From IMG/VR virus record IMGVR_UViG_3300020207_000005: 64,000 bases of DNA. One strand, written 5' to 3'. The position numbers and the translations under genes are program-made. The notes beneath the pieces were generated by a model. The model searched no databases and was not told where the DNA came from. It saw only the letters and a program-made list of their open reading frames with translations. This stretch comes from an uncultured virus (IMG/VR IMGVR_UViG_3300020207_000005) (lineage: Duplodnaviria > Heunggongvirae > Uroviricota > Caudoviricetes). Every line of letters starts with the position of its first letter. Positions within the stretch are counted from its first letter, which is position 1. This document shows, in pieces, positions 1 to 64,000 of this stretch.

Positions 1-267
1 AATATATGATGGTAACCTTACAACTTCTGGTGCCTCGACACAAATTTGTCTTGTTTCAATATACTTACGAGTACCAGTATATAGTTGTTTTCCAACACTT
101 AAAGCATCATCATTTATAATACCATCATTATCAAAATCGGTATTAAATCCTTGTGCATATCTTCCTTCACCATACTCACAATATGCTGGTCCTTCCGACC
201 ATTGTGGCATTTGTGCACAACTTGCTAATAATAGTGATAAAAATACAGCGGATAAAAGTTTAGCCAC
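1..267 (-). CDS. csgG: Curli secretion channel CsgG-like lipoprotein, N-terminal part (runs off window edge)
   Basis: Not in ORF track. GTG at 267 overlaps the csgF stop and the frame is open to base 1: MAKLLSAVFLSLLLASCAQMPQW...PEVVRLPSYI. It has a lipobox (LASC). Identity is inferred mainly from the position directly downstream of csgF. Confidence 0.65.
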   Translation of the reverse strand, partial: MAKLLSAVFLSLLLASCAQMPQWSEGPAYCEYGEGRYAQGFNTDFDNDGIINDDALSVGKQLYTGTRKYIETRQICVEAPEVVRLPSYI

Positions 268-775
268 CGTCACCATCCCCACCAGTATCTCCATCACTTC
301 CAAAGTTACCTGAACCAATTGGTATTTCAATAACAGTTGTAGTACCATCTTCATCTACAATTGTCATTTTAATAAATTCTGTTCCGTCAGCGTTTGTAAT
401 AACTTCATATGTAACTGTTGACCCTTCTAAAACAAAGGACCCAAATCTTACAGGGTCGTCGTTAGAAAACATATTGTCTACTAATTGTTTTGCTAACTGA
501 GCGTAAATCCTACTCTCTAAATTTCGTATAAATTTTGATAATGTTGAATTATCAATTTCTCGTTGTGCTGCTCTCTCGGCTGCATCTAATGCATCTTTGA
601 TTGCTTTCTTACGTGAATGTTCTTGATTCTCAATAGTGAGATAATGAGCACCTGTTCCAACACCACTGAAACTAGGATTTTTGAATTTGTGAACAATAGG
701 CTCAGCATTTGCAATACCAATTGTTAGAACGGATAATAAAATTACATCAATTATCTTTTTTATCATGTTTTTCAC
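260..775 (-). CDS. csgF: Curli assembly protein CsgF-like
   Basis: Signal peptide followed by IVHKFKNPSFSG (cf. CsgF FQFRNPNFGG), F..NLESRIYAQL and a C-terminal TTTVIEIP, all typical of the CsgF family. Confidence 0.8.
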   Translation of the reverse strand: MKNMIKKIIDVILLSVLTIGIANAEPIVHKFKNPSFSGVGTGAHYLTIENQEHSRKKAIKDALDAAERAAQREIDNSTLSKFIRNLESRIYAQLAKQLVDNMFSNDDPVRFGSFVLEGSTVTYEVITNADGTEFIKMTIVDEDGTTTVIEIPIGSGNFGSDGDTGGDGDGG

Positions 776-1031
776 CTGCCTCTCTCAGTTTCTCATTTTC
801 TTTATATTTTAAAACTACGTCTACCTTCTCTTGCAGTCTAATTAAATCCTGGTCTAGCATTCTCATTCTATCAATCACTTTGATTAATTGAAAATGCATT
901 TTATCGATTGTTGGTAAAATATTCTCTTGTATAAAGTTATAAACAAAGTACACGAAATATCCTAACCCAATCACCATAATTGTAGGAAACCCGTACTCAC
1001 TAACGAGTGTTATAATATCAAATTCTTCCAT
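747..1031 (-). CDS. Small single-TM membrane protein with coiled-coil tail (holin/YvrJ-like)
   Basis: LVSEYGFPTIMVIGLGYFVYFVY hydrophobic helix followed by a heptad-rich region; similar to 1233..1529. Confidence 0.65.
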   Translation of the reverse strand: MEEFDIITLVSEYGFPTIMVIGLGYFVYFVYNFIQENILPTIDKMHFQLIKVIDRMRMLDQDLIRLQEKVDVVLKYKENEKLREAGEKHDKKDN

Positions 1032-1233
1032 CGAATAAATCCAGTTGTTTTGGATTATATATTCTGTCTGCTTTTCTTCTAAGTGTTACAGCACCATTTT
1101 CAGTTTGAGAAGCGATGAATTCATCACCAGGTTTCCACTCAAACTTTTCTAAGGTTAACTCTCCGTCACCTTCGTCAAAAATCAGTAAATCCCCTCCAGC
1201 ACTTAAACTGAAGTGATAACCACAAAATAGCAT
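1018..1233 (-). CDS. Hypothetical protein, possibly AbrB/MazE-like fold
   Basis: Overlaps both neighbours in operon fashion. LEKFEWKPGDEF...GAVTLRR resembles the AbrB-type LGWxxGDxL pattern. Confidence 0.5.
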   Translation of the reverse strand: MLFCGYHFSLSAGGDLLIFDEGDGELTLEKFEWKPGDEFIASQTENGAVTLRRKADRIYNPKQLDLFDGRI

Positions 1234-1529
1234 TAGTCTCTCCTTACGTCGAGTTTTCCGTCTTCAATAAAATTTTCTGCCCGAGCTATACGCTCGATGT
1301 CGGGATTTAATCCAAGTGCACTAGACACGAGCAAATCTATTTTAACTACCTCATTAGACATAGTTCTCGCTCTATTCTCTAGGCTTTCACAGAACATATT
1401 TAAAGTATTAATGCTATCAATGATTCCTTCAAAAATTTGTTTAATAATAATGAAGATGAAGAATCCCATAATTAATGCACCAGCAATAGGTAAACCTAGC
1501 TCGGATATTAATTGTAGTACTGATTCCAT
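1233..1529 (-). CDS. Small single-TM membrane protein with coiled-coil tail (holin/YvrJ-like)
   Basis: LISELGLPIAGALIMGFFIFIII TM helix; first gene after the late promoter at 1575-1582. Confidence 0.65.
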   Translation of the reverse strand: MESVLQLISELGLPIAGALIMGFFIFIIIKQIFEGIIDSINTLNMFCESLENRARTMSNEVVKIDLLVSSALGLNPDIERIARAENFIEDGKLDVRRD

Positions 1530-1574
1530 ATAATCCCTGTTATTTGTATTAGCCCTACTGGGTTATACATGTTC

Positions 1575-1582
1575 TATTTATA
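1575..1582 (-). promoter_or_regulatory. T4-type late promoter TATAAATA for the csgF/csgG operon
   Basis: Exact TATAAATA on the minus strand, 46 nt upstream of the 1529 start. Confidence 0.7.
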
Positions 1583-1710
1583 ATAACTAAAGAACCATAG
1601 TGATAATATAATAGCATCATACGAAGCCCTCAGACCATCAAGATAGAACATAATTCTCAAGCCATATAGAATACCTTCCATTTTTTAAAAGGCTTCTATG
1701 AAGGAATTGA

Positions 1711-1769
1711 AAAAAAGTTGCACTTTTTTCACAAAAACAGTTGACAAATTCACTTTGATTTGGTATAAT
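1711..1769 (+). promoter_or_regulatory. Sigma70-type early promoter with upstream palindrome
   Basis: TTGACA (1741-1746), 17-bp spacer, TATAAT (1764-1769); palindrome AAAAAAGTTGCACTTTTTT at 1711-1729. Confidence 0.9.
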
Positions 1770-1799
1770 ATACATATAAATTAAGGAAAAGGAGTAAAA

Positions 1800-2099
1800 A
1801 TGGAAATAAGAATATTAGGAAACCAACCGGAACCATCTTTGACTATGGACGGTTATGAAATCACTGACTTTGAGGTCAGAACTAGAGATGAGAATCTTTT
1901 TGAAAAAGGAAAGAAAATCATCAACGATTATATCAATCAAAACCCAACTTGGGAACAATGTCAATTATTCATTGATGACCCAATGACAGTGGGTATCTAT
2001 CCGCAAGATTCTGAAGGTGCGGCTTTTAACGAAATTGTTTTAAAATTAGAAAAACTTGGCTTTTATGGTAAAGCTGCTGGTTATAGAGAGGTTGCTTAA
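1800..2099 (+). CDS. Hypothetical early protein
   Basis: Strong RBS (AAGGAG), directly after the early promoter. Confidence 0.75.
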   Translation: MEIRILGNQPEPSLTMDGYEITDFEVRTRDENLFEKGKKIINDYINQNPTWEQCQLFIDDPMTVGIYPQDSEGAAFNEIVLKLEKLGFYGKAAGYREVA

Positions 2100-2416
2100 T
2101 GAAATTATTTGAAAAATGGACCAAACTTGGTGAAGAAACATTTGGTGATACTTTCGAACAGTGTCAGTTTTTACTGAATGGTAAGAGATATGTTGGAATG
2201 ATTAAAGAGTTTGGCGAAAATCATATCGACGTAAAGCCTATGTCTATTGATTATGAATCATGTATCTTTATGGAAAATGTCAACATGGTCAAACTGACAA
2301 AAGATATGTTTGACAAAATCAAGTTAGAGATTTTTGATGATAACAGAGGTTGTGATAATTCAGCAATTGGAGTTGCTGGTTGTTATGAACCTTGGAAAAA
2401 CTTTGTTTGGGAATAA
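2099..2416 (+). CDS. Hypothetical early protein
   Basis: TAATG stop/start overlap with the upstream gene. Confidence 0.75.
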   Translation: MKLFEKWTKLGEETFGDTFEQCQFLLNGKRYVGMIKEFGENHIDVKPMSIDYESCIFMENVNMVKLTKDMFDKIKLEIFDDNRGCDNSAIGVAGCYEPWKNFVWE

Positions 2417-2445
2417 CCTTATAACAAAAAAGTTTAAAAAAATAG

Positions 2446-2474
2446 TTGACAATTACAATTACCTGTGGTATAAT
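2446..2474 (+). promoter_or_regulatory. Sigma70-type early promoter
   Basis: TTGACA 2446-2451, 17-bp spacer, TGTGG-TATAAT 2469-2474 (extended -10). Confidence 0.9.
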
Positions 2475-2503
2475 GGTCAACGTAAATGGGAAAAGGAAAT
2501 ATT

Positions 2504-2998
2504 ATGAAAATCGTTATTCAAACACAATACATGGAAAACTACGCTTGGGATGCTGAGGGCAACCTTGGTACAGGTGATGATGCCTACTGGAAGTACAAGG
2601 GTGGTACTGGGTATGTGGTTGATTGTAACCTAGAACAGGCGCAATCAAAAGATTTCTGGCAAATGCTGGAAGACCACGTGTGTTATTCTAACGATGCTTC
2701 GAAGGAGTATATCCTTTCTATGGAGTTGTTCGATGAGTGTGACTTCAAAATGGAAGACCACTTCGAGGGTTGGGAAACTCCCATCATGATAACTCCAGCT
2801 GAGTATGGTCTTATTGCCACTAAGAAAACTCCAAACGAAGAGTTTGGTTATATGAGGTCTGAGATTAAGTCTAAATTTGAAACTTGGACTATGCTACCAA
2901 ACAACGAGAGGAAGTTCTATTCTTCTTCTTTCACTATGAAAGATGGACTTATTCTATCTTCTGACGAATTGAAACAATATTTTTGTGAAGCTGCATAA
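2504..2998 (+). CDS. Hypothetical early protein
   Basis: ORF 2486..2998; the likely start is MKIVIQTQYMENY at 2504, after an AAGGA RBS. Confidence 0.75.
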   Translation: MKIVIQTQYMENYAWDAEGNLGTGDDAYWKYKGGTGYVVDCNLEQAQSKDFWQMLEDHVCYSNDASKEYILSMELFDECDFKMEDHFEGWETPIMITPAEYGLIATKKTPNEEFGYMRSEIKSKFETWTMLPNNERKFYSSSFTMKDGLILSSDELKQYFCEAA

Positions 2999-3009
2999 GG
3001 AGAAATCAA

Positions 3010-3228
3010 ATGCACCGCGTTTTAGCACCAGTTGTAGATGCCGATGAAATTGTATCGAAAAAATCTATCGAAGAAGCAATTGCTTGGCGACAAAATAAAA
3101 TTGAAACTCTAAATGAGTTTTTACCGTATGCTGATGGACAAGCATACTACCAAGATAAAGAAAAGATTCGTAAGCTCTCTATTGAACTTAACGAATTGCA
3201 TGAACACTTAGCCAATATTGAAGAATGA
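3010..3228 (+). CDS. Hypothetical early protein
   Basis: RBS AAGGAG; operon context. Confidence 0.7.
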   Translation: MHRVLAPVVDADEIVSKKSIEEAIAWRQNKIETLNEFLPYADGQAYYQDKEKIRKLSIELNELHEHLANIEE

Positions 3229-3791
3229 ATATATTTGTACTAGATGAGAATCCTATAACAGCAGCTCAAATGTGTTGTGACAGACACGTTCCTAAAATGA
3301 TTATTGAGTCTGCTCAAATGTTGTCAACGGTTCACCGACTCCTTGATGGTACACCTGAAAGACGACCTTCTAAGTCTGGTAAAACAATACAACAATATTA
3401 TTCATTCGGTGATGAGCGTGATGACATGTACTATTTGGCTGTACATAAATTTCACCCATGCACAACTTGGACAAAAGAAAGTAAGACAAACTATGAATGG
3501 CACTACGAACATTTTCGTGGGTTGGCCAACGAATTTGAATATCGACGTGGGAAAGCTCACGCAACCTGGTTAAAACTTGGTGTACTATTATCTAAACCAC
3601 CAAAGAATATACCAGACATAGGACTAACAGAATTCGCTCAGGCGATGAATCATTTTCCTGAATGTAAAGTTGAGGGAAATGCTGTGGAAGCTTATAGGAA
3701 TTACTATCATGCATCCAAACCTTTTGCTAAATGGGAATGGCGTAGACCAGCTCCTGATTGGTGGCAAGGTTATCAAGGTGCGAGTGCGTAA
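3225..3791 (+). CDS. denV: Pyrimidine-dimer DNA glycosylase (DenV/endonuclease V-related family)
   Basis: MNIFVLD...A...CDRHVPKMIIESAQMLST, HPCTTW, EFEYRRGKAH and AYRNYY..K...W motifs of the Pyr_excise-like family. Confidence 0.8.
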   Translation: MNIFVLDENPITAAQMCCDRHVPKMIIESAQMLSTVHRLLDGTPERRPSKSGKTIQQYYSFGDERDDMYYLAVHKFHPCTTWTKESKTNYEWHYEHFRGLANEFEYRRGKAHATWLKLGVLLSKPPKNIPDIGLTEFAQAMNHFPECKVEGNAVEAYRNYYHASKPFAKWEWRRPAPDWWQGYQGASA

Positions 3792-3830
3792 CTTTTATAA
3801 TTATACTATAACTAAATCAAGGAGAAACCT

Positions 3831-4070
3831 ATGCTCGATAATTTGGTCGAAGAATTATTGTCCGAAGTAAACGAAGGCAAAATAAGTAAGGATTTATTCT
3901 TACGTAAAGTTGTTGAAACTTTGTTTGTAGAGAATAGAGATGCGCTTTATGAAATGGCAATTCAAGAAGGATTCATTGCTGTTAATGAAGATAAAGAAGA
4001 TAAAGAATTCGAAAAACTCGATGCTACTCAACGCATTATCGAAAAAGTTTTGCAACGACACGGAGATTAA
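3831..4070 (+). CDS. Hypothetical protein
   Basis: RBS AAGGAG; acidic 79-aa ORF. Confidence 0.7.
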   Translation: MLDNLVEELLSEVNEGKISKDLFLRKVVETLFVENRDALYEMAIQEGFIAVNEDKEDKEFEKLDATQRIIEKVLQRHGD

Positions 4071-4073
4071 AGT

Positions 4074-4256
4074 ATGTCAATGGAACAATTCTGGTTTACA
4101 GCGATTGTATTTACTGTTATTGGATATATTTGGGGTTTACAAGCAAACCGAAAGCGTATGGTCACATTAGTGATTGATTCGCTTATTGCTGATGGTTATC
4201 TAAAAACTAAAGGGTTTGGTGACGACCAGGAAATCGTAAAATATAACGAGCTTTAG
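4074..4256 (+). CDS. Small membrane protein
   Basis: N-terminal TM helix FWFTAIVFTVIGYIWGL; tight operon spacing. Confidence 0.65.
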   Translation: MSMEQFWFTAIVFTVIGYIWGLQANRKRMVTLVIDSLIADGYLKTKGFGDDQEIVKYNEL

Positions 4257-4259
4257 GTT

Positions 4260-5003
4260 ATGATTAGAAAAAAGGCGCTCAATCAAGTTATGAATATGGG
4301 CGGACTGGTATCTGAGATGATATCAGTTTTTTATACTGAATTCTTTCAAGAAAAAGAATATGAATGGTGGTATAAAGTACAACCTGGTGATGTAGTAGTT
4401 GACCTTGGTGCTTGTGTTGGTATGTTCTCAGCACTAGCATGTGATGGTGGTGCATCTAAAGTTTACATGGTTGAAGGTAACAGACACCTACTCAAATGCG
4501 CTATTGATAATGTATCTGAGTTTATGATGAACGAACCAGACCCTATTGTATTTCCTATTAATGCAATTATTGGTTCTGCTGATGGTGTATACAAAACTAT
4601 TCATGATGAAACAACTAATGAAGATATCGATAAGATTTCTTTTAAACAACTCGTTGAAAGGTATGATATAGATTATATTGACTACCTTAAAGCAGATATT
4701 GAAGGTGCTGAATACGATGTATTTACAGAAGAGAACCTTGATTATATGCTCAACAATGTTAAGCACATGGTGGTTGAAGTTCATACTCAAGCAACACCTG
4801 GTGGTTTAAAGGACTTCTTTCATTTTAGAGATAACTTTTTGAATCACTTCGTTGATTCACCTCGTCACGAGGTACGTACACGAAGTCAGTTTGGAGAGGT
4901 TGATGGATTGTTCATGTGGCAAGACCATCTACTCAAGAATGCTAGACCAAGTCATTCTTATTGGTTGTTATACATCACGAGGAAAGATAATGAAGAAGAA
5001 TAA
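4260..5003 (+). CDS. FkbM-family SAM-dependent methyltransferase
   Basis: VVVDLGACVGMFS SAM motif, IDYLKADIEGAEY and VVEVH motifs. Confidence 0.85.
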   Translation: MIRKKALNQVMNMGGLVSEMISVFYTEFFQEKEYEWWYKVQPGDVVVDLGACVGMFSALACDGGASKVYMVEGNRHLLKCAIDNVSEFMMNEPDPIVFPINAIIGSADGVYKTIHDETTNEDIDKISFKQLVERYDIDYIDYLKADIEGAEYDVFTEENLDYMLNNVKHMVVEVHTQATPGGLKDFFHFRDNFLNHFVDSPRHEVRTRSQFGEVDGLFMWQDHLLKNARPSHSYWLLYITRKDNEEE

Positions 5004-5154
5004 GAAAGAAAATGCATTTAAAGTAATCGTTAAAGATGCTGATGACGTACTCAAAGCGGAATACGTATTCACATTCATGAAAGAAGCAATTATGTTTGAA
5101 AGTGGAGTTCGTAAAAATGGTTATAGAACTGCAATGGAACGTATAAGTATATAA
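4990..5154 (+). CDS. Small hypothetical protein
   Basis: Internal ATG (MKKNKKENAFK...) of track ORF 4852..5154; it fills the gap between neighbours with overlapping ends. Confidence 0.55.
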   Translation: MKKNKKENAFKVIVKDADDVLKAEYVFTFMKEAIMFESGVRKNGYRTAMERISI

Positions 5155-5462
5155 TGGAATCTTTGATTATAGTAGGTGAAGCGCCTGGTAAAACAACACC
5201 AGAAAAATCACCAACAAAGAACAGAGTTATCAAGTGGGTAGGTAGGCAATTTGATTGGACTAACCGCTCATACGATGACATTAGCTTAGTAAAACGATAT
5301 GATAAAGTTATTGCTTTAGGAAATATCGCTTCTACTTGGTTGGATAAGAATGAGGTGTCTCATTTAAAGATACCGCATCCAAGTCCAAGAAACAGGATGT
5401 GGAATAATCCACAAACTGAAATAGACACTGTTAGGAGAATTAACGAATACCTAACAGTTTAA
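5154..5462 (+). CDS. Minimal uracil-DNA-glycosylase-superfamily protein
   Basis: Motif A IIVGEAPG, VIALGNIA and motif B IPHPSPRN. Confidence 0.7.
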   Translation: MESLIIVGEAPGKTTPEKSPTKNRVIKWVGRQFDWTNRSYDDISLVKRYDKVIALGNIASTWLDKNEVSHLKIPHPSPRNRMWNNPQTEIDTVRRINEYLTV

Positions 5463-5499
5463 TAAAGACATAAACACACATACACACAAGGAGGAAATT

Positions 5500-5715
5500 A
5501 TGTCAAACGGAAAATCTGGGTACGAGATACGTGCCGACCTACTCAGTATGGCTCAATCCATACTATACGATAACTTACAAAGGAAGATTGACGCTACGTA
5601 TAATCATAACGACAATCACCCTGATGATAAGAAATCATTACCTACAACCTCAGTTTCAGCACAGGATATCATTTCTGTAGCTTCTGAACTGAATGAGTTC
5701 GTAAACTCAAAATAA
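5500..5715 (+). CDS. Hypothetical small protein
   Basis: Strong RBS AAGGAGG; sequence KSGYEIRADLLSMAQ...AQDIISVASELNEFV. Confidence 0.75.
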   Translation: MSNGKSGYEIRADLLSMAQSILYDNLQRKIDATYNHNDNHPDDKKSLPTTSVSAQDIISVASELNEFVNSK

Positions 5716-5723
5716 GCTCTTGA

Positions 5724-5782
5724 AAAAAAGTGCAACTTTTTTGCAAAAAACAGTTGACAATTTCAAAAAGCTGTGGTATAAT
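5724..5782 (+). promoter_or_regulatory. Sigma70-type promoter with upstream palindrome, driving the non-coding RNA
   Basis: TTGACA 5754-5759, 17-bp spacer, TGTGG-TATAAT 5777-5782; palindrome AAAAAAGTGCAACTTTTTT at 5724-5742. Confidence 0.9.
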
Positions 5783-5788
5783 ATCTAA

Positions 5789-6559
5789 CATAATGACGGA
5801 ATACTCCCCGCCGGAAAGGGAAAGTGTCTGAAATAGTGGTCACATTCGGCGAAGAGAATTAGATTGATGGACGTTCTTACCAAACGTGAAGGTCTTAAGT
5901 GTAGGAAGTAAAGTCGCCCGACTGGCAGCTGAAACTAACCGATTCCAAAGATTGCAAGCTAGGATAGGTTAGAGTAATGAGAAGGCCAGTACTGGAAAGT
6001 ACGTAATTATACGGGTGACAACAAAATCATTAGAGCAGGTGGGAAAGCGTCTCCATGTATGAAGAAACGCTCGATACTGTAGAGACCAAAGAGGTGCGGA
6101 AACACAAGATGAAGTACTAGACCCTCGGAAGGTCCGCAATGGAAAAGGAAGAACCTCAAATTCCCCGCAAGGAAACCGAGGGACACAGGACGGCGGTCCA
6201 GGCTTTATTCCCTTTAGGCAGAGATGGTACTTAGGTACCAACCGAGACTGGGATTAACGAGTACCATGTTAGTCTGAGAGACGTACCTGCGATTTTATAC
6301 CAGTTTCAATAATAGGGGCTTCGAGCTCGGGGTAGGGACAGGATTTACGATTAACAATTCTACACTATTTAACGAATTACGTTAACACAAATCCATCCCC
6401 CCAAATTTTGATTTTAAGGTAGTTTGAAATCCCCGTTTAGTCGACGGGCCCGGTAGTCCGGCAGTAAGACCAAATGACGATTGTGACACTGAAATTCAAT
6501 ACCTAGGCAATCCTTGACATACCTTTGATAGGCGTATATGGAAGGATTGCCGTTTTTTT
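5789..6559 (+). ncRNA. Large highly structured non-coding RNA (~770 nt), family unassigned
   Basis: No plus-strand ORF of 60 aa or more; GC-richer than the flanks; many nested helices and a long-range pseudoknot; bounded by a consensus promoter and an intrinsic terminator. Confidence 0.75.
6506..6559 (+). terminator. Intrinsic terminator of the ncRNA
   Basis: GGCAATCCTT (6506-6515) pairs with AAGGATTGCC (6542-6551), followed by T7. Confidence 0.7.
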
Positions 6560-6563
6560 ATCC

Positions 6564-6638
6564 GGCCCGTTCGTCTAGTGGTTAGGACACATGGTTTTCA
6601 TCCATGCAACAGGAGTTCGATTCTCCTACGGGCTACCA
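6564..6638 (+). tRNA. tRNA-Glu (anticodon TTC)
   Basis: Cloverleaf: acceptor GGCCCGT/ACGGGCT, anticodon arm CATGG-TTTTCAT-CCATG, T arm AGGAG-TTCGATT-CTCCT, encoded CCA. Confidence 0.95.
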
Positions 6639-6645
6639 ATTTATT

Positions 6646-6879
6646 ATGAAATTATCTACAAGAACAAAACGAATTCATAAAGAAACCGGCACTCAAGTTG
6701 CAACCGGTCTTCTTATCAACTATCCATTGAACTTGTCTTTATTGTATATCTTTATTGATAAGTTTGGAATCACAGACCCACTCACGCTGGGAACGCTAGT
6801 GACTTGTGTAATGACAGTCGTAGCTTATACACGAATCTTCCTGATTCGTTCGTATTTCGATAAGCATAAAACAAAGTAA
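6646..6879 (+). CDS. Small two-TM membrane protein
   Basis: Likely start MKLSTRTKR at 6646, because the track start at 6604 lies inside the tRNA; two hydrophobic segments. Confidence 0.6.
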   Translation: MKLSTRTKRIHKETGTQVATGLLINYPLNLSLLYIFIDKFGITDPLTLGTLVTCVMTVVAYTRIFLIRSYFDKHKTK

Positions 6880-6907
6880 AAAAAAGGGTCCCTGAAAGAG
6901 ACCCTTT
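6878..6907 (-). terminator. Intrinsic terminator downstream of gp23 (possibly bidirectional)
   Basis: AAAGGGTC/GACCCTTT stem with an A-run on the left (a U-tail on the minus strand), between convergent genes. Confidence 0.75.
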
Positions 6908-6955
6908 AAAATTCGGTAGCTGAATGCTACTCTTATTTTTATGGAGTACTTAAAA

Positions 6956-8284
6956 TTAGAATAAGTTTGTGACTCTAATTTTTCTGTAGTACTTGTTGAC
7001 GTCTTGAGTAAGAGCACCCAAACCTTGGTTAGAAACGTCACCTTCAGCGAATGGGTTTGCAACCATTCCGTAACGAGTCTTGAATCCAATTTTTGGTTGG
7101 AAGCTGTTCTCACCAACCGCACGAACCATTTGTAAAGGAACGTATGGGCAGTAGAATAAACCTGCATCAAATGCAGATGAACCCTTATAACCAACTACTA
7201 AGTAGTTGCCGCCTGCGAATGGGTCAACGTATACTCTGAATCTTCCGTTAAGAACACCAGCAAAAGTATTACCTGTGTCATCAACTTCTAAAGAGTTAGA
7301 GTTTAAGGCAGGAGCGTAATCCAATACACCAGCCATTTGCAATGCAGAAGCTACGTCTGAAGAACAAATAACGATGTTACCTTTCCCTCTACGAGTTCCT
7401 TTTGCGATAGCGTTAGCTTCTTGTTCGATTTGGAACATTAAGCCTTTGAACTTCTCAACTGACCATCTTCCGTTTGCATCAACGTCTAAGTCGAATACTC
7501 CAGAAGCAGCAGTATTGTCACCACCTACTTCAGCTGTTTTGTAGATTGTTCTAACAACTTCACGGTTGATTTCTGTTAAGATTTCAGATTGAAGAATGTT
7601 AGCCAATTCTGTTTCAGCGTCTAGGCCGTGGACTGCTCTTAAGTCTTGAGCAAGTTCAGTTGTGTATTCAGCTTTTAAAGCACGTGTCTTAGCAGCAACA
7701 GTAACTTTCTCAATAGAGAATGCCATTTCTGCGAAGTTTGTACCTTGACCGTCGCCTAAAGCTTCAGCCGCTGCTGTGTCCATACCTGTACCAGTTGTAA
7801 TAAGCGTTGTATTAGCGTTTGGCAAAGTATTTGCGTGTGTACCAGTACCACCAAAGTCGGTATCGGCTTCAGCATATAAAGCTTCCGCACCACCTTGAGA
7901 ACCGTAACGTGCTCTCATCGCGAAGATTAAACCTGTTGGGCCAGTCATTGGCTGAACACCACAGATATCGTAAGCGATTAGGTTAGGAATAGCTCTACGT
8001 ACTAATGAAATCAAGATAGGGTCATAACCAGCTGTTGGACCAGCTGCTGCATTTCCTGGAGATACACTTGCAGAGAAACCACCTGTACCAGCATCGTTGG
8101 TAGGTGCTTCTGAAAGAAGGCTTGTCATGTTTGCAGACAAGTCACCTGTTTCAGAAAGTGCTCTTTCTGTGTTCTCTAGGATAGTAGCTGTTACTGCTTT
8201 CCTATGTTGATCGCTAATTGGTGAAAAAGAGTCGTGCTCTAAAATTGGCTCCCACTTTTCCACGAGTTGTTGATAGTTTGACAT
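6956..8284 (-). CDS. gp23: Major capsid protein (T4 gp23)
   Basis: LVRRAIPNLIAYDICGVQPMTGPTGLIFAMR, KAEYTTELAQDL and FQPKIGFKTRYG motifs. Confidence 0.98.
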   Translation of the reverse strand: MSNYQQLVEKWEPILEHDSFSPISDQHRKAVTATILENTERALSETGDLSANMTSLLSEAPTNDAGTGGFSASVSPGNAAAGPTAGYDPILISLVRRAIPNLIAYDICGVQPMTGPTGLIFAMRARYGSQGGAEALYAEADTDFGGTGTHANTLPNANTTLITTGTGMDTAAAEALGDGQGTNFAEMAFSIEKVTVAAKTRALKAEYTTELAQDLRAVHGLDAETELANILQSEILTEINREVVRTIYKTAEVGGDNTAASGVFDLDVDANGRWSVEKFKGLMFQIEQEANAIAKGTRRGKGNIVICSSDVASALQMAGVLDYAPALNSNSLEVDDTGNTFAGVLNGRFRVYVDPFAGGNYLVVGYKGSSAFDAGLFYCPYVPLQMVRAVGENSFQPKIGFKTRYGMVANPFAEGDVSNQGLGALTQDVNKYYRKIRVTNLF

Positions 8285-8317
8285 AATGTCTCTCCTATTT
8301 TTAATTAACGTAAATTT

Positions 8318-8325
8318 TATTTATA
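8318..8325 (-). promoter_or_regulatory. T4-type late promoter TATAAATA (gp23)
   Basis: Exact motif 34 nt upstream of gp23. Further exact copies at 10113, 11311, 15415, 23859, 27799, 45472 and 61538; NATAAATA variants at 9389, 13425, 20227, 26977, 38232 and 50892. All lie at gene boundaries. Confidence 0.85.
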
Positions 8326-8342
8326 ATAAAACCAATTTTTAA

Positions 8343-9335
8343 TTAATTATTCTTTTTTCTCGCATCGAGTGCTTCAACAAGAGCATTTACAGAAGCGTAA
8401 TCAGAAGCTGGTTTTTTAACTTCCTGTTCTTCTAGAATAATTTCGTCTTCTTCGACTTCTTCTACTTTAGGTGTGGCAACTTTGCCTTCACTAAAGAAAG
8501 ATTCCTTGATTACTTGAAGATTTTCAGTATAAGACTCTAAATCTTCAACATCTAGTTTTTCTGAAAGGACTTTAAATCTTTCTTTCTGATTGTCAGAAAG
8601 ACCTTCAGTCATTTCTTCGAAAACTTTTTCTGCTTTGATAGAAGAAATAGTTTTAGCTAATTCGATATTCTCATTAACTAAAGCATTTGATTTTTCTTCT
8701 AAATCAGAAACTTGTGTTTCAAGTTCTGCAACTACGTCGAAAGTTTCTTCGTCGATAGATACATTGTGCTCAGTGAATAAATCTTTAAGACCATTCATGA
8801 GAGATTCTGCCATTTCTACTTTAATGCCAGCTTCTACTGCAATCTTGTTCTCTTCCATCCACTCGCCAACTACATAGTCAAGATACTTGTCTACGTTTTC
8901 AACGATGTCTTTCATGCGAGTTTCGATTGATTCATCTAATTCGCTTTCGAGCTTAGTTTCAAGCTCTTCTTTAATAGCTGCTACTTGAGCTGTGACCTGT
9001 TCGTTAACTGCTGCTTCAAAAACAACTTCAATTTTGTTTTTGAATTCTTCAGAAAGTTCTTCACCTTCGATGATAGAAGCGATTGAAGATTCTACTACAA
9101 CTTCTTCCACAGTTTCTTCTGTTTCTTCAATTGTTTCAGTTCCTTCTACTTCGACATCTTCAGCTGTAGGTACTTTCTCACCGGCTTTTTCTTGACCAGG
9201 AGTTTTTACACCTACCTCTTTAGGCTTATCTTCTTTTTTAGGCTTTCTATTACCTTCACCACCCTCAGGCTTCGCCGGTTGTGGGACAGTTGAAATACCG
9301 TCGTCAGCAACGAATGTATTTTTGTCGTCTGCCAT
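8343..9335 (-). CDS. gp22: Prohead core scaffold protein (T4 gp22)
   Basis: Glu-rich; LSEEFKNK..VVFEAAV and VDKYLDYVVGEWMEENKIAVE; synteny. Confidence 0.93.
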   Translation of the reverse strand: MADDKNTFVADDGISTVPQPAKPEGGEGNRKPKKEDKPKEVGVKTPGQEKAGEKVPTAEDVEVEGTETIEETEETVEEVVVESSIASIIEGEELSEEFKNKIEVVFEAAVNEQVTAQVAAIKEELETKLESELDESIETRMKDIVENVDKYLDYVVGEWMEENKIAVEAGIKVEMAESLMNGLKDLFTEHNVSIDEETFDVVAELETQVSDLEEKSNALVNENIELAKTISSIKAEKVFEEMTEGLSDNQKERFKVLSEKLDVEDLESYTENLQVIKESFFSEGKVATPKVEEVEEDEIILEEQEVKKPASDYASVNALVEALDARKKNN

Positions 9336-9402
9336 AATGTTTTCTCCTTTAAATATTGTTTAAGTACAAATTAAATCTGACTGCAAATTATTTATTAAAA
9401 AG

Positions 9403-10086
9403 TTATTTTCTCAAAGAACGAACGAATGTACTAAACATTCTTGCTGCCGTTTCTTCATCAATTTTACGTACCACTCGGTTGATTTTTTTCTCAACTTCTT
9501 CAACAATCTCTTCGATTACCTCAGTTACTTCCTGAGCTCTCCAAGACGCAGAAGCGATGTCGTAGTAATACTCTCTATTCTCCATAATACCATTTACAAA
9601 AGCATTAGGAGCTGAAGGGTCAGTTACAATGTCCACTGTCGCTAAATGGAAATCTTTTTGAACTTCCATAACGCCATCCTTCAATTGTTTTACCGAGCCT
9701 AAACCTCTTGTTGAAACGCCAATTTTAACTCCCTCGTCTATGAAAGTTTTGACAATCTCACCCATTGGAGTTGATAAGATTTTTGCTTTACCGTAAAAAT
9801 CATTACCTTCGCGTTTCATATTAGTTATCAAATGAGAAACACGGTCTCCGTTAATCGTAGGACCGTCAGGATGTCCTAGTTCACCAAGCGCTCTTTTAGA
9901 TTCAATGAATTGCTCGTTATAACGATTCATTTCATTCTCTAAAGTGTCGCATGGATAAATTCTTCCGTTGCGATTTTTAATGTCGCCTTGCATGAAGATA
10001 CCTTCGATAAAGTAAGACTTTTTTCCGTCCTCTTTAGCTTCGGTTAATACTTCGCAAGTTTCGTTAACTTCAGTAATTAATTTCAT
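9403..10086 (-). CDS. gp21: Prohead protease (T4 gp21)
   Basis: IEGIFMQ...NRNGRIYP, ALGELGHPD, GVSTRGLGS and DIVTDPSAPNAFV. Confidence 0.97.
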   Translation of the reverse strand: MKLITEVNETCEVLTEAKEDGKKSYFIEGIFMQGDIKNRNGRIYPCDTLENEMNRYNEQFIESKRALGELGHPDGPTINGDRVSHLITNMKREGNDFYGKAKILSTPMGEIVKTFIDEGVKIGVSTRGLGSVKQLKDGVMEVQKDFHLATVDIVTDPSAPNAFVNGIMENREYYYDIASASWRAQEVTEVIEEIVEEVEKKINRVVRKIDEETAARMFSTFVRSLRK

Positions 10087-10125
10087 GTTTCTACCCTAAT
10101 AATTCTTTTAAATATTTATATTCAT

Positions 10126-10365
10126 TTAAGGTATACCGTTTGCGTTTCGATTATCGTAGAAATTCTTTGATAATTCGCCCCGCTCTGCGGTTTCCCCAAC
10201 TTTTCTAACTTTTACATAGATATATTGAGCATTTCCACCCGGAGGAGTATATGTTCTTACCCCTGCGGTTGTAGTGCCATTAGCATCTGAATAAGTATCT
10301 GATGCTGTGGCTGCGTTATCATATTCCCAAATTCCATTAGAACCTGGTACTGAAACCCATGCCAT
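10126..10365 (-). CDS. Hypothetical late protein
   Basis: 79-aa ORF translationally coupled to the upstream gene in the head cluster. Confidence 0.7.
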   Translation of the reverse strand: MAWVSVPGSNGIWEYDNAATASDTYSDANGTTTAGVRTYTPPGGNAQYIYVKVRKVGETAERGELSKNFYDNRNANGIP

Positions 10366-11276
10366 TATATACCTGCTTTTTTAGCAAAGTCTAATATTTC
10401 GTTGTACCCTCTTTCATTACTCATTAAAAGTTCGTACATTTCTTCCTTGTTCTTTTTATCTCTTAAAGTCTTAAACATCTTGTCTAATAACTTTGCATCT
10501 TGAGGTTTTACAGAAACTCTTTTTCTGTTACCTAATACCAACTGCCCAGCCCTGATTGGTTTAACTTGGACTGCTTCATCTACTTTTCCCTTTCCACCAC
10601 AGTGTGGGCAATCTTCATCGCATCCACATCCGTCTTTAGTAATTTCGTTTCCACAACATGAACATTTTTCTTCATGAAGAAGTTCTGCTATTTCTTCATC
10701 AATACTTTCATATTGTTCTTCAACATCATCACTACCTAGGTCAATGTCTTTTTCTGCTTCAGCTGCTTTTTCACTACCTTTTGCATAAGCGTGTAATGAT
10801 TTAACGTTACCAAATACTTGAGCCAACTTATTTTGCCACCATTCTTCTGGGTCAATTTCGTCAGTTGCTAAGAATTCCATTAAGTCTTCACAAGCATAGC
10901 AAATATAATGAAGCTGTTTCATCATCATTGGAATTTCTTCTTGGGGACTTTCAAGAAGGTCTTCCTCTGATGTGATTTTGTTCATTAAATCTTTAAAAGA
11001 AACTTCAGTATTCTCTTTTCTTAATGCACCACCACCTGTATCTCTTGGTAATTTAAATGGCTTATCTTTCTTATCGAGATGTGGGTCGTAATTCTTATCG
11101 CCATCTTGGTCAGCAGGTCTTGCCTTCCTTTCCACACCATCAATCTCTCCAGTAAACTGATTATCAGGTGCTACTGGGTGCTTGATTAATTCTATTTTAT
11201 GTAAGTCTTTAAACTTTTTCTCATCGCCACTTTTTGGTTGGGCGATTTCTGAGAGAACATCTTTAAAGTTTTTCAT
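10365..11276 (-). CDS. Putative prohead core/internal protein with Cys-rich motif
   Basis: Between gp20 and gp21 (T4 gp67/gp68 position); starts MKNFKDVLSE; acidic; preceded by a late promoter at 11311. Confidence 0.65.
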   Translation of the reverse strand: MKNFKDVLSEIAQPKSGDEKKFKDLHKIELIKHPVAPDNQFTGEIDGVERKARPADQDGDKNYDPHLDKKDKPFKLPRDTGGGALRKENTEVSFKDLMNKITSEEDLLESPQEEIPMMMKQLHYICYACEDLMEFLATDEIDPEEWWQNKLAQVFGNVKSLHAYAKGSEKAAEAEKDIDLGSDDVEEQYESIDEEIAELLHEEKCSCCGNEITKDGCGCDEDCPHCGGKGKVDEAVQVKPIRAGQLVLGNRKRVSVKPQDAKLLDKMFKTLRDKKNKEEMYELLMSNERGYNEILDFAKKAGI

Positions 11277-11318
11277 TGTTAAGTCCCTATTTATTTTGCT
11301 ATATTAATTTTATTTATA

Positions 11319-12848
11319 TTAAAAAGGATTTGAATCCATATCGTCACCGTCTTCAGAAGGTTCTGCTTCTTTTTCAGCGACCATTTGGTCATTCATTTCA
11401 TTAAATTCCTCTTCACTCATCTGAAGAACGTTTCTAATTACCCATTCTTTCGAGTAATATTTTCCAATCGAATCTTCAATATCTCTTAAGGTTCCTAATC
11501 TTTCCTTAAGAATCTCTGCATGTTTTAACTCATCATAATAGTTGTCTTTTGCAAATTCATATCGAATATCGTTTCGAATTTGTTGAAACTCTTCAGGAGT
11601 AAGAATACCCTTTAATACTAGTTGTTTTTCTAATACGATATTAAATATCCAAGAAAAACGTGACCTAATACGTTTAATAAACTTTCCAAACTTTAACTCG
11701 TCTCTGGTAATTTCTGAAACTCTACCAAAGTTCGCCATTGTTTCAGGCTCTAAACGCGTTAAAGGTACTTTCAACGATTTATATAATTTACGTTGAAAAT
11801 ACGTCATGTTTTCGTCGTTGCTTAAACCTTGAGCACTACCACCTGCTAATGTATCAACCTCTGTGGTACGCTCACCGCCACGACGTGGGAACCAAAAGTC
11901 CTCAGTCATTGTCAACATTTTACGAGAATCTGTAATCTCACCTGTTGACGAATTATATTGAAGTTTATTCTTATGGCGAGTCATCATATCTCTAAGATAT
12001 TGTTCCGCCTTATTCTTAGGTAAATTACCTACATCAATATAAAAAATTCTTCTTTCAGGAGCTCTAGTCAATGTATAAATGACTGTAGCATCCTCTAGCA
12101 TTCTCAACTGATTTAAAGGTTTAATTGCTGGATGTAAGTGAGATAATACTAAACTATTATTCTCATTCATCAATCCTGAAGTTACTCTAGCAATAGAGTC
12201 CTTCGCAATTTTAAAACCAACAGTTGAACCGCTTGCACTAGTAGCTCCAAATCCATTTTCAGAATACATATAGTATTCATTCTTAATCTTTTTGACTGGA
12301 GCACCTGAGTGCTTGTCTTTACTTTTCTTGTCCAACTCTCGAATTAGTTTTAGTTTTCGAGGGTCACAATAACGTAGTTCTATAATACCTCTTTTAAGGT
12401 TATCGGGGTCGATTATAATATGATAATTCAATCGACCGTCGATATAAAACTTATAGAACATATCGTATCCTTGGTTTGACATATCAAACATAGATACGAC
12501 GTTATCAAATTCTTCTACAATCTTGTCTTTAACTTTATCAGGTAAATCAGTTTCACCTAAACTTATGCTAACGACACTTTCGTCCATTTCAATCGAGATA
12601 GCTTCATTCACTATATCATCAACTGCCTGAGCAATCTCAGGCTGAAGGGCCATGTTCCTATACTTTGTGATAAGTTCGGATTCAGACTTAGCTGAACCTT
12701 CCATATCTAATAGAGTACTATAAAAGCCCCCTAGCGAGTTACCTGATACGGTAATCGCACCATCATCATTTTGAGGTTCTGTAAATGAGATAGGAGCATT
12801 CTTTATCTCATCTTCAGGCCTCTTAATTTCGAAGCCAAAAATCTTCAT
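11319..12848 (-). CDS. gp20: Portal protein (T4 gp20)
   Basis: NQLRMLEDA.VIY...RAPERRIFYIDVGNLPK.KAEQY and EDFWFPRRGG. Confidence 0.97.
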   Translation of the reverse strand: MKIFGFEIKRPEDEIKNAPISFTEPQNDDGAITVSGNSLGGFYSTLLDMEGSAKSESELITKYRNMALQPEIAQAVDDIVNEAISIEMDESVVSISLGETDLPDKVKDKIVEEFDNVVSMFDMSNQGYDMFYKFYIDGRLNYHIIIDPDNLKRGIIELRYCDPRKLKLIRELDKKSKDKHSGAPVKKIKNEYYMYSENGFGATSASGSTVGFKIAKDSIARVTSGLMNENNSLVLSHLHPAIKPLNQLRMLEDATVIYTLTRAPERRIFYIDVGNLPKNKAEQYLRDMMTRHKNKLQYNSSTGEITDSRKMLTMTEDFWFPRRGGERTTEVDTLAGGSAQGLSNDENMTYFQRKLYKSLKVPLTRLEPETMANFGRVSEITRDELKFGKFIKRIRSRFSWIFNIVLEKQLVLKGILTPEEFQQIRNDIRYEFAKDNYYDELKHAEILKERLGTLRDIEDSIGKYYSKEWVIRNVLQMSEEEFNEMNDQMVAEKEAEPSEDGDDMDSNPF

Positions 12849-12865
12849 TATTTAAATTCCTATTA

Positions 12866-13399
12866 TTATGTAGTTGGAATTCCAGTTGAACCTTCGACTC
12901 TCCAGAAGTCATATTGGAAGGTCACTGAGAATTCTTCAATTGTATCGGTTGTACCCCAATCCATTTGGATTTGGTCAATAGTCACTGGGTACATACCTTC
13001 GAACACATAAGTTCTAATTGCGTCTCCGTCTTTACTATATTGTGTAATTAAACCATTTGATTTGTAATCAGATGGAAGTGAGCGTAAATTACCATCATGT
13101 GTATTGATAGCATTTGACCATGCTTCCAAACCGTTTCTAACAATGAAATCTTCATCGTTAATAACAGTCACTGTCCAATCTTCAAATACCCTATCACCTG
13201 CATACTTGACCTGACGACCAAAGTATGGTGCTGTGAAAGAACCTAAGGAAGAGCCGGGTATACCCGCAGCTCTTACCATGAAAGGAACTTTAAAGTCGGC
13301 TTCAGGAGCAACAGGGTTTAAGATTTGACATTGGAATAACGTAGGTCGAGCACCACCACCAACTAGCTGGGATTTGAACTCATTAATATTAAATGCCAT
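12866..13399 (-). CDS. gp19: Tail tube protein (T4 gp19)
   Basis: GGARPTLF, GRQVKYAGDRVFEDWTVTVINDEDF and IEEFSVTFQYDFW. Confidence 0.95.
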   Translation of the reverse strand: MAFNINEFKSQLVGGGARPTLFQCQILNPVAPEADFKVPFMVRAAGIPGSSLGSFTAPYFGRQVKYAGDRVFEDWTVTVINDEDFIVRNGLEAWSNAINTHDGNLRSLPSDYKSNGLITQYSKDGDAIRTYVFEGMYPVTIDQIQMDWGTTDTIEEFSVTFQYDFWRVEGSTGIPTT

Positions 13400-13430
13400 T
13401 TGTTAGTTCTCCTATTTTACTAATTATTTA

Positions 13431-15353
13431 TTAACCAATTGAGCCAACAATTTCTTCAAATTCAACACCACTTCTTGTTGCAACAAATGTTAATTCAATA
13501 ACATTAATGCTTCTAGCAGGTTTAATAAAGATATTTGCTCTAAACTTACCAGCATCAACGATTTCAGGAGTATTTACTGTTGTATCAGAAATTACTCTAA
13601 AGTCGATAATACCACGTCTACCTTGAATTTCTCTTAAGAAAGGTTCAACGATATTTTTGAACTGAGTCTGTGAGAATTCATCGTTAAGTTCGAATAAGAA
13701 AGATTGTGCTGCATTAGCAATTGCTTTCTCAACCGCAATAAAGAGTCTTCTTACATTGATTCTGTCAAATGCACTTGGTAAACCAAGACCTGTCTTATCA
13801 CCGAATAGTACAATTCCTTGTCCTACTTGACTCATTACAGGGTTAACATCTGAAGAGTATAATTGGTCTCTTTGTGTTTTGTTAGGGTTGAAAGCAAGTT
13901 TTACAACATTCTTAATTACACCCTTACGGAAACCAGCTGGTGATTCGAAAGGTTCAACTCTTGAAGCTAGACCTGCAGTGTCACCATTTAGTGGAACATA
14001 ACGGTAGGTATCATTGTACTTGTCATATCTGTATTTGTATCCACTATCCATAAACCAGTATGAAGAGTTTTGTAACTTATTACGATATGCAATGACGTTG
14101 TTAAGTTTTGCGTTTGTTTTGTTTTCGTCTACGACATCAGCCTTAGAAGGTGATAAGAATGCGACTGCATCTTTTCTGTAATCTGTGATGTTAGAAATGA
14201 TGTAGTTAGCAACTGTTCCGGCTTGGTCACCCTTACCTTGTAGAACAAATGAGACGTCAATCTCGTTTGCATTCTTGAATAAATCGTAACCACCCGCGAT
14301 AGGTCCTAATGCTGTTGCAGTTTCTGATGTACCATCGGTACCATTTGCAAGAGTTTCATAAGAACTGTCTTGTGCGCCTGATTCGAAATGCGATGTATTT
14401 GCGACTGCAACCCATGAAGAGCCATTGTCGATTACATCTACGTAGTAATTTGTTGTTCCGTCTGATAGTTTAGCGGTTGACGTAGTTGAAACATCGGTAT
14501 AAAGTTCCAGTGCTGTTCCAGCTTCACCAGAAATAGTACCATCATTGTCGATTACTGCGATGTGATAGTTAGCAGTTTGAGGTGCTTTACCAAACCAGCT
14601 TGAGTATTTCCACTTTCTTACAATAGAAAGTTTGTTCAAGTCAGATTCTGCTAATCTCCAAGATGAACCGAATACAATATTATAATCGTATGCTACGATT
14701 AATGAAGTATTTGCAGTTTCATCTCCTAATGTGTCTCTCGCTGTTTCTGTGATTGAACTTACTTCTAACTCTTGGTATCCTACTGAATCGTTTCCGATTA
14801 CAAGAATATCACCAGCATCAATTAATCCTGATGTGATTCTATTAGCAGGTGCTACTTCGAAATCAACATCACTATCATTAAAGTTTAGTGTTTGTTGAAT
14901 TTGAGTGTTACCAGTTAATTGAGAAGCAGTAATATCACCAACACTTAGTACATCGTTTGAGAAGCTTGAACCCTTAACGTAAGCAACGTCAATAGAGTTT
15001 CCTAACTCTCCAGGATATAAAGCGTCGAACGCACCGAAAGTATGTAGTTGTGTATTTGCACTTGATGTATCTGATGCAGATGCTTTAACTGCACCGTTAT
15101 CTACTCTAGCCACGTAAAGAGCATTTGCATAAGAAAGATAGTCTGCTGCTACAAAGAATGTTTCGTAATTATTATTGGTTGGTGTACCAAATCTATTTAC
15201 TAAATCATTCTCAGAAGAAACTAGAACTGCCTCGCCTACAGGACCCCATCTAAAAACACCTGCGATAGCGGCAGGTGGTGTTGCGATGGCTGGTACCGCT
15301 GCACTTGCGTCCACTTCGCGAACTATTACGGAAGGACTTACGGAAAAAGCCAT
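13431..15353 (-). CDS. gp18: Tail sheath protein (T4 gp18)
   Basis: SPSVIVREVD, FRWGP, SAFDRINVRRLF and KPARSINVIELTFVAT. Confidence 0.97.
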   Translation of the reverse strand: MAFSVSPSVIVREVDASAAVPAIATPPAAIAGVFRWGPVGEAVLVSSENDLVNRFGTPTNNNYETFFVAADYLSYANALYVARVDNGAVKASASDTSSANTQLHTFGAFDALYPGELGNSIDVAYVKGSSFSNDVLSVGDITASQLTGNTQIQQTLNFNDSDVDFEVAPANRITSGLIDAGDILVIGNDSVGYQELEVSSITETARDTLGDETANTSLIVAYDYNIVFGSSWRLAESDLNKLSIVRKWKYSSWFGKAPQTANYHIAVIDNDGTISGEAGTALELYTDVSTTSTAKLSDGTTNYYVDVIDNGSSWVAVANTSHFESGAQDSSYETLANGTDGTSETATALGPIAGGYDLFKNANEIDVSFVLQGKGDQAGTVANYIISNITDYRKDAVAFLSPSKADVVDENKTNAKLNNVIAYRNKLQNSSYWFMDSGYKYRYDKYNDTYRYVPLNGDTAGLASRVEPFESPAGFRKGVIKNVVKLAFNPNKTQRDQLYSSDVNPVMSQVGQGIVLFGDKTGLGLPSAFDRINVRRLFIAVEKAIANAAQSFLFELNDEFSQTQFKNIVEPFLREIQGRRGIIDFRVISDTTVNTPEIVDAGKFRANIFIKPARSINVIELTFVATRSGVEFEEIVGSIG

Positions 15354-15434
15354 ATTATTCTCCTTTAATATTATCTATTTAAAAACCTAGTCTTAATTAT
15401 AGTTATCACTGTTTTATTTATAAAAAGCATAGGT

Positions 15435-17042
15435 TTATATCTCCCATGCGTTTCGTACAGCTTCGAATCCGTCTGAATCTGGCAGTTCACTTCCATCATC
15501 TATAAATCCAAACGGTAATAATTCTTCTTCAATTTGTTCTTCAGTTTTTTGTCGAAGCTTTAATAACGTATTTATGTCAGTGAGGTCTTTAAAGAAAGTT
15601 TGGTCTGATAACCACGAAAATATGACCAGGTTCATAACCAAATCATCGTGGGAACCAGATTCTGCTTCATAAGAAGAACCCTTTTTACTAAAACGTGATA
15701 ACTCTTGTATTGTATTATAGTCTTGTACTATAAGTTGATTCTGTTCAATCAACATTTTTAATATTGTACAACCAATTGATTTTACACTCTTAGTTGTACG
15801 TATTCCATTATCTACTCTTTTTCCAAAACCTGCTGAAATCCTTTTTCCGGAACGTCCCGCATTTTCTGTATAAAGAAGATTTTCATAACCATAGTCCATT
15901 AAGAGTACGTCCGAAACCTGTTCACCAATATCATTGATTTCGATTAGGACAGAACTCTCATTGTACATTAGTCCTATTCTATATATAATAGATGCAAAAT
16001 CGACAGGAGCAACCATGTTATCTCGATAGACACAAACCTGTTTATAAGGCATTTGTGTTACGTCGATTACATTAAAAGTACTATAATCTAGTCCTTTTCC
16101 TCTTGAAACGTCAACAGTCATCACATAAGCGTGACCTTCTTGAACAGCTTCATATTGAGTTAACCCTTGGTTTTCTGCAATAGGACGACTGTATGCTAAT
16201 TCTTTAAGTTTGGAACCATCAACAAGAGTACCAGAACTTCCTAAGAATTGACAACAGTATTCTTGTCTAAACTTTTCTTCGTCAAAATCCAAAGCTTCAA
16301 GTGTTTCGTTTTTCCACTTTTCATCACGCCCTGGAACATCATTCCACATAACTTCAACGAATTCATAACCATTAGTACCTTCTCTAGCACCTTTACATGT
16401 TTTCCAAAAATGGTTTAATCCATTTGGTGTTGAAGTCATTAATAACTTTGTAGTTTCACCAGCAGAGATTGTAGGATATACAGAAGCGAAGAACTCATCG
16501 AATCCTTCAATAAACGCAACCTCATCGAGATATAGGAACGATATTGATTTACCCCTAATTGCCGAAGATGTCGTTGTACCTGCATATATTTTACAACCAT
16601 TCTCTAGTGTAATATTACCTTTATTCCATTCTTCGATACCTTGTTGCATCCATTTAGGTAATGCTTCATAAGCAAGTTGAACTCTTGAAAGAACTTCTCG
16701 AGCAGCATCACCCTTGTTCGCTAATATCGCAACGGTCTTAAATTCATTAAATAGAATATAATGTAATATAACTGCGGTTGCAGTTGTTGTCTTACCACTT
16801 TGACGAGCGGTTAAAACTGCAACACGTCTATTGTTTGTAATCTTTTGTGTAATGTCTTTTTGATAATCATACATTTCAAAGGGAACAAACCCCTTGTCAA
16901 CATGTACGATTTTAATATAATTTTCTGCGAAATATATTGGGTCTTCTGCACACTTCATATACTCCTTAATTTGTTCAGGTGTAAACTCGTGTACCTCATT
17001 CGCTCTCTTGAGGTAAGTGTTACCTAAGTACCCAACTGGCAT
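15435..17042 (-). CDS. gp17: Terminase large subunit (T4 gp17)
   Basis: Walker A ARQSGKTT, Walker B LYLDEVAF, TSTPNGLNHF and nuclease motifs DVSRG..DYS and HDDLVM. Confidence 0.98.
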   Translation of the reverse strand: MPVGYLGNTYLKRANEVHEFTPEQIKEYMKCAEDPIYFAENYIKIVHVDKGFVPFEMYDYQKDITQKITNNRRVAVLTARQSGKTTTATAVILHYILFNEFKTVAILANKGDAAREVLSRVQLAYEALPKWMQQGIEEWNKGNITLENGCKIYAGTTTSSAIRGKSISFLYLDEVAFIEGFDEFFASVYPTISAGETTKLLMTSTPNGLNHFWKTCKGAREGTNGYEFVEVMWNDVPGRDEKWKNETLEALDFDEEKFRQEYCCQFLGSSGTLVDGSKLKELAYSRPIAENQGLTQYEAVQEGHAYVMTVDVSRGKGLDYSTFNVIDVTQMPYKQVCVYRDNMVAPVDFASIIYRIGLMYNESSVLIEINDIGEQVSDVLLMDYGYENLLYTENAGRSGKRISAGFGKRVDNGIRTTKSVKSIGCTILKMLIEQNQLIVQDYNTIQELSRFSKKGSSYEAESGSHDDLVMNLVIFSWLSDQTFFKDLTDINTLLKLRQKTEEQIEEELLPFGFIDDGSELPDSDGFEAVRNAWEI

Positions 17043-17500
17043 TATTCGTTTCCGTCTTTAATCATTTTCAATAAGTCTGCAGTTGATACGATAAGATTAT
17101 TATTAGTCACTTGAGTTTGCGTTGTTTGTTCTTCTTTCGCATATCTCTTTTTAGTTGACATATCAACATAATCTTTGTTAGCATCTAATAGTGTTTTCAT
17201 TAAAGTCGAAACAACTTCAAATGCTCTTGGTGATTCTGATTGTTTTGCAATCTCAACCATTTCTTTTACTGCATCATCACCGAGATTAATAATATTCTCA
17301 ATATTTGCTTTCGCTAATTCTATGTCTTTTAAATTCTCTTCAGCTTGTTGTTCAGCAACTGCGGGTAGATTTTCTTGTCTTACAACTGGTAAGCTCTCTA
17401 CATCATCATTAGTTGAAAAAGAATTTGCAGGCAACTCCTCTTGTGCCTCTTCAATAGGTCTTATATCAAGTGTTTCTGCTATTTTATCTTTCTTCGCCAT
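17042..17500 (-). CDS. gp16: Terminase small subunit (T4 gp16)
   Basis: SESPRAFEV and NNNLIVSTADLLKM; immediately upstream of gp17. Confidence 0.92.
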   Translation of the reverse strand: MAKKDKIAETLDIRPIEEAQEELPANSFSTNDDVESLPVVRQENLPAVAEQQAEENLKDIELAKANIENIINLGDDAVKEMVEIAKQSESPRAFEVVSTLMKTLLDANKDYVDMSTKKRYAKEEQTTQTQVTNNNLIVSTADLLKMIKDGNE

Positions 17501-17946
17501 TATCCTTCCTTAGTCATTTTCCAATCACCATCATTATTTACCCAAGCACAAGCTTTTCGTAAACCAGATGTACTGAACCTATGGTCACGTTTATTAAAGA
17601 ACAATTCTATATCTCTTTTACGACAAATATCCTTTCCTGTAAATTCTTTATCTCTATACTCTTCACCTAAAATACGAACGTGAATTGTATATAGCTCTAA
17701 TATATCTATCAAGTCTTGTTCTGTTTTATAAGGAATAATTTCATCAACATATCTTACAGCTTTGAGTTGAGTATATCTTTCAACTACTGATTGTATAGGT
17801 GGGTTCTTTTCTTTTGGTCTGTCTATTGATGGGTCAATCTGTAATCCTACCATTAAATAATCACACTGAGATTTTGCATCTCTTAACATTTGTACATGGC
17901 CAGCATGAAGCAGGTCAAATGTACTACATGTAAATCCAATTTTCAT
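17500..17946 (-). CDS. Glycerol-3-phosphate cytidylyltransferase-like (TagD family) nucleotidyltransferase
   Basis: FDLLHAGH (HxGH) motif, VGLQ.D, VDEIIPY and R.HRFSTS.LR. Confidence 0.85.
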   Translation of the reverse strand: MKIGFTCSTFDLLHAGHVQMLRDAKSQCDYLMVGLQIDPSIDRPKEKNPPIQSVVERYTQLKAVRYVDEIIPYKTEQDLIDILELYTIHVRILGEEYRDKEFTGKDICRKRDIELFFNKRDHRFSTSGLRKACAWVNNDGDWKMTKEG

Positions 17947-17965
17947 AATATTGTATTCCTAAAAT

Positions 17966-18781
17966 TTAGCTGGGTTCAGTATCGGATATTTGTTTGATAT
18001 AATCCCAGTCGTCATCAAAATCAATTAAACTATAATCAACAGTCAATTCAGGGTCTGTTGTTGGTTCGTTATTAGCAGTCATTCCAGGTTGAATTGTTTG
18101 GAACTCCTCAGGAGTTGTATTTGAAGTAACATCAGTATGATAACGAGTATCGATAAACTTGATAATTCCTTTCTCTTTTTCTGGTCCAAAGAACCAACCT
18201 TTCATTGTAAAGCTTAAAGTATATAATATAGAACGTCTCTCTTCAAAAGAACCCTCATAGATGTCCTCTGTAGTCACTCCGTTTAATATTAAAGGAATGT
18301 CTATTGGTTCTAATCCGGTAATAATTCGAGCAGTTCTGGTGTAATCTGGATTAAAGAAAGGTAAAATCTGTTCCATTATTTTTACCGCATCTTCTTGGTA
18401 TTTTGTCATAATATAAAGCTGAAATTCCATGTTATATGGAACACCAGCATAGTGAAACTTTCTTCCACTTATATCATCAGATACTACATTTTTTCTTATC
18501 TTAGTAATAGGAGATATTTTACGTTCTGCATCATAACTCATTCCTGTCATTTCAAACGACATACGAGGAAGAGTAATCGCAGACTTTGCTTTAAAATCTG
18601 GATTCTGTTCTAACCTTGCAAGTATCTTTTGGAATGGTGCATAAGAGATAGGAACAATCATTGATTGTTGTGTTACTCCACCATTGTCTACACGCTTCAC
18701 TTCAAGTTGATTAAAGTACGTACCAAATAGTGCTACGTATTTTCTTAAAGTTGCGTTATAAAAATAATTTGCAATTGCCAT
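17966..18781 (-). CDS. gp15: Tail sheath stabilizer/terminator (T4 gp15)
   Basis: FGTYFN, VPISYAP.QK.LARL, LPRMSFEM and EQILPFFNP. Confidence 0.95.
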   Translation of the reverse strand: MAIANYFYNATLRKYVALFGTYFNQLEVKRVDNGGVTQQSMIVPISYAPFQKILARLEQNPDFKAKSAITLPRMSFEMTGMSYDAERKISPITKIRKNVVSDDISGRKFHYAGVPYNMEFQLYIMTKYQEDAVKIMEQILPFFNPDYTRTARIITGLEPIDIPLILNGVTTEDIYEGSFEERRSILYTLSFTMKGWFFGPEKEKGIIKFIDTRYHTDVTSNTTPEEFQTIQPGMTANNEPTTDPELTVDYSLIDFDDDWDYIKQISDTEPS

Positions 18782-19470
18782 TATGTGTCGCTAATATTAA
18801 TGTTTTCAGTGAATGGGTCACTCTCTGAGAAATCAAGAATATTATCTCCTTCCGTTTCAAAAGTGTAGTTCCTCGCTAATGCATCACTACCATCAGCTTC
18901 TGTATTTGCGAGTGCTTGTAATGTTGTAGTACCTGTAGTGTCAATCTTATCGAAGTAATCATCAATGTTCTCATATCCGGTTTCCATTCTTTGACCAGAG
19001 TATTCGATTAATTCACATCTCATATCAAATACTTGTAAAGAACCGTTTTGATAGAATACGCTTTCGTGTTCTGTAAATTTGATTTCAAACATCTTTTCGT
19101 TGAGAGGGAAATAAATTAAATCACCTTCACGCGGTCGAATAATATCTTCTGTCTCGCGGGTGACGAAACGTTCGAACGTACGATTTGCTACTGAGAATGT
19201 AACTTGGTCTCTGATTTGTAAACCGAATTTAGAAAGGAAATCACCTTCACCTTCAAATCCATCAACACTCTTAACATAAGCTTCGAATTGAAAGACTTTA
19301 TTATATAATGGTAAATCATCTTCATTGAAAACTCTATCAATAGCACCAAAGTCTCTAGCGATGTATATAACATCGACACCATACATTTTGATACTTTCAA
19401 TTACGAGGTCATCAATTAATTGTTGCTCGTTGAAGTTATCGTAATTTCTGAAGAATACATTTGTTGCCAT
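18781..19470 (-). CDS. gp14: Neck protein (T4 gp14)
   Basis: EQQLIDDLVIESIKMYG, FLSKFGLQIRD, RPREGDLIYFP and DFSESDPF. Confidence 0.95.
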   Translation of the reverse strand: MATNVFFRNYDNFNEQQLIDDLVIESIKMYGVDVIYIARDFGAIDRVFNEDDLPLYNKVFQFEAYVKSVDGFEGEGDFLSKFGLQIRDQVTFSVANRTFERFVTRETEDIIRPREGDLIYFPLNEKMFEIKFTEHESVFYQNGSLQVFDMRCELIEYSGQRMETGYENIDDYFDKIDTTGTTTLQALANTEADGSDALARNYTFETEGDNILDFSESDPFTENINISDT

Positions 19471-19477
19471 TTAAACA

Positions 19478-20221
19478 TTACCCAATAAAGTTATAGGTGA
19501 GAGGCTGATAAGCTCTTATCGCTTCTTCTTCCATATTTCGTCTTTCTTCTCGTGCTTCTGATAAAATCTGTTCTCCGTTAAATGATACACCACCAACTAA
19601 TTGCATGTTGGTAAATTTAGTTAAGTTGAGTCCCCATTGCTCCCTCACTAAAACAGTCGCATAGTTTTGCAACCATCTGTCTCCCCAAACATCTGAGTAA
19701 GTAGCTGGGTCAATAACATCGTATGCTTCAATAATAACATATTCACCTACTGTCATAAATTCGTTATCAACATCGATATGTAATCTATTAACGTGTTTGT
19801 TATATCGAATCATCGGTTTTCCTACAAGGATTTCTTGTAAGAATTGAAGATGTGACATTGCCATATAATAGTTCTGAACATTATATCCTGTAATGTCTTG
19901 TATATTATTTAATACAAACTGATACTGAACATTAAAAATACCAGAACCAGTAGAAAGGTTTGTTGTAAGTGGGAAAATGCCTGAAATACCTAATAGACCT
20001 TGTGGTAAAGAAATATATCCATTATCTTTATCTTCTTGTGTAATCTGATGCTTTAAGTAAACGAGCTGACTTCCATTGTAGTGATAATCTCTCCAGAAAG
20101 AAACTGCTTCATCAACACGGTCTTCAACTTGTTCGTCCGACACATTTACTTCGATAACAGGCGCACCAATTTTTCGGAGGATATAATCTTTAAAAAGCTC
20201 TCTTGTATTTGGTATTGACAT
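19478..20221 (-). CDS. gp13: Neck protein (T4 gp13)
   Basis: YILRKIGAPVIEVNVSDEQVEDR, QWGLNLTKF and GGVSFNG. Confidence 0.95.
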   Translation of the reverse strand: MSIPNTRELFKDYILRKIGAPVIEVNVSDEQVEDRVDEAVSFWRDYHYNGSQLVYLKHQITQEDKDNGYISLPQGLLGISGIFPLTTNLSTGSGIFNVQYQFVLNNIQDITGYNVQNYYMAMSHLQFLQEILVGKPMIRYNKHVNRLHIDVDNEFMTVGEYVIIEAYDVIDPATYSDVWGDRWLQNYATVLVREQWGLNLTKFTNMQLVGGVSFNGEQILSEAREERRNMEEEAIRAYQPLTYNFIG

Positions 20222-20236
20222 ATTAATATTTATCCT

Positions 20237-21004
20237 TTAATAAGTTGCTTCCGCCCTTGCTTTGTTTTCAATGTCATACTTGAACAATAATGTATCATCG
20301 TAACCACCAATCGCTTTAACCCAACACTCAATTGTTTCTCTTGTGTTTAATCTTGAAGTTTCAGTTCCACCTGGTTGAGCATTACAGGTGTTGTTCATTC
20401 TTACTCTTATTCCAACACTATCTGTTGGTACATCGATTCCTGACTGACCACCAATGTTATGTAAAGTAGTCCAAGTATCATTCGTGTAAGAAGCAATTGT
20501 TGCAGGAGCTCCTGTACCAGCATAATGGTATGTATTCATGGTGAAAGTGCGCGTGGTGACACCTATATCTGCTAATGTAGAAGAACTATGAACAACTTTA
20601 ATTTGGTCAGCGGGACCTGGATAAGTTTCACCTGATACTGCAGAATCATTTGAATAATGAATACGAGAACTATTAGTTGCAATATTACCCGCTACGTTTG
20701 CAGTCGTATAATATTGGAAAGTTGTAGTGGTATTGGAACCAGTTGCACCACTTCCGTTGTTAGTTGTTCTAACACTCAATCCACCAAGAATTGTATCATA
20801 GAAAAAGTCTAAAATAACATCTGAATCTGCACTCGCTGGTTGGTCTTGTCTAAACCCAAAGAAGTCTGTTATAACAGTTTTTGAAGGTGATTCTCTATCT
20901 AAAATTGATTCACCAGATGTTGGATAATCATTTCCTCCAACACCTCCACTGCCGGCAGTATTCTTACTTCCGATAATTAAATTTTGTGTATGTGGTAATC
21001 CCAT
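20237..21004 (-). CDS. Hypothetical T/S/G-rich putative virion protein
   Basis: Late cluster; beta-rich composition. Confidence 0.65.
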   Translation of the reverse strand: MGLPHTQNLIIGSKNTAGSGGVGGNDYPTSGESILDRESPSKTVITDFFGFRQDQPASADSDVILDFFYDTILGGLSVRTTNNGSGATGSNTTTTFQYYTTANVAGNIATNSSRIHYSNDSAVSGETYPGPADQIKVVHSSSTLADIGVTTRTFTMNTYHYAGTGAPATIASYTNDTWTTLHNIGGQSGIDVPTDSVGIRVRMNNTCNAQPGGTETSRLNTRETIECWVKAIGGYDDTLLFKYDIENKARAEATY

Positions 21005-21012
21005 ATTATCCT

Positions 21013-21849
21013 CTATGCTGTTCCGTTAATTTCACATTCATAGTACCCAGTAGCAACTATGTTCGAACCATTTGAATCAGAAGCAATTTCAACTTTAAAA
21101 ACTGAAATAAGCGTACCTACCGAATTTCGTGGTCCAGCAACATCGTATCTAGCATATCTAGATGAAGTTAATGCATTCCAAGTATTTAATGGAGCACTCG
21201 CACTCGTATCTAATCCCACACCTTGTGAAGTATCGTGGTTACTGAATCTTATGTAATATGTTTGTGATGGTGTAATATTATTCCACTTAGATGTACTCCA
21301 AGTCCATAAACCAGTATTACCATAAACAGAACCATTTGTATATCTTTTTATGTTACCATCACTAGTAAACTGATATCCGTAAATGCAATCTGCACTTGCT
21401 GGCATAGTAGTCATAAACGTACTTTGTGGACTACTAGAAGTTCCATGAAGAGTTACCGATTCTGAAGGAGTTATATCAGTGTAACCTACTGCAGCTGCAC
21501 GTATATCATTACTATCTGCGTAAAAGAATGTAATGTGCCAGTGTTGAAAGTCACTCCAAGTTGGTGTAGTATTATTTTCCCAATTTACATTGCTTGAAAA
21601 TGTTGGAGTATGTGAAGAATTTGTTGTATCTAAAAGTAAAGTCGCAGTTAAACCAGGTGCACCATTCGACTCGGTGAATGTTTCATTTTGAGTCATAGTA
21701 CACGTCATCATAGTCGTAGTGAAGTTGATGTTGTTCGTAGTATCAGTTGCAACTGCATGCAAATCAGTATATTTACCAATGGTATCGGCAACGTTTAATA
21801 ACTGAAAGTCATCAGCAATTACTGTTGTGTTAGAAATCTTAACAGCCAT
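21013..21849 (-). CDS. Putative fibre/adhesin-like virion protein (paralog 3)
   Basis: Shares the N-terminal MA(V/I)K and LLLD....PTF...W....P.W....W.I.F...RA.A.G block with 22048..22854 and 22864..23811. Confidence 0.7.
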   Translation of the reverse strand: MAVKISNTTVIADDFQLLNVADTIGKYTDLHAVATDTTNNINFTTTMMTCTMTQNETFTESNGAPGLTATLLLDTTNSSHTPTFSSNVNWENNTTPTWSDFQHWHITFFYADSNDIRAAAVGYTDITPSESVTLHGTSSSPQSTFMTTMPASADCIYGYQFTSDGNIKRYTNGSVYGNTGLWTWSTSKWNNITPSQTYYIRFSNHDTSQGVGLDTSASAPLNTWNALTSSRYARYDVAGPRNSVGTLISVFKVEIASDSNGSNIVATGYYECEINGTA

Positions 21850-22037
21850 TATTCACTTCCTCTTAATACATTTGTAATAAAATTCTGACACTCTGCAGTA
21901 TCTAGTTCGTTATTTGCATGATAAGGCATTGTTTTGAATACTTCAATAATCTCGTTATTAGCATTCTTTGTATAGAATTGCCTTATAACCACTCCGCCTT
22001 GTTGTATTACGTCGTGTTTTGGTGTTGGTATATCCAT
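21849..22037 (-). CDS. Small hypothetical protein
   Basis: 62 aa; TAATG overlap with the downstream gene; RBS AGGA. Confidence 0.6.
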   Translation of the reverse strand: MDIPTPKHDVIQQGGVVIRQFYTKNANNEIIEVFKTMPYHANNELDTAECQNFITNVLRGSE

Positions 22038-22047
22038 TCTTTATTCC

Positions 22048-22854
22048 TTAAAATAGTGCATCGACGCTTAATGTCGCAGTACATGTGTCTATAACAGATT
22101 GGGTTGTAGCGTCTCTAATTGAAAGAGTACCTGAAACTGAGTGAACATTTCCTTCACCTATATCATCATCTTCTATTACCCAAGTTCTCGTAGTACCTAA
22201 ATTTAACCAGGTTCCAAGTCCAGGATTCGTTGTTAATTTACTTGTAGCGCCTGTTCCGTCCCACTTAATGTCATAATCTGAAGCACTTCCTGAAGCTAAC
22301 CACGTCCTACTTATTAATCCAGAAGAACCACCGCTACCAGTACTACCACTACTGTTAGTGTTCATAGTACCATCATTGTTCATATTAAATCTACATACTG
22401 CTTCTGCGAATTGACCTGAAGCACTTACATATGAGGTAAAGTTAGCTCCTAAATCAACATTTGCCGCATTTGTTCCAGCACCCGAATATCCTGTTGCAAT
22501 CGCTCTTACAGTTGTGTTATCCCATGCAGTAAAACAAACTTGCCAATATCTTGTTCCTGTCCAAGAAGGTTCAGTTTCTTCTGGCCACCCTGTCCCCGAA
22601 GGAAAAGTAGGTGCATACCCATCAGAACTTAAATCTAAAAGTAATACACATTGTTTTCCTGTTGCAATATTTGAAAATGTAAATGTAGTTGCTGCACCTA
22701 GTACCTTTGTTTGTAGAGGTACATCCATGTCGATAGTAGTTCCAATAGCTTGTCCATCTGGAAATAAATCACTGTATACTCCAGTAGCATTAACAATATT
22801 ACTTAATGCATATCCGTTTGATAATACTTCTACTGTGTCTACTTTAATTGCCAT
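22048..22854 (-). CDS. Putative fibre/adhesin-like virion protein (paralog 2)
   Basis: Shared N-terminal domain, unrelated C-terminal domain. Confidence 0.7.
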   Translation of the reverse strand: MAIKVDTVEVLSNGYALSNIVNATGVYSDLFPDGQAIGTTIDMDVPLQTKVLGAATTFTFSNIATGKQCVLLLDLSSDGYAPTFPSGTGWPEETEPSWTGTRYWQVCFTAWDNTTVRAIATGYSGAGTNAANVDLGANFTSYVSASGQFAEAVCRFNMNNDGTMNTNSSGSTGSGGSSGLISRTWLASGSASDYDIKWDGTGATSKLTTNPGLGTWLNLGTTRTWVIEDDDIGEGNVHSVSGTLSIRDATTQSVIDTCTATLSVDALF

Positions 22855-22863
22855 ATTAATATC

Positions 22864-23811
22864 CTATTTTGTAGGTTGGTCAGCATTTTGAGCTCGCAAA
22901 GTAATATTTCCCATTTCACAAGTTGAATAGAAAGTTCCTTCATTAGCAACAATTTTAATTCTTAAATCTGGGTTTGCTGATTGCATATTCCCCGATACGT
23001 ATGTGTCGTCACCATCATTTAATGCCATCGCAGACCAACCAAATCTTACGTATCCTGACATGTTATAATAAGTACCAGAATTGTATCCGTCACTCACTGG
23101 AGTTGGTCCAAAACTATATTGGTTAGCATTACATTCAGAACCACCACATGACTGTGATTGTACATTATATTGTACTTGAACTCCCGTAGTAGCATCAATT
23201 CCAGTTAACCCAGTATAATTTAAGTACGTATATTGTGTTGATGACATAGCACTTGAATCACCACTCCAAGCTCCTATTTTAATTCTGTTGTTTACATCAT
23301 CTCTTTCGAAATCTACTGCGCACCAACATTCTGCGTAATTTGGGGATGAAAAGAAATTAAAAGTTTCAAAATTAGAATCTAATAGGAATTGTTGCGGAAC
23401 GTTTGACTGTGGTGTACCAGCATCTGTAAAACCTAGTGCTGTTGCTCTTACAACTGTGTTACCCCAGCATATAAATGATATTACCCAGTGTCTATAACCA
23501 GACCACGTTGGTGTACCATTAGGAAATTCTACGTTAGATGAAAATGTTGGTGTATAACCAGATGCGCTGGTATCGATATAAAGTACTTTATCTCTACCAA
23601 TTATTTTGTTTGATTCTGAGAATGTTGTATCCCCAGTCATAGTGGCTTTACTAACACGAGCACCAGAAAAATCTAGTGTTGCAGTTCCTGTTATATTGCC
23701 TAAATCTGAATGTTCAGGTCTAAAGTCTCCGAACGAGCCTGAAAAACCTTCTAAATTTGATATGTTTCTACTATTATCAATAATAGTAGTACCGCCGACT
23801 TTAATCGCCAT
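22864..23811 (-). CDS. Putative fibre/adhesin-like virion protein (paralog 1)
   Basis: MAIKVGGTTIIDNSRN start; late promoter at 23859-23866. Confidence 0.7.
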   Translation of the reverse strand: MAIKVGGTTIIDNSRNISNLEGFSGSFGDFRPEHSDLGNITGTATLDFSGARVSKATMTGDTTFSESNKIIGRDKVLYIDTSASGYTPTFSSNVEFPNGTPTWSGYRHWVISFICWGNTVVRATALGFTDAGTPQSNVPQQFLLDSNFETFNFFSSPNYAECWCAVDFERDDVNNRIKIGAWSGDSSAMSSTQYTYLNYTGLTGIDATTGVQVQYNVQSQSCGGSECNANQYSFGPTPVSDGYNSGTYYNMSGYVRFGWSAMALNDGDDTYVSGNMQSANPDLRIKIVANEGTFYSTCEMGNITLRAQNADQPTK

Positions 23812-23866
23812 CTTCGTCTCCTGACTATTAGCGTGTTAAACTTAATTTTATATAAGTCTATTTATA

Positions 23867-24619
23867 CTAATCACGACGTTCGATGTCATCTTCTGTAAGA
23901 TTATCTCCTAACCAAACTTCAATTACTTTAGCAGTTTCTGTACCTACATTGATTGCTTTATGCCACGTATTTACTGGAATATCTATACTTTGACCTTTAC
24001 GATATGTTTTAATTTCTTTATCGCCATTAGCAAATTCTAATCTCATTTCAATTTCACCTTGTACGACATGCCAGTGTTCTGACCTATCGAAGTGTCTTTG
24101 GTCACTAAGACTATTTCCTACGTCAAATGCGAGTTCTTTAACTTGCCATGAACCATTTGTATCTAAAACAGTATATGTTCCCCATGCTCTTTGTACTGTA
24201 GGTTGAGACCATTCTTTAAGAATCCAACTACTTGAGTTCTTTTTATCTTCACCACCTACACCAAATTCAAAGACAACATCATCGAACACCATTTCTGGTA
24301 TGTTATCTTTTGTTCTATCACCACCATTAGCGAATATAATCTTATCGTTAGGATATTTTTCTTTAACTTGTTTGATAGCATCAATTGCTGTGCCATCTGA
24401 ATCATCAAATGCGATTACTTCATCTACACTTGCTAATCCTTTTATAATTTCAGAGCGTTCTTCCCAAGGCATGAACTCTCTTCCTTTCTTTCTTCTTAAC
24501 CAATCATCTGAATTTACACCTACAACTAAACGTGTACCATAACATGATGCATCTTTTAAATAAGCAACATGGCCCGAATGTATTGGGTCAAATCCACCTG
24601 TCACTATCACTGTAATCAT
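23867..24619 (-). CDS. Cytidylyltransferase-like nucleotidyltransferase fused to a C-terminal cupin (mannose-6-phosphate isomerase type II-like)
   Basis: TGGFDPIHSGH, FANGGDR and NSSSWIL, then RAWGTY.VL, LSDQRH..RSEHWHVV.G and EDDIER. Confidence 0.85.
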   Translation of the reverse strand: MITVIVTGGFDPIHSGHVAYLKDASCYGTRLVVGVNSDDWLRRKKGREFMPWEERSEIIKGLASVDEVIAFDDSDGTAIDAIKQVKEKYPNDKIIFANGGDRTKDNIPEMVFDDVVFEFGVGGEDKKNSSSWILKEWSQPTVQRAWGTYTVLDTNGSWQVKELAFDVGNSLSDQRHFDRSEHWHVVQGEIEMRLEFANGDKEIKTYRKGQSIDIPVNTWHKAINVGTETAKVIEVWLGDNLTEDDIERRD

Positions 24620-25881
24620 ATCTCTAAACTATTCTCCTCTGTTAAAGGTTCCATAAAATAATCCCACACAAAATTTATTCTATCTTGAGGGGTTGCCATT
24701 GCTCTAGGAAACTCTACAACGGCTGGGTGAATATACCAATCTTCATAGGCATGTTCGGGATGGAATCCTAAATCACTTACTACTAGAACATATCCATGCT
24801 CCTTTAGTAATTCACGAGCTCTATCTCTGTTATCATTTCCTAATCTATAAGCGTCATGTTCAAATGTAATCACTCCAAATTTATGTTTATCGAAAGGAAT
24901 ATTTTCTAATATCTGTAATGAAACATCATCACAATCAACTTGTAAATAATCTATAACTGGGTCAATACAGTGTTTTGCAAATAAGTCTTCAAAACCTATG
25001 TCTGTAGCATCAGCACAAATTACTGTATTATTTCTTTCTTCTTTAAAAGCACAACACAATCCTGGGTCATTATCGATTGAAATACCTTTCCAACCAAATC
25101 CAGATTCTAGTAAGTATGTATTGTTATGTGTAATAGGTTCACCTGAACCAATCTCTAAATAAGTACCATTTCTCTTTCCTTTAAAAGCAGTAAGTACAAA
25201 AAGGTCTTGAAAGTGTTTAGAATAATTTCTCATTACGCCTTGCAAGCCTGGGAAAGGATATTTAAATCTAGGTTCATCATGCTTTTTATAAGGAATAGTA
25301 TCTGGATAGAATATTTGACTTAACATCTTATCTACCTTTCCAGAAACAAAATCATCAGTCCAAACTTTATATTTTAAATCAAAGAGTTTATGCTTTCCAG
25401 TTTGTTGACCAGCAATATACCATGTTGCAATAGTATTATAAAAAGCCATATAGGTTCTTCCAGGATATTGGTCACCAATATAATCAAGTTTAGGTAATAC
25501 TGTTTCAGCTTTAAGTCCAGCATTTGAATGATATAAAGAATGTTTATGTCGTGATTGTTCAGAATACATCCTTGCTAAAAAGTAATGAGCTTCTGGTCTG
25601 TCTGGCATTAAAGCAGCTGCATCTAAGAAAGCACCTTCAACAGTAAATGTTCTTCCTCCTTGTCTCTCATAAGATAAACCAATTCCACATAGACATTTAT
25701 ATTGTAATAATCTATCTTCTGTTAAATCAGCAGTCTTAAGAAACAAAGATACTGACATAGCACCTTGACCTAATCTATCGTATTCTTTCGCTAACTCAAA
25801 TAATTTCTCTGGATTTTTTGGGTCCAGTATATGAGTTTCTAATAGTTCTTGTAATTGGTGCATCTTATCCTCTCTGTACAA
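24616..25881 (-). CDS. TPR-repeat plus FkbM-like methyltransferase fusion
   Basis: N-terminal TPR-like helices (P.RPEAHYFLAR); C-terminal QDLFV...NGTYLEIGS...NNTYLLE..FGWKGISID, IDYLQVD and ITFEHD. Confidence 0.8.
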   Translation of the reverse strand: MYREDKMHQLQELLETHILDPKNPEKLFELAKEYDRLGQGAMSVSLFLKTADLTEDRLLQYKCLCGIGLSYERQGGRTFTVEGAFLDAAALMPDRPEAHYFLARMYSEQSRHKHSLYHSNAGLKAETVLPKLDYIGDQYPGRTYMAFYNTIATWYIAGQQTGKHKLFDLKYKVWTDDFVSGKVDKMLSQIFYPDTIPYKKHDEPRFKYPFPGLQGVMRNYSKHFQDLFVLTAFKGKRNGTYLEIGSGEPITHNNTYLLESGFGWKGISIDNDPGLCCAFKEERNNTVICADATDIGFEDLFAKHCIDPVIDYLQVDCDDVSLQILENIPFDKHKFGVITFEHDAYRLGNDNRDRARELLKEHGYVLVVSDLGFHPEHAYEDWYIHPAVVEFPRAMATPQDRINFVWDYFMEPLTEENSLEI

Positions 25882-26905
25882 ATTCCCACCAAAGTTTATC
25901 CGGCATTCTTAATAAGAACGTTCCGTTATCTTGGTATCCAAATACGATAATAACTTCTCCATTTAGAAAGGTCATACCCGTAGCAAATTCAATATTGTAA
26001 TCGTAACCTGTCGTAGGGTCCTTCTGAGTCCCTAAGAAGTGAAAGTCATCAGTATACTTAATAATATTCCAATCTTTATCCCAAATGATTACTCTATGGT
26101 TATAATGTCCGTCTTTTCTTGCAAAAATATCTTTACCTAAATCAACTTCGTGAGTAAGACACATATGCCTTCCATCACCAATAGGATACACTTGAGTACC
26201 ACCACGTAAATCACGTTTTATGTCAATTCTTTTTGTCTCGTCAAGATGAACTGTTTCAGTTGTTCTCGTATCAATATCATATTTTACAACTTCAGTTGGA
26301 TTACACCATTTCACAAAGTGCCAAGGCATATCAACAATTGGCATCCAGTTCTTTTCACAGAATGTTTTGTCTGGTGGAGGAGCTGGAACGGGATTACGAG
26401 ATACTTCTTGCCATATACCATCTATAAATTCTATTTCAGCCATATCCATTCGACCAGTACCTTGGTCATCATAACAATCTCTTCTTACACCACATAAGAA
26501 TAATCTATCTTCCCATGAAAATAATCTTCCATCTTCAAGTCCGATAAAATTCCATGTAGGTTCACCAGTATCTAAATTCATTTTAATACGATGAGGTGAA
26601 GTAGGAATCACATTAAAGTCAGTATCAAGCTCACACATAATATTGTGTGTTGTTAAAGATACATCGTTTTCTGGGTGAATATATTGAAGTGGTCCCCAAG
26701 TATGCGGGAACTTTTTACCTTCTGAGTGGTATAGTGTATAGTTTACGTGACGAACGTTTAATAAAATTTTCCCTCTATGTATGAATATAGAGGGATTCAT
26801 AATTCCTGTTTCGCCAGTAAGCTCTTTTGGTAGGATTATAGGTTTAATTGAGGCACCTCTTTTAAGTGCCCAATGTACTAAACCGTGACGGCGCAAATCA
26901 TGCAT
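25865..26905 (-). CDS. Five-bladed beta-propeller glycoside hydrolase/phosphorylase-like protein (GH130-like)
   Basis: NPSI, GLEDGRLF, EKNWMP, LRGGT and IEFATG motifs. Confidence 0.7.
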   Translation of the reverse strand: MHDLRRHGLVHWALKRGASIKPIILPKELTGETGIMNPSIFIHRGKILLNVRHVNYTLYHSEGKKFPHTWGPLQYIHPENDVSLTTHNIMCELDTDFNVIPTSPHRIKMNLDTGEPTWNFIGLEDGRLFSWEDRLFLCGVRRDCYDDQGTGRMDMAEIEFIDGIWQEVSRNPVPAPPPDKTFCEKNWMPIVDMPWHFVKWCNPTEVVKYDIDTRTTETVHLDETKRIDIKRDLRGGTQVYPIGDGRHMCLTHEVDLGKDIFARKDGHYNHRVIIWDKDWNIIKYTDDFHFLGTQKDPTTGYDYNIEFATGMTFLNGEVIIVFGYQDNGTFLLRMPDKLWWEFVQRG

Positions 26906-26943
26906 ATTTTCTCCATGATGTAAATCATTCTATTCTACGTGTT

Positions 26944-26972
26944 ATTATAACACAGTTTTATGTAAATGTCAA
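26944..26972 (-). promoter_or_regulatory. Sigma70-type promoter for the glycan-modification operon
   Basis: Minus-strand TTGACA (26972-26967), 17-bp spacer, TATAAT (26949-26944). Confidence 0.85.
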
Positions 26973-26989
26973 CTATTATTTATGATTTT

Positions 26990-27322
26990 TTAAGACCAAG
27001 GAACCTCGGTCATTACTTTACCGTATCTTTCTTTCTTAGCTAAAATCCTAGCATCAAAATCATCAACGTTATTTTGACCTATTTCAGCTGTTACCCAATT
27101 AAGAACTTGTTCTTCTGTGAGTGATTCAAATGCGATAAATGAAGATGATTCTAAAGCGTCAGTATTTAAAGCTGCAACACCGCCTATAGCAAATCTATTG
27201 CTATCATCATCTGTTCCGACTCTCTTGAATTGAACTTCTAAAACTGCTTTCGACAGCGTAACCCCGTTGGGGTCAACAACGTCTTTCGTATCGAGCCAGA
27301 GTATTTCCCAGGTGTAAGTCAT
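26990..27322 (-). CDS. Small fibre-associated protein (paralog of 27339..27767)
   Basis: MTYTWEI...FIAFESLTEEQVLNWV...PW, shared with the neighbour. Confidence 0.75.
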   Translation of the reverse strand: MTYTWEILWLDTKDVVDPNGVTLSKAVLEVQFKRVGTDDDSNRFAIGGVAALNTDALESSSFIAFESLTEEQVLNWVTAEIGQNNVDDFDARILAKKERYGKVMTEVPWS

Positions 27323-27338
27323 TGCTTATCTCCTGGGA

Positions 27339-27767
27339 TTACTCAGAGTCAGTTGGGTCTGTGTTGGCTAATTCGACAGTTTCACTTTCTGCTGGGACCG
27401 ATGCCACTAATGGGTCATCTTCTGGAGCCCAAGGCATAGGTGCATCTTGTACTGCATCTTGACCAATTTGGTAAAGAATACGTTCGTCGATATGTTCTTT
27501 ATAAGGTTGGTCGTTTTCAACTACTGCTTTAATCCAACTAAGAACGGTTTCTTCAGTCAAATCCTCAAAAGCAACAAATGAACCCGCAGGTGTGTTTGCT
27601 GCACTGAAAGGAGTTGCACCAGAAAAATGAGCTTTGTTACCATTCTCATCAGTTCCGTGGACTTCCCAATATGTTTGAACAACTGCACCTTCTAAAGAAG
27701 CGCCTTCACTATTCACAGTGTCAGTTTTTCTAACACCGGTGACTTTCCATTCGTATGTAAGTGCCAT
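27339..27767 (-). CDS. Small fibre-associated protein, possible tail-fibre assembly factor
   Basis: LTYEWKV...FVAFEDLTEETVLSWI...MPW; directly downstream of the long fibre. Confidence 0.75.
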   Translation of the reverse strand: MALTYEWKVTGVRKTDTVNSEGASLEGAVVQTYWEVHGTDENGNKAHFSGATPFSAANTPAGSFVAFEDLTEETVLSWIKAVVENDQPYKEHIDERILYQIGQDAVQDAPMPWAPEDDPLVASVPAESETVELANTDPTDSE

Positions 27768-27820
27768 TTTATTTTCTCCGTAATTTAAATTACTATATTA
27801 TTTATATTAATAACCAACTA

Positions 27821-27849
27821 ATTATATCACAAGTATCTTGTAATGTCAA
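27821..27849 (-). promoter_or_regulatory. Sigma70-type promoter, followed by a late promoter at 27799-27806
   Basis: Minus-strand TTGACA (27849-27844), 17-bp spacer, TATAAT (27826-27821). Confidence 0.8.
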
Positions 27850-27854
27850 CTAGT

Positions 27855-30800
27855 TTAGTTAAGTTTATCCATCAATGCAGAAACCATCTCTTTAAGTTCG
27901 CTGATTTCTTCTTTCTGGTTATTTATTAGTTCTTGTTGTTCCTTAACGGCTTCAATAAGAACTGCTGTTATATTTCCATAATCAACCGCAAGAGTACCTT
28001 CTTTATCTTCGGCATCTTGGTGAAGCATAACAACTTCAGGTAATACTGGTTCTACTTCCTGAGCTACTACACCAACTTTTCTTGTCTTCTCTTCATCTGA
28101 CTTCCAGTTGTAGTAAACACCACGTAAGTTTAGAACTTTATCAAGAGCACCATCAATTGTTTCTACATTCTCTTTTAATCTTTCATCAGAGTATGCAGTG
28201 ATGTTAGTACGTGCCCAGATAGAACCACCGAATGTCGCATCGTTATTTCCTAAGTTCCAATATACAGGCCAGTATCCAGCGTATGAAGACCAAGATGTAC
28301 TATCATTACCAGAACCTCTAAGAATATACAATAAGTTCGAGTTGTTGTGTATCATCGCTGAACGATGGTTTGTATCTCTAAAGTATAGTGTAGGTGAGCT
28401 ACCTCTTATGTAAGCAGCATTTCCAAATACTTCTATTGCATTAAACCTCGAAGTACTTGCTGGATTTACATAATAACCAGTATTATCTCTATCATAGATG
28501 AAGTTAACTTGTAGTGTACCATTAATGTAAGTTGTTCCACCAACGTACCAGTTAATATATGTACTACGTCCACCTTGACAATCTAAGTGAAGGTTACCGT
28601 TAGTTGTTGCAACCGATGCGTATGAACTTGTCCAGTGACCATTACCACCAACATATAAGTATCTACCCCAAGTTGGGTTAGGTCCGTGGAGTACACCACC
28701 TCTCATTCTCTGTGCTGAGTTTGATGTGCTGTTTAAGTCTAAGTAATATCCACCATCATTACTATCATAGAAGATTGCACCATATACTCTGTTATAGAAG
28801 TATGCGATTGCGTTTCCACCTTCTCTACCGATATATGCTACGTTTTGTGCATTGGTATAACCATTATCGTGAATACGTACGTAAGAGTTTCCGTTATTAT
28901 TATTCGAGTCAAGTCTTAAGTTAATGTCATTAAACGAGTTAAGTGACATCGAATCTGTGAACGAACCATTAATGTCTGTTGAAGCAAGACCGTGATAGTA
29001 GTAATAATCATAGTTAGCATTCCAGTCGAATGACATATAGGCCATACGCTTGAAGTATGAGCTGTATGTTCCGTATTGACCACCATAACCAGACCTTGAA
29101 TCTCTACCAAAGTGTGTTTGGTTGTTTCTGTTTTCATTGAATAATGAAGTACCAGCTGGATTAGCATAGTAACCAGTATTGCCTCTATCATAGTAAATAT
29201 TAGCTCTTGCATCATTCATATATGTGATGTTATAAATCTCAGTATATGAATTGCCTGGGTTAAGTCTTACACCCCAGTTTCCTGAACTGTTTAATAATCC
29301 AAAACCTGAACTATTATAGTAAAGATAACCACGACGACCTGTACTACTTCCTTGAGAACCGTTATAACGGTCATATATAATCAATCCACCTGAGCCACTT
29401 GCACCGTCTAGATGCCAATATGTTGACCCTGGGCTATAGAAGTGTCGACCTGTAGATTGGTTATATAAACCTTGGCCTGCGTTTCTATTTCTCCACCAAC
29501 CGTAGTTATAACCTTCATTGATGTCAATGACATTCATTCTCGATGTAGATGCAAAGTCTCCATAATATCCTGTGTTATTAGAATCATAATAACGACCAGC
29601 ATACATTGAACCACCGTTGGAACTGTTAACATCCAACATTGGAACAGTTTTCCAACTTGAGAATCCTGACCAAGTATTTCTAAATCTTAAGTTAGCAATT
29701 GGACCACCCGCTAACTGCCAACCATACCTTGCTGAACCATTAGTGTAGTGATATGCTTGAACACCAACCCAGTGAGATGTACCTGAAGGTTGGTTAGGTG
29801 GGTTTGACCATGAATCGAAGAAGCCTGAACCCCAGTCACCGACTGTGTTCATATTTACTCTACCCCAACCTTTGGAACCTGTCCAATAGTTTGAGTCACC
29901 TGTAATATTAGGTCTTCTACCGTAGTTACTTATTGCACCACTTCTTGTATGACCAGGCAATCCAATCATTGCTTGACCACGAGCAGTTAGACCTTGCCAG
30001 TTAGTATCGCCAGCAAAGTTTCCATAATAACCAGTGTTATCTAAATCATAGAATATTGGAGCACGGAAAGATTCACTTGAATAAACATATCCATAATAGA
30101 ATCTATGATATGAACCGTTATAGTAGTAGTTCCAACCACGAGAATTATCATGCATACCCCAGTTGTTACCCTCTGTGGACATCAGAGTCCATCGAGTACC
30201 TATACCATAACCACTCCAACCATTTCTACCAGTGTTGTAAGTTGCGATGTTTCCGTATGGGTTTCCTTCACCACCCGCTGAACGTATACCATAACCATAA
30301 TCCTGCCAATAAACACCAGTTCCACCTTGTGGTCTAAACCAGTCATTTGCATAAACAGATGAGAATTGTGAAGCACCGGCTGGATTGACATAGTAACCAG
30401 TATTATTCCTATCATACATAATAGGAGTATCAAATCTTGACGATACTAATACATGACCGTTACCACGAATAATCTGATTCCAAGAACCGCCGAATCCACC
30501 ATCACGGAAGATGAAGTCCTCTCCACCTGATGTAGCAAACTCAAAGTGAGAATCATTAGATTCAGTTGCACGAATATATCCGCGCAAGTTGCCTGAACTT
30601 GTATAGAAGTAAGCAGGAGCTCCGCCCAAGTGATTTGTTCTATTGACTGATACTTCATTCATTCTTGATGTTGAAGCAAAGTCTCCATAGTAAGCTGTGT
30701 TATTACTATCATAATAACGTGTTGCGTACATATCACCTGTATTAATGTTGGTGTTATATACCGCAGTTGTTCTCATTGTTGTTGTTACACCTTTCGAGTA

Positions 30801-33800
30801 ACTTGGCAACGAAGAGTTTGAAACACTTGTGACTAAGTTTCTATCATCACCATTTGCGTTTCTTACGTGAACGGCGAATGAGTTCCAATAAGATACTCTT
30901 GGCCACCAGAAACATAATACTCCACCATTTTCAAATGCGCGCATTGTGGTGAACCCGGCCTTACCAAAGTGTTGACCAGAATGGTTAATGATTGTATTAG
31001 CGTATAAGTAACCTTGAGCTATGAATGAGAATGGTGCATCACCTGAATATGATTTACCTGTTGCTTCTAATACATAAGAAGCACCGTTGGTTGCTGTCGC
31101 AGGAATACTTGTTCTTACAAGAGTACCATTAACAAAGTTAGAACCTGAATGATAATATGTTCTTACATAATTACTACGTAATCTTAAATCATATAAATCT
31201 GACCTGTCAGCAGGGTGTGTAAAGTAAGATGTGTTATCCCTATCAACGAAACGTCTAGCACGCATATCATTTTCTGCATATACGTTACGGTCATTTTGTA
31301 TCCAGAATATAGAAACGTTGTTACCACTTGACCAACCTTGACCAATACCATAGTGTGGGTTTGATTGGTTAGGTGAATAACCGAAGTGTAACGATGTTGC
31401 ATTTGTACCAGAAGTACCAATTACCCAATGCTTAAAGTTACCTGAAGAAGCATTAGCACTATCATAGGCAACAAATCTTAGAGTAGGACCGTGAGTACCG
31501 TTATTAATACGAGATGACATAATATTCAACTGAGGATATTGTCCTCTTAGAGTTATGTCTGGTCTTCTACTTTCTTGTAGAGTTGCATTAGTATTATTTG
31601 TTTCATCACCAAGTCTTACGGTTGCAGGTGTGCCACCAGTACTGTTATATCCTGCGGTTGGTACCATTTGAAGTACTTGGAATCTAGATGTTCCAAGCGG
31701 GTTTGCATAAAAGTTTGTATTATTACTATCGTAGAATATTGGAGCTCTTAATGAAGAACCGGCTTGTAAGTTATTATTAACATATACGTTACCGCCACCT
31801 AATGGGTCTGAACTATTATTGACTGACATGACCTGAGTTACCATGTTATAATCAGTATAGAAACGCATACCTTGGTAAGAAGCATTAGCACCAAACTTAA
31901 TACCGGTGTGGAAAGCAATTCTTAAATCAGGATAAGGGTTAGTCCAAGCACCGCCTTCGCGGTAGATAGCATAAGCATCACTTTGGTTAGCACTAAAGTA
32001 TAAACCAAATACGTCGTTTTGTGAAACATCATCAACGTGTGCAAAACGCTGAGCTCTCATTACATTTGTTACTGAAGTACCAGCTGGATTGACATAATAG
32101 TTAGTATTATCTCTATCGTAGAAAATACTTGCTCTAACATCATTTAAAATAGAAATACTGTTAGGGTCTAGGTAAAAGTTTGCATCATTACCATCATAGT
32201 AGATAGGTGCACGCATGTGTCTTGTTGCACGGAATACTTCAGACGCTACTTCAGCATTGTACTGAACTTGGTCACCCCAGAATTCAAATGTTGCACCTGT
32301 ACCGTCTGGGTTATTATCAGATACTCGTATCTCTGCATCAAACGACGAGTTAACAAATCCTAATCTATTACCTTGAAGTGTTAATGTATTAAAGTGTGAT
32401 TGAGATGCTGGATTTGCATAGTATGCAGTGTTATTACTATCATAGAAGATAGGTGAACGGAAACTGCTTGGTGAATAAACATAGTTATAGAAAGCTTGTA
32501 ATACGTCATTAGTATCATAAGCACCATAAGTACGCTTGAATCTGAATCTTATTGATTCATTACTATCATAATCGTCTTCTGATTGAAGGATTAAGTTACC
32601 TGTGTTTGTACCACCGGGTGATTCACCATAAATCTTCCAAGCATCATTGTCACCACGTTGTTGTCCAATATAATATGTTGGTTGTGTTGCAACCCCAGCA
32701 TAAGCTTGTCCTACAGTGTTTTGTTGTAAAGTAATACTCGCCATAAACGAGTTACTTGCTGGGTCTACAAAATATGAATTGTTATCTGTATCTACAAATC
32801 TTCTTGCAAACATTTCGTCTGCAGTAATATCTCCTGAGAATACTGTATCACCATCTTCATCTACATAGAATCTATCACCTTTACCATTAAAGTGAATAAT
32901 AAATGCAGATTTACCATTGACATTATCGTGGACTAACCAAGGATAGTTAGCATCAGCACCACTGTTTCTGAAACCAATTAAGTATCTGTTATTATGATAG
33001 ATTCCTAATGGATATGAAGTAGAACTTGTTAGGGCACCTTGGTTTCCTAATTCTAAAGTATTAAATCTTGAACGAGAAGCAAAGTCTCCAAAATATCCTG
33101 TGTTATCTAAATCATAATAAATTGGTGAGCGTGTTTGACCTCTTACTTCAATTTCACCGAAGTGATGTCTTGTATTCGTAACACTAGCACCAGTAACATT
33201 TCCAAGAGTTGCTCTTACTTGTTGACCAGTTAAGATTTCAATAGAATTTGCAGGTGTTGTTAATTGTCTAGCACTACCATCTTCTATTGTGATACCTGAT
33301 ATTGCAACCCAGTGCCATCTTACATAAGAATCCCAAGTGATGCCATCCATCTGCATCCAAATTCTGTTGTTGTTATCAACACGAACTTTTGGTACTGCAC
33401 TGTTAAGTGGACCAGTTGTATGATGGTCAATAGAAATAGATGAGTTGTTCCATGAACTGATTACAATTCTACCAATAACATTACCACTATAGTTTACATC
33501 GTCTTTAGCGTAATATTCTAAGAAACCTTTTGCACCACCATTATTTGTAACACCAACTGGAATCCAGTAATATTGTGTATTAGGTGTTTGTGATGTGCTA
33601 TAACTATATGTACCTTGTTGATACCAACGAGATTCTACTGGGTTATTTTGTTCATAACCACCTTGAGTAAATGTACCATTAACAATTAAGTTTTGAATGT
33701 TTGAAGTTGAATTAGGGTCTACGTAGAATGCCGTATTATTTAAGTCGTAGAATATTGGAGTACGTAATTGGTTATTTGCTCTAAAGTACCCGTTGTCTGT

Positions 33801-36800
33801 TCTTGCTTGTTCGCCGCCATTATACATTAATCTCATGTATGAGTTACGTTCAGCATACCAAATCCATTCGTTATCTACATCATTGTAAACACCGACTGTG
33901 TTTGAATTATCATGCATGAATACCATGCGGTCACCGATTGAGAATCCTTCCCAACCATTTCTTGCTGCTCCATCAATCGCAAATGAACCATAATCTCCAT
34001 TTGGTGACCTTAATGTAACTCCATCATTGAGAACAATGGTATCCATTCTTGAAGAACTATTTGGGTCTACATAAAAGTTTGTATTGTTACTATCATAGAA
34101 AATTGGAGCGCGGAATGAACCAGATGCCTGAACAAAAGAACCAGACCTTGGACCTCTCATTGCCCATTGACCAGTTGCGTTTCCGTCGTGTCCCCACAGT
34201 CCCCATTGACCGTTACTGATTTGACCTAAACCTGTCCAAGTGTTTCCATCAGCACCAACAATACTTGTAGAACCACCACGATATCCAAGTGACATACCAT
34301 AAGCGGACATTGAACCTGTTGTACTGTTATGTTCTGTGAAGAATATTCTTGATGAACCTTCACCTGAAGTATCAGCATTACCTTCAATAGATAACCATCT
34401 ACCTTTCTGAGCTTCAGCATTGTTTGCAGTACCATTGCCTGGTAAACCGAATGATACAGCACCATTAAATACACCAGAAATATTTCCTGGGTTACCAGTT
34501 GCGTTAGGGTCTAAGTAATATCTTGTATCATCTGAATCTATAAACTTAGATGCTGTAACTGTTTGGTTTGAAGTTAAAACAATTGGTCTATTAAACTGGA
34601 ATATGTTTGCACCAGAAGAACTTGAAAGAATTTCAAATCTTACTGAGTGGTCTGTTCCATCTGTTTCATCTTGCCAGTATTGAATGTATCCAATGCCGTC
34701 TGTAATATAATGCCTAAATCTTTGTGTTGAACCACGACCAACATTAAGTTCACCTGTTGTTTCTCCACTATATACATTTAATCTTCTGAATATTGAAGTT
34801 CCAGCAGGGTCAGCATAGAAAGCATTGTCGTTTGAATCATAGTATCTTGGAGCGTAAACATTAATAGAGAAATCAGCAGAGTCGTTATCAATGTTTAATC
34901 TTTGATTTCCATTTGTCCAAACTCTAAATGTGTCATTAGCAGCAAAACCGATATATGTATTTGTATCACCACGATGACGAATGTAATCATCAATGTCAAC
35001 AGTGTTTAATTGTGAATCACCATCTGGGTCTAGGTAGTAAGCTTGATTTTGTTGAGCATAGACTCTATTGAACCATGCATCACCGGTTGAGTAAATTGTT
35101 TTGTTATTTCTGACACGGAGATATGTACCATCTTGCATGTACCAACCGCCGCCCCAACCAAAGGCAAGTTCTTCATCTTTTAAGAATGATGCTGTACCAC
35201 GACCAAATATAATTCCGTCGTCATTCCCATTTAGATAAATTGAACCGCCGACATGAAGAACAGGATTACTTGGAGTTGTTGTAAGTGCTGTATTATCTCC
35301 ACCATCTGTGTATGTTGGTGAAGAACCAGCTTGAACCATAACATTTCCACTATCATCAGCAATTAATGTTTCGGTATAACCTGATGTCCAGAATCCCCAT
35401 GTACTTCCAGCATTATTTACGTTGTATAGATTACCAAAGCTATCACCACGTATTGAACCACCTGATGTACCATCATGATAGAAGTGAATATATCTTTGAC
35501 CGTTGTTTGTTGGGTTTGTCGTTGGGTCAATTCTGTTTAGATATAATAATGCGTATCCACCAGAATAATTACCTGATACTGTGATTGTTGGGTTTTGACC
35601 TGCAGCAATTGCACCGTGACCCGCAATTCCGATACCACCATTACCTGAGTTATCGTCCCAGTTAGCGTAATCAGAAATGTTTCCGATTCTTAAACCACCA
35701 GCAAACGTACCACTGACTGCAGTATCTGCTGGGTTTACGTAGTATGAATTACTTTGTCTATCAACGAACCTATCACCAATTACATCACCTTGAACAGTTA
35801 TTGGTTGATAGAATGTTGTATTCGCATCAGTAATATTAACTCTTTCAGCACCACCAGTTTGGAATGTAATACTATCATTAGCATCAAATCCCATGAAGGT
35901 ATTTGTATCACCACGATGTCTGATATAATCATTAATATCAATACGATTCATTTGTGATGTAGAAGCAAAGTCACCGTAATACGCAGTATCATTATTATCA
36001 TAATAGATAGGTGAACGCATTTGATTATTTGCTAACACATAAGTATTGTTAACTAATAATCTTTGAGAACCACCTGTTACGACTTGGAAAGAATCTGCAC
36101 CATTGAAATCTAAGTAAGTGTCTGTATCACCGTCATGAATAATTTGACCAACTAAACTAATATCATTTACACGAGATGTACTTGCAAAATCTCCATAATA
36201 AGTAGCATTACCACTGTCGTAATACCTTGCTGCATATAAATTAGGGAAGAAACCATCAACGGCACCAGTAATAAATGTACCATTGACTTCTAACCTTTGA
36301 GTACCACCTGTAAATATTTGATAGTTGTCATTAGCGTTAAATCCAAAATATGTGTCTGTATCACCATTGTGGAAGATGTAATCATCAATTCCTATGGTGT
36401 TCATTATTGAAGTACCCGCTGGGTCTACTTCATATGATGGGTCATCAGCATCTTGGAATTTTGAAACTTGTAATGTTCTTGTTGTTCTTACAATTGTGTT
36501 ATTAGCGAATAGTGCTTCGGTACCACCAGTGTATATTACAGCTTGGTCATTACCATTAAATCCAAAGTAAGTATTTGTGTCTCCTCTATGACGAACATAA
36601 TCATCGATATCGATGGTGTTCATCTGAGAATCACCAGCAAAATCTCCATAATAATTTCGGTCGTCTTTATCGTAATAAATTGGAGATTCAACTTCTGTGT
36701 TAAACGAACCTGAATCAGCAATAAGAGTTCCAACATTGAGATTATCAATATGAACTCCAGTATTATTTGCTGTTAATCTTGTGGTTCCGTCAGTATCTAA

Positions 36801-38183
36801 TTTAATAGTGTCTGTCGTGAAAGCAAGTCTTGTATCTTGGTTTCCATTATGAATTAAATTGTCGTCAATACCTACAGTTTGTAGAATAGATGTATCATTT
36901 GGATTTAAATAATAACCTGAATCATCAGCATCAATAAATTGAGTACCAGTAACTGTACCACCTGCAACAACGTTTGTCCCTGCGTTTACTGTAGTCCCGG
37001 CAGTTACCGAACCTGCGGTTGCTTCAATATTCCCCGCGGTTGAGGTAATATTATCGTCTGCGGTTATATGACGATTTGCTCTTATATCTCTATTGATGTA
37101 TAAATCATCATTAGAGTCTAAGCTCATTCCAAAACCTGCTGTCTGGTTTAGAATACCCCAAACACCAGCATTAACATATATTTGTCTATTATTACCAGAA
37201 ACATCATAGGTAATTGTAACTGCACCAGTACCATCACCAAAAATCGTTGAAGAGTTTGCAAATGTAATAACACCATTCGCTGTATCATCAACATCTGACC
37301 TTAAGAATTGAGCGCCTTCTAATCCATCAACAGTATCAGCATCAAACCCATTGCCTGGACCTTCATCAGCTGTTGTAATAATACGACCTAAATCATTACC
37401 TGCAGAATTTAATTTAAACCAATCATTTGTTTCGTCCCAAAGAACACCTGAATTTGCAGATGAACCTCTATTGACTTCCCAACCAGCATTTTGTGTTGGA
37501 GCACCAGAATGGTTTGCGTTGAGTGTGATAATATTATCAGATAAAAGAATTGTTTCTGTATCTACATAAGTTGTATTACCAGAAACTGTAAGGTCGCCGT
37601 CAATCTGAACATTTTGATTTACTGTTAAATCTTTTGTAAAGATATAATTTCCAGTACCTGTATCGTCAGCATCAGAACGTAAGAAGGATGCAGCTTCTAA
37701 ACCATCAACTGTGTCTGCATCAAAACCATTACCAGGACCCTCATCGGCCGTGGTAATAATTCTGTTTCCATCAATGTCTGTTGTTGATAAACCAGTAAAG
37801 TGGTTTCCTGTTGAATCAATATTTAAACGGTCACTACCATTATATTGAATAACAACACCAGGTGTACTATCATAGAAGATAATACCATTATTCTGTTGAG
37901 TGTTAACGATTGAGTAATCACCCGTGCCAATATTCTTAACTTGAAGAGCATCAGAATCACCACGGAATGTGGCTACGATTGTGGAAGAACCAGCACCTAA
38001 GAAGTTATGAACATCGAGAGTAGCAGACGAAGCAGTGTTGCTAGATATACTAGCTTCACCGGATAAATTTGTTGTTCCTGTGACCTGAAGTTGGTCCACA
38101 CCATTATCAGTCGTTGTACCAATAACAGCGTTTTCAGGAGTCAAGAGACCATTCTTGACTATAAATTTTTTGTCGTTTGCCAT
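27855..38183 (-). CDS. Giant modular long tail fibre with C-terminal peptidase S74 intramolecular chaperone
   Basis: ~3440 aa; likely start MANDKKFIVKNGL at 38183 after GGGGAGAG; ~25 copies of a YD.NNT.YY.(D/N)(P/F)A.TS linker; ends YSDERLKENV...VGVVAQEVE..LPEVV...LIEAVKEQ. Confidence 0.9.
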   Translation of the reverse strand: MANDKKFIVKNGLLTPENAVIGTTTDNGVDQLQVTGTTNLSGEASISSNTASSATLDVHNFLGAGSSTIVATFRGDSDALQVKNIGTGDYSIVNTQQNNGIIFYDSTPGVVIQYNGSDRLNIDSTGNHFTGLSTTDIDGNRIITTADEGPGNGFDADTVDGLEAASFLRSDADDTGTGNYIFTKDLTVNQNVQIDGDLTVSGNTTYVDTETILLSDNIITLNANHSGAPTQNAGWEVNRGSSANSGVLWDETNDWFKLNSAGNDLGRIITTADEGPGNGFDADTVDGLEGAQFLRSDVDDTANGVITFANSSTIFGDGTGAVTITYDVSGNNRQIYVNAGVWGILNQTAGFGMSLDSNDDLYINRDIRANRHITADDNITSTAGNIEATAGSVTAGTTVNAGTNVVAGGTVTGTQFIDADDSGYYLNPNDTSILQTVGIDDNLIHNGNQDTRLAFTTDTIKLDTDGTTRLTANNTGVHIDNLNVGTLIADSGSFNTEVESPIYYDKDDRNYYGDFAGDSQMNTIDIDDYVRHRGDTNTYFGFNGNDQAVIYTGGTEALFANNTIVRTTRTLQVSKFQDADDPSYEVDPAGTSIMNTIGIDDYIFHNGDTDTYFGFNANDNYQIFTGGTQRLEVNGTFITGAVDGFFPNLYAARYYDSGNATYYGDFASTSRVNDISLVGQIIHDGDTDTYLDFNGADSFQVVTGGSQRLLVNNTYVLANNQMRSPIYYDNNDTAYYGDFASTSQMNRIDINDYIRHRGDTNTFMGFDANDSITFQTGGAERVNITDANTTFYQPITVQGDVIGDRFVDRQSNSYYVNPADTAVSGTFAGGLRIGNISDYANWDDNSGNGGIGIAGHGAIAAGQNPTITVSGNYSGGYALLYLNRIDPTTNPTNNGQRYIHFYHDGTSGGSIRGDSFGNLYNVNNAGSTWGFWTSGYTETLIADDSGNVMVQAGSSPTYTDGGDNTALTTTPSNPVLHVGGSIYLNGNDDGIIFGRGTASFLKDEELAFGWGGGWYMQDGTYLRVRNNKTIYSTGDAWFNRVYAQQNQAYYLDPDGDSQLNTVDIDDYIRHRGDTNTYIGFAANDTFRVWTNGNQRLNIDNDSADFSINVYAPRYYDSNDNAFYADPAGTSIFRRLNVYSGETTGELNVGRGSTQRFRHYITDGIGYIQYWQDETDGTDHSVRFEILSSSSGANIFQFNRPIVLTSNQTVTASKFIDSDDTRYYLDPNATGNPGNISGVFNGAVSFGLPGNGTANNAEAQKGRWLSIEGNADTSGEGSSRIFFTEHNSTTGSMSAYGMSLGYRGGSTSIVGADGNTWTGLGQISNGQWGLWGHDGNATGQWAMRGPRSGSFVQASGSFRAPIFYDSNNTNFYVDPNSSSRMDTIVLNDGVTLRSPNGDYGSFAIDGAARNGWEGFSIGDRMVFMHDNSNTVGVYNDVDNEWIWYAERNSYMRLMYNGGEQARTDNGYFRANNQLRTPIFYDLNNTAFYVDPNSTSNIQNLIVNGTFTQGGYEQNNPVESRWYQQGTYSYSTSQTPNTQYYWIPVGVTNNGGAKGFLEYYAKDDVNYSGNVIGRIVISSWNNSSISIDHHTTGPLNSAVPKVRVDNNNRIWMQMDGITWDSYVRWHWVAISGITIEDGSARQLTTPANSIEILTGQQVRATLGNVTGASVTNTRHHFGEIEVRGQTRSPIYYDLDNTGYFGDFASRSRFNTLELGNQGALTSSTSYPLGIYHNNRYLIGFRNSGADANYPWLVHDNVNGKSAFIIHFNGKGDRFYVDEDGDTVFSGDITADEMFARRFVDTDNNSYFVDPASNSFMASITLQQNTVGQAYAGVATQPTYYIGQQRGDNDAWKIYGESPGGTNTGNLILQSEDDYDSNESIRFRFKRTYGAYDTNDVLQAFYNYVYSPSSFRSPIFYDSNNTAYYANPASQSHFNTLTLQGNRLGFVNSSFDAEIRVSDNNPDGTGATFEFWGDQVQYNAEVASEVFRATRHMRAPIYYDGNDANFYLDPNSISILNDVRASIFYDRDNTNYYVNPAGTSVTNVMRAQRFAHVDDVSQNDVFGLYFSANQSDAYAIYREGGAWTNPYPDLRIAFHTGIKFGANASYQGMRFYTDYNMVTQVMSVNNSSDPLGGGNVYVNNNLQAGSSLRAPIFYDSNNTNFYANPLGTSRFQVLQMVPTAGYNSTGGTPATVRLGDETNNTNATLQESRRPDITLRGQYPQLNIMSSRINNGTHGPTLRFVAYDSANASSGNFKHWVIGTSGTNATSLHFGYSPNQSNPHYGIGQGWSSGNNVSIFWIQNDRNVYAENDMRARRFVDRDNTSYFTHPADRSDLYDLRLRSNYVRTYYHSGSNFVNGTLVRTSIPATATNGASYVLEATGKSYSGDAPFSFIAQGYLYANTIINHSGQHFGKAGFTTMRAFENGGVLCFWWPRVSYWNSFAVHVRNANGDDRNLVTSVSNSSLPSYSKGVTTTMRTTAVYNTNINTGDMYATRYYDSNNTAYYGDFASTSRMNEVSVNRTNHLGGAPAYFYTSSGNLRGYIRATESNDSHFEFATSGGEDFIFRDGGFGGSWNQIIRGNGHVLVSSRFDTPIMYDRNNTGYYVNPAGASQFSSVYANDWFRPQGGTGVYWQDYGYGIRSAGGEGNPYGNIATYNTGRNGWSGYGIGTRWTLMSTEGNNWGMHDNSRGWNYYYNGSYHRFYYGYVYSSESFRAPIFYDLDNTGYYGNFAGDTNWQGLTARGQAMIGLPGHTRSGAISNYGRRPNITGDSNYWTGSKGWGRVNMNTVGDWGSGFFDSWSNPPNQPSGTSHWVGVQAYHYTNGSARYGWQLAGGPIANLRFRNTWSGFSSWKTVPMLDVNSSNGGSMYAGRYYDSNNTGYYGDFASTSRMNVIDINEGYNYGWWRNRNAGQGLYNQSTGRHFYSPGSTYWHLDGASGSGGLIIYDRYNGSQGSSTGRRGYLYYNSSGFGLLNSSGNWGVRLNPGNSYTEIYNITYMNDARANIYYDRGNTGYYANPAGTSLFNENRNNQTHFGRDSRSGYGGQYGTYSSYFKRMAYMSFDWNANYDYYYYHGLASTDINGSFTDSMSLNSFNDINLRLDSNNNNGNSYVRIHDNGYTNAQNVAYIGREGGNAIAYFYNRVYGAIFYDSNDGGYYLDLNSTSNSAQRMRGGVLHGPNPTWGRYLYVGGNGHWTSSYASVATTNGNLHLDCQGGRSTYINWYVGGTTYINGTLQVNFIYDRDNTGYYVNPASTSRFNAIEVFGNAAYIRGSSPTLYFRDTNHRSAMIHNNSNLLYILRGSGNDSTSWSSYAGYWPVYWNLGNNDATFGGSIWARTNITAYSDERLKENVETIDGALDKVLNLRGVYYNWKSDEEKTRKVGVVAQEVEPVLPEVVMLHQDAEDKEGTLAVDYGNITAVLIEAVKEQQELINNQKEEISELKEMVSALMDKLN

Positions 38184-38237
38184 TCGGTTCACTCTCCCCA
38201 GTCAGGCGATTTTATATTGTAATTACTTTTCTATTTA

Positions 38238-41048
38238 TTAAATTTCTATAAGTGTTACCTGCAGTTTGTATGTTTTATAACTACTGTTTGAAGGAGTAAT
38301 CTTAAACTCTACGTCACCACTATTATATGTAACATCAAATGTTGCTAGAACAGAACCAGTAGTTACCTCACCAAACTCAGTTGCATAAGCAGTTGAGCCA
38401 TCATGTGTTATGAGTAACTTACTAATATGTTTAGCGGTTCCCAATGTTGCTACAACAATTATTTCAGCACCACCATATTGTGTTGCGTCAAAACTGTAAG
38501 CAGTAAATTGAGATGTTCCTATCGATAATTTTTCTTCTGAATCAAATGTAGCAGCTTCTAAAGAAATCGTATTGGAAACTGTAAGTGCACCGGTCATTGT
38601 ATCACCAGTTACATTTACATATCTAGCATCTGCTTGTGCTTGAGTTAGGAAGCTTAATGTTTTAGTTGTATGTGATAAGACGTGACCGAAAGTATCGAAA
38701 TTTAAACTTTCAATAACGTCATTACCAGTCACTGAAACATTTGCTACACTACTTGTATCTGCGTGACTAATTGTCACGTTTGCCGATAATGGTCCACCAT
38801 CAGTAAGACCAGCACCAGCTATAATCTGTGTTGTTTTATCTGTTTTAAGGTCAAGTAAATTATTAGTTTCTGTTTCTGTATAATATCTGTTATCTAATTG
38901 ACCTGCATCTAATTCTGTTTCTGTATAATATCTATTGTCAAGCTGACCTGCATCTAATTCTGTTTCAGTATAGTACCTATTATCAAAATCAACTTGTGTT
39001 AAACCTGTTACATGTCCGTATGTGTCGAGTATAACATCTTGTATGACATCTCCACCAGAACCTAAAATACTTGGTTGAGAAGATGTGTCTGCGTGTTCGA
39101 TGTCGATTGTAGTATTTGAGAAATCATTAAGATTAAAACCACCACTACCAATTAACCCGTTGTTTGCGGTAATAGTAATTAAACCATTACCAACACCAGA
39201 AGATGCGGTATTAGCTGCTTGAGCTAAAATATCCGAGGCATGCAGACCATCAAGTAGGTCTGCATCAAGTCCCGACCCTGCACCATCCACTGACTTGATT
39301 TCGGTAAGAATCTCTGCAGCAGTTTGGTCTGCTGTCGCGTTAGATTCTATACCATCTAATTTTAAACCATCAGCTGCAATATCTCTTCCATCAACTGTAC
39401 CACTAACACTAATGTTATTTGCACTTATATCGTTGAAAGAATCTATGACTGTGTTGAATACACTACCATCACCTGTTTCAATAGCGAATGTATTATTTGC
39501 GCTATACCAGTTTGTAGCATCAACACCAGCAACAGCTGTATTACTCGCAGATGTTATACGTCCATCTTCATCAATTGTTAAAACTGGAATTTGTGAAGCG
39601 GTCCCGTACGTACCAGGCGTGACGCCCGTGTTCGCGAGTTCGGTTTGAACAGTCATAGTTCCAGTATTTGATGTAACTGAACCTGTGACTTTTCCTTGTA
39701 AGTTTATTGTAAGGTCTTCTTCGATTCTATCGAGTTTATCGATATGAGCGAGATATATTGTACCATCACCTGTTTCTAAAGTGATAGTATTATTCGCATC
39801 TACAAAGAAGAAATCTTCTACACCTGATACAGCAGCAGTATTTGCAGTTGTTAATCGTCCATCTTCATCGACGGTAAAAACTGGAATTGCTGTAGAGGAA
39901 CCATAAACACCTGGTGTAACACCTGTATTCGCTAACTCAGTAGCAAGGGTCATTACACCTGTATTTGATGATGCTGTACCAGTAACCTTTCCAGTTAATG
40001 TAAGGTCTAATCCATCTTCTAATAAATCAAGTTTAGCACCATCTAATGCAATATCTCTTCCATCAACTAAACCAGTGACAACGATATCACCATTGACTGT
40101 GAATGGTCCTGTAAATTCATCAATAACAGTATTGAATGTTGAACCATCACCTGTTTCAATTGCATAGGTATTATTTGCTGAATACCAATTTGTTGCGTTT
40201 ACACCAGCAACTGCGGTATTTGATAATGCTGTAATTCTTCCATCGACATCAACTGTAACGACTGGAATTTGAGAAGCATTACCATAAGTTCCTGGAGTTA
40301 CTCCAGTATCAGTAAGTTCTAAGTTTATATTAATTGTACCATCAGTAACATCTGTAAGTGTTGTATTTCCACTTCCTTCGACATCACCAGTAACAACAAC
40401 ATCAATTTTTGGGTCGGGTTTATTTGTTGTATTGGTCCAATCTAAATAGTATGTTCCTTCTTGTCCATCAAGTAAATCGGCATCTAGTCCATTACCACTT
40501 CCAACATCTCCTGTTGTAAGAATACGGCCTACGGTACCACCAGATGCAATCTCCCAATAGTTATTGGTCTCATTCCATTGTAATACTACATTAGTTTCGC
40601 CACCTCTCTCAACTTCTATACCGGCGTCTTGAGTTGCAGTATTACCTGTAAAGTTTGCGTTAAGAGTAATAATGTTATCTGATAACTGAATTGTTTCGGT
40701 ATTAACATACGTTGTATTACCTGAAACTGTAAGGTCACCAGTAATTGTGAGGTTAGCGTCAAATGTATCATCTACATCTGAACGTAAATATTGTGTGGAA
40801 TCTAATCCATCTAATAAGTCGGCATCAAGACCTGAGCCTGCACCATCGACAGTTTTAATTAAAGTAAGAAGGTCATTAGGGTCTGCACTAAACTCTATGA
40901 TGCTTTCAGTATTTGAAACTGAATCATATTGTTTAATAAAGATTTTACCGTCTTGTGTGTTAATCGCAAGTTCGCCCAACTCCAACTGAGCTGTAGTAGG
41001 AACGCGACCGGCAACGGCACTTCTTCTAAGTTTAATTAATGTCGACAT
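38238..41048 (-). CDS. Tail fibre/structural protein with Mtd_N-like N-terminus
   Basis: IKLRRSAVAGRVPT...GELAINTQDGKIF, GLDADLLDG motifs and three GVTPG.YG...IPV.T.D.DGR repeats. Confidence 0.8.
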   Translation of the reverse strand: MSTLIKLRRSAVAGRVPTTAQLELGELAINTQDGKIFIKQYDSVSNTESIIEFSADPNDLLTLIKTVDGAGSGLDADLLDGLDSTQYLRSDVDDTFDANLTITGDLTVSGNTTYVNTETIQLSDNIITLNANFTGNTATQDAGIEVERGGETNVVLQWNETNNYWEIASGGTVGRILTTGDVGSGNGLDADLLDGQEGTYYLDWTNTTNKPDPKIDVVVTGDVEGSGNTTLTDVTDGTININLELTDTGVTPGTYGNASQIPVVTVDVDGRITALSNTAVAGVNATNWYSANNTYAIETGDGSTFNTVIDEFTGPFTVNGDIVVTGLVDGRDIALDGAKLDLLEDGLDLTLTGKVTGTASSNTGVMTLATELANTGVTPGVYGSSTAIPVFTVDEDGRLTTANTAAVSGVEDFFFVDANNTITLETGDGTIYLAHIDKLDRIEEDLTINLQGKVTGSVTSNTGTMTVQTELANTGVTPGTYGTASQIPVLTIDEDGRITSASNTAVAGVDATNWYSANNTFAIETGDGSVFNTVIDSFNDISANNISVSGTVDGRDIAADGLKLDGIESNATADQTAAEILTEIKSVDGAGSGLDADLLDGLHASDILAQAANTASSGVGNGLITITANNGLIGSGGFNLNDFSNTTIDIEHADTSSQPSILGSGGDVIQDVILDTYGHVTGLTQVDFDNRYYTETELDAGQLDNRYYTETELDAGQLDNRYYTETETNNLLDLKTDKTTQIIAGAGLTDGGPLSANVTISHADTSSVANVSVTGNDVIESLNFDTFGHVLSHTTKTLSFLTQAQADARYVNVTGDTMTGALTVSNTISLEAATFDSEEKLSIGTSQFTAYSFDATQYGGAEIIVVATLGTAKHISKLLITHDGSTAYATEFGEVTTGSVLATFDVTYNSGDVEFKITPSNSSYKTYKLQVTLIEI
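38865..38985 (-). repeat. 45-bp coding tandem repeat (DNRYYTETELDAGQL, ~2.6 copies)
   Basis: Directly visible in DNA and protein; synonymous differences between copies. Confidence 0.85.
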
Positions 41049-41082
41049 ATATATGTCCTTTTTTCACTCCTATATAGGAAGG

Positions 41083-44000
41083 TTAAAAAGTTCCTCCGTC
41101 AAGTGTTGTGACTGTTACATCACCACTTGTAACTGTAAAGTTATTTATGTTAAATGAAGCAACACCAATGTTCGTGTTGTTCGCTAATTCACCAGCAATC
41201 AATATCTGATTGTTGCTAGCTGTTATATCAATTCCTTCACCTTCGGCAAAGTTTAAGGTTTCTCCAAGTTGAATTACATCTGTATTCCCCACTGGAGCTG
41301 ATATTTGAATACCACCTAATTGTAAATCTGTAATTTCGTCATCAACGTATTTCTTAGTCGCTGCATCTTGAGCGTTAATTGGGTCGAGAACGTTTGTAAT
41401 ATGAGAAGAACTAACATCAACTTCGTATGCTAGTGATTCAAGTGTAATAGCACTCGGTGAATATATTTTATCCGAGAACAGTTTCATATCATTACCGATT
41501 TCGACAAAGTTGTCTACATCGATTTCTAATATTCTACTTCCACTACCGTTTAAATCTATGAGATAGTTTGTATTGTTTCTATCTATAAATCTATTTGCTT
41601 GAACATCACCTGAAACTTCAAATAGACTTGTTTGTTTATTCCATACCGCACCAAATCCTTGAGCGTTATTTAAGAATCCGATAACACTACCGGCTGAATA
41701 CATGTAGTTATCTACAATTCTTACTAGTGAACTTGATTGTTGATAACCAATATGAATGTTCTTAATTTGTGAATCACCAGCAGGGTCAATGAAGAAATTA
41801 GTATTCGCTGAGTCTAAGAATCTTGGTGCTGCTATATCTCCAGTTGCGGTATCACCAGCAACTTCTAAATATCTCGTATCAAGTGTTGGGTATGCAGTAG
41901 AGAAGTCAATAGTTGTTGCGATATCAACGTTTGAGTTATGAACAACAGTATTTGAACCAAGAACACTACCAGTTAAATTAATTACGAAGTCATTTGTTCT
42001 GAAATTAATCTTATCGTTTGCATCATCACCTTCTACATTAATACCTAACTCAACATTACTCCTCATCATTTCACCGACAAGGTCGTGTACAGTTTCTGTA
42101 AAGTCAGGAATCGCGTTCGCTTGTAATTCTACTGGAATGTCTGTTGCGAATGAAATACGTCCTTGTTCATCAATACGAATACGAGGAGTAAATCCATCGT
42201 TACCATATAGACCTGCAGTAACACCGGTGTCTTCCATTCCAATTTCAAATTCATTATTTGCTAGAGCTGTATTTGCACCTAATTCTAAACCTGTACCAAT
42301 GTAAACTCTAGGTGAATCGAGTAAGTCAATTACTCCTGTATTAGCACCATCTGTAATGTCTAAGTTTGAACTGAAATTATCATTAATAAATCTTAAATTA
42401 ACTGCATCAGAAGGGTTGACAGGGTCCGCTAAACCTGTTATAATAGTATTACTGACATCAATATTACCAGATACAGTAAATGTTAAATCTGTATTTGCTG
42501 GGGTAGTAATATCACCATTTGCAGTAATCTTAAATCTTTCATTCCCAGCGGTGAAGAATTGTAATTCATCATTATCAGCATTAGGACTTGATTCAGCAAT
42601 AATTTTTGTATCTTGGTCAACGTCGATTACTGAACCTGCGAGACCTGCCCAATTACTTCCATCATATCCTTCAAAGCGTGCATCATCAGTATTATAACGT
42701 AACATACCAGTTGCAGCTGAAGGTCTATCACTTGTATTACCAACCGGAAGTGTGATTGCTCCTGTTTCTGCAAATGTAATTACACCTGAGTCACTCTTGA
42801 CTTGTGATACGAAGATTCGATTCCAGTTTTTATTTAATGAACCAATTGTATATGTTAAGTGGTCATTTGGAACTAAGTCAGATGTGAAGTCTGCAACAAC
42901 ATTAATTGTATCTACATCAGCATCACCAATTCTTATATTACCACCAAGTGTAAGATTACCAGTGATGTCTGTATCACCAGTAACTGTAAATGTAGAACCA
43001 TCCCAACGTAAATCGTTACTATCAGTTATTTCACCATCTACACCTGCAAACAATACTCTGTTTTGTGTTAGGTCAGTAACATTTAAACTATCAACTTCTA
43101 AAGAACCAGTAAGGTCAGTGTCACCAATGATTGTTGTATCACCAACAACATTTAATGTTCCTTGAATGTCTGTATTTCCAGCAATGTTAGTATCACCAGT
43201 TTGCCAGTCAACTGTAAACTTATTAAGACCATCACCATACTGGAAATCACCATCAGGTGCGAGTTTATATCTTAATGTTCCACCAGTAAAGAATTTAAGT
43301 TCGTCATTATCTGCGCCTGGTGAATCTTCTGCAGTAATTTTTGTATCTTGGTCAACATCAATAACTCCACCAAGACCTTTCCATGCAGTACCATCATATC
43401 CTTCGAATTGTTGGTCACTGATATTAAAACGAATCATACCGCGAACGGCGGTAGGTCTTTGAGCTGTTGTACCATCTGGAATGGTGATTGCTCCAGTAGA
43501 ATCAAAGGTTACTAATCCTCTGAATGTAGCATCACCTGAATTATAATCAATAATTAATTTATTGAGACTTGAACCAAAGTATAAATCACCATCTGCTTCA
43601 AGACGCATGACCTCTGTATTTGCAGTAAAGAATTGCAATTGGTCATTGTCAGCGCCAGGTGAAGATTCAGCAACAATTCTAGTATCTTGGTCAACATCAA
43701 CTACACCACCTAATCCTGTCCATGCTATACCGTTATATGCTTCAAATCTTGAATCAGTCGTATTATAACGAATCATTCCTTGGTCTGGAGTTGGTCTATC
43801 ACTTGTTGCACCAACAGGGATAATAAATCCACCAGAACTATTGACATCTACTACATTTGATGATATAATTAAGTTATCCGACAACCCATTAATAGTATCG
43901 AAGGTTTGAGTATAATCTACCTCAAATTCTGTACCTAAAGGACCGGTAAGAGTTAAACCTCTTCCATCAGTAAAGGTTCCATGTCCTTGGAATTGTTTGT

Positions 44001-45108
44001 ATATAATATCGTCAGTATTTAACGCAAATGTTTCTGCATCATTAACTGTTGCAACCCAACCAGTTTGGCCGTTAAGAGTACCATCAACTACGAATACGAA
44101 AGAACCAGGTATTTCGGCCAGAGTAAGTCCATACTCTGAGGTTTCATCGTTATACCGATTTCTCTGGAAAATCCAATCATCAGCTAAGGCGCCAACTTGT
44201 ATTAACTCGTAACGGCCATTCTGTACTGGGTTTGTTTGGTCTTTGACTAAAAGTCCATCACCAAGTTCCCAATCTGTAACCCCGTCAATATTGATTGTTG
44301 AGGCGGGAGATAAAGAAATTGTGTCTGAATAAGAAGTATTACCAGTTGTATATGTACCACCTAAGTCTGCAGTCGATGCTGCTAGAACTGTTTGACGATT
44401 CAACATCGCAATTTGAACATTATCTACATAACGTTTGTTTGCGACATCTTCTGGGTCTGTAGGGTCTCCAACTGTTCCTAATTCTTGTTCTAAATAATTA
44501 ACTGTAACAGCATCTTGTGGGAATAAAGGATTTTTAAGATTAGATATTCTGTGGTCGGTGACGTTAATAACATCATCAGCTTCGCCAGGAACTAATCGAA
44601 TATCATCTAGACCTAATATTCCGTCTTGTGTTAAAGTAAGTTCACCAACATTAAAATTACTTAAACCTACGATTTCATTTGTAGATTCACCAATTGTAAG
44701 TGATGTATTACCTAGTGTGAAGTCATTTGCTTGAATGACTGTGCCGTTAGCAGTAAAGTTTAAAGAAGTTAAACTTGTATTATAAAAGGATGTAACATGA
44801 CCGAATTGGTCGATGTCAATATTTCTTGAAATTGTTAATACATCATTATTAGTACTTACTTCGTTAGATGTATTTGCGTGAGAAACGACGACATTAGAAA
44901 GTTCTGTGTCTGTTTCAGGAGTAATGATTATGCCTGGGCCAGCATCAATATCCTGTACGTATGCTCCAATTGTATCGATACCAAGAACAACGGAATCTGG
45001 AACGATTACCGGTTTTCTTTCTCCTGGTGCTACGATACTCGTTTGAGTATCTTGTTTAGGTACCGCTCGAATACTTTTCGAGGACTTGACCTTAACCTTT
45101 ATACTCAC
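41083..45108 (-). CDS. Large fibre/baseplate-associated structural protein
   Basis: Three repeats of P.G.T..RP....GM.R(Y/F)N..D..FE.Y.G..W.GL.G...DVDQDT.I.AE.SP.ADND.L.FFT; YadA-neck-like I.N..DP....DA motifs; ends DGGTF. Confidence 0.8.
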   Translation of the reverse strand: MSIKVKVKSSKSIRAVPKQDTQTSIVAPGERKPVIVPDSVVLGIDTIGAYVQDIDAGPGIIITPETDTELSNVVVSHANTSNEVSTNNDVLTISRNIDIDQFGHVTSFYNTSLTSLNFTANGTVIQANDFTLGNTSLTIGESTNEIVGLSNFNVGELTLTQDGILGLDDIRLVPGEADDVINVTDHRISNLKNPLFPQDAVTVNYLEQELGTVGDPTDPEDVANKRYVDNVQIAMLNRQTVLAASTADLGGTYTTGNTSYSDTISLSPASTINIDGVTDWELGDGLLVKDQTNPVQNGRYELIQVGALADDWIFQRNRYNDETSEYGLTLAEIPGSFVFVVDGTLNGQTGWVATVNDAETFALNTDDIIYKQFQGHGTFTDGRGLTLTGPLGTEFEVDYTQTFDTINGLSDNLIISSNVVDVNSSGGFIIPVGATSDRPTPDQGMIRYNTTDSRFEAYNGIAWTGLGGVVDVDQDTRIVAESSPGADNDQLQFFTANTEVMRLEADGDLYFGSSLNKLIIDYNSGDATFRGLVTFDSTGAITIPDGTTAQRPTAVRGMIRFNISDQQFEGYDGTAWKGLGGVIDVDQDTKITAEDSPGADNDELKFFTGGTLRYKLAPDGDFQYGDGLNKFTVDWQTGDTNIAGNTDIQGTLNVVGDTTIIGDTDLTGSLEVDSLNVTDLTQNRVLFAGVDGEITDSNDLRWDGSTFTVTGDTDITGNLTLGGNIRIGDADVDTINVVADFTSDLVPNDHLTYTIGSLNKNWNRIFVSQVKSDSGVITFAETGAITLPVGNTSDRPSAATGMLRYNTDDARFEGYDGSNWAGLAGSVIDVDQDTKIIAESSPNADNDELQFFTAGNERFKITANGDITTPANTDLTFTVSGNIDVSNTIITGLADPVNPSDAVNLRFINDNFSSNLDITDGANTGVIDLLDSPRVYIGTGLELGANTALANNEFEIGMEDTGVTAGLYGNDGFTPRIRIDEQGRISFATDIPVELQANAIPDFTETVHDLVGEMMRSNVELGINVEGDDANDKINFRTNDFVINLTGSVLGSNTVVHNSNVDIATTIDFSTAYPTLDTRYLEVAGDTATGDIAAPRFLDSANTNFFIDPAGDSQIKNIHIGYQQSSSLVRIVDNYMYSAGSVIGFLNNAQGFGAVWNKQTSLFEVSGDVQANRFIDRNNTNYLIDLNGSGSRILEIDVDNFVEIGNDMKLFSDKIYSPSAITLESLAYEVDVSSSHITNVLDPINAQDAATKKYVDDEITDLQLGGIQISAPVGNTDVIQLGETLNFAEGEGIDITASNNQILIAGELANNTNIGVASFNINNFTVTSGDVTVTTLDGGTF

Positions 45109-45440
45109 GAAACCTCCGTAATAGTATCAACTACAATCGCTAAGCCTTCAACTATTTTCGACAATTCTCCTGTGGTTTTTTCCATGATTAAATCATATTG
45201 GTATTTGCCAGGCTTAAGAGCGGAAGTATCCGTATCCGTCAATATCAGAGTGACGTCATTATTTGCAGTTTTCTCGATTGTAAAGGTCGCAACGGGGCTT
45301 GCGTCTGAGTATAGCTTTTTCATTCCACCATAGAAATTATAAGTACTGTGGAAAAGCTCGGCATTATCTTCGTCGAACAACTCAACAGTTGTTCTGAAGT
45401 CCATACCTTTATCGATATATATGTTAGCTCTTGATGCCAT
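45105..45440 (-). CDS. Small virion/baseplate-associated protein
   Basis: ANIYIDKGMDF...T.ALKPGKYQYDL...KIVEG pattern, typical of marine T4-like structural regions; late promoter at 45472. Confidence 0.7.
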   Translation of the reverse strand: MASRANIYIDKGMDFRTTVELFDEDNAELFHSTYNFYGGMKKLYSDASPVATFTIEKTANNDVTLILTDTDTSALKPGKYQYDLIMEKTTGELSKIVEGLAIVVDTITEVS

Positions 45441-45485
45441 GGCGATGAAACCTTTTAAATCTTTTATTAGTTATTTATAAGAATA

Positions 45486-45506
45486 AAGGGCATACGAGAT
45501 GCCCTT
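45486..45506 (-). terminator. Intrinsic terminator after the collagen-like fibre gene
   Basis: AAGGGCAT/ATGCCCTT stem followed by TATTCTT on the minus strand. Confidence 0.6.
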
Positions 45507-45556
45507 CAATCTGTTTTATAATTGTTGAGCAAGTCACCCTTACTTCATAGTATAAA

Positions 45557-48500
45557 TTATTTTGACTTTAATTCGTCAATTTGTCTTTGTTGTTCTTTTA
45601 TTGCTTCAACTAATAATGCTGTTATATTTCCATAAGATACTGACTTAAATCCATCAGCATTATCTCTTACGACTTCTGGAAGTATACTCTCAACCTCTTG
45701 TGCAATGAGACCAATCTCATCTCTTTCATTATCAATCTTATTATATGAAACACCTCTTAATGCTTTGACTTTATCTAAAGCATCTTCTAATGTATTAACA
45801 TTAATCTTTAATCTTTCGTCTGAGTTAGTTGTAACGTTACCACCAGCTGTGAAGTCACCCGTTCCTGTATCAAACGTGAATCTTACAACTGTACCTTCTC
45901 TAATGAACCAATCATGTCCAGAATTAAGGTCGGTATACATTGCTGTGTTATTTGCGTAGAAATCAACATCACTTGATGTACCGAAGATTAAAGGAATATC
46001 ATCATTAAATCTTAAGTAGTTAGCTGACTGTACGTTAGCAGATGTACCATCATAACCTGAACCACCCGATGGCCATGTAGTTCTAGTAACACCACCTAGT
46101 GTTATACCACCATCTACATAGAAGTTTTCTACGAGAACTGTTTCTGAGTTTAAGTTATATGTAAAGTTAGTATCACCTGAACCACCTGCATATAAATCAG
46201 GAGTTGTTGCAGCATATAGTGTTCTTACACCAGAACCAGGCTCAATAAATGTTGGATAGAAAGTACCTGTTTGTAGTGCGTTACTTTGTTCCCTAATTGA
46301 AGGTGCGTTAATACCAGAAGCTGAACCTGCAGGACCTTGTGAACCTTGGAAACCTAATGTTCCTTGAACACCCTGTAGACCTTGGATACCACCTCCACCA
46401 GTTCCACCATCAATACCTTGGAATCCTCTAAATCCTTGAGTACCTTGATATCCATTGAAACCTTGAGCACCTGTGTCACCAGTGAAACCTTGAGAAGAAG
46501 CACCACCGGTAAATCCTTGAATACCTTGGATACCTCTATAACCTTGAGGACCTCTTGTTCCTTGAGGACCTATTGGGCCTAACGGACCTTGAATTCCATT
46601 TCCACTTAAACCATCAGTACCTTGGAAACCACGAGGACCTTGTGGACCACCAGAACCTGAACCACTTACACCTTGATTACCTTGGAATCCTCTATAACCT
46701 TGAGTACCTTGTTCACCCTGAACACCGCCTCCACCTGTTCCACCATCGGCACCCTGTTCACCTTGAGCACCTTGATAACCTCTATATCCTTGTAATCCTG
46801 TTCCAGCATCACCTGTAGTACCTTGAATACCCTGTGGACCAGTAGGACCTTGAACACCGCCACCACCGTCTCCACCAACATTTCCTTGAACACCTTGATA
46901 ACCTCTATAACCTTGGATACCTGGCGCTCCTGTTCCTGGAGGACCTTGTACACCTTGATAACCTTGGAAACCTTGAATACCCTGAACACCTGTACCCGTT
47001 GTTCCATCAATACCTTGAGGACCTTGAATACCTTGTGTACCTGTACCAGAGGCACCTTGGATGCCTGCACCCGTAGGACCCTGAACACCTTGTAGACCTT
47101 GCGCACCCTGGACTCCAAATACACCCTGTGCACCAATACCACTTAAACCTTGAGTTCCTTGAGGACCTTGAGCACCAGGAGCACCTGCTCCACCGACACC
47201 CTGTGTACCTTGAACACCTTGAGTTCCTCCTGAACCGTCAGAACCCTGAACACCTTGAATACCTTGAGCACCTGCTGGACCTTGGAATCCTCCAGCACCT
47301 ACACCCGCGATACCTTGTTGACCTATTAAACCTTGAACACCCTGAATACCTTGAGCACCAGTTCCGCCTGGTCCTTGGAATCCACCAAATCCTTGAGTAC
47401 CAGTAGAACCCTGAATACCTTGGATACCTTGAGACCCAGCTGCACCATCTGCTCCATCAGAACCTTGGAAACCAGATGTTCCTTGTAAACCTTGGATACC
47501 TTGAGCACCCGCACCAGCCGGTCCTTGGAATCCATAATCACCTTGAACACCTTGAGTACCTTGAACACCTTGTGGTCCAAGCGCACCTGTCGCACCAGCA
47601 TCACCTGTTCTTGCGAAGGTAATCATTACATCGTCACCACCTTGGAATGTATATCCTGCGTTGGAAACGTGTGCTACATCAATAGCAAAATAACCTGTTG
47701 TTTCTGTTAAACCTGAAATTGTAAATAAGATAAAGTTTTGTGGAGAACTCTTAAGAGTAATCTTAACGTGACCTTTAACTGGAGATGTTGAATCATCAAT
47801 TGTTCTTAAGAAAGGTTGAATGTCGATGAAGTTATCATCTCTATCATCGATGAATATTAATGTTGCACTTGACTGTGTAGCACTATTCAGTTTAACCCAA
47901 CCGGCTCCACCTGGGTCACCAGCTAACGTTCCTGAATTAAATGTATAATCAAATGTTACACCACCAAATGAACCATCGGCACCTTGAATACCTCCAGAAC
48001 CTTGAACACCCTGAACACCTTGAGCACCCGAACCTGTAGGACCTTGAACACCTTGAGGACCAATTCCACCAACCGCACCTTGGATACCTGCGGGACCTCT
48101 TGGAATAAATGTAATAAGTGTTTCAGGACCGTGTGTTTGATTAACTGCAGTTTCCCAGTTAGTAACATTACCATCAACATAGTTAACATCAAAATAACCG
48201 TAATTCTTAGATACACCGTCCCATGTCCAATCTGTAATTTCATATACTAACCAGTGATGCCCTCCTGGACCTCCACTTGCACCACCTGCTGCTCTTTGAA
48301 TTTTTAGATAACCTTTGACTGCACCTGGTTGAGCATCGATGAAATCTAAGAAGTCATCAATTTCTGTAGTGTATTGGTCATCTGGAATATCGTCTAATGT
48401 AATTAATGTTGCTAATGTTGGGTTAGCATTATTAAATTTGAAATTGTTTGTGCCTGGGTCTGTACCACCAATTGTGTTATTAACAAAGTTCCATTGGAAA

Positions 48501-50860
48501 GTTAAACCGCCATATTCGCCTTGTTCACCTTGTAATCCTTGAAGCCCTTGTAAACCTTGACCACCTTGAACACCCTGAATACCTTGAGCACCGGTTGCAC
48601 CACTGTCACCTTGTAATCCGACATCACCTTGGATACCAAATGTTCCTTGAACACCTTGAATACCTTGTGCACCAGTGTTACCAACATCACCTTGGAAACC
48701 TCTATAACCTTGAAGACCATCAGTACCTTGTACACCCTGAACACCTTGGAGACCTAAATCACCTTGGAAGCCTCTAAATCCTTGAGTACCTTGAACACCT
48801 TGAGTACCTTGGTCACCAGTTCTTGAGAATGATATACGAACATCTAAACCATTAGATAATGAAGATGCTCCACTTAATCTTGTACAATCAACTACCCAAT
48901 AACCAGAACCATTCGTAATTTCGTCAATTCTAAATGTAATGTGGTTTGTAGTATCTGCACCATTTGTAATTTTGAAATAACCTTTAACACCTGAACTTAC
49001 TGCATCTAAGTCAACCATTAATCCATCCATAACGTTGACGCCATTATCGTCTTCGTCATCGATGTACATTTGAGTTGCTGAAGCTAAGTTTGTATCATCA
49101 AACCTAATAATACCAGTGCCTGGGTCAGATGCTGTTGTGTTATTACTGTATGTGTAATCGTATGTGATACCACCAAAGTCACCAGTTGTTCCTTGAACAC
49201 CCTGGATACCAACATCACCCTGAATACCAGTTGTTCCTTGAATACCTTGGAGACCTACGTCACCTTGAACACCTGTATTACCTTGGATACCTATTGTACC
49301 TTGTGGTCCTCTAAATCCTTGTAAACCTTGTGGGCCCTGTAATCCTTGAACGCCTTGAATACCTCTTGGACCAATAGGACCTTGAATACCTTCATCACCA
49401 ACAATACTAAATGCTACTAATAATGGGTTAAGTGTCCAAACTCCGTTTCCACCATTATATTCTGTAAAGTCTTCTCTTAATGCGTTACCACCTTGGAATG
49501 TAACATTAAATTGCCAGTAACCTGTTTGGTCTGTTGCGTTTTGAATTGTGAAGATAACGTAATCATCTGGGTTTCCACGTTTGGTAATTTTCATTACCGC
49601 TTTATCAGTGGATGTTTGACTTGAAATTGTTGTATATAGTGCGTCTAAGTTAACACCGTATATTGCTTCATCGTCAATCCACATCGTGTCAACTGTTGAG
49701 AAATTAGATGTATTAGAGAAACCAGTATCATTAAAGATAATATTACCAGTGCCTGGGTCTGCTTGAGAAGTATTCCAATCTAATCTGTATTCAACTACGT
49801 GACCAGCATCATCACCATTAAATCCTTGTAACCCTTGTAAACCTACATCACCTTGAATACCAGTTGTTCCTTGAACGCCTTGAACTCCTTGGATGCCTTG
49901 AATACCTAAGTCACCTTGGATACCAGTAATACCTTGAACACCTTGAGGTCCTCTGAAACCTTGAACACCTTGGATACCTAAGTCACCTTGAACACCTTGA
50001 TGGCCCTGTACGCCTTGCATACCTTGGAAACCACGGAATCCTCTTTCACCTTGGATACCTTCGTTACCTAAAGGACCTTGTAAACCTTGTGGTCCAATTA
50101 CACCCTGTAAACCTTGAACTCCGCGGAATGAACCGATATTAACCCAGCTCGTTCCATTATAAATCCAAAGTTCATCATCAGCTTCGTCAATAACACCTTC
50201 ACCTGTATTTGGAGTAGGAAATGCTGTATTTAAAGTTGCTTGAGGGTCACCACCTGAATCTACATCTGCGACTGAACCAATGATTGTAAAACCAGGACCA
50301 TAATCACCTTGTAGACCTTGAGCACCTGTTGTACCTTGGATACCTTGCTGACCTTGACCTACTTGAGTGACAGGGTCAGATGCAAATACCATAATAGCAA
50401 ATGCACTTGCAGAGGAAGGAGTTGTTGCATTACCATTGCTGTCATAGAATGAAGCTTCAAATCCATTAACTGTTTTACTTTGAATTGATACTAAACGACC
50501 ATCATCATTGAGTTCACCATCAGTGACAACAGTATAATCAGTATCAGGTTGAGCAGTATCAAAGGCAAAGTCCATCGTACCATTAACTGCATCCCAATTC
50601 GAAGATGAAATTCCGGTACCTGTAATATTACCTGTTCCATCAACTCGGATAAACGCAAAAGGAAGAATAGCATCGACTGTGGTACCACCGCCACCTAATA
50701 ATTCAATCCAACTTGTCCCGTCGGAGTAATAAACTTTATCGTTATCAGCATAGACCACCGCGCCTTCATAGACGGCTGGGTCAAGTGTAATAGGGAATGC
50801 TTGAGGTTCACCAAAACCTATTAGCTGACTTTTTCCTGTTAGTGTTCCAAAATTGGACAT
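45557..50860 (-). CDS. Collagen-like (Gly-X-Gln) fibre with interspersed globular domains and a C-terminal S74 chaperone
   Basis: Long GIQGVQ/GPQ/GFQ triplet runs; four related inserted domains; ends [10 protein letters not shown]...[14 protein letters not shown]. Confidence 0.88.
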
Positions 50861-50904
50861 TTAAGTTATTCTCCGTTAATCATTATTAATATATTTATCA
50901 GTAC

Positions 50905-51330
50905 TTAAACAACGTCATCTTCTTCAGATTGACCTAATGTGAATGATAATGTAGCATGACATGCTAAGTCAGTGTCTGCTATAATTTCTAATGTATCACC
51001 ACTCTTTAAAAACTGGCCATTCAGAGGAATTGCTGTTGTCTGATAACCGCCTATAGGCATGTTTCTCAATATGTAAAATTCTGCGTTAACGTCATCACGG
51101 TGTGTTCTGACATCAATGTTCACAGTGTTTGCGATTGTATTACACAAAATCAATGGTGAAATAACTTCACCAACGCCCGGCTCAATAGTTGTTGAACCAC
51201 CAAATACTAGTTCAGGAACCTCGTATTGAGGTACTTCAATAAGAACTTGCCAGTTAGTGGATACAACCTTATTGACGGCAACTGGTTTAGCGTCAGGTGC
51301 CTGAGAAGTTGTAATTGTTGTTATAGACAT
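50905..51330 (-). CDS. Hypothetical structural-region protein
   Basis: 141 aa; ends FLKSGDTLEI; lies between two giant structural genes. Confidence 0.7.
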   Translation of the reverse strand: MSITTITTSQAPDAKPVAVNKVVSTNWQVLIEVPQYEVPELVFGGSTTIEPGVGEVISPLILCNTIANTVNIDVRTHRDDVNAEFYILRNMPIGGYQTTAIPLNGQFLKSGDTLEIIADTDLACHATLSFTLGQSEEDDVV

Positions 51331-51346
51331 TTTTCTTTATCCTATT

Positions 51347-54300
51347 TTATAATGCTGCTCTACTGTTTGAAGCTCTTCTTGCGAGTTTTCTTACAGATGA
51401 TGTAAATGGTCGACCTTCGATTCGACCTGTTCTACCATTAATTCTTAGACCTCTTGCGAAGTATTGGTTATTCAATTCATCCGCACCCGACCATCTGATT
51501 CTACCACCATCTTCACTTAGTACCGAAGCCACCGCTGATATAGCAGAACCTAAGTTTCTAAAGTTTAGAGGTAGAGCATTTCTGTTAACACCTGCTGATG
51601 CACCATTAAACTGGTGAGCAATGGATTCAACCAAGGAACCAAATACTAATGTTTCTGGTCTTAGAATATTATCTTTCAGACAGTCATTAAATAAACCTTC
51701 AACCATTAAGTCGTGTTGTGAGTTAGGTGATAGATTATTAACAATATAATCTCTCATTCTATCCCAAGCACCAGTAAAGGCGTCAAGTAATGATGTGTCG
51801 TTAGTCTGGTCTAATACCCAAGTTGTTCCGTTCCAATAATATATATCTCCCGCAAAATGACTTACTGCATAGTTATCTGCAACAATATATGCGTGATTTG
51901 GTTTCTGTCCTGTGATAGCAGCTAGGTCAGATAGCTGTGATACACTTCCTTGGTATTTGTATGCTGTATTAGATGGATTAAATACTGGGAATGTATGCTG
52001 ACCTTTCTGGTCGAAGAATGCTGCGGTAAATGACCTTGTAGATTTCTGAGACCCTGCCACGTTCCCGTACACTGGTACGCCCGCGGAAGCATCTTCATAT
52101 CTAAAGTCATTTGTAATTGCTTCTAATAAGTTGTAACCATCTCTTCTTGTTAAGTTAATGTCAATGTAATCATAAGTTGTATTAACAAATCTTACGACAT
52201 CAAATGCAAGGTCGAGTTTATTCTGTTCGAGGATGAACTGAGCACTTGTAAATGTATCATCAACATATGTATAATCTGGTTCTTCCTTAGCAGGTAAGTA
52301 CTTAGTATCTTTAAAGAATTGTGTCTTGTAGAACATGTCTGCAAGTCCTTTAACTTTCTTAGACTCTACATCAGTACCAACTTCTCCAAGAACTGTTTGA
52401 TTTGGATATTTACCAAGTACGATATCTTTACATATTACACCAAGTTGCTTATAAGCTTTTGCTGTTGGAATACGTTGGTCTTCAGGAACTCTAAACTGAT
52501 TATTCCAGAAGTAGAAATCTGCATTCCATCTTGATGCGATGTTACCACCATAGTTCAAGTCATAACTGAATGCATCGAGTAAGTATCCAATATCTCTTCT
52601 ACACTTAGCTCTGTTATAATCAAGTACATCAAACTCTTGTCTAATGTAGTAGATTAATTCATCAGCAAGTGATTCAGTATTATCTTCAATCTGTTGAGCT
52701 GCACCTTGAATACCTGTGTCAACCCATGCAATTGTAGGTTCAACAGGAAGTGGTAATGAATCTAAGTTGTCAGCACGTATTGCGTCTTCAACGATTCCTA
52801 TTAAGTCACTAACCCTTCCACCTTCAATCGCTGTTGCAGGTGTTCCAAGTAAATCTTGAGTTGTCGATGTGTATGTTGTATTAGCAACACTGTTATCTTC
52901 TTGTACGACAGCATCAAGAACTGTTCCTAAGTAATTGTATATGTCTGCAGTTTGAGTTCTTGTGTCTGCAGGTAATACGCTGATACCATTTTCAAAATAA
53001 ATCTTAGTTGCTGTTAGTGTAGCGATGTTTCCATCATACTGAACATCATGAGAGATAGCGTCTAGTAAGTATCCAATATCTCTTCTACACTTAGCTTCTG
53101 GGAAACTCAATCCATTATGAACATTTGAAATGTAATTCAGAACAGAAGTTGCTAAACCAGTACTTGCATCTTCGATTAATTCTTTCGAATCAATGAAAGG
53201 TTGTGCCTGCCATGTTTGTAGTGGGTCTACTCTATTCGGGAAGTCTACATAAGAACCCTTATCGACTACATTAGAAATAATATTGACTAGGTTTTTAGCT
53301 CTAATTGCAATCTCTGGGTCACCAGCAATTTGTGACATATCTTGCTTGTAGATTTGGTTTTCAATGTGGAGAATAGCGTTAGGTAAAGCACTTACAAATG
53401 TATGAGCACCAGCGTATCCTTTGGCATATCCAGCATTTACTGTAAATGTCTGGTTAGTTACCGCGGTAATTCTTAAAGGTTGTCTATGATTTGGGTCAAT
53501 ATCTGGTCTTGGATGTGATATTTCAACACTACCACCACAACTAAATGTTATACCCTCATCTTCAACGATGACGTAATCGTCTGTTGTTAATCCGTGTGGA
53601 GCTTTTGTTGTTACAACCATGATTCCAGTTACTGGGTCATAAGTTGCTGTTTGAACTCCGAATGTTTGTTTAATCCAACGTGATTGGTCTACTTCCATTC
53701 TTCTAACAACATGTTCTACAACATTAGCGACATGAGTAAATGCTTCTTTACTTGCAGCTCTTTGTTCTTTAGGCAAGGTATTTACTGCATTATCAAAGTA
53801 GAGATATGCGTTATTTAATGTAGCTGCATTACCACCGTATTGAATGTCATGTGATACTCCGTCAAGGATATATCCAACATCTCTTCTACATTTTGCTTCG
53901 CTGTATGGAAGAATGTCAAAGTATCTTGCAAGATAAGCAAGGATTCCGTCTTGAATTGCTTCTTTACTTGCGTCTAATTCTACGTAAGATGCGAGTTCAT
54001 CAGTGTAGAATGTTGTATTTGGTTCTTCAACATCTGGGTTAACTTCTAATCCGTTATCAGAAATTGCTGTTGCAACCAATCCAAATAGACCTTCAATCTT
54101 ATCTGCAAGTGGTGTACCTACTGACCCAGCTGAGAAGTTCTGTGATTCCGCATTTCCTGTTGTTGGAGTAACTGCGGTGTCGAGTACAACACTTCTTGCA
54201 ACAGTACCTATATGATTAAAGGCTGCCGCTGTAGGTGCTCTCTGGTCTTCTGGTAAAACACTGATTGCATTTTCGAAGTAAAGTTTTGTATCATTAATTG

Positions 54301-57300
54301 AAGCACTATTACCACCATGCATTGCATCAAAGATAACAGCATCAATTAAGTATCCTAAATCTCTTTCACACTTAGCTGAATCATAAACTAGTGAACCATA
54401 ATTCTGTGCAATCCAAGCTGTGATTTCAGCTTGTAAGAATGCTTTGTTATTAAGTAATTGTTCTCTTGCATTAATACCGTTATTACCCGCTTGAGAAACA
54501 CTACCATAAGTGATTGCATCAGCATTAGTAGAACCATTCTTCATGATGTCAAGGATTTCATTAAATGCTGTCATTGCTCTTTGTTTTCCAACGCTAGATG
54601 TTACGTTGTTAACTGCAATGTCTCTTGTGTATTCAATTGCTTTAATTGTTTCTGAAAGTTGTTCTGTAATAACCGCATCAGCACCAGTTGTTCCAATTCT
54701 ATATGCTAATCCATTGAACACTGCGTTAAAGTTAGAGTTTGTAAGTACATCACGTTTAACCGCATCAATAAGAATTCCAACATCACGCTTACACTTATCT
54801 CCATCGAATGTGTAGTAATCTTTCTTCAACTTAGCAATGACGTCTTCAGCAATAAAGTCTTTGTTTCTTTGTATTTGAACACGTGCTGCTGTTCTGTTTG
54901 AATCAACTGTTGGACTCACTAGTGTAGTTGTTAAGTTCTCATCTGAATCATCATCAACTACATTAGCAACAATTTCAATCAGGTCGTGAATTGCTGTACC
55001 AGTTGCTGCATCAGCCGGAGTACCTGAAGTATCTTGTGAAGGTACATTGTTTGCTGAAGGTGTAATCGCAATTTCTTGTACTACATTACTTGCAACATCT
55101 GCTAAATGTCTAAATGCTTCCATTGTTGGAATGCGTTGTTCAATAGGTAATATGTTTGTTAGTGTACGTAAACCTGAAACGTTTGCTGTCTTGTATTCTT
55201 CGGCAGTATCTTTAAACTGACCAAGTACTTCGAGAGGTAATACGTTAACACTTCTTAATTGTTCGTAATCTGCTGATTGTTCATCGTCAAGTCTAAAGTA
55301 GTATTTAGCAGCTTCGATAACATTTGCATTACCACCATAGATAATGTCTTTAGAAGCAGCATCAACAATAAGACCAACGTCTCTTCTACACTTAGCTTTT
55401 TCGTATGGTAAACCTTTCCATTCTCTTTGTACATATCCGATAACATCGATTGAAAGAGGTTCTGTTTGACCATCAATCTTATTAACAGCATCTTCATAAG
55501 TTGCTTCAATTGTTGGTTCAATATATTCAGGTAACCAATCAAGTGATTCGTTTCTTATTGTATCTGTAACGATATTCACTAAGTCTTTAACATCATTTGC
55601 AATGGCGATTCCAACATCAGTTAATGATTGGTCTTGAGAAGCAGCGTTTCCAGATGTAGGTGTGACTGCTTGGTCTCTTACAACTTGATATGCTACATCA
55701 GCAATATGTTGCCATGCTTTCGCTGTTGGTATCTTTTGGTCACCAGGTAGAACTGCAATCGCATTTTCAAAGTATAATCTTGCAAAGTTGATAGAAGCCG
55801 AGTTAGAACCGTGTTGAATATCCCAAGATAATGCATCAACTAGATAACCTGTATCTCTTTCACAATCAGCAACATCGTAATTTAAGTTAGGGAATTCTTG
55901 AGCAATATAAGCTGTAATTTCAGCTTGGATAAATGCTCTGTTATTTTGTAATGCATTCCTTGCTTCGATTGTTTGAGCACTTACACCATTAGCACCAAAT
56001 GCTAGTGTGTTTGCATTTGCAGAACCGTTAGTGATAATGTCTATAATTTCGTCAAATGCTGCGTTTGCTCTTGCTAATGAGTTACCAGAAAGTTCAGCTG
56101 CAATTTCTGATTTAAGATAATTGATTGAACCAGTTGTTTGTGGTAATTGGTCATTAATAACTTTGTTAGCACCGACAGTACCGATTCTGTATCCTAATCC
56201 ATTGAATACCGCATTATAGTTTGCACCTGTTGCAACGTCACGTCTTACAGCATCTAAAATAAATCCTGTATCTCTTGAACATTTAGCACCATCGAATACA
56301 AAGTAATTATTATCAAGATAAGCCATTACTTCATCTTGAATCATATTACGGTTAGCTTGTAATTGTTGAGCGGCATAGAATCCGTCTGAATTTGTTGTAA
56401 CCTTAGCAACCGCTTCGTTTGAAACTCTTACAAATGTATGTGTACCACCTGAACCTGCTCCAACATCGACAGTAATATCATCACCATTCACTGCAGTAAT
56501 TTGCATTGGTGTATTGAAGTTACCATCTCCTTTTCTTGGATATGAATGTTCAGTAGCATCTCCATCTTGAGAACATGTAAATGTGAAACTGTAAGGTGCG
56601 AATTCGATAAAGTCATCAACTAATAAGTCGTGGCCTGGAATTGTAACTACACTTTCACCAGTTCCTGGGTTGTATGTTGCAGTTGTTGGTGTATAATATT
56701 TTAAGTACTTAGATGGGTCAGTCCAAATAATTGGGTCACCCTCGATAGCACCAACGTCAGCTCTAACGAATGTATGAGCACCACCAGAACCTACACCAAC
56801 ATTCATTGTGATTGTTGTCGCAGTTACTCCTGTTAATTTAACTGGAGTTTTATATGCAGGGTGGTGAGTTGCTGGATAAGCATGCTCAACTGTATTTGAA
56901 TCTTGTGCACATGTAAATACGATACTTTCAGGTTTCAACTCAACATAATCACCTACTTCAAATGAGTGATTACCTATTGTTGCTTCAAATACTCCAGTTG
57001 CTGGGTCGTATGTAGCAGTTGAAGGTGTGAAAGATGAAATGTAATCAGATGCTTTAACACTGTTAGCAGTTGCTGATACAAATGTATGTGCTGTACCATT
57101 TTCGTATCCACCAACATTTACTTCAATCGTTGTTGATGTTACTTTGTTAATTAATACTGGTGTTCTGTAAGCAGGGTCACCTTTTCTTGGGTAAGAATGT
57201 TGTGTTGCATTACCGTCTAATGCGCATGTAAATGTAACACTCTCATCGTCAAGTACGATGTTTTGACCAGGTTCGAAATCATGAGCACCAATTGATAATA

Positions 57301-60300
57301 CTAATTTACCAGATGTTGGGTCATAAGTTGTTCCTGCTGCAGGTGTATATGATTTACCATTACTGTTTGTAATATCAATTAATTGTCTGAATGATTCATT
57401 TGACCTATGAATACTTCCAAGGTCTGTGATTGTGTTGTTAGCAACTAATTGCTTCAACTCTGTCATTGAACCAACGGTTTCTGGTCTTTCATTTAACCAA
57501 GTATCTTCTGCAGAAGTTTTAGACCTGTATGCTATACCTGCTTGTTTAGCATTATAGTTTGAACCTGTAATAATATCTCTTTCAACTGCAGGTAAGATGT
57601 GTTTAAGAACATCTCTCTCACATTTTTCTGAATCATATCTAAAGTAGTTATAATCAATATAACCAAGCATTAAGTCTTGAATAAATTCTTTGTTTTCTTG
57701 TAATTGAATTCTAGCATTACGCTTACTTGCTGTGATTGATGTATCATCAGAGAAGTAAATCTTAGAATTCGCTAAAATAACTGAGTTAACATCAGCTGAT
57801 ACGAATGTATGTGGTGCAACATAAGCTGAAGGACCAACTAACACTGTAATCGAATTAGATGTGACAGAGTCAATCTCTACTGGTGTTTTGTATGTTGGGT
57901 CATGTGGTCTTGGGTGTGATAATTGTGTAACTGTACCATCACCTTCACATGAGAATGTTATACTCTCTGGTTTGAAGAATACTCTATCACCTTTGGATAG
58001 ACCATGCTTACTTCCAAGAGTTAACGTCATATAACCAGTTGCTGCATCATATGTTCCGCCTGTCGGTGTCCATGTGTATGTAGTAGCTGCTTGGATTGCG
58101 TCCTTATATGCACTTACGAATGTATGTACTTTATTGACACCTGCCGGTTTTGCATCAACCGTTATAGTTGTTTGTGTTATCGATACAATATCAAATTTCT
58201 GATTCCACAATGGGTCACTTGGACGTGGATGTGAAATATTGATTGGATTTCCTGTTCCATCTTCTGGACATGAGAATGTCATTCCATTCTCTTTAATAAA
58301 GATACCATCTCCAACTTTAAATGCATGGTCACCTATGGTAACTTCCATTAAACCACTTACGTGGTCATAAGAAGCATCTGTAGGTGTATAAGAAGCAGGT
58401 TCAGGTAATAACTTAATTCCATTACCTTCTAATTGACCGATGATTTCGTCAAATGCTTCATCAGCTCTTACGTGACCAATTTCTGTATTTGCATCGATGA
58501 GTTCGTTTGTTTTATCTTTAAGATGACGATATGCTGCAATTGTTTCATTACGTTGTTTATCAACTACTTTAGCAGCTGCATTCATGTAATAAGCATTACC
58601 CGCAGTTACTGCATTATAGTTTGTTCCCAATAACATATCATACTTAACAGCTGGAAGAATATAATCAGTTGTATCTCTTCTACATGCTACACTATCATAA
58701 GAGAAGAACTCATCATTATTATCAATCCAATCTGTTAATTCATCTTGAATAAATGACCTGTTGTCTTGTATTAACTCTCTAGCTGCTGTTCTTTCAGGAT
58801 TATAAATGTCGTCAACCCATGTAATTGGGTTCATGTTTTCTTCACCATATTGAAGAACATTAAAGAGTTCTTGCATTGAAGTATTTGCTCTATTAATAAT
58901 ATTTGTTGAGCCTTCGAAAATACCTTCAATCTGGTCTTGTAAATATTCGTTTGCTGCGACTGTTTGTTCTAATTGGTCACCTACAACTTTTTGTGAGATA
59001 GGTGAACGATATGTAATACCAGCTAATCTACCCCAGTAGTTAGAATCTAATGCAACGTCATAACCTAATCCATCAACAATAATTCTTGTATCTCTTTCAC
59101 ATTTACCAGCATCGTATCCTGTGTAATTTAATCCACCGTTCGCTGTATTTGATGTGAGATAGTCAACCATATCATCGACGATATCGTCATAAGCATTCTC
59201 AATAGTGTCAGCAAATACTGTGTTACCGAATATAGTTGCATTGGTTGCTTTAGGTGCGAAGAACTGAGTTGTACCCTTAGCTCTCATTGAGATGTCACCG
59301 AACTGAGTACCTGAGTTGTTCAATGTCATTTGTCCACCGTTCAATGCGTAGAATGCGCATCGTACGAAGATGGATAGAGAACCGATACCGTTTACACCAG
59401 CACCATCCCTAGCAACATAACCCATACCGTTTTGAGAACGAGGTGTGAAACCGAAACATAATACGTAAGTATATAATGAATCTGGGTCTAATACTCTTCT
59501 ATCTGCAAGTAGACATCCACCACCTCTTCCAACTAATCTGTTAGGGAAGTCGTCGATACCAATTACGTCGATTGTAGCAGTACCACCAGATTCAGATGTA
59601 ATAGTATCCCCAACCGCAAAACCTTTGTTGTTCTTTAAGTTTCTTACGTGAATCTTATTATCAGAAGCAAGTTCAGAAACGTAAGATACGAAACCAACTG
59701 CACCAGATGAGAATGTAATCTCATCATCAACCGCAAATCCAGAAACACTTGAAACATTACTTAATGTAAACTCTCTACCTAAGTCGTCAAGTGTACCTTT
59801 GGTGTTATATGGGTTTAGAGGTGGTTCAACATCTACCCTGTTAAAGTTAGATAATTGAGAACTGTCTCTGATGTATGGTGAACGGAGTAACTTAGCACCA
59901 GGTCTGTAAGCAATAGCGAATCCACCTTCTGGGAAATCGAAGTTGTCAATCTTCCAGTTTTGATAACCGAAACCTTGAACATAGTTACCTGAACCTACTA
60001 ACCAACAGTTATTATTTTCATAACCTGGAAGTGCTTCAATAACCGTAGCATACTGACCTGCAGTAGAAGTTACTGAACAGTCATCAGGAATTGCAAGTTC
60101 ACCTTTTGTATAATAAGCACCTGGGCCAACTGACATATGAACTGCGTTGTTCAATGCGTTTCTGTCAAAAGAACCACCCGCTTTTTCTAACATAAGTTCA
60201 CAACCACGTTCAAGAGTTCTAACAGGTGCTAATTGAGTACCCGGATTTTTATCGTCTCCTGAAGCTGCGTCAACGTGAACTTTAAGTGCTTGAGCTGTTC

Positions 60301-61513
60301 TTGCAGAAACTTCGTCAAATAATTGACCAAAGTTAATTTGTTCTGTTTCACCAGTTTGTTCATTTCGAATTGCGAAATAACTTTCATCATCAATAGGTGG
60401 TTCGAACTCTTTGGTAAGTTCCATGTCAAAGTCGACAAGTTTTGATTGGTCAATGACTCCACCTGAGAATGTTGAAGAAGAAACTGTACCATTTTCGAAT
60501 GTAGAATTATTAGCACCTAATCCATCAGCAGATGAACTTGTGATTGTCATATTGACTGCTGTTACATCACTCATTGTACCTGTAAATGAGGTATTAGCGA
60601 TGGTGCTATCTTGAATTAAAGAATCGTCAATGGTTGAATTTGTTAATGTGACATTATTTCCTGTGCCATCATTAAACTGTGAATTTGTTATAACAACATT
60701 ATTAGATGTACCATCATTGAATTCTGATGTTACGATAACCGTGTTACTAATATTGCCTTCATAGAAATTAGAAGTTTGAATATTAGTTGTACTAATTTCA
60801 GAATTCGATAATGTTATATCGACACCAGTAACAGTGTCCATTGTTCCTGAGTTAAACTCAGAACTTGTAATCGTTAAGTTGTTAGCTGTTGAATCTGTGA
60901 TATCTGATGTTGTAATATCTGAATTAGATATGTCTAAATTAACACCAGTAACTGTATCCATTGTACCATTATTAAACTCGGATGTTTCAATAACAGAGTT
61001 ATTAACATCACCGTTAATAAATGTGGAATTATCAATGGTTGAATTTGTAAGTACTACATTATTACCAGTACCTTCATTGAACTGAGAATTTGTGATAACG
61101 ACATTGTTTGCAGTACCATCTGAGAAATCAGAATCGGTAATTGTCATTGTATTCGCTACAGTTGCGAATATTGTACCTAATTGGAAAGTTGAATATGATT
61201 GTGTGATGTTATTAGCAGTACTGTCTGTAATTGCTGTATCATCAATAGAACCACGAACAAAATCAGTATCTTCAATGTTTGAGTTGTCGATGATTACATT
61301 ATCAAGTCTAGAGTCTGACATGACAACACCGGAGATAGTACCTCCAGTGATTGTGATTCTTGAGAAAATCTCGTATTGAATAGCTTCGACTAATTCTTTA
61401 CGAGTAATATTCTTGGTACCATCGTCACCTTGAACAAGGTTGACAATAACAAACAGGTCTTCCGACCTGGTATTAGCACCTGTAATTGAACCTAGTTCTG
61501 AAATTTTTGACAT
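51347..61513 (-). CDS. Giant multidomain putative virion protein (N-terminal S/T/N beta-solenoid, pectin-lyase-like region, 11 C-x-R-D helical repeats, 6 His/Cys beta repeats)
   Basis: 3388-aa open frame; late promoter at 61538; repeats visible in the translation. Confidence 0.85.
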   Translation of the reverse strand: MSKISELGSITGANTRSEDLFVIVNLVQGDDGTKNITRKELVEAIQYEIFSRITITGGTISGVVMSDSRLDNVIIDNSNIEDTDFVRGSIDDTAITDSTANNITQSYSTFQLGTIFATVANTMTITDSDFSDGTANNVVITNSQFNEGTGNNVVLTNSTIDNSTFINGDVNNSVIETSEFNNGTMDTVTGVNLDISNSDITTSDITDSTANNLTITSSEFNSGTMDTVTGVDITLSNSEISTTNIQTSNFYEGNISNTVIVTSEFNDGTSNNVVITNSQFNDGTGNNVTLTNSTIDDSLIQDSTIANTSFTGTMSDVTAVNMTITSSSADGLGANNSTFENGTVSSSTFSGGVIDQSKLVDFDMELTKEFEPPIDDESYFAIRNEQTGETEQINFGQLFDEVSARTAQALKVHVDAASGDDKNPGTQLAPVRTLERGCELMLEKAGGSFDRNALNNAVHMSVGPGAYYTKGELAIPDDCSVTSTAGQYATVIEALPGYENNNCWLVGSGNYVQGFGYQNWKIDNFDFPEGGFAIAYRPGAKLLRSPYIRDSSQLSNFNRVDVEPPLNPYNTKGTLDDLGREFTLSNVSSVSGFAVDDEITFSSGAVGFVSYVSELASDNKIHVRNLKNNKGFAVGDTITSESGGTATIDVIGIDDFPNRLVGRGGGCLLADRRVLDPDSLYTYVLCFGFTPRSQNGMGYVARDGAGVNGIGSLSIFVRCAFYALNGGQMTLNNSGTQFGDISMRAKGTTQFFAPKATNATIFGNTVFADTIENAYDDIVDDMVDYLTSNTANGGLNYTGYDAGKCERDTRIIVDGLGYDVALDSNYWGRLAGITYRSPISQKVVGDQLEQTVAANEYLQDQIEGIFEGSTNIINRANTSMQELFNVLQYGEENMNPITWVDDIYNPERTAARELIQDNRSFIQDELTDWIDNNDEFFSYDSVACRRDTTDYILPAVKYDMLLGTNYNAVTAGNAYYMNAAAKVVDKQRNETIAAYRHLKDKTNELIDANTEIGHVRADEAFDEIIGQLEGNGIKLLPEPASYTPTDASYDHVSGLMEVTIGDHAFKVGDGIFIKENGMTFSCPEDGTGNPINISHPRPSDPLWNQKFDIVSITQTTITVDAKPAGVNKVHTFVSAYKDAIQAATTYTWTPTGGTYDAATGYMTLTLGSKHGLSKGDRVFFKPESITFSCEGDGTVTQLSHPRPHDPTYKTPVEIDSVTSNSITVLVGPSAYVAPHTFVSADVNSVILANSKIYFSDDTSITASKRNARIQLQENKEFIQDLMLGYIDYNYFRYDSEKCERDVLKHILPAVERDIITGSNYNAKQAGIAYRSKTSAEDTWLNERPETVGSMTELKQLVANNTITDLGSIHRSNESFRQLIDITNSNGKSYTPAAGTTYDPTSGKLVLSIGAHDFEPGQNIVLDDESVTFTCALDGNATQHSYPRKGDPAYRTPVLINKVTSTTIEVNVGGYENGTAHTFVSATANSVKASDYISSFTPSTATYDPATGVFEATIGNHSFEVGDYVELKPESIVFTCAQDSNTVEHAYPATHHPAYKTPVKLTGVTATTITMNVGVGSGGAHTFVRADVGAIEGDPIIWTDPSKYLKYYTPTTATYNPGTGESVVTIPGHDLLVDDFIEFAPYSFTFTCSQDGDATEHSYPRKGDGNFNTPMQITAVNGDDITVDVGAGSGGTHTFVRVSNEAVAKVTTNSDGFYAAQQLQANRNMIQDEVMAYLDNNYFVFDGAKCSRDTGFILDAVRRDVATGANYNAVFNGLGYRIGTVGANKVINDQLPQTTGSINYLKSEIAAELSGNSLARANAAFDEIIDIITNGSANANTLAFGANGVSAQTIEARNALQNNRAFIQAEITAYIAQEFPNLNYDVADCERDTGYLVDALSWDIQHGSNSASINFARLYFENAIAVLPGDQKIPTAKAWQHIADVAYQVVRDQAVTPTSGNAASQDQSLTDVGIAIANDVKDLVNIVTDTIRNESLDWLPEYIEPTIEATYEDAVNKIDGQTEPLSIDVIGYVQREWKGLPYEKAKCRRDVGLIVDAASKDIIYGGNANVIEAAKYYFRLDDEQSADYEQLRSVNVLPLEVLGQFKDTAEEYKTANVSGLRTLTNILPIEQRIPTMEAFRHLADVASNVVQEIAITPSANNVPSQDTSGTPADAATGTAIHDLIEIVANVVDDDSDENLTTTLVSPTVDSNRTAARVQIQRNKDFIAEDVIAKLKKDYYTFDGDKCKRDVGILIDAVKRDVLTNSNFNAVFNGLAYRIGTTGADAVITEQLSETIKAIEYTRDIAVNNVTSSVGKQRAMTAFNEILDIMKNGSTNADAITYGSVSQAGNNGINAREQLLNNKAFLQAEITAWIAQNYGSLVYDSAKCERDLGYLIDAVIFDAMHGGNSASINDTKLYFENAISVLPEDQRAPTAAAFNHIGTVARSVVLDTAVTPTTGNAESQNFSAGSVGTPLADKIEGLFGLVATAISDNGLEVNPDVEEPNTTFYTDELASYVELDASKEAIQDGILAYLARYFDILPYSEAKCRRDVGYILDGVSHDIQYGGNAATLNNAYLYFDNAVNTLPKEQRAASKEAFTHVANVVEHVVRRMEVDQSRWIKQTFGVQTATYDPVTGIMVVTTKAPHGLTTDDYVIVEDEGITFSCGGSVEISHPRPDIDPNHRQPLRITAVTNQTFTVNAGYAKGYAGAHTFVSALPNAILHIENQIYKQDMSQIAGDPEIAIRAKNLVNIISNVVDKGSYVDFPNRVDPLQTWQAQPFIDSKELIEDASTGLATSVLNYISNVHNGLSFPEAKCRRDIGYLLDAISHDVQYDGNIATLTATKIYFENGISVLPADTRTQTADIYNYLGTVLDAVVQEDNSVANTTYTSTTQDLLGTPATAIEGGRVSDLIGIVEDAIRADNLDSLPLPVEPTIAWVDTGIQGAAQQIEDNTESLADELIYYIRQEFDVLDYNRAKCRRDIGYLLDAFSYDLNYGGNIASRWNADFYFWNNQFRVPEDQRIPTAKAYKQLGVICKDIVLGKYPNQTVLGEVGTDVESKKVKGLADMFYKTQFFKDTKYLPAKEEPDYTYVDDTFTSAQFILEQNKLDLAFDVVRFVNTTYDYIDINLTRRDGYNLLEAITNDFRYEDASAGVPVYGNVAGSQKSTRSFTAAFFDQKGQHTFPVFNPSNTAYKYQGSVSQLSDLAAITGQKPNHAYIVADNYAVSHFAGDIYYWNGTTWVLDQTNDTSLLDAFTGAWDRMRDYIVNNLSPNSQHDLMVEGLFNDCLKDNILRPETLVFGSLVESIAHQFNGASAGVNRNALPLNFRNLGSAISAVASVLSEDGGRIRWSGADELNNQYFARGLRINGRTGRIEGRPFTSSVRKLARRASNSRAAL

Positions 61514-61552
61514 TGATTAGTCTTCCCTTTTTCTTTTTATTTATAAGACCAA

Positions 61553-62863
61553 TTACGAATTATCGCCGTTCGCTAAGCGATTTTCTAAATCATTTACCTT
61601 TCCTGTCAATTCTTTAATTGCCTCGATTAGCAATGGAACAACGTGTGCGTATCTTACCGCTTTATATTCTTCCTCATCACCATTTACATTATCAACATTA
61701 TATACTACTTCTGGTAAAACTTTTTCAATTTCCTGAGCAATCACACCAGGTAATCTTTTCTCAGGATTGTCTTTATAGTTAAATGTGTATCCGTTAATCT
61801 CTAAAACTTTTGCTAAAGCATTATCAATTGGCTCGATGTTTTCTTTTAATCTTTCGTCTGATGTAGCACCGTATGTTGTTACGTCACCTGAAAAGTGACC
61901 ATTGCCGTTTTGGTCCATAAACGCAACAATATCATTAGAGCTATTTCTTACAACAACATCTCCACCTGTAACTCTTACGTCATCTTCAAAACGACCATAA
62001 CCATTTACATCAATACCAGCTGGCATCCAAGTTAATACATCGTAAGTATTACCTGACCAATCACATCTTAATCTTCCAAATCCAACACCGACATTATTTG
62101 CACCATCTATATAAGCTCTAGCGAATGTACTCCCACTTCCGGTTTTAGAACCTGTAGGAATAAACTCATTACCTGTATAAGTTTGAAGTTCACCATCTCC
62201 ATCAAATGAAATTGTTCCATCATTTGCGATGTTGATTCCGTCTCCACCTGAGAAAGCACCTCTTGCTCTAGCATCTGTGTAATATTTGTTTGTTGAACCT
62301 TCAGAAACATCATCGGTACTTAAACCTGCACCACCTCCACCAATTGAGAGTGTTCCTACAGTTAATGTTCCTGTTACTTCAGCATCAGCTGCAACAGTCA
62401 GGTCTTCACCAACAATAATATTTGGAACTGATAAAGTACCTGCAGTTGATAATTGAAACTTAGTAGGTGCTGTACCTGTATCGATTATAAAGTTGCCAGG
62501 ATTTGAATTTTCTAATCCAACATCCCATGCGAGACTTCCGTCTGTAAATCTTACTTGTCCACCTGAACCAAAATTAAATTCTGCTGTTGTTTGACTAGCA
62601 CCATTGATTTTAATATCTGAATTGAAGTTGATTGTCGCGCCACCCGTACGTGAAGCAATTGTATCAGATTGAAGTAGAGTACTTGCAATTAAATTGGTTG
62701 ACGTGAAATCACCAATTAATGTAGCATCACCTGTTGTTGTATCACCAGTTCCTGAAGCTGTGATTGCATCAGTTCTGAAGATATTAACAACCTCGTTGGT
62801 CTTATCAAACCAGTTTTGGAAAGTCTGTGATGTATTAATTGTACTTAGTGCTGGTTTAGCCAT
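61553..62863 (-). CDS. Tail fibre-like protein with C-terminal S74 chaperone
   Basis: TFQNWFDKTNE N-terminus, TDDVSEGSTNKYYTDARAR and TSDERLKENI...GVIAQEIEKVLPEVV. Confidence 0.85.
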   Translation of the reverse strand: MAKPALSTINTSQTFQNWFDKTNEVVNIFRTDAITASGTGDTTTGDATLIGDFTSTNLIASTLLQSDTIASRTGGATINFNSDIKINGASQTTAEFNFGSGGQVRFTDGSLAWDVGLENSNPGNFIIDTGTAPTKFQLSTAGTLSVPNIIVGEDLTVAADAEVTGTLTVGTLSIGGGGAGLSTDDVSEGSTNKYYTDARARGAFSGGDGINIANDGTISFDGDGELQTYTGNEFIPTGSKTGSGSTFARAYIDGANNVGVGFGRLRCDWSGNTYDVLTWMPAGIDVNGYGRFEDDVRVTGGDVVVRNSSNDIVAFMDQNGNGHFSGDVTTYGATSDERLKENIEPIDNALAKVLEINGYTFNYKDNPEKRLPGVIAQEIEKVLPEVVYNVDNVNGDEEEYKAVRYAHVVPLLIEAIKELTGKVNDLENRLANGDNS

Positions 62864-63047
62864 TGTCTTTAGTTTCCAATTTCTCTATTTTTTCGTAAAT
62901 TGTAATGATGCTTCTTTTAATCTCGAGAATATCGTTTTGAAGTTTATCTACTTTACGATAATAACTTCTTTCTACCTTATATTTATTTAGAGCTTCGATG
63001 TCTGTGTTTATTACCGCGCCGATGTTGTCTCTTTTCATATCACTCAT
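62856..63047 (-). CDS. Small coiled-coil hypothetical protein
   Basis: RDNIGAVINTD...Y followed by a coiled coil; commonly seen after VrlC-like genes in marine T4-like phages. Confidence 0.7.
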   Translation of the reverse strand: MSDMKRDNIGAVINTDIEALNKYKVERSYYRKVDKLQNDILEIKRSIITIYEKIEKLETKDNG

Positions 63048-63054
63048 AAGTCAC

Positions 63055-64000
63055 CTACGTTAGTGCAATTCCACGATAATCTCTTAGCGTTGGAGCGTTA
63101 TATACATTAGGTGATAACATTTCAATCTTAATTGCGAACCTTCTGAAACCATCAAAATTAGTTCCAAGTGCGTTTGCATATGTTAATACACCGGTTGCTT
63201 TGTTTGCATCTGATACTCTAAACTTAAATTCTCTATAATCGTTAAGATTTGAATTACTTGAAAATACTCCGTTTCCTTCAAAGAGTTCGAGTTCAATCCA
63301 AGGATTTAAATCAAATACATCACTATCATAAGAATTTTGAGGTTTAATATAACACTTAATATCAGAACCCGTTGGACGATATCCTGTTACTATTAAATGT
63401 AAATCTTCAGCATCTGCATCTGGAGCAAGTTCAATAATTTTAGAAATATATTTCGAAGTTGTCGCAGATGAATTTGTAATCTTGTATGTGTATGCTAATA
63501 ACTTAGATGTTTCAATATCTAAGAAAGGAGTTGATGTAGTGTTATTACCATTATCGAAATCAACAGTTAAATCAAAAGCTTTACTTCTATTTGGGTCATT
63601 AGATTTACTGTAAACAATCACACCTTCTTTACTGAAGTGATTATTATTATTGAATTCCATTGGTAATGTGTAAGTTGTGTTTACATTTGTAGGTGGTACA
63701 AAAGTTCCACCAAGTAAAGTTTTCGATGTTGAATCAACTGCTCTATTAATAAGAGGTTGAACATAACTGAAGTTAATATTATCGATACTTACGATGTCTG
63801 CAGTTTTACCACTATCAAGTCCTACGATAGGCAATCCAGGAGAGAATATGTTTGAAGACCTTACTGAGGACTCTTCTAAGTGCATCTCGTAAGGATTATT
63901 CTTATTGTAATAAGATAACCTTCCTACAACAACTGGTGTTCCTGTGCCATTAGATACTGCGAAGGATGCTGGCTTATCGAGTGTAATTGTTGTTGAGTTC
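63055..64000 (-). CDS. C-terminal part of a VrlC/DUF4815-like large baseplate/structural protein (5'-truncated by the window)
   Basis: The frame stays open to the window end upstream of the track Met. The ending SKYISK.IEL...AEDL...F..FAIKI.M......P.LRDYRGIAL is typical of this family. Confidence 0.75.
   Translation of the reverse strand, partial: NSTTITLDKPASFAVSNGTGTPVVVGRLSYYNKNNPYEMHLEESSVRSSNIFSPGLPIVGLDSGKTADIVSIDNINFSYVQPLINRAVDSTSKTLLGGTFVPPTNVNTTYTLPMEFNNNNHFSKEGVIVYSKSNDPNRSKAFDLTVDFDNGNNTTSTPFLDIETSKLLAYTYKITNSSATTSKYISKIIELAPDADAEDLHLIVTGYRPTGSDIKCYIKPQNSYDSDVFDLNPWIELELFEGNGVFSSNSNLNDYREFKFRVSDANKATGVLTYANALGTNFDGFRRFAIKIEMLSPNVYNAPTLRDYRGIALT

What the first reader, a model, noticed from the sequence alone, without database searches (positions are those of the whole stretch)
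5789..6559. ~770-nt ornate, pseudoknotted non-coding RNA with its own promoter and terminator, next to a tRNA
SEEN: a perfect sigma70 promoter (5754-5782) is followed by no credible ORF but by many complementary segments. Closing helices: 5839-5848/6478-6487 (one mismatch) and 5891-5897/6465-6471. One domain: 5913-5920/6012-6019 enclosing 5921-5926/5985-5990 and 5935-5940/5967-5972. A second domain: 6023-6028/6291-6296, 6035-6040/6285-6290 and 6048-6053/6278-6283, enclosing 6122-6128/6176-6182 and hairpin 6225-6240. A rod hairpin (6341-6346/6389-6394) has loop CACTATTT (6363-6370), exactly complementary to AAATAGTG (5831-5838), forming a ~530-nt-range pseudoknot. A terminator follows, then tRNA-Glu 4 nt later. 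KNOWN: large phage-associated ncRNAs such as GOLLD and ROOL are of similar size, lie near tRNA genes and have unknown function. INFERENCE: this is a member of such a class, or a new large RNA class expressed early in infection.
Basis: partly seen in the sequence, partly recalled or inferred. Interest (0 to 1): 0.85.

Follow-up and report, generated by a model that had tools for sequence, protein, structure and literature searches.

The report
New large structured phage RNA family
This gene-free stretch of an uncultured T4-like phage encodes a large, intricately folded non-coding RNA that matches no catalogued RNA family, recurs with the same fold in dozens of related phage fragments, and so adds a new class to the few large phage RNAs whose job is still unknown.

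Summary
A perfect sigma70 promoter (5754-5782), no conserved ORF, a hairpin plus T-run (6506-6559) and tRNA-Glu 4 nt later are all present.

The RNA is real and conserved. Homologs lie in at least 46 IMG/VR contigs and 9 metagenome contigs, giving 35 distinct core sequences. All 24 sequences checked carry the same consensus promoter 6-7 nt before the conserved 5' end.

Covariation is strong. On 24 lineages, 91.9% of cells are paired. 36 of 60 pairs changed on both sides, against 22.3 in shuffles (0 of 500 as high) and 9-14 when the partners are slid.

No Rfam family matches, including GOLLD, ROOL, tmRNA, RNase P and group I introns. ARAGORN finds no tmRNA.

7 of 12 helices are supported and 1 weakly. 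Two are contradicted. The outer closing helix and the 530-nt pseudoknot sit in a lineage-specific expansion; the closing helix competes with two covarying local hairpins.

The conserved unit is a two-domain core of about 420-500 nt (5789-6295). The window's 260-nt 3' part is an accessory module. Many lineages end with a plain terminator right after the core, so this is a stand-alone RNA gene, not a leader. Contigs from four metatranscriptome runs cover it. Its function is unknown.

The parts
5754..5782 (+). Consensus sigma70-type promoter (TTGACA, 17 nt, TG-n-TATAAT). The predicted start is about 5788-5790.
   Evidence: 12 of 12 hexamer positions match; 24 of 24 distinct family sequences have TTGAC(A/T)-17-TATAAT placed 6-7 nt before the conserved AUAUUGAGGGAA; one of 7 perfect sites in the window, against 0.10 expected.
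5789..6295 (+). Conserved two-domain core RNA, the unit shared by all lineages
   Evidence: Alignments A3, A5 and A6 and covariation counts. 35 distinct core sequences.
5791..6032 (+). 5' domain, closed by helix P1 (5791-5796 with 6027-6032). It holds a hairpin with the conserved CUUAYCA loop (5871-5875/5883-5887), P4 (5917-5920/6012-6015), P5 (5923-5926/5985-5988), an optional insertion hairpin (5935-5948/5958-5972) and a GGAA-loop hairpin (5989-5993/5998-6002).
   Evidence: Coordinates. P1 has changes on both sides at 3 of 7 pairs (helix 1). P5 has 3 of 4 and the GGAA hairpin 3 of 3. The insertion hairpin has 9 of 14 (helix 10).
5810..5850 (+). Expanded P2 element specific to the window and L166 lineages (GCCG 5810-5813 with CGGC 5847-5850). 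Its inner hairpin loop carries AAAUAGUG (5831-5838).
   Evidence: the segment is absent from the other lineages. L166 has GAGUC...GGCUC where the window has GUGUC...GUCAC.
6035..6290 (+). Domain B, closed by 6035-6040/6285-6290 and 6047-6055/6275-6284. It holds a hairpin with the invariant AAGAAACGCUCG loop (6056-6060/6074-6078), an optional insertion (6082-6135), long-range helices 6139-6142/6264-6267, 6148-6151/6203-6206 and 6209-6212/6250-6253, and hairpins 6154-6181, 6188-6199 and 6225-6240.
   Evidence: For example 6209-6212/6250-6253 has 4 of 4 pairs changed on both sides and 96.6% of cells paired. Helix 6139-6142/6264-6267 occurs as GUCG/CGAU, AUGG/CCAU, GUAG/CUAC and GUCU/AGAU. The window coordinates of these two and of 6148-6151/6203-6206 were read by hand.
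6296..6505 (+). Accessory 3' module found only in the long-type lineages: a small hairpin (6316-6328), a long rod hairpin (6330-6402, loop UACACUAUUUAAC at 6361-6373) and a four-way junction (6418-6503) with three hairpins whose loops are conserved.
   Evidence: helices 22-28: the junction closing helix has 4 of 9 pairs changed on both sides, hairpin 6432-6448 has 3 of 6, 6450-6461 has 2 of 4, and 6462-6491 has 4 of 4. The module is absent in short-type lineages.
6506..6559 (+). Terminator hairpin with an invariant apical part (CAUACCUUUGAU.GG.GUAUAUGG), followed by a T-run at 6553-6559
   Evidence: helices 29-30: 6 of 14 pairs changed on both sides and 99.1% of cells paired. Sequence read.
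6564..6638 (+). tRNA-Glu (UUC), 4 nt after the T-run, with no promoter of its own found by the scan
   Evidence: In other lineages hemC takes its place or follows it.
6646..6879 (+). Small membrane-like protein (weak DUF7220 match), the one neighbour that recurs downstream of the RNA
   Evidence: family F0 is present in 13 of 15 loci examined. PF23858 scores 24.9 bits, below its cut-off of 28.

Best explanation
Identity and expression. Window 5789-6559 (+) is a gene for a stand-alone, highly structured non-coding RNA of a family that is not in Rfam. The family is carried by a clade of uncultured T4-like myophages from marine, salt-marsh and freshwater samples. Host RNA polymerase would start at a consensus sigma70 promoter, so that the transcript begins at the first helix (P1). 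An intrinsic terminator would end it.

Architecture. The conserved unit is a two-domain core of about 420-500 nt (5789-6295). It consists of a 5' domain closed by P1 and a second domain closed by 6035-6055/6275-6290. Each domain has invariant unpaired loops and optional peripheral hairpins. The window's lineage adds a 260-nt 3' module: a rod hairpin, a four-way junction and an elaborate terminator hairpin.

What is shown and what is inferred. Conservation, covariation, the promoter, the lack of coding capacity, presence in RNA libraries and the absence of any Rfam match are shown. That the RNA acts in trans through its three-dimensional fold is inferred.

Likely mechanism. My best guess, at about 0.3, is that it acts like the ROOL and GOLLD RNAs of phages that also sit beside tRNA genes. 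It would be an abundant RNA scaffold or decoy, possibly self-assembling, that serves the phage's take-over of tRNA or translation. A ribozyme activity is the next guess, at about 0.1.
For: Promoter. The match is 12 of 12 and is conserved in 24 of 24 distinct sequences at a fixed distance from P1.

Family size. 40 IMG/VR contigs came from one pattern scan, and the 21 that were new were all confirmed by nhmmer. 9 of 13 metagenome hits are homologs. There are 35 distinct cores among the 95 held loci that have both promoter and core.

Covariation.
- 24 lineages, 60 pairs: 91.9% of cells paired, against 79.2% in shuffles and 34-44% when slid. 36 pairs changed on both sides, against 22.3 in shuffles (0 of 500 as high) and 9-14 when slid.
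- 8 long-type sequences, 182 pairs: 94.5% paired. 62 pairs changed on both sides, against 29.7 in shuffles and 5-11 when slid.

Strand. There are 68 G.U cells against 23 A.C cells.

Not coding. The longest ORFs differ in strand, frame and place between lineages. The window's 90-aa ORF is broken in L131, L120, L084, L123, L127 and L129. 29 of 34 (A4) and 37 of 49 (A5) distinct gap runs are not multiples of 3.

Stand-alone gene. 13 of 35 distinct cores have a T-run 21-23 nt after the core. Several of these are followed by a fresh consensus promoter.

No known family..

Presence in RNA libraries. Contigs of 4 of 4 laid metatranscriptome runs cover 5731-6225, 5311-6281, 5557-6225 and 5723-6225 (table 8).
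Against: - No function is shown, and there is no experiment on any member.
- The metatranscriptome data are contigs. They give no strand, no ends and no reliable level, and DNA can be present in RNA libraries (the tool's own caveats). Those contigs also begin 58-478 nt upstream of the predicted start.
- Folding energy of the + strand is unremarkable (z -1.76) and is weaker than that of the - strand (z -4.32).
- The structures were derived from the same alignments on which they were counted, which inflates the share of paired cells. In one search, the measure 'further pair types' did not beat the shuffles (177 of 500 as high).
- One helix (helix 18) was mis-indexed by one column and scored 47.8% paired.
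- In lineages with hemC or tRNA-Glu directly after the terminator and no visible promoter, some read-through must occur. A cis role for the 3' end is therefore not excluded there.
- The ROOL/GOLLD analogy rests on context and size only.
Confidence: 0.75

Rival explanations
1. The 770-nt unit in the window is two functional parts, not one RNA. The conserved core (5789 to about 6295) is the stable species. The 3' module (6296-6559) is a separate accessory element, either a processed-off spacer or a second RNA, that links the core to tRNA-Glu.
For: Short-type lineages lack the 3' module entirely and terminate 21-23 nt after the core. The core's closing helix ends at 6290. Weak hint only: RNA-library contigs of three runs stop at 6225 and one stops at 6281, where it runs into adapter-like letters (recognised from memory). 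Only low-figure contigs lie over 6314-6514.
Against: No promoter-like site lies on the + strand between 6290 and 6560, so both parts are made as one transcript. The module covaries as RNA (helices 22-30). This rival refines the best explanation rather than excluding it.
Confidence: 0.35
2. It is a cis-acting leader, such as a giant riboswitch or attenuator. Its terminator would gate transcription into the downstream tRNA-Glu, hemC and small-membrane-protein genes, perhaps sensing a tetrapyrrole-pathway signal.
For: tRNA-Glu or hemC follows the terminator within 4-25 nt, with no promoter of its own found in the window or in the L086-type loci. tRNA-Glu and HemC both belong to the C5 tetrapyrrole pathway (established knowledge; HemC identified).
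Against: In 13 of 35 distinct cores a plain terminator follows the core. Several of these lineages then carry a new consensus promoter and unrelated genes. The terminators are of at least three unrelated types, and I saw no conserved alternative pairing with the core, though I made no dedicated search for one. No riboswitch family matches.
Confidence: 0.08
3. It is a very divergent member of a known RNA family. The candidates are GOLLD, ROOL, the two-piece tmRNA that related marine myophages carry behind an early promoter, RNase P RNA, or a group I intron-like ribozyme.
For: Related phages (Melnitz, pelagimyophages) encode a two-piece tmRNA directly downstream of an early promoter (PMC9004378, passages read). 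The size and the setting beside a tRNA resemble GOLLD and ROOL (PMC12286853, passages read). Some short motifs recall RNase P or group I core sequences, but that is recollection only and no call tests it.
Against: cmscan against 4227 Rfam families at E up to 10 gave nothing but tRNA and sub-threshold chance hits. This held for the window region, 12 homolog loci and 8 further loci. The GOLLD and ROOL models found nothing at the RNA in 5 records that hold it. The one GOLLD hit, at 6.1 bits, lies elsewhere in its record. ARAGORN found a tmRNA or tRNA in 0 of 16 RNAs, and none of the 16 has a T-loop motif. The pairings that the remembered RNase P and group I motifs would need are taken by other helices that covary.
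Confidence: 0.05
4. It is not an RNA gene at all, but a protein-coding region (small or recoded ORFs) or a DNA-level element such as an origin or packaging site.
For: ORFs of 45-107 aa can be drawn in every member. The minus strand folds at least as well by energy.
Against: No ORF is conserved in strand, frame or position, and most gap runs are not multiples of 3. Compensatory changes keep pairing, with G.U outnumbering A.C 68 to 23 on the + strand. A promoter and a terminator bracket the unit in the + direction in all lineages checked.
Confidence: 0.02

Closest known systems
ROOL RNA (Rfam RF03087)
   Same: A large (about 500-650 nt), multi-helix phage or prophage RNA, often beside tRNA genes, very abundant where measured, with no partner protein known and no known function (PMC12286853, passages read). 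The present RNA is likewise phage-borne, 420-770 nt, beside a tRNA in some lineages, and found in RNA libraries.
   Different: The ROOL covariance model gives no match in 5 of 5 records that hold this RNA. That search also found nothing in its 14 control genomes, so it is weak on its own; cmscan of the loci was negative too. No sequence or helix correspondence was seen. Oligomer formation is untested here.
GOLLD RNA (Rfam RF02032)
   Same: A large phage or prophage RNA near tRNA islands, found in aquatic metagenomes, with modular conservation: one part universal and another variable (PMC12286853).
   Different: The GOLLD model gives no match at the RNA. In GOLLD the 3' region is the conserved part. 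Here the 5' and middle core is conserved and the 3' part is optional. This core is also only about half GOLLD's length.
Two-piece tmRNA (ssrA) of Melnitz-like and pelagimyophage relatives
   Same: A stable structured RNA gene placed directly behind an early promoter in marine T4-like phages. Their capsid proteins are about 62% identical to this phage's (PMC9004378, passages read). One family-bearing contig (L166) also has a glutamine riboswitch nearby.
   Different: There is no tRNA-like domain, no T-loop motif and no ARAGORN call in 0 of 16 RNAs. No tmRNA family of Rfam matches.
Terminated leader RNAs and riboswitches upstream of phage genes
   Same: The unit runs from promoter to terminator and lies directly upstream of genes that lack their own promoter in some lineages.
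   Different: The unit is far larger than known leaders. In many lineages it is followed by its own terminator and then a new promoter. I saw no conserved anti-terminator pairing, though I made no dedicated search.

Membership tests
GOLLD (RF02032) | Match to the family covariance model at or above its gathering score (150 bits) | tested here: not met
   0 of 5 records that hold the RNA have a match over the cut-off. The only hit (6.1 bits, E 0.69) lies elsewhere in its record; no GOLLD row at E up to 10.
GOLLD (RF02032) | Universally conserved 3' region with a variable 5' region (PMC12286853) | tested here: not met
   Here the 5' and middle core is conserved and the 3' region is optional.
ROOL (RF03087) | Match to the family covariance model at or above its gathering score (99.1 bits) | tested here: not met
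   0 of 5 records match. The same search found nothing in its controls either, so it is weak on its own; no ROOL row at E up to 10.
ROOL / GOLLD as a kind | Homo-oligomeric RNA-only assembly (nanocage) seen by cryo-EM | not testable with these tools
   It needs in vitro transcription followed by native gels or cryo-EM.
ROOL / GOLLD as a kind | Encoded in phages or prophages, often beside tRNA genes | tested here: met
   The window is a T4-like phage, with Gp23, portal, scaffold and prohead protease. tRNA-Glu follows the RNA for 8 of 35 distinct cores. None of the 5 bacterial-genome pattern hits is a homolog.
tmRNA (one-piece or two-piece) | tRNA-like domain (acceptor stem, T-arm, CCA end) and a tag reading frame | tested here: not met
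   ARAGORN finds 0 of 16 RNAs and the T-loop motif is in 0 of 16. There is no tmRNA in the 64-kb window and no Rfam tmRNA family match.
RNase P RNA / group I intron | Match to the family covariance models. For a group I intron, also flanking exons. | tested here: not met
   No such row at E up to 10. The RNA starts 6-7 nt after a promoter and ends at a terminator, so there are no exons. Catalytic activity is not testable here.
Riboswitch or attenuator leader | A terminator that competes with a conserved alternative pairing, and an obligatory downstream gene in the same transcription unit | tested here: not met
   The terminators are of at least three unrelated types. 13 of 35 distinct cores are followed by a plain terminator, and several of those lineages carry a new promoter after it. 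No riboswitch model matches the RNA.

The most novel reading that the evidence does not exclude
This is the founding member of a third class of large ornate phage RNAs, after GOLLD and ROOL. Its two-domain core of about 450 nt, with invariant loops, would be an active machine: either a self-assembling RNA-only particle or a ribozyme acting on tRNA or another RNA substrate. The phage would make it in bulk from its first minutes in the cell. The optional modules and the linked tRNA-Glu and hemC genes would be cargo or clients of that machine.
Probability: 0.25. Interest if true: 0.9.

Novelty: new variant of a known kind. Interest (0 to 1): 0.72.

Why it matters
Large, elaborately folded bacterial and phage RNAs are rare, and each class found so far (ROOL, GOLLD, OLE) has shown unexpected RNA architecture, yet their functions remain poorly understood (PMC12286853).

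This family offers a fresh and well-sampled case. It has 35 distinct cores, clear domain boundaries, natural minimal forms (about 420 nt) and extended forms (about 770 nt), and a defined promoter and end. RNA-library contigs also suggest it is made in nature.

That makes it directly usable for chemical probing, cryo-EM and activity screens. It is also a handle on why phages so often pair large RNAs with tRNA genes.

The alternation of tRNA-Glu and hemC next to it also raises a testable link to tetrapyrrole synthesis.

Tried and rejected
1. Known families. Rfam was scanned at gathering score on the window and on 19 capsid-gene loci of relatives (0 matches). It was scanned at E up to 10 on the region and on 20 homolog loci. 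The only real matches were tRNAs and, upstream in L166, a glutamine riboswitch. The rest were sub-threshold hits, mostly at terminators or promoters.

2. GenBank phages. The window region matched 19 records, all in the tRNA part only. The L086 RNA matched none. Erythrobacter phage XM05, reached through its tRNA-Glu, has a 16-tRNA array and no homolog.

3. Bacterial and archaeal genomes. The pattern scan gave 5 hits and none is a homolog.

4. Chance pattern hits that were set aside: L094, L095, L096 and L100; L115, L138 and L161.

5. Capsid-gene neighbours. Only 3 of 80 loci of capsid relatives hold the RNA, so synteny was a poor route to more members.

6. Partner of the rod-hairpin loop. Three candidates were found and none is settled. 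The window-only AAAUAGUG gives the best duplex in the window, at -8.7 kcal/mol. The invariant AGUAAUG (5973-5979) is the best in 5 of 8 other long types. AUAGGUGGA (5901-5909 in the window) came from RNAalifold and has 1 of 7 pairs changed on both sides.

7. Other pairings dropped.
- GACU/AGUC (6246-6249/6271-6274) crosses better-supported helices and never covaries.
- Pairing of the 5' GAGGGAA with the pyrimidine tract is superseded by 6209-6212/6250-6253.
- Pairing of the 5' end with the 3' UCAAUA does not fit: the window's change is compensated only by the internal copy.

8. Conserved partner protein. None was found upstream: three different upstream neighbours occur.

9. Coverage gaps in RNA-library contigs. 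Figures are low over 6314-6514 and nil over 6716-6916, and contigs stop at 6225.

10. Earlier scan notes. Nothing was on record for this genome or sequence.

11. Literature. Searches returned no title or abstract describing this RNA. Supplements were not opened.
Full report
**What is in the window**

Window 5754-5782 holds TTGACA, 17 nt, then TG-n-TATAAT, matching 12 of 12 hexamer positions. It is one of 7 perfect sites of this form in the 64-kb window, where 0.10 are expected. These look like the phage's set of host-polymerase ("early") promoters.

Downstream, no ORF longer than 33 aa lies on the + strand between 5789 and 6559. The longest ORF, 90 aa, is on the - strand.

The stretch ends in a long hairpin (6506-6551) and a T-run (6553-6559), read. 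The simple terminator scan missed it because its loop exceeds 8 nt. tRNA-Glu(UUC) follows at 6564-6638.

The surrounding genes are those of a T4-like myovirus: Gp23 capsid, scaffold, prohead protease and portal. The capsid protein is at most 65% identical to any GenBank phage. The nearest are Sinorhizobium phiN3 and phiM12, then Pelagibacter HTVC008M and Methylophilales phage Melnitz at 62.5%.

**Is it a known RNA?**

No. cmscan against all 4227 Rfam families gave only the tRNA at gathering score. At E up to 10 over 5600-6700 it gave only the tRNA plus one 14-bit chance hit. The same held for 12 homolog loci and 8 more. The one real extra match there is a glutamine riboswitch about 490 nt upstream of the RNA in L166.

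The GOLLD (RF02032) and ROOL (RF03087) models, run over five virus records that hold the RNA, found nothing at it. The ROOL run also found nothing in its controls, so it is weak on its own.

Relatives of this phage are known to carry a two-piece tmRNA behind an early promoter (PMC9004378, passages read). I therefore tested that idea. ARAGORN finds no tmRNA or tRNA in 0 of 16 family RNAs, and none has a T-loop motif.

GenBank phages hold no homolog at blastn sensitivity. None of 5 pattern hits in 185,579 species' genomes is a homolog.

**Relatives**

Capsid-gene synteny gave few members: 3 of 80 loci. Conserved blocks used as degenerate DNA patterns gave many more.
- A 21-mer in IMG/VR gave 6 loci on 6 contigs, all family members.
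- The same 21-mer in metagenomes gave 13 hits, of which 9 are homologs and 4 are chance.
- A second block gave 24 hits, of which 23 are homologs.
- A third block gave 40 contigs. 19 of these contigs had already been confirmed, and nhmmer confirmed the 21 new ones.

With six further contigs from other scans, the family is in at least 46 IMG/VR contigs. Among the 95 held loci that carry both promoter and whole core there are 35 distinct core sequences.

In 24 of 24 distinct sequences checked, TTGAC(A/T)-17-TATAAT sits 6-7 nt before the conserved AUAUUGAGGGAA. The transcript therefore begins at the first helix.

**Not coding, and on the + strand**

The longest ORFs differ in strand, frame and place between members. 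The window's 90-aa ORF is interrupted in L131, L120, L084, L123, L127 and L129. 29 of 34 (A4) and 37 of 49 (A5) distinct gap runs are not multiples of three.

In the curated structure, G.U cells outnumber A.C cells 68 to 23. That fits an RNA of the + strand, as do the promoter and the terminators. Folding energy alone does not help: z is -1.76 for the + strand and -4.32 for the - strand.

**Fold and covariation**

- Eight long-type sequences (A4), curated structure of 182 pairs: 94.5% of cells paired, against 85.4% in shuffles and 31-40% when slid. 62 pairs changed on both sides, against 29.7 in shuffles (0 of 500 as high) and 5-11 when slid. One helix (number 18) was mis-indexed by a column and scored 47.8%.
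- Sixteen sequences of the core (A5): 84.8% paired. 35 of 66 pairs changed on both sides, against 20.5 in shuffles. One measure, further pair types, did not beat the shuffles (177 of 500 as high).
- 24 lineages (A6), RNAalifold helices of at least 3 bp and at least 80% canonical: 91.9% paired, against 79.2% in shuffles. 36 of 60 pairs changed on both sides, against 22.3 in shuffles (0 of 500 as high) and 9-14 when slid.

These structures were derived from the alignments on which they were counted, which favours them. The slid controls and the many independent pair types argue that the signal is real.

The model has two domains.
- The 5' domain is closed by P1 (5791-5796 with 6027-6032), which has three separate compensatory events. 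It contains a hairpin with the conserved CUUAYCA loop, P4, P5, a GGAA-loop hairpin whose stem takes at least eight different complementary forms, and an optional insertion hairpin.
- Domain B is closed by 6035-6040/6285-6290 and 6047-6055/6275-6284. It contains a hairpin with the invariant loop AAGAAACGCUCG. Three nested long-range helices (6139-6142/6264-6267, 6148-6151/6203-6206, 6209-6212/6250-6253) each occur in four to six complementary versions. Several hairpins complete the domain.

Of its 12 helices, 7 are supported and one is weak.

Two are contradicted. 5891-5897 does not pair with 6465-6471 in any other lineage. 6122-6128/6176-6182 is replaced by 6091-6094/6123-6126 and 6154-6157/6178-6181, both of which covary.

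The outer closing helix (5839-5848/6478-6487) and the 8-bp pseudoknot (5831-5838/6363-6370) have their 5' strands in an expansion found only in the window's lineage and in L166. L166 has AAAGAGUG there and no 3' domain at all. In both lineages the flanks form a local hairpin, GUGUC/GUCAC against GAGUC/GGCUC.

The rod loop is conserved and probably does pair with something. AAAUAGUG is its best partner in the window (-8.7 kcal/mol). In other long types the best partner is the invariant AGUAAUG, or possibly AUAGGUGGA. No covariation decides between them.

**One gene, variable ends**

Many lineages end with a plain GC hairpin and T-run 21-23 nt after the core (13 of 35 distinct cores), and several then carry a new consensus promoter. 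Others end in a long rod-like terminator hairpin. The window's group adds a module of about 260 nt: a rod, a four-way junction with three conserved-loop hairpins, and a terminator hairpin with an invariant apex. That module itself covaries (helices 22-30).

What follows also varies. It can be tRNA-Glu, hemC (porphobilinogen deaminase), both (L146), or unrelated genes. Only a small DUF7220-like membrane protein recurs downstream, in 13 of 15 loci. Upstream neighbours differ, so no partner protein is evident.

This pattern fits a stand-alone RNA gene and argues against a leader or riboswitch.

**Expression**

The stretch is held by 20 public runs (18 study codes). They come from salt-marsh and freshwater metagenomes, and 6 are salt-marsh metatranscriptomes.

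In all 4 metatranscriptome runs laid, contigs cover the core: 5731-6225, 5311-6281, 5557-6225 and 5723-6225. Their per-contig depth figures are 32, 168, 194 and 56. Depth over 3500-5300 is 0-4 per bin, and this phage's capsid-gene contigs (7558-7961) have figures of 7-89.

The four runs have four study codes, but all are from one year and habitat and may be one campaign. The tool warns that contig figures cannot rank genes, show neither strand nor ends, and may include DNA. I take this only as presence in RNA libraries, consistent with abundant transcription. The lower figures over 6314-6514 and the contig stops at 6225 are not evidence.

**What it most likely does**

Shown: a conserved, covarying, promoter-driven, non-coding, phage-borne RNA of a new family.

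Inferred: it acts in trans through its fold. Invariant unpaired loops sit in a fixed scaffold, and peripheral hairpins are gained and lost. That pattern is typical of ribozymes and of the ornate RNAs ROOL and GOLLD. Those are also phage-encoded, often beside tRNA islands, can be very abundant and assemble into RNA-only cages (PMC12286853, passages read).

My rough odds are:
- about 0.3 for a scaffold or decoy role in tRNA or translation take-over, possibly as an oligomer;
- about 0.1 for catalysis;
- 0.08 for a cis leader;
- 0.05 for a diverged known family.

**Novelty**

No title or abstract returned by the three literature searches describes this RNA. I read passages of three papers only and opened no supplements. 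Earlier notes of this scan describe other orphan phage RNAs next to tRNAs, in one case with GOLLD in sister phages, but none shares sequence with this one.

I rate it a new class within a known kind of object: large structured phage RNAs of unknown function.

Noticed in passing
window 6564-6638; L011 2711-3538 (-); L146: The slot right after the RNA holds tRNA-Glu(UUC), hemC (porphobilinogen deaminase; Pfam E 4e-58), or both in L146. Glu-tRNA and HemC both feed the C5 tetrapyrrole pathway, so the phages may boost haem, chlorophyll or B12 synthesis.
   Followed up: partly
window 1741, 2446, 5754, 26972, 27849, 42416, 43841: There are seven perfect TTGACA-17-TATAAT promoters, against 0.10 expected, several with an extended -10 TG. 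They look like the phage's early promoter set. Copies with the same upstream A/T-rich hairpin occur in the nearest virus record (L002, L003).
   Followed up: partly
L166 255-307: A glutamine riboswitch (RF01739, 60.9 bits against a cut-off of 35) lies about 490 nt upstream of the RNA in one family-bearing contig. This links the clade to the Melnitz and pelagimyophage group, where such riboswitches were reported.
   Followed up: no
window 6646-6879: A small two-helix membrane-like protein (weak DUF7220 match, 24.9 bits, below the cut-off of 28) is the only neighbour kept downstream of the RNA, in 13 of 15 loci.
   Followed up: partly
window 6418-6503: The four-way junction of the 3' module has a cloverleaf-like outline: a 9-bp closing helix and three adjacent hairpins with conserved loops UUAGUC, UAGN and AUGACGA. 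ARAGORN does not call it a tRNA or tmRNA.
   Followed up: partly
window 6387-6466: RNA-library contigs of three runs join 6387 to 6466, skipping 78 nt, at depth of about 3. This is probably a strain variant lacking part of the rod end and junction.
   Followed up: no
window 4260-5003 and 5154-5462: The upstream early-region genes include an FkbM-type methyltransferase (E 1e-8) and a short uracil-DNA-glycosylase-superfamily protein of 102 aa (25.6 bits).
   Followed up: no
L163 (Erythrobacter phage XM05, record 1-3568): The first 3.5 kb of this GenBank phage carry 16 tRNA genes by ARAGORN, but the record has no annotated feature there.
   Followed up: no
G001 (nearest virus record), ends: The nearest held virus record starts at window position of about 6521, inside the RNA's terminator hairpin. 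The RNA gene is therefore cut by the contig end in that record.
   Followed up: no
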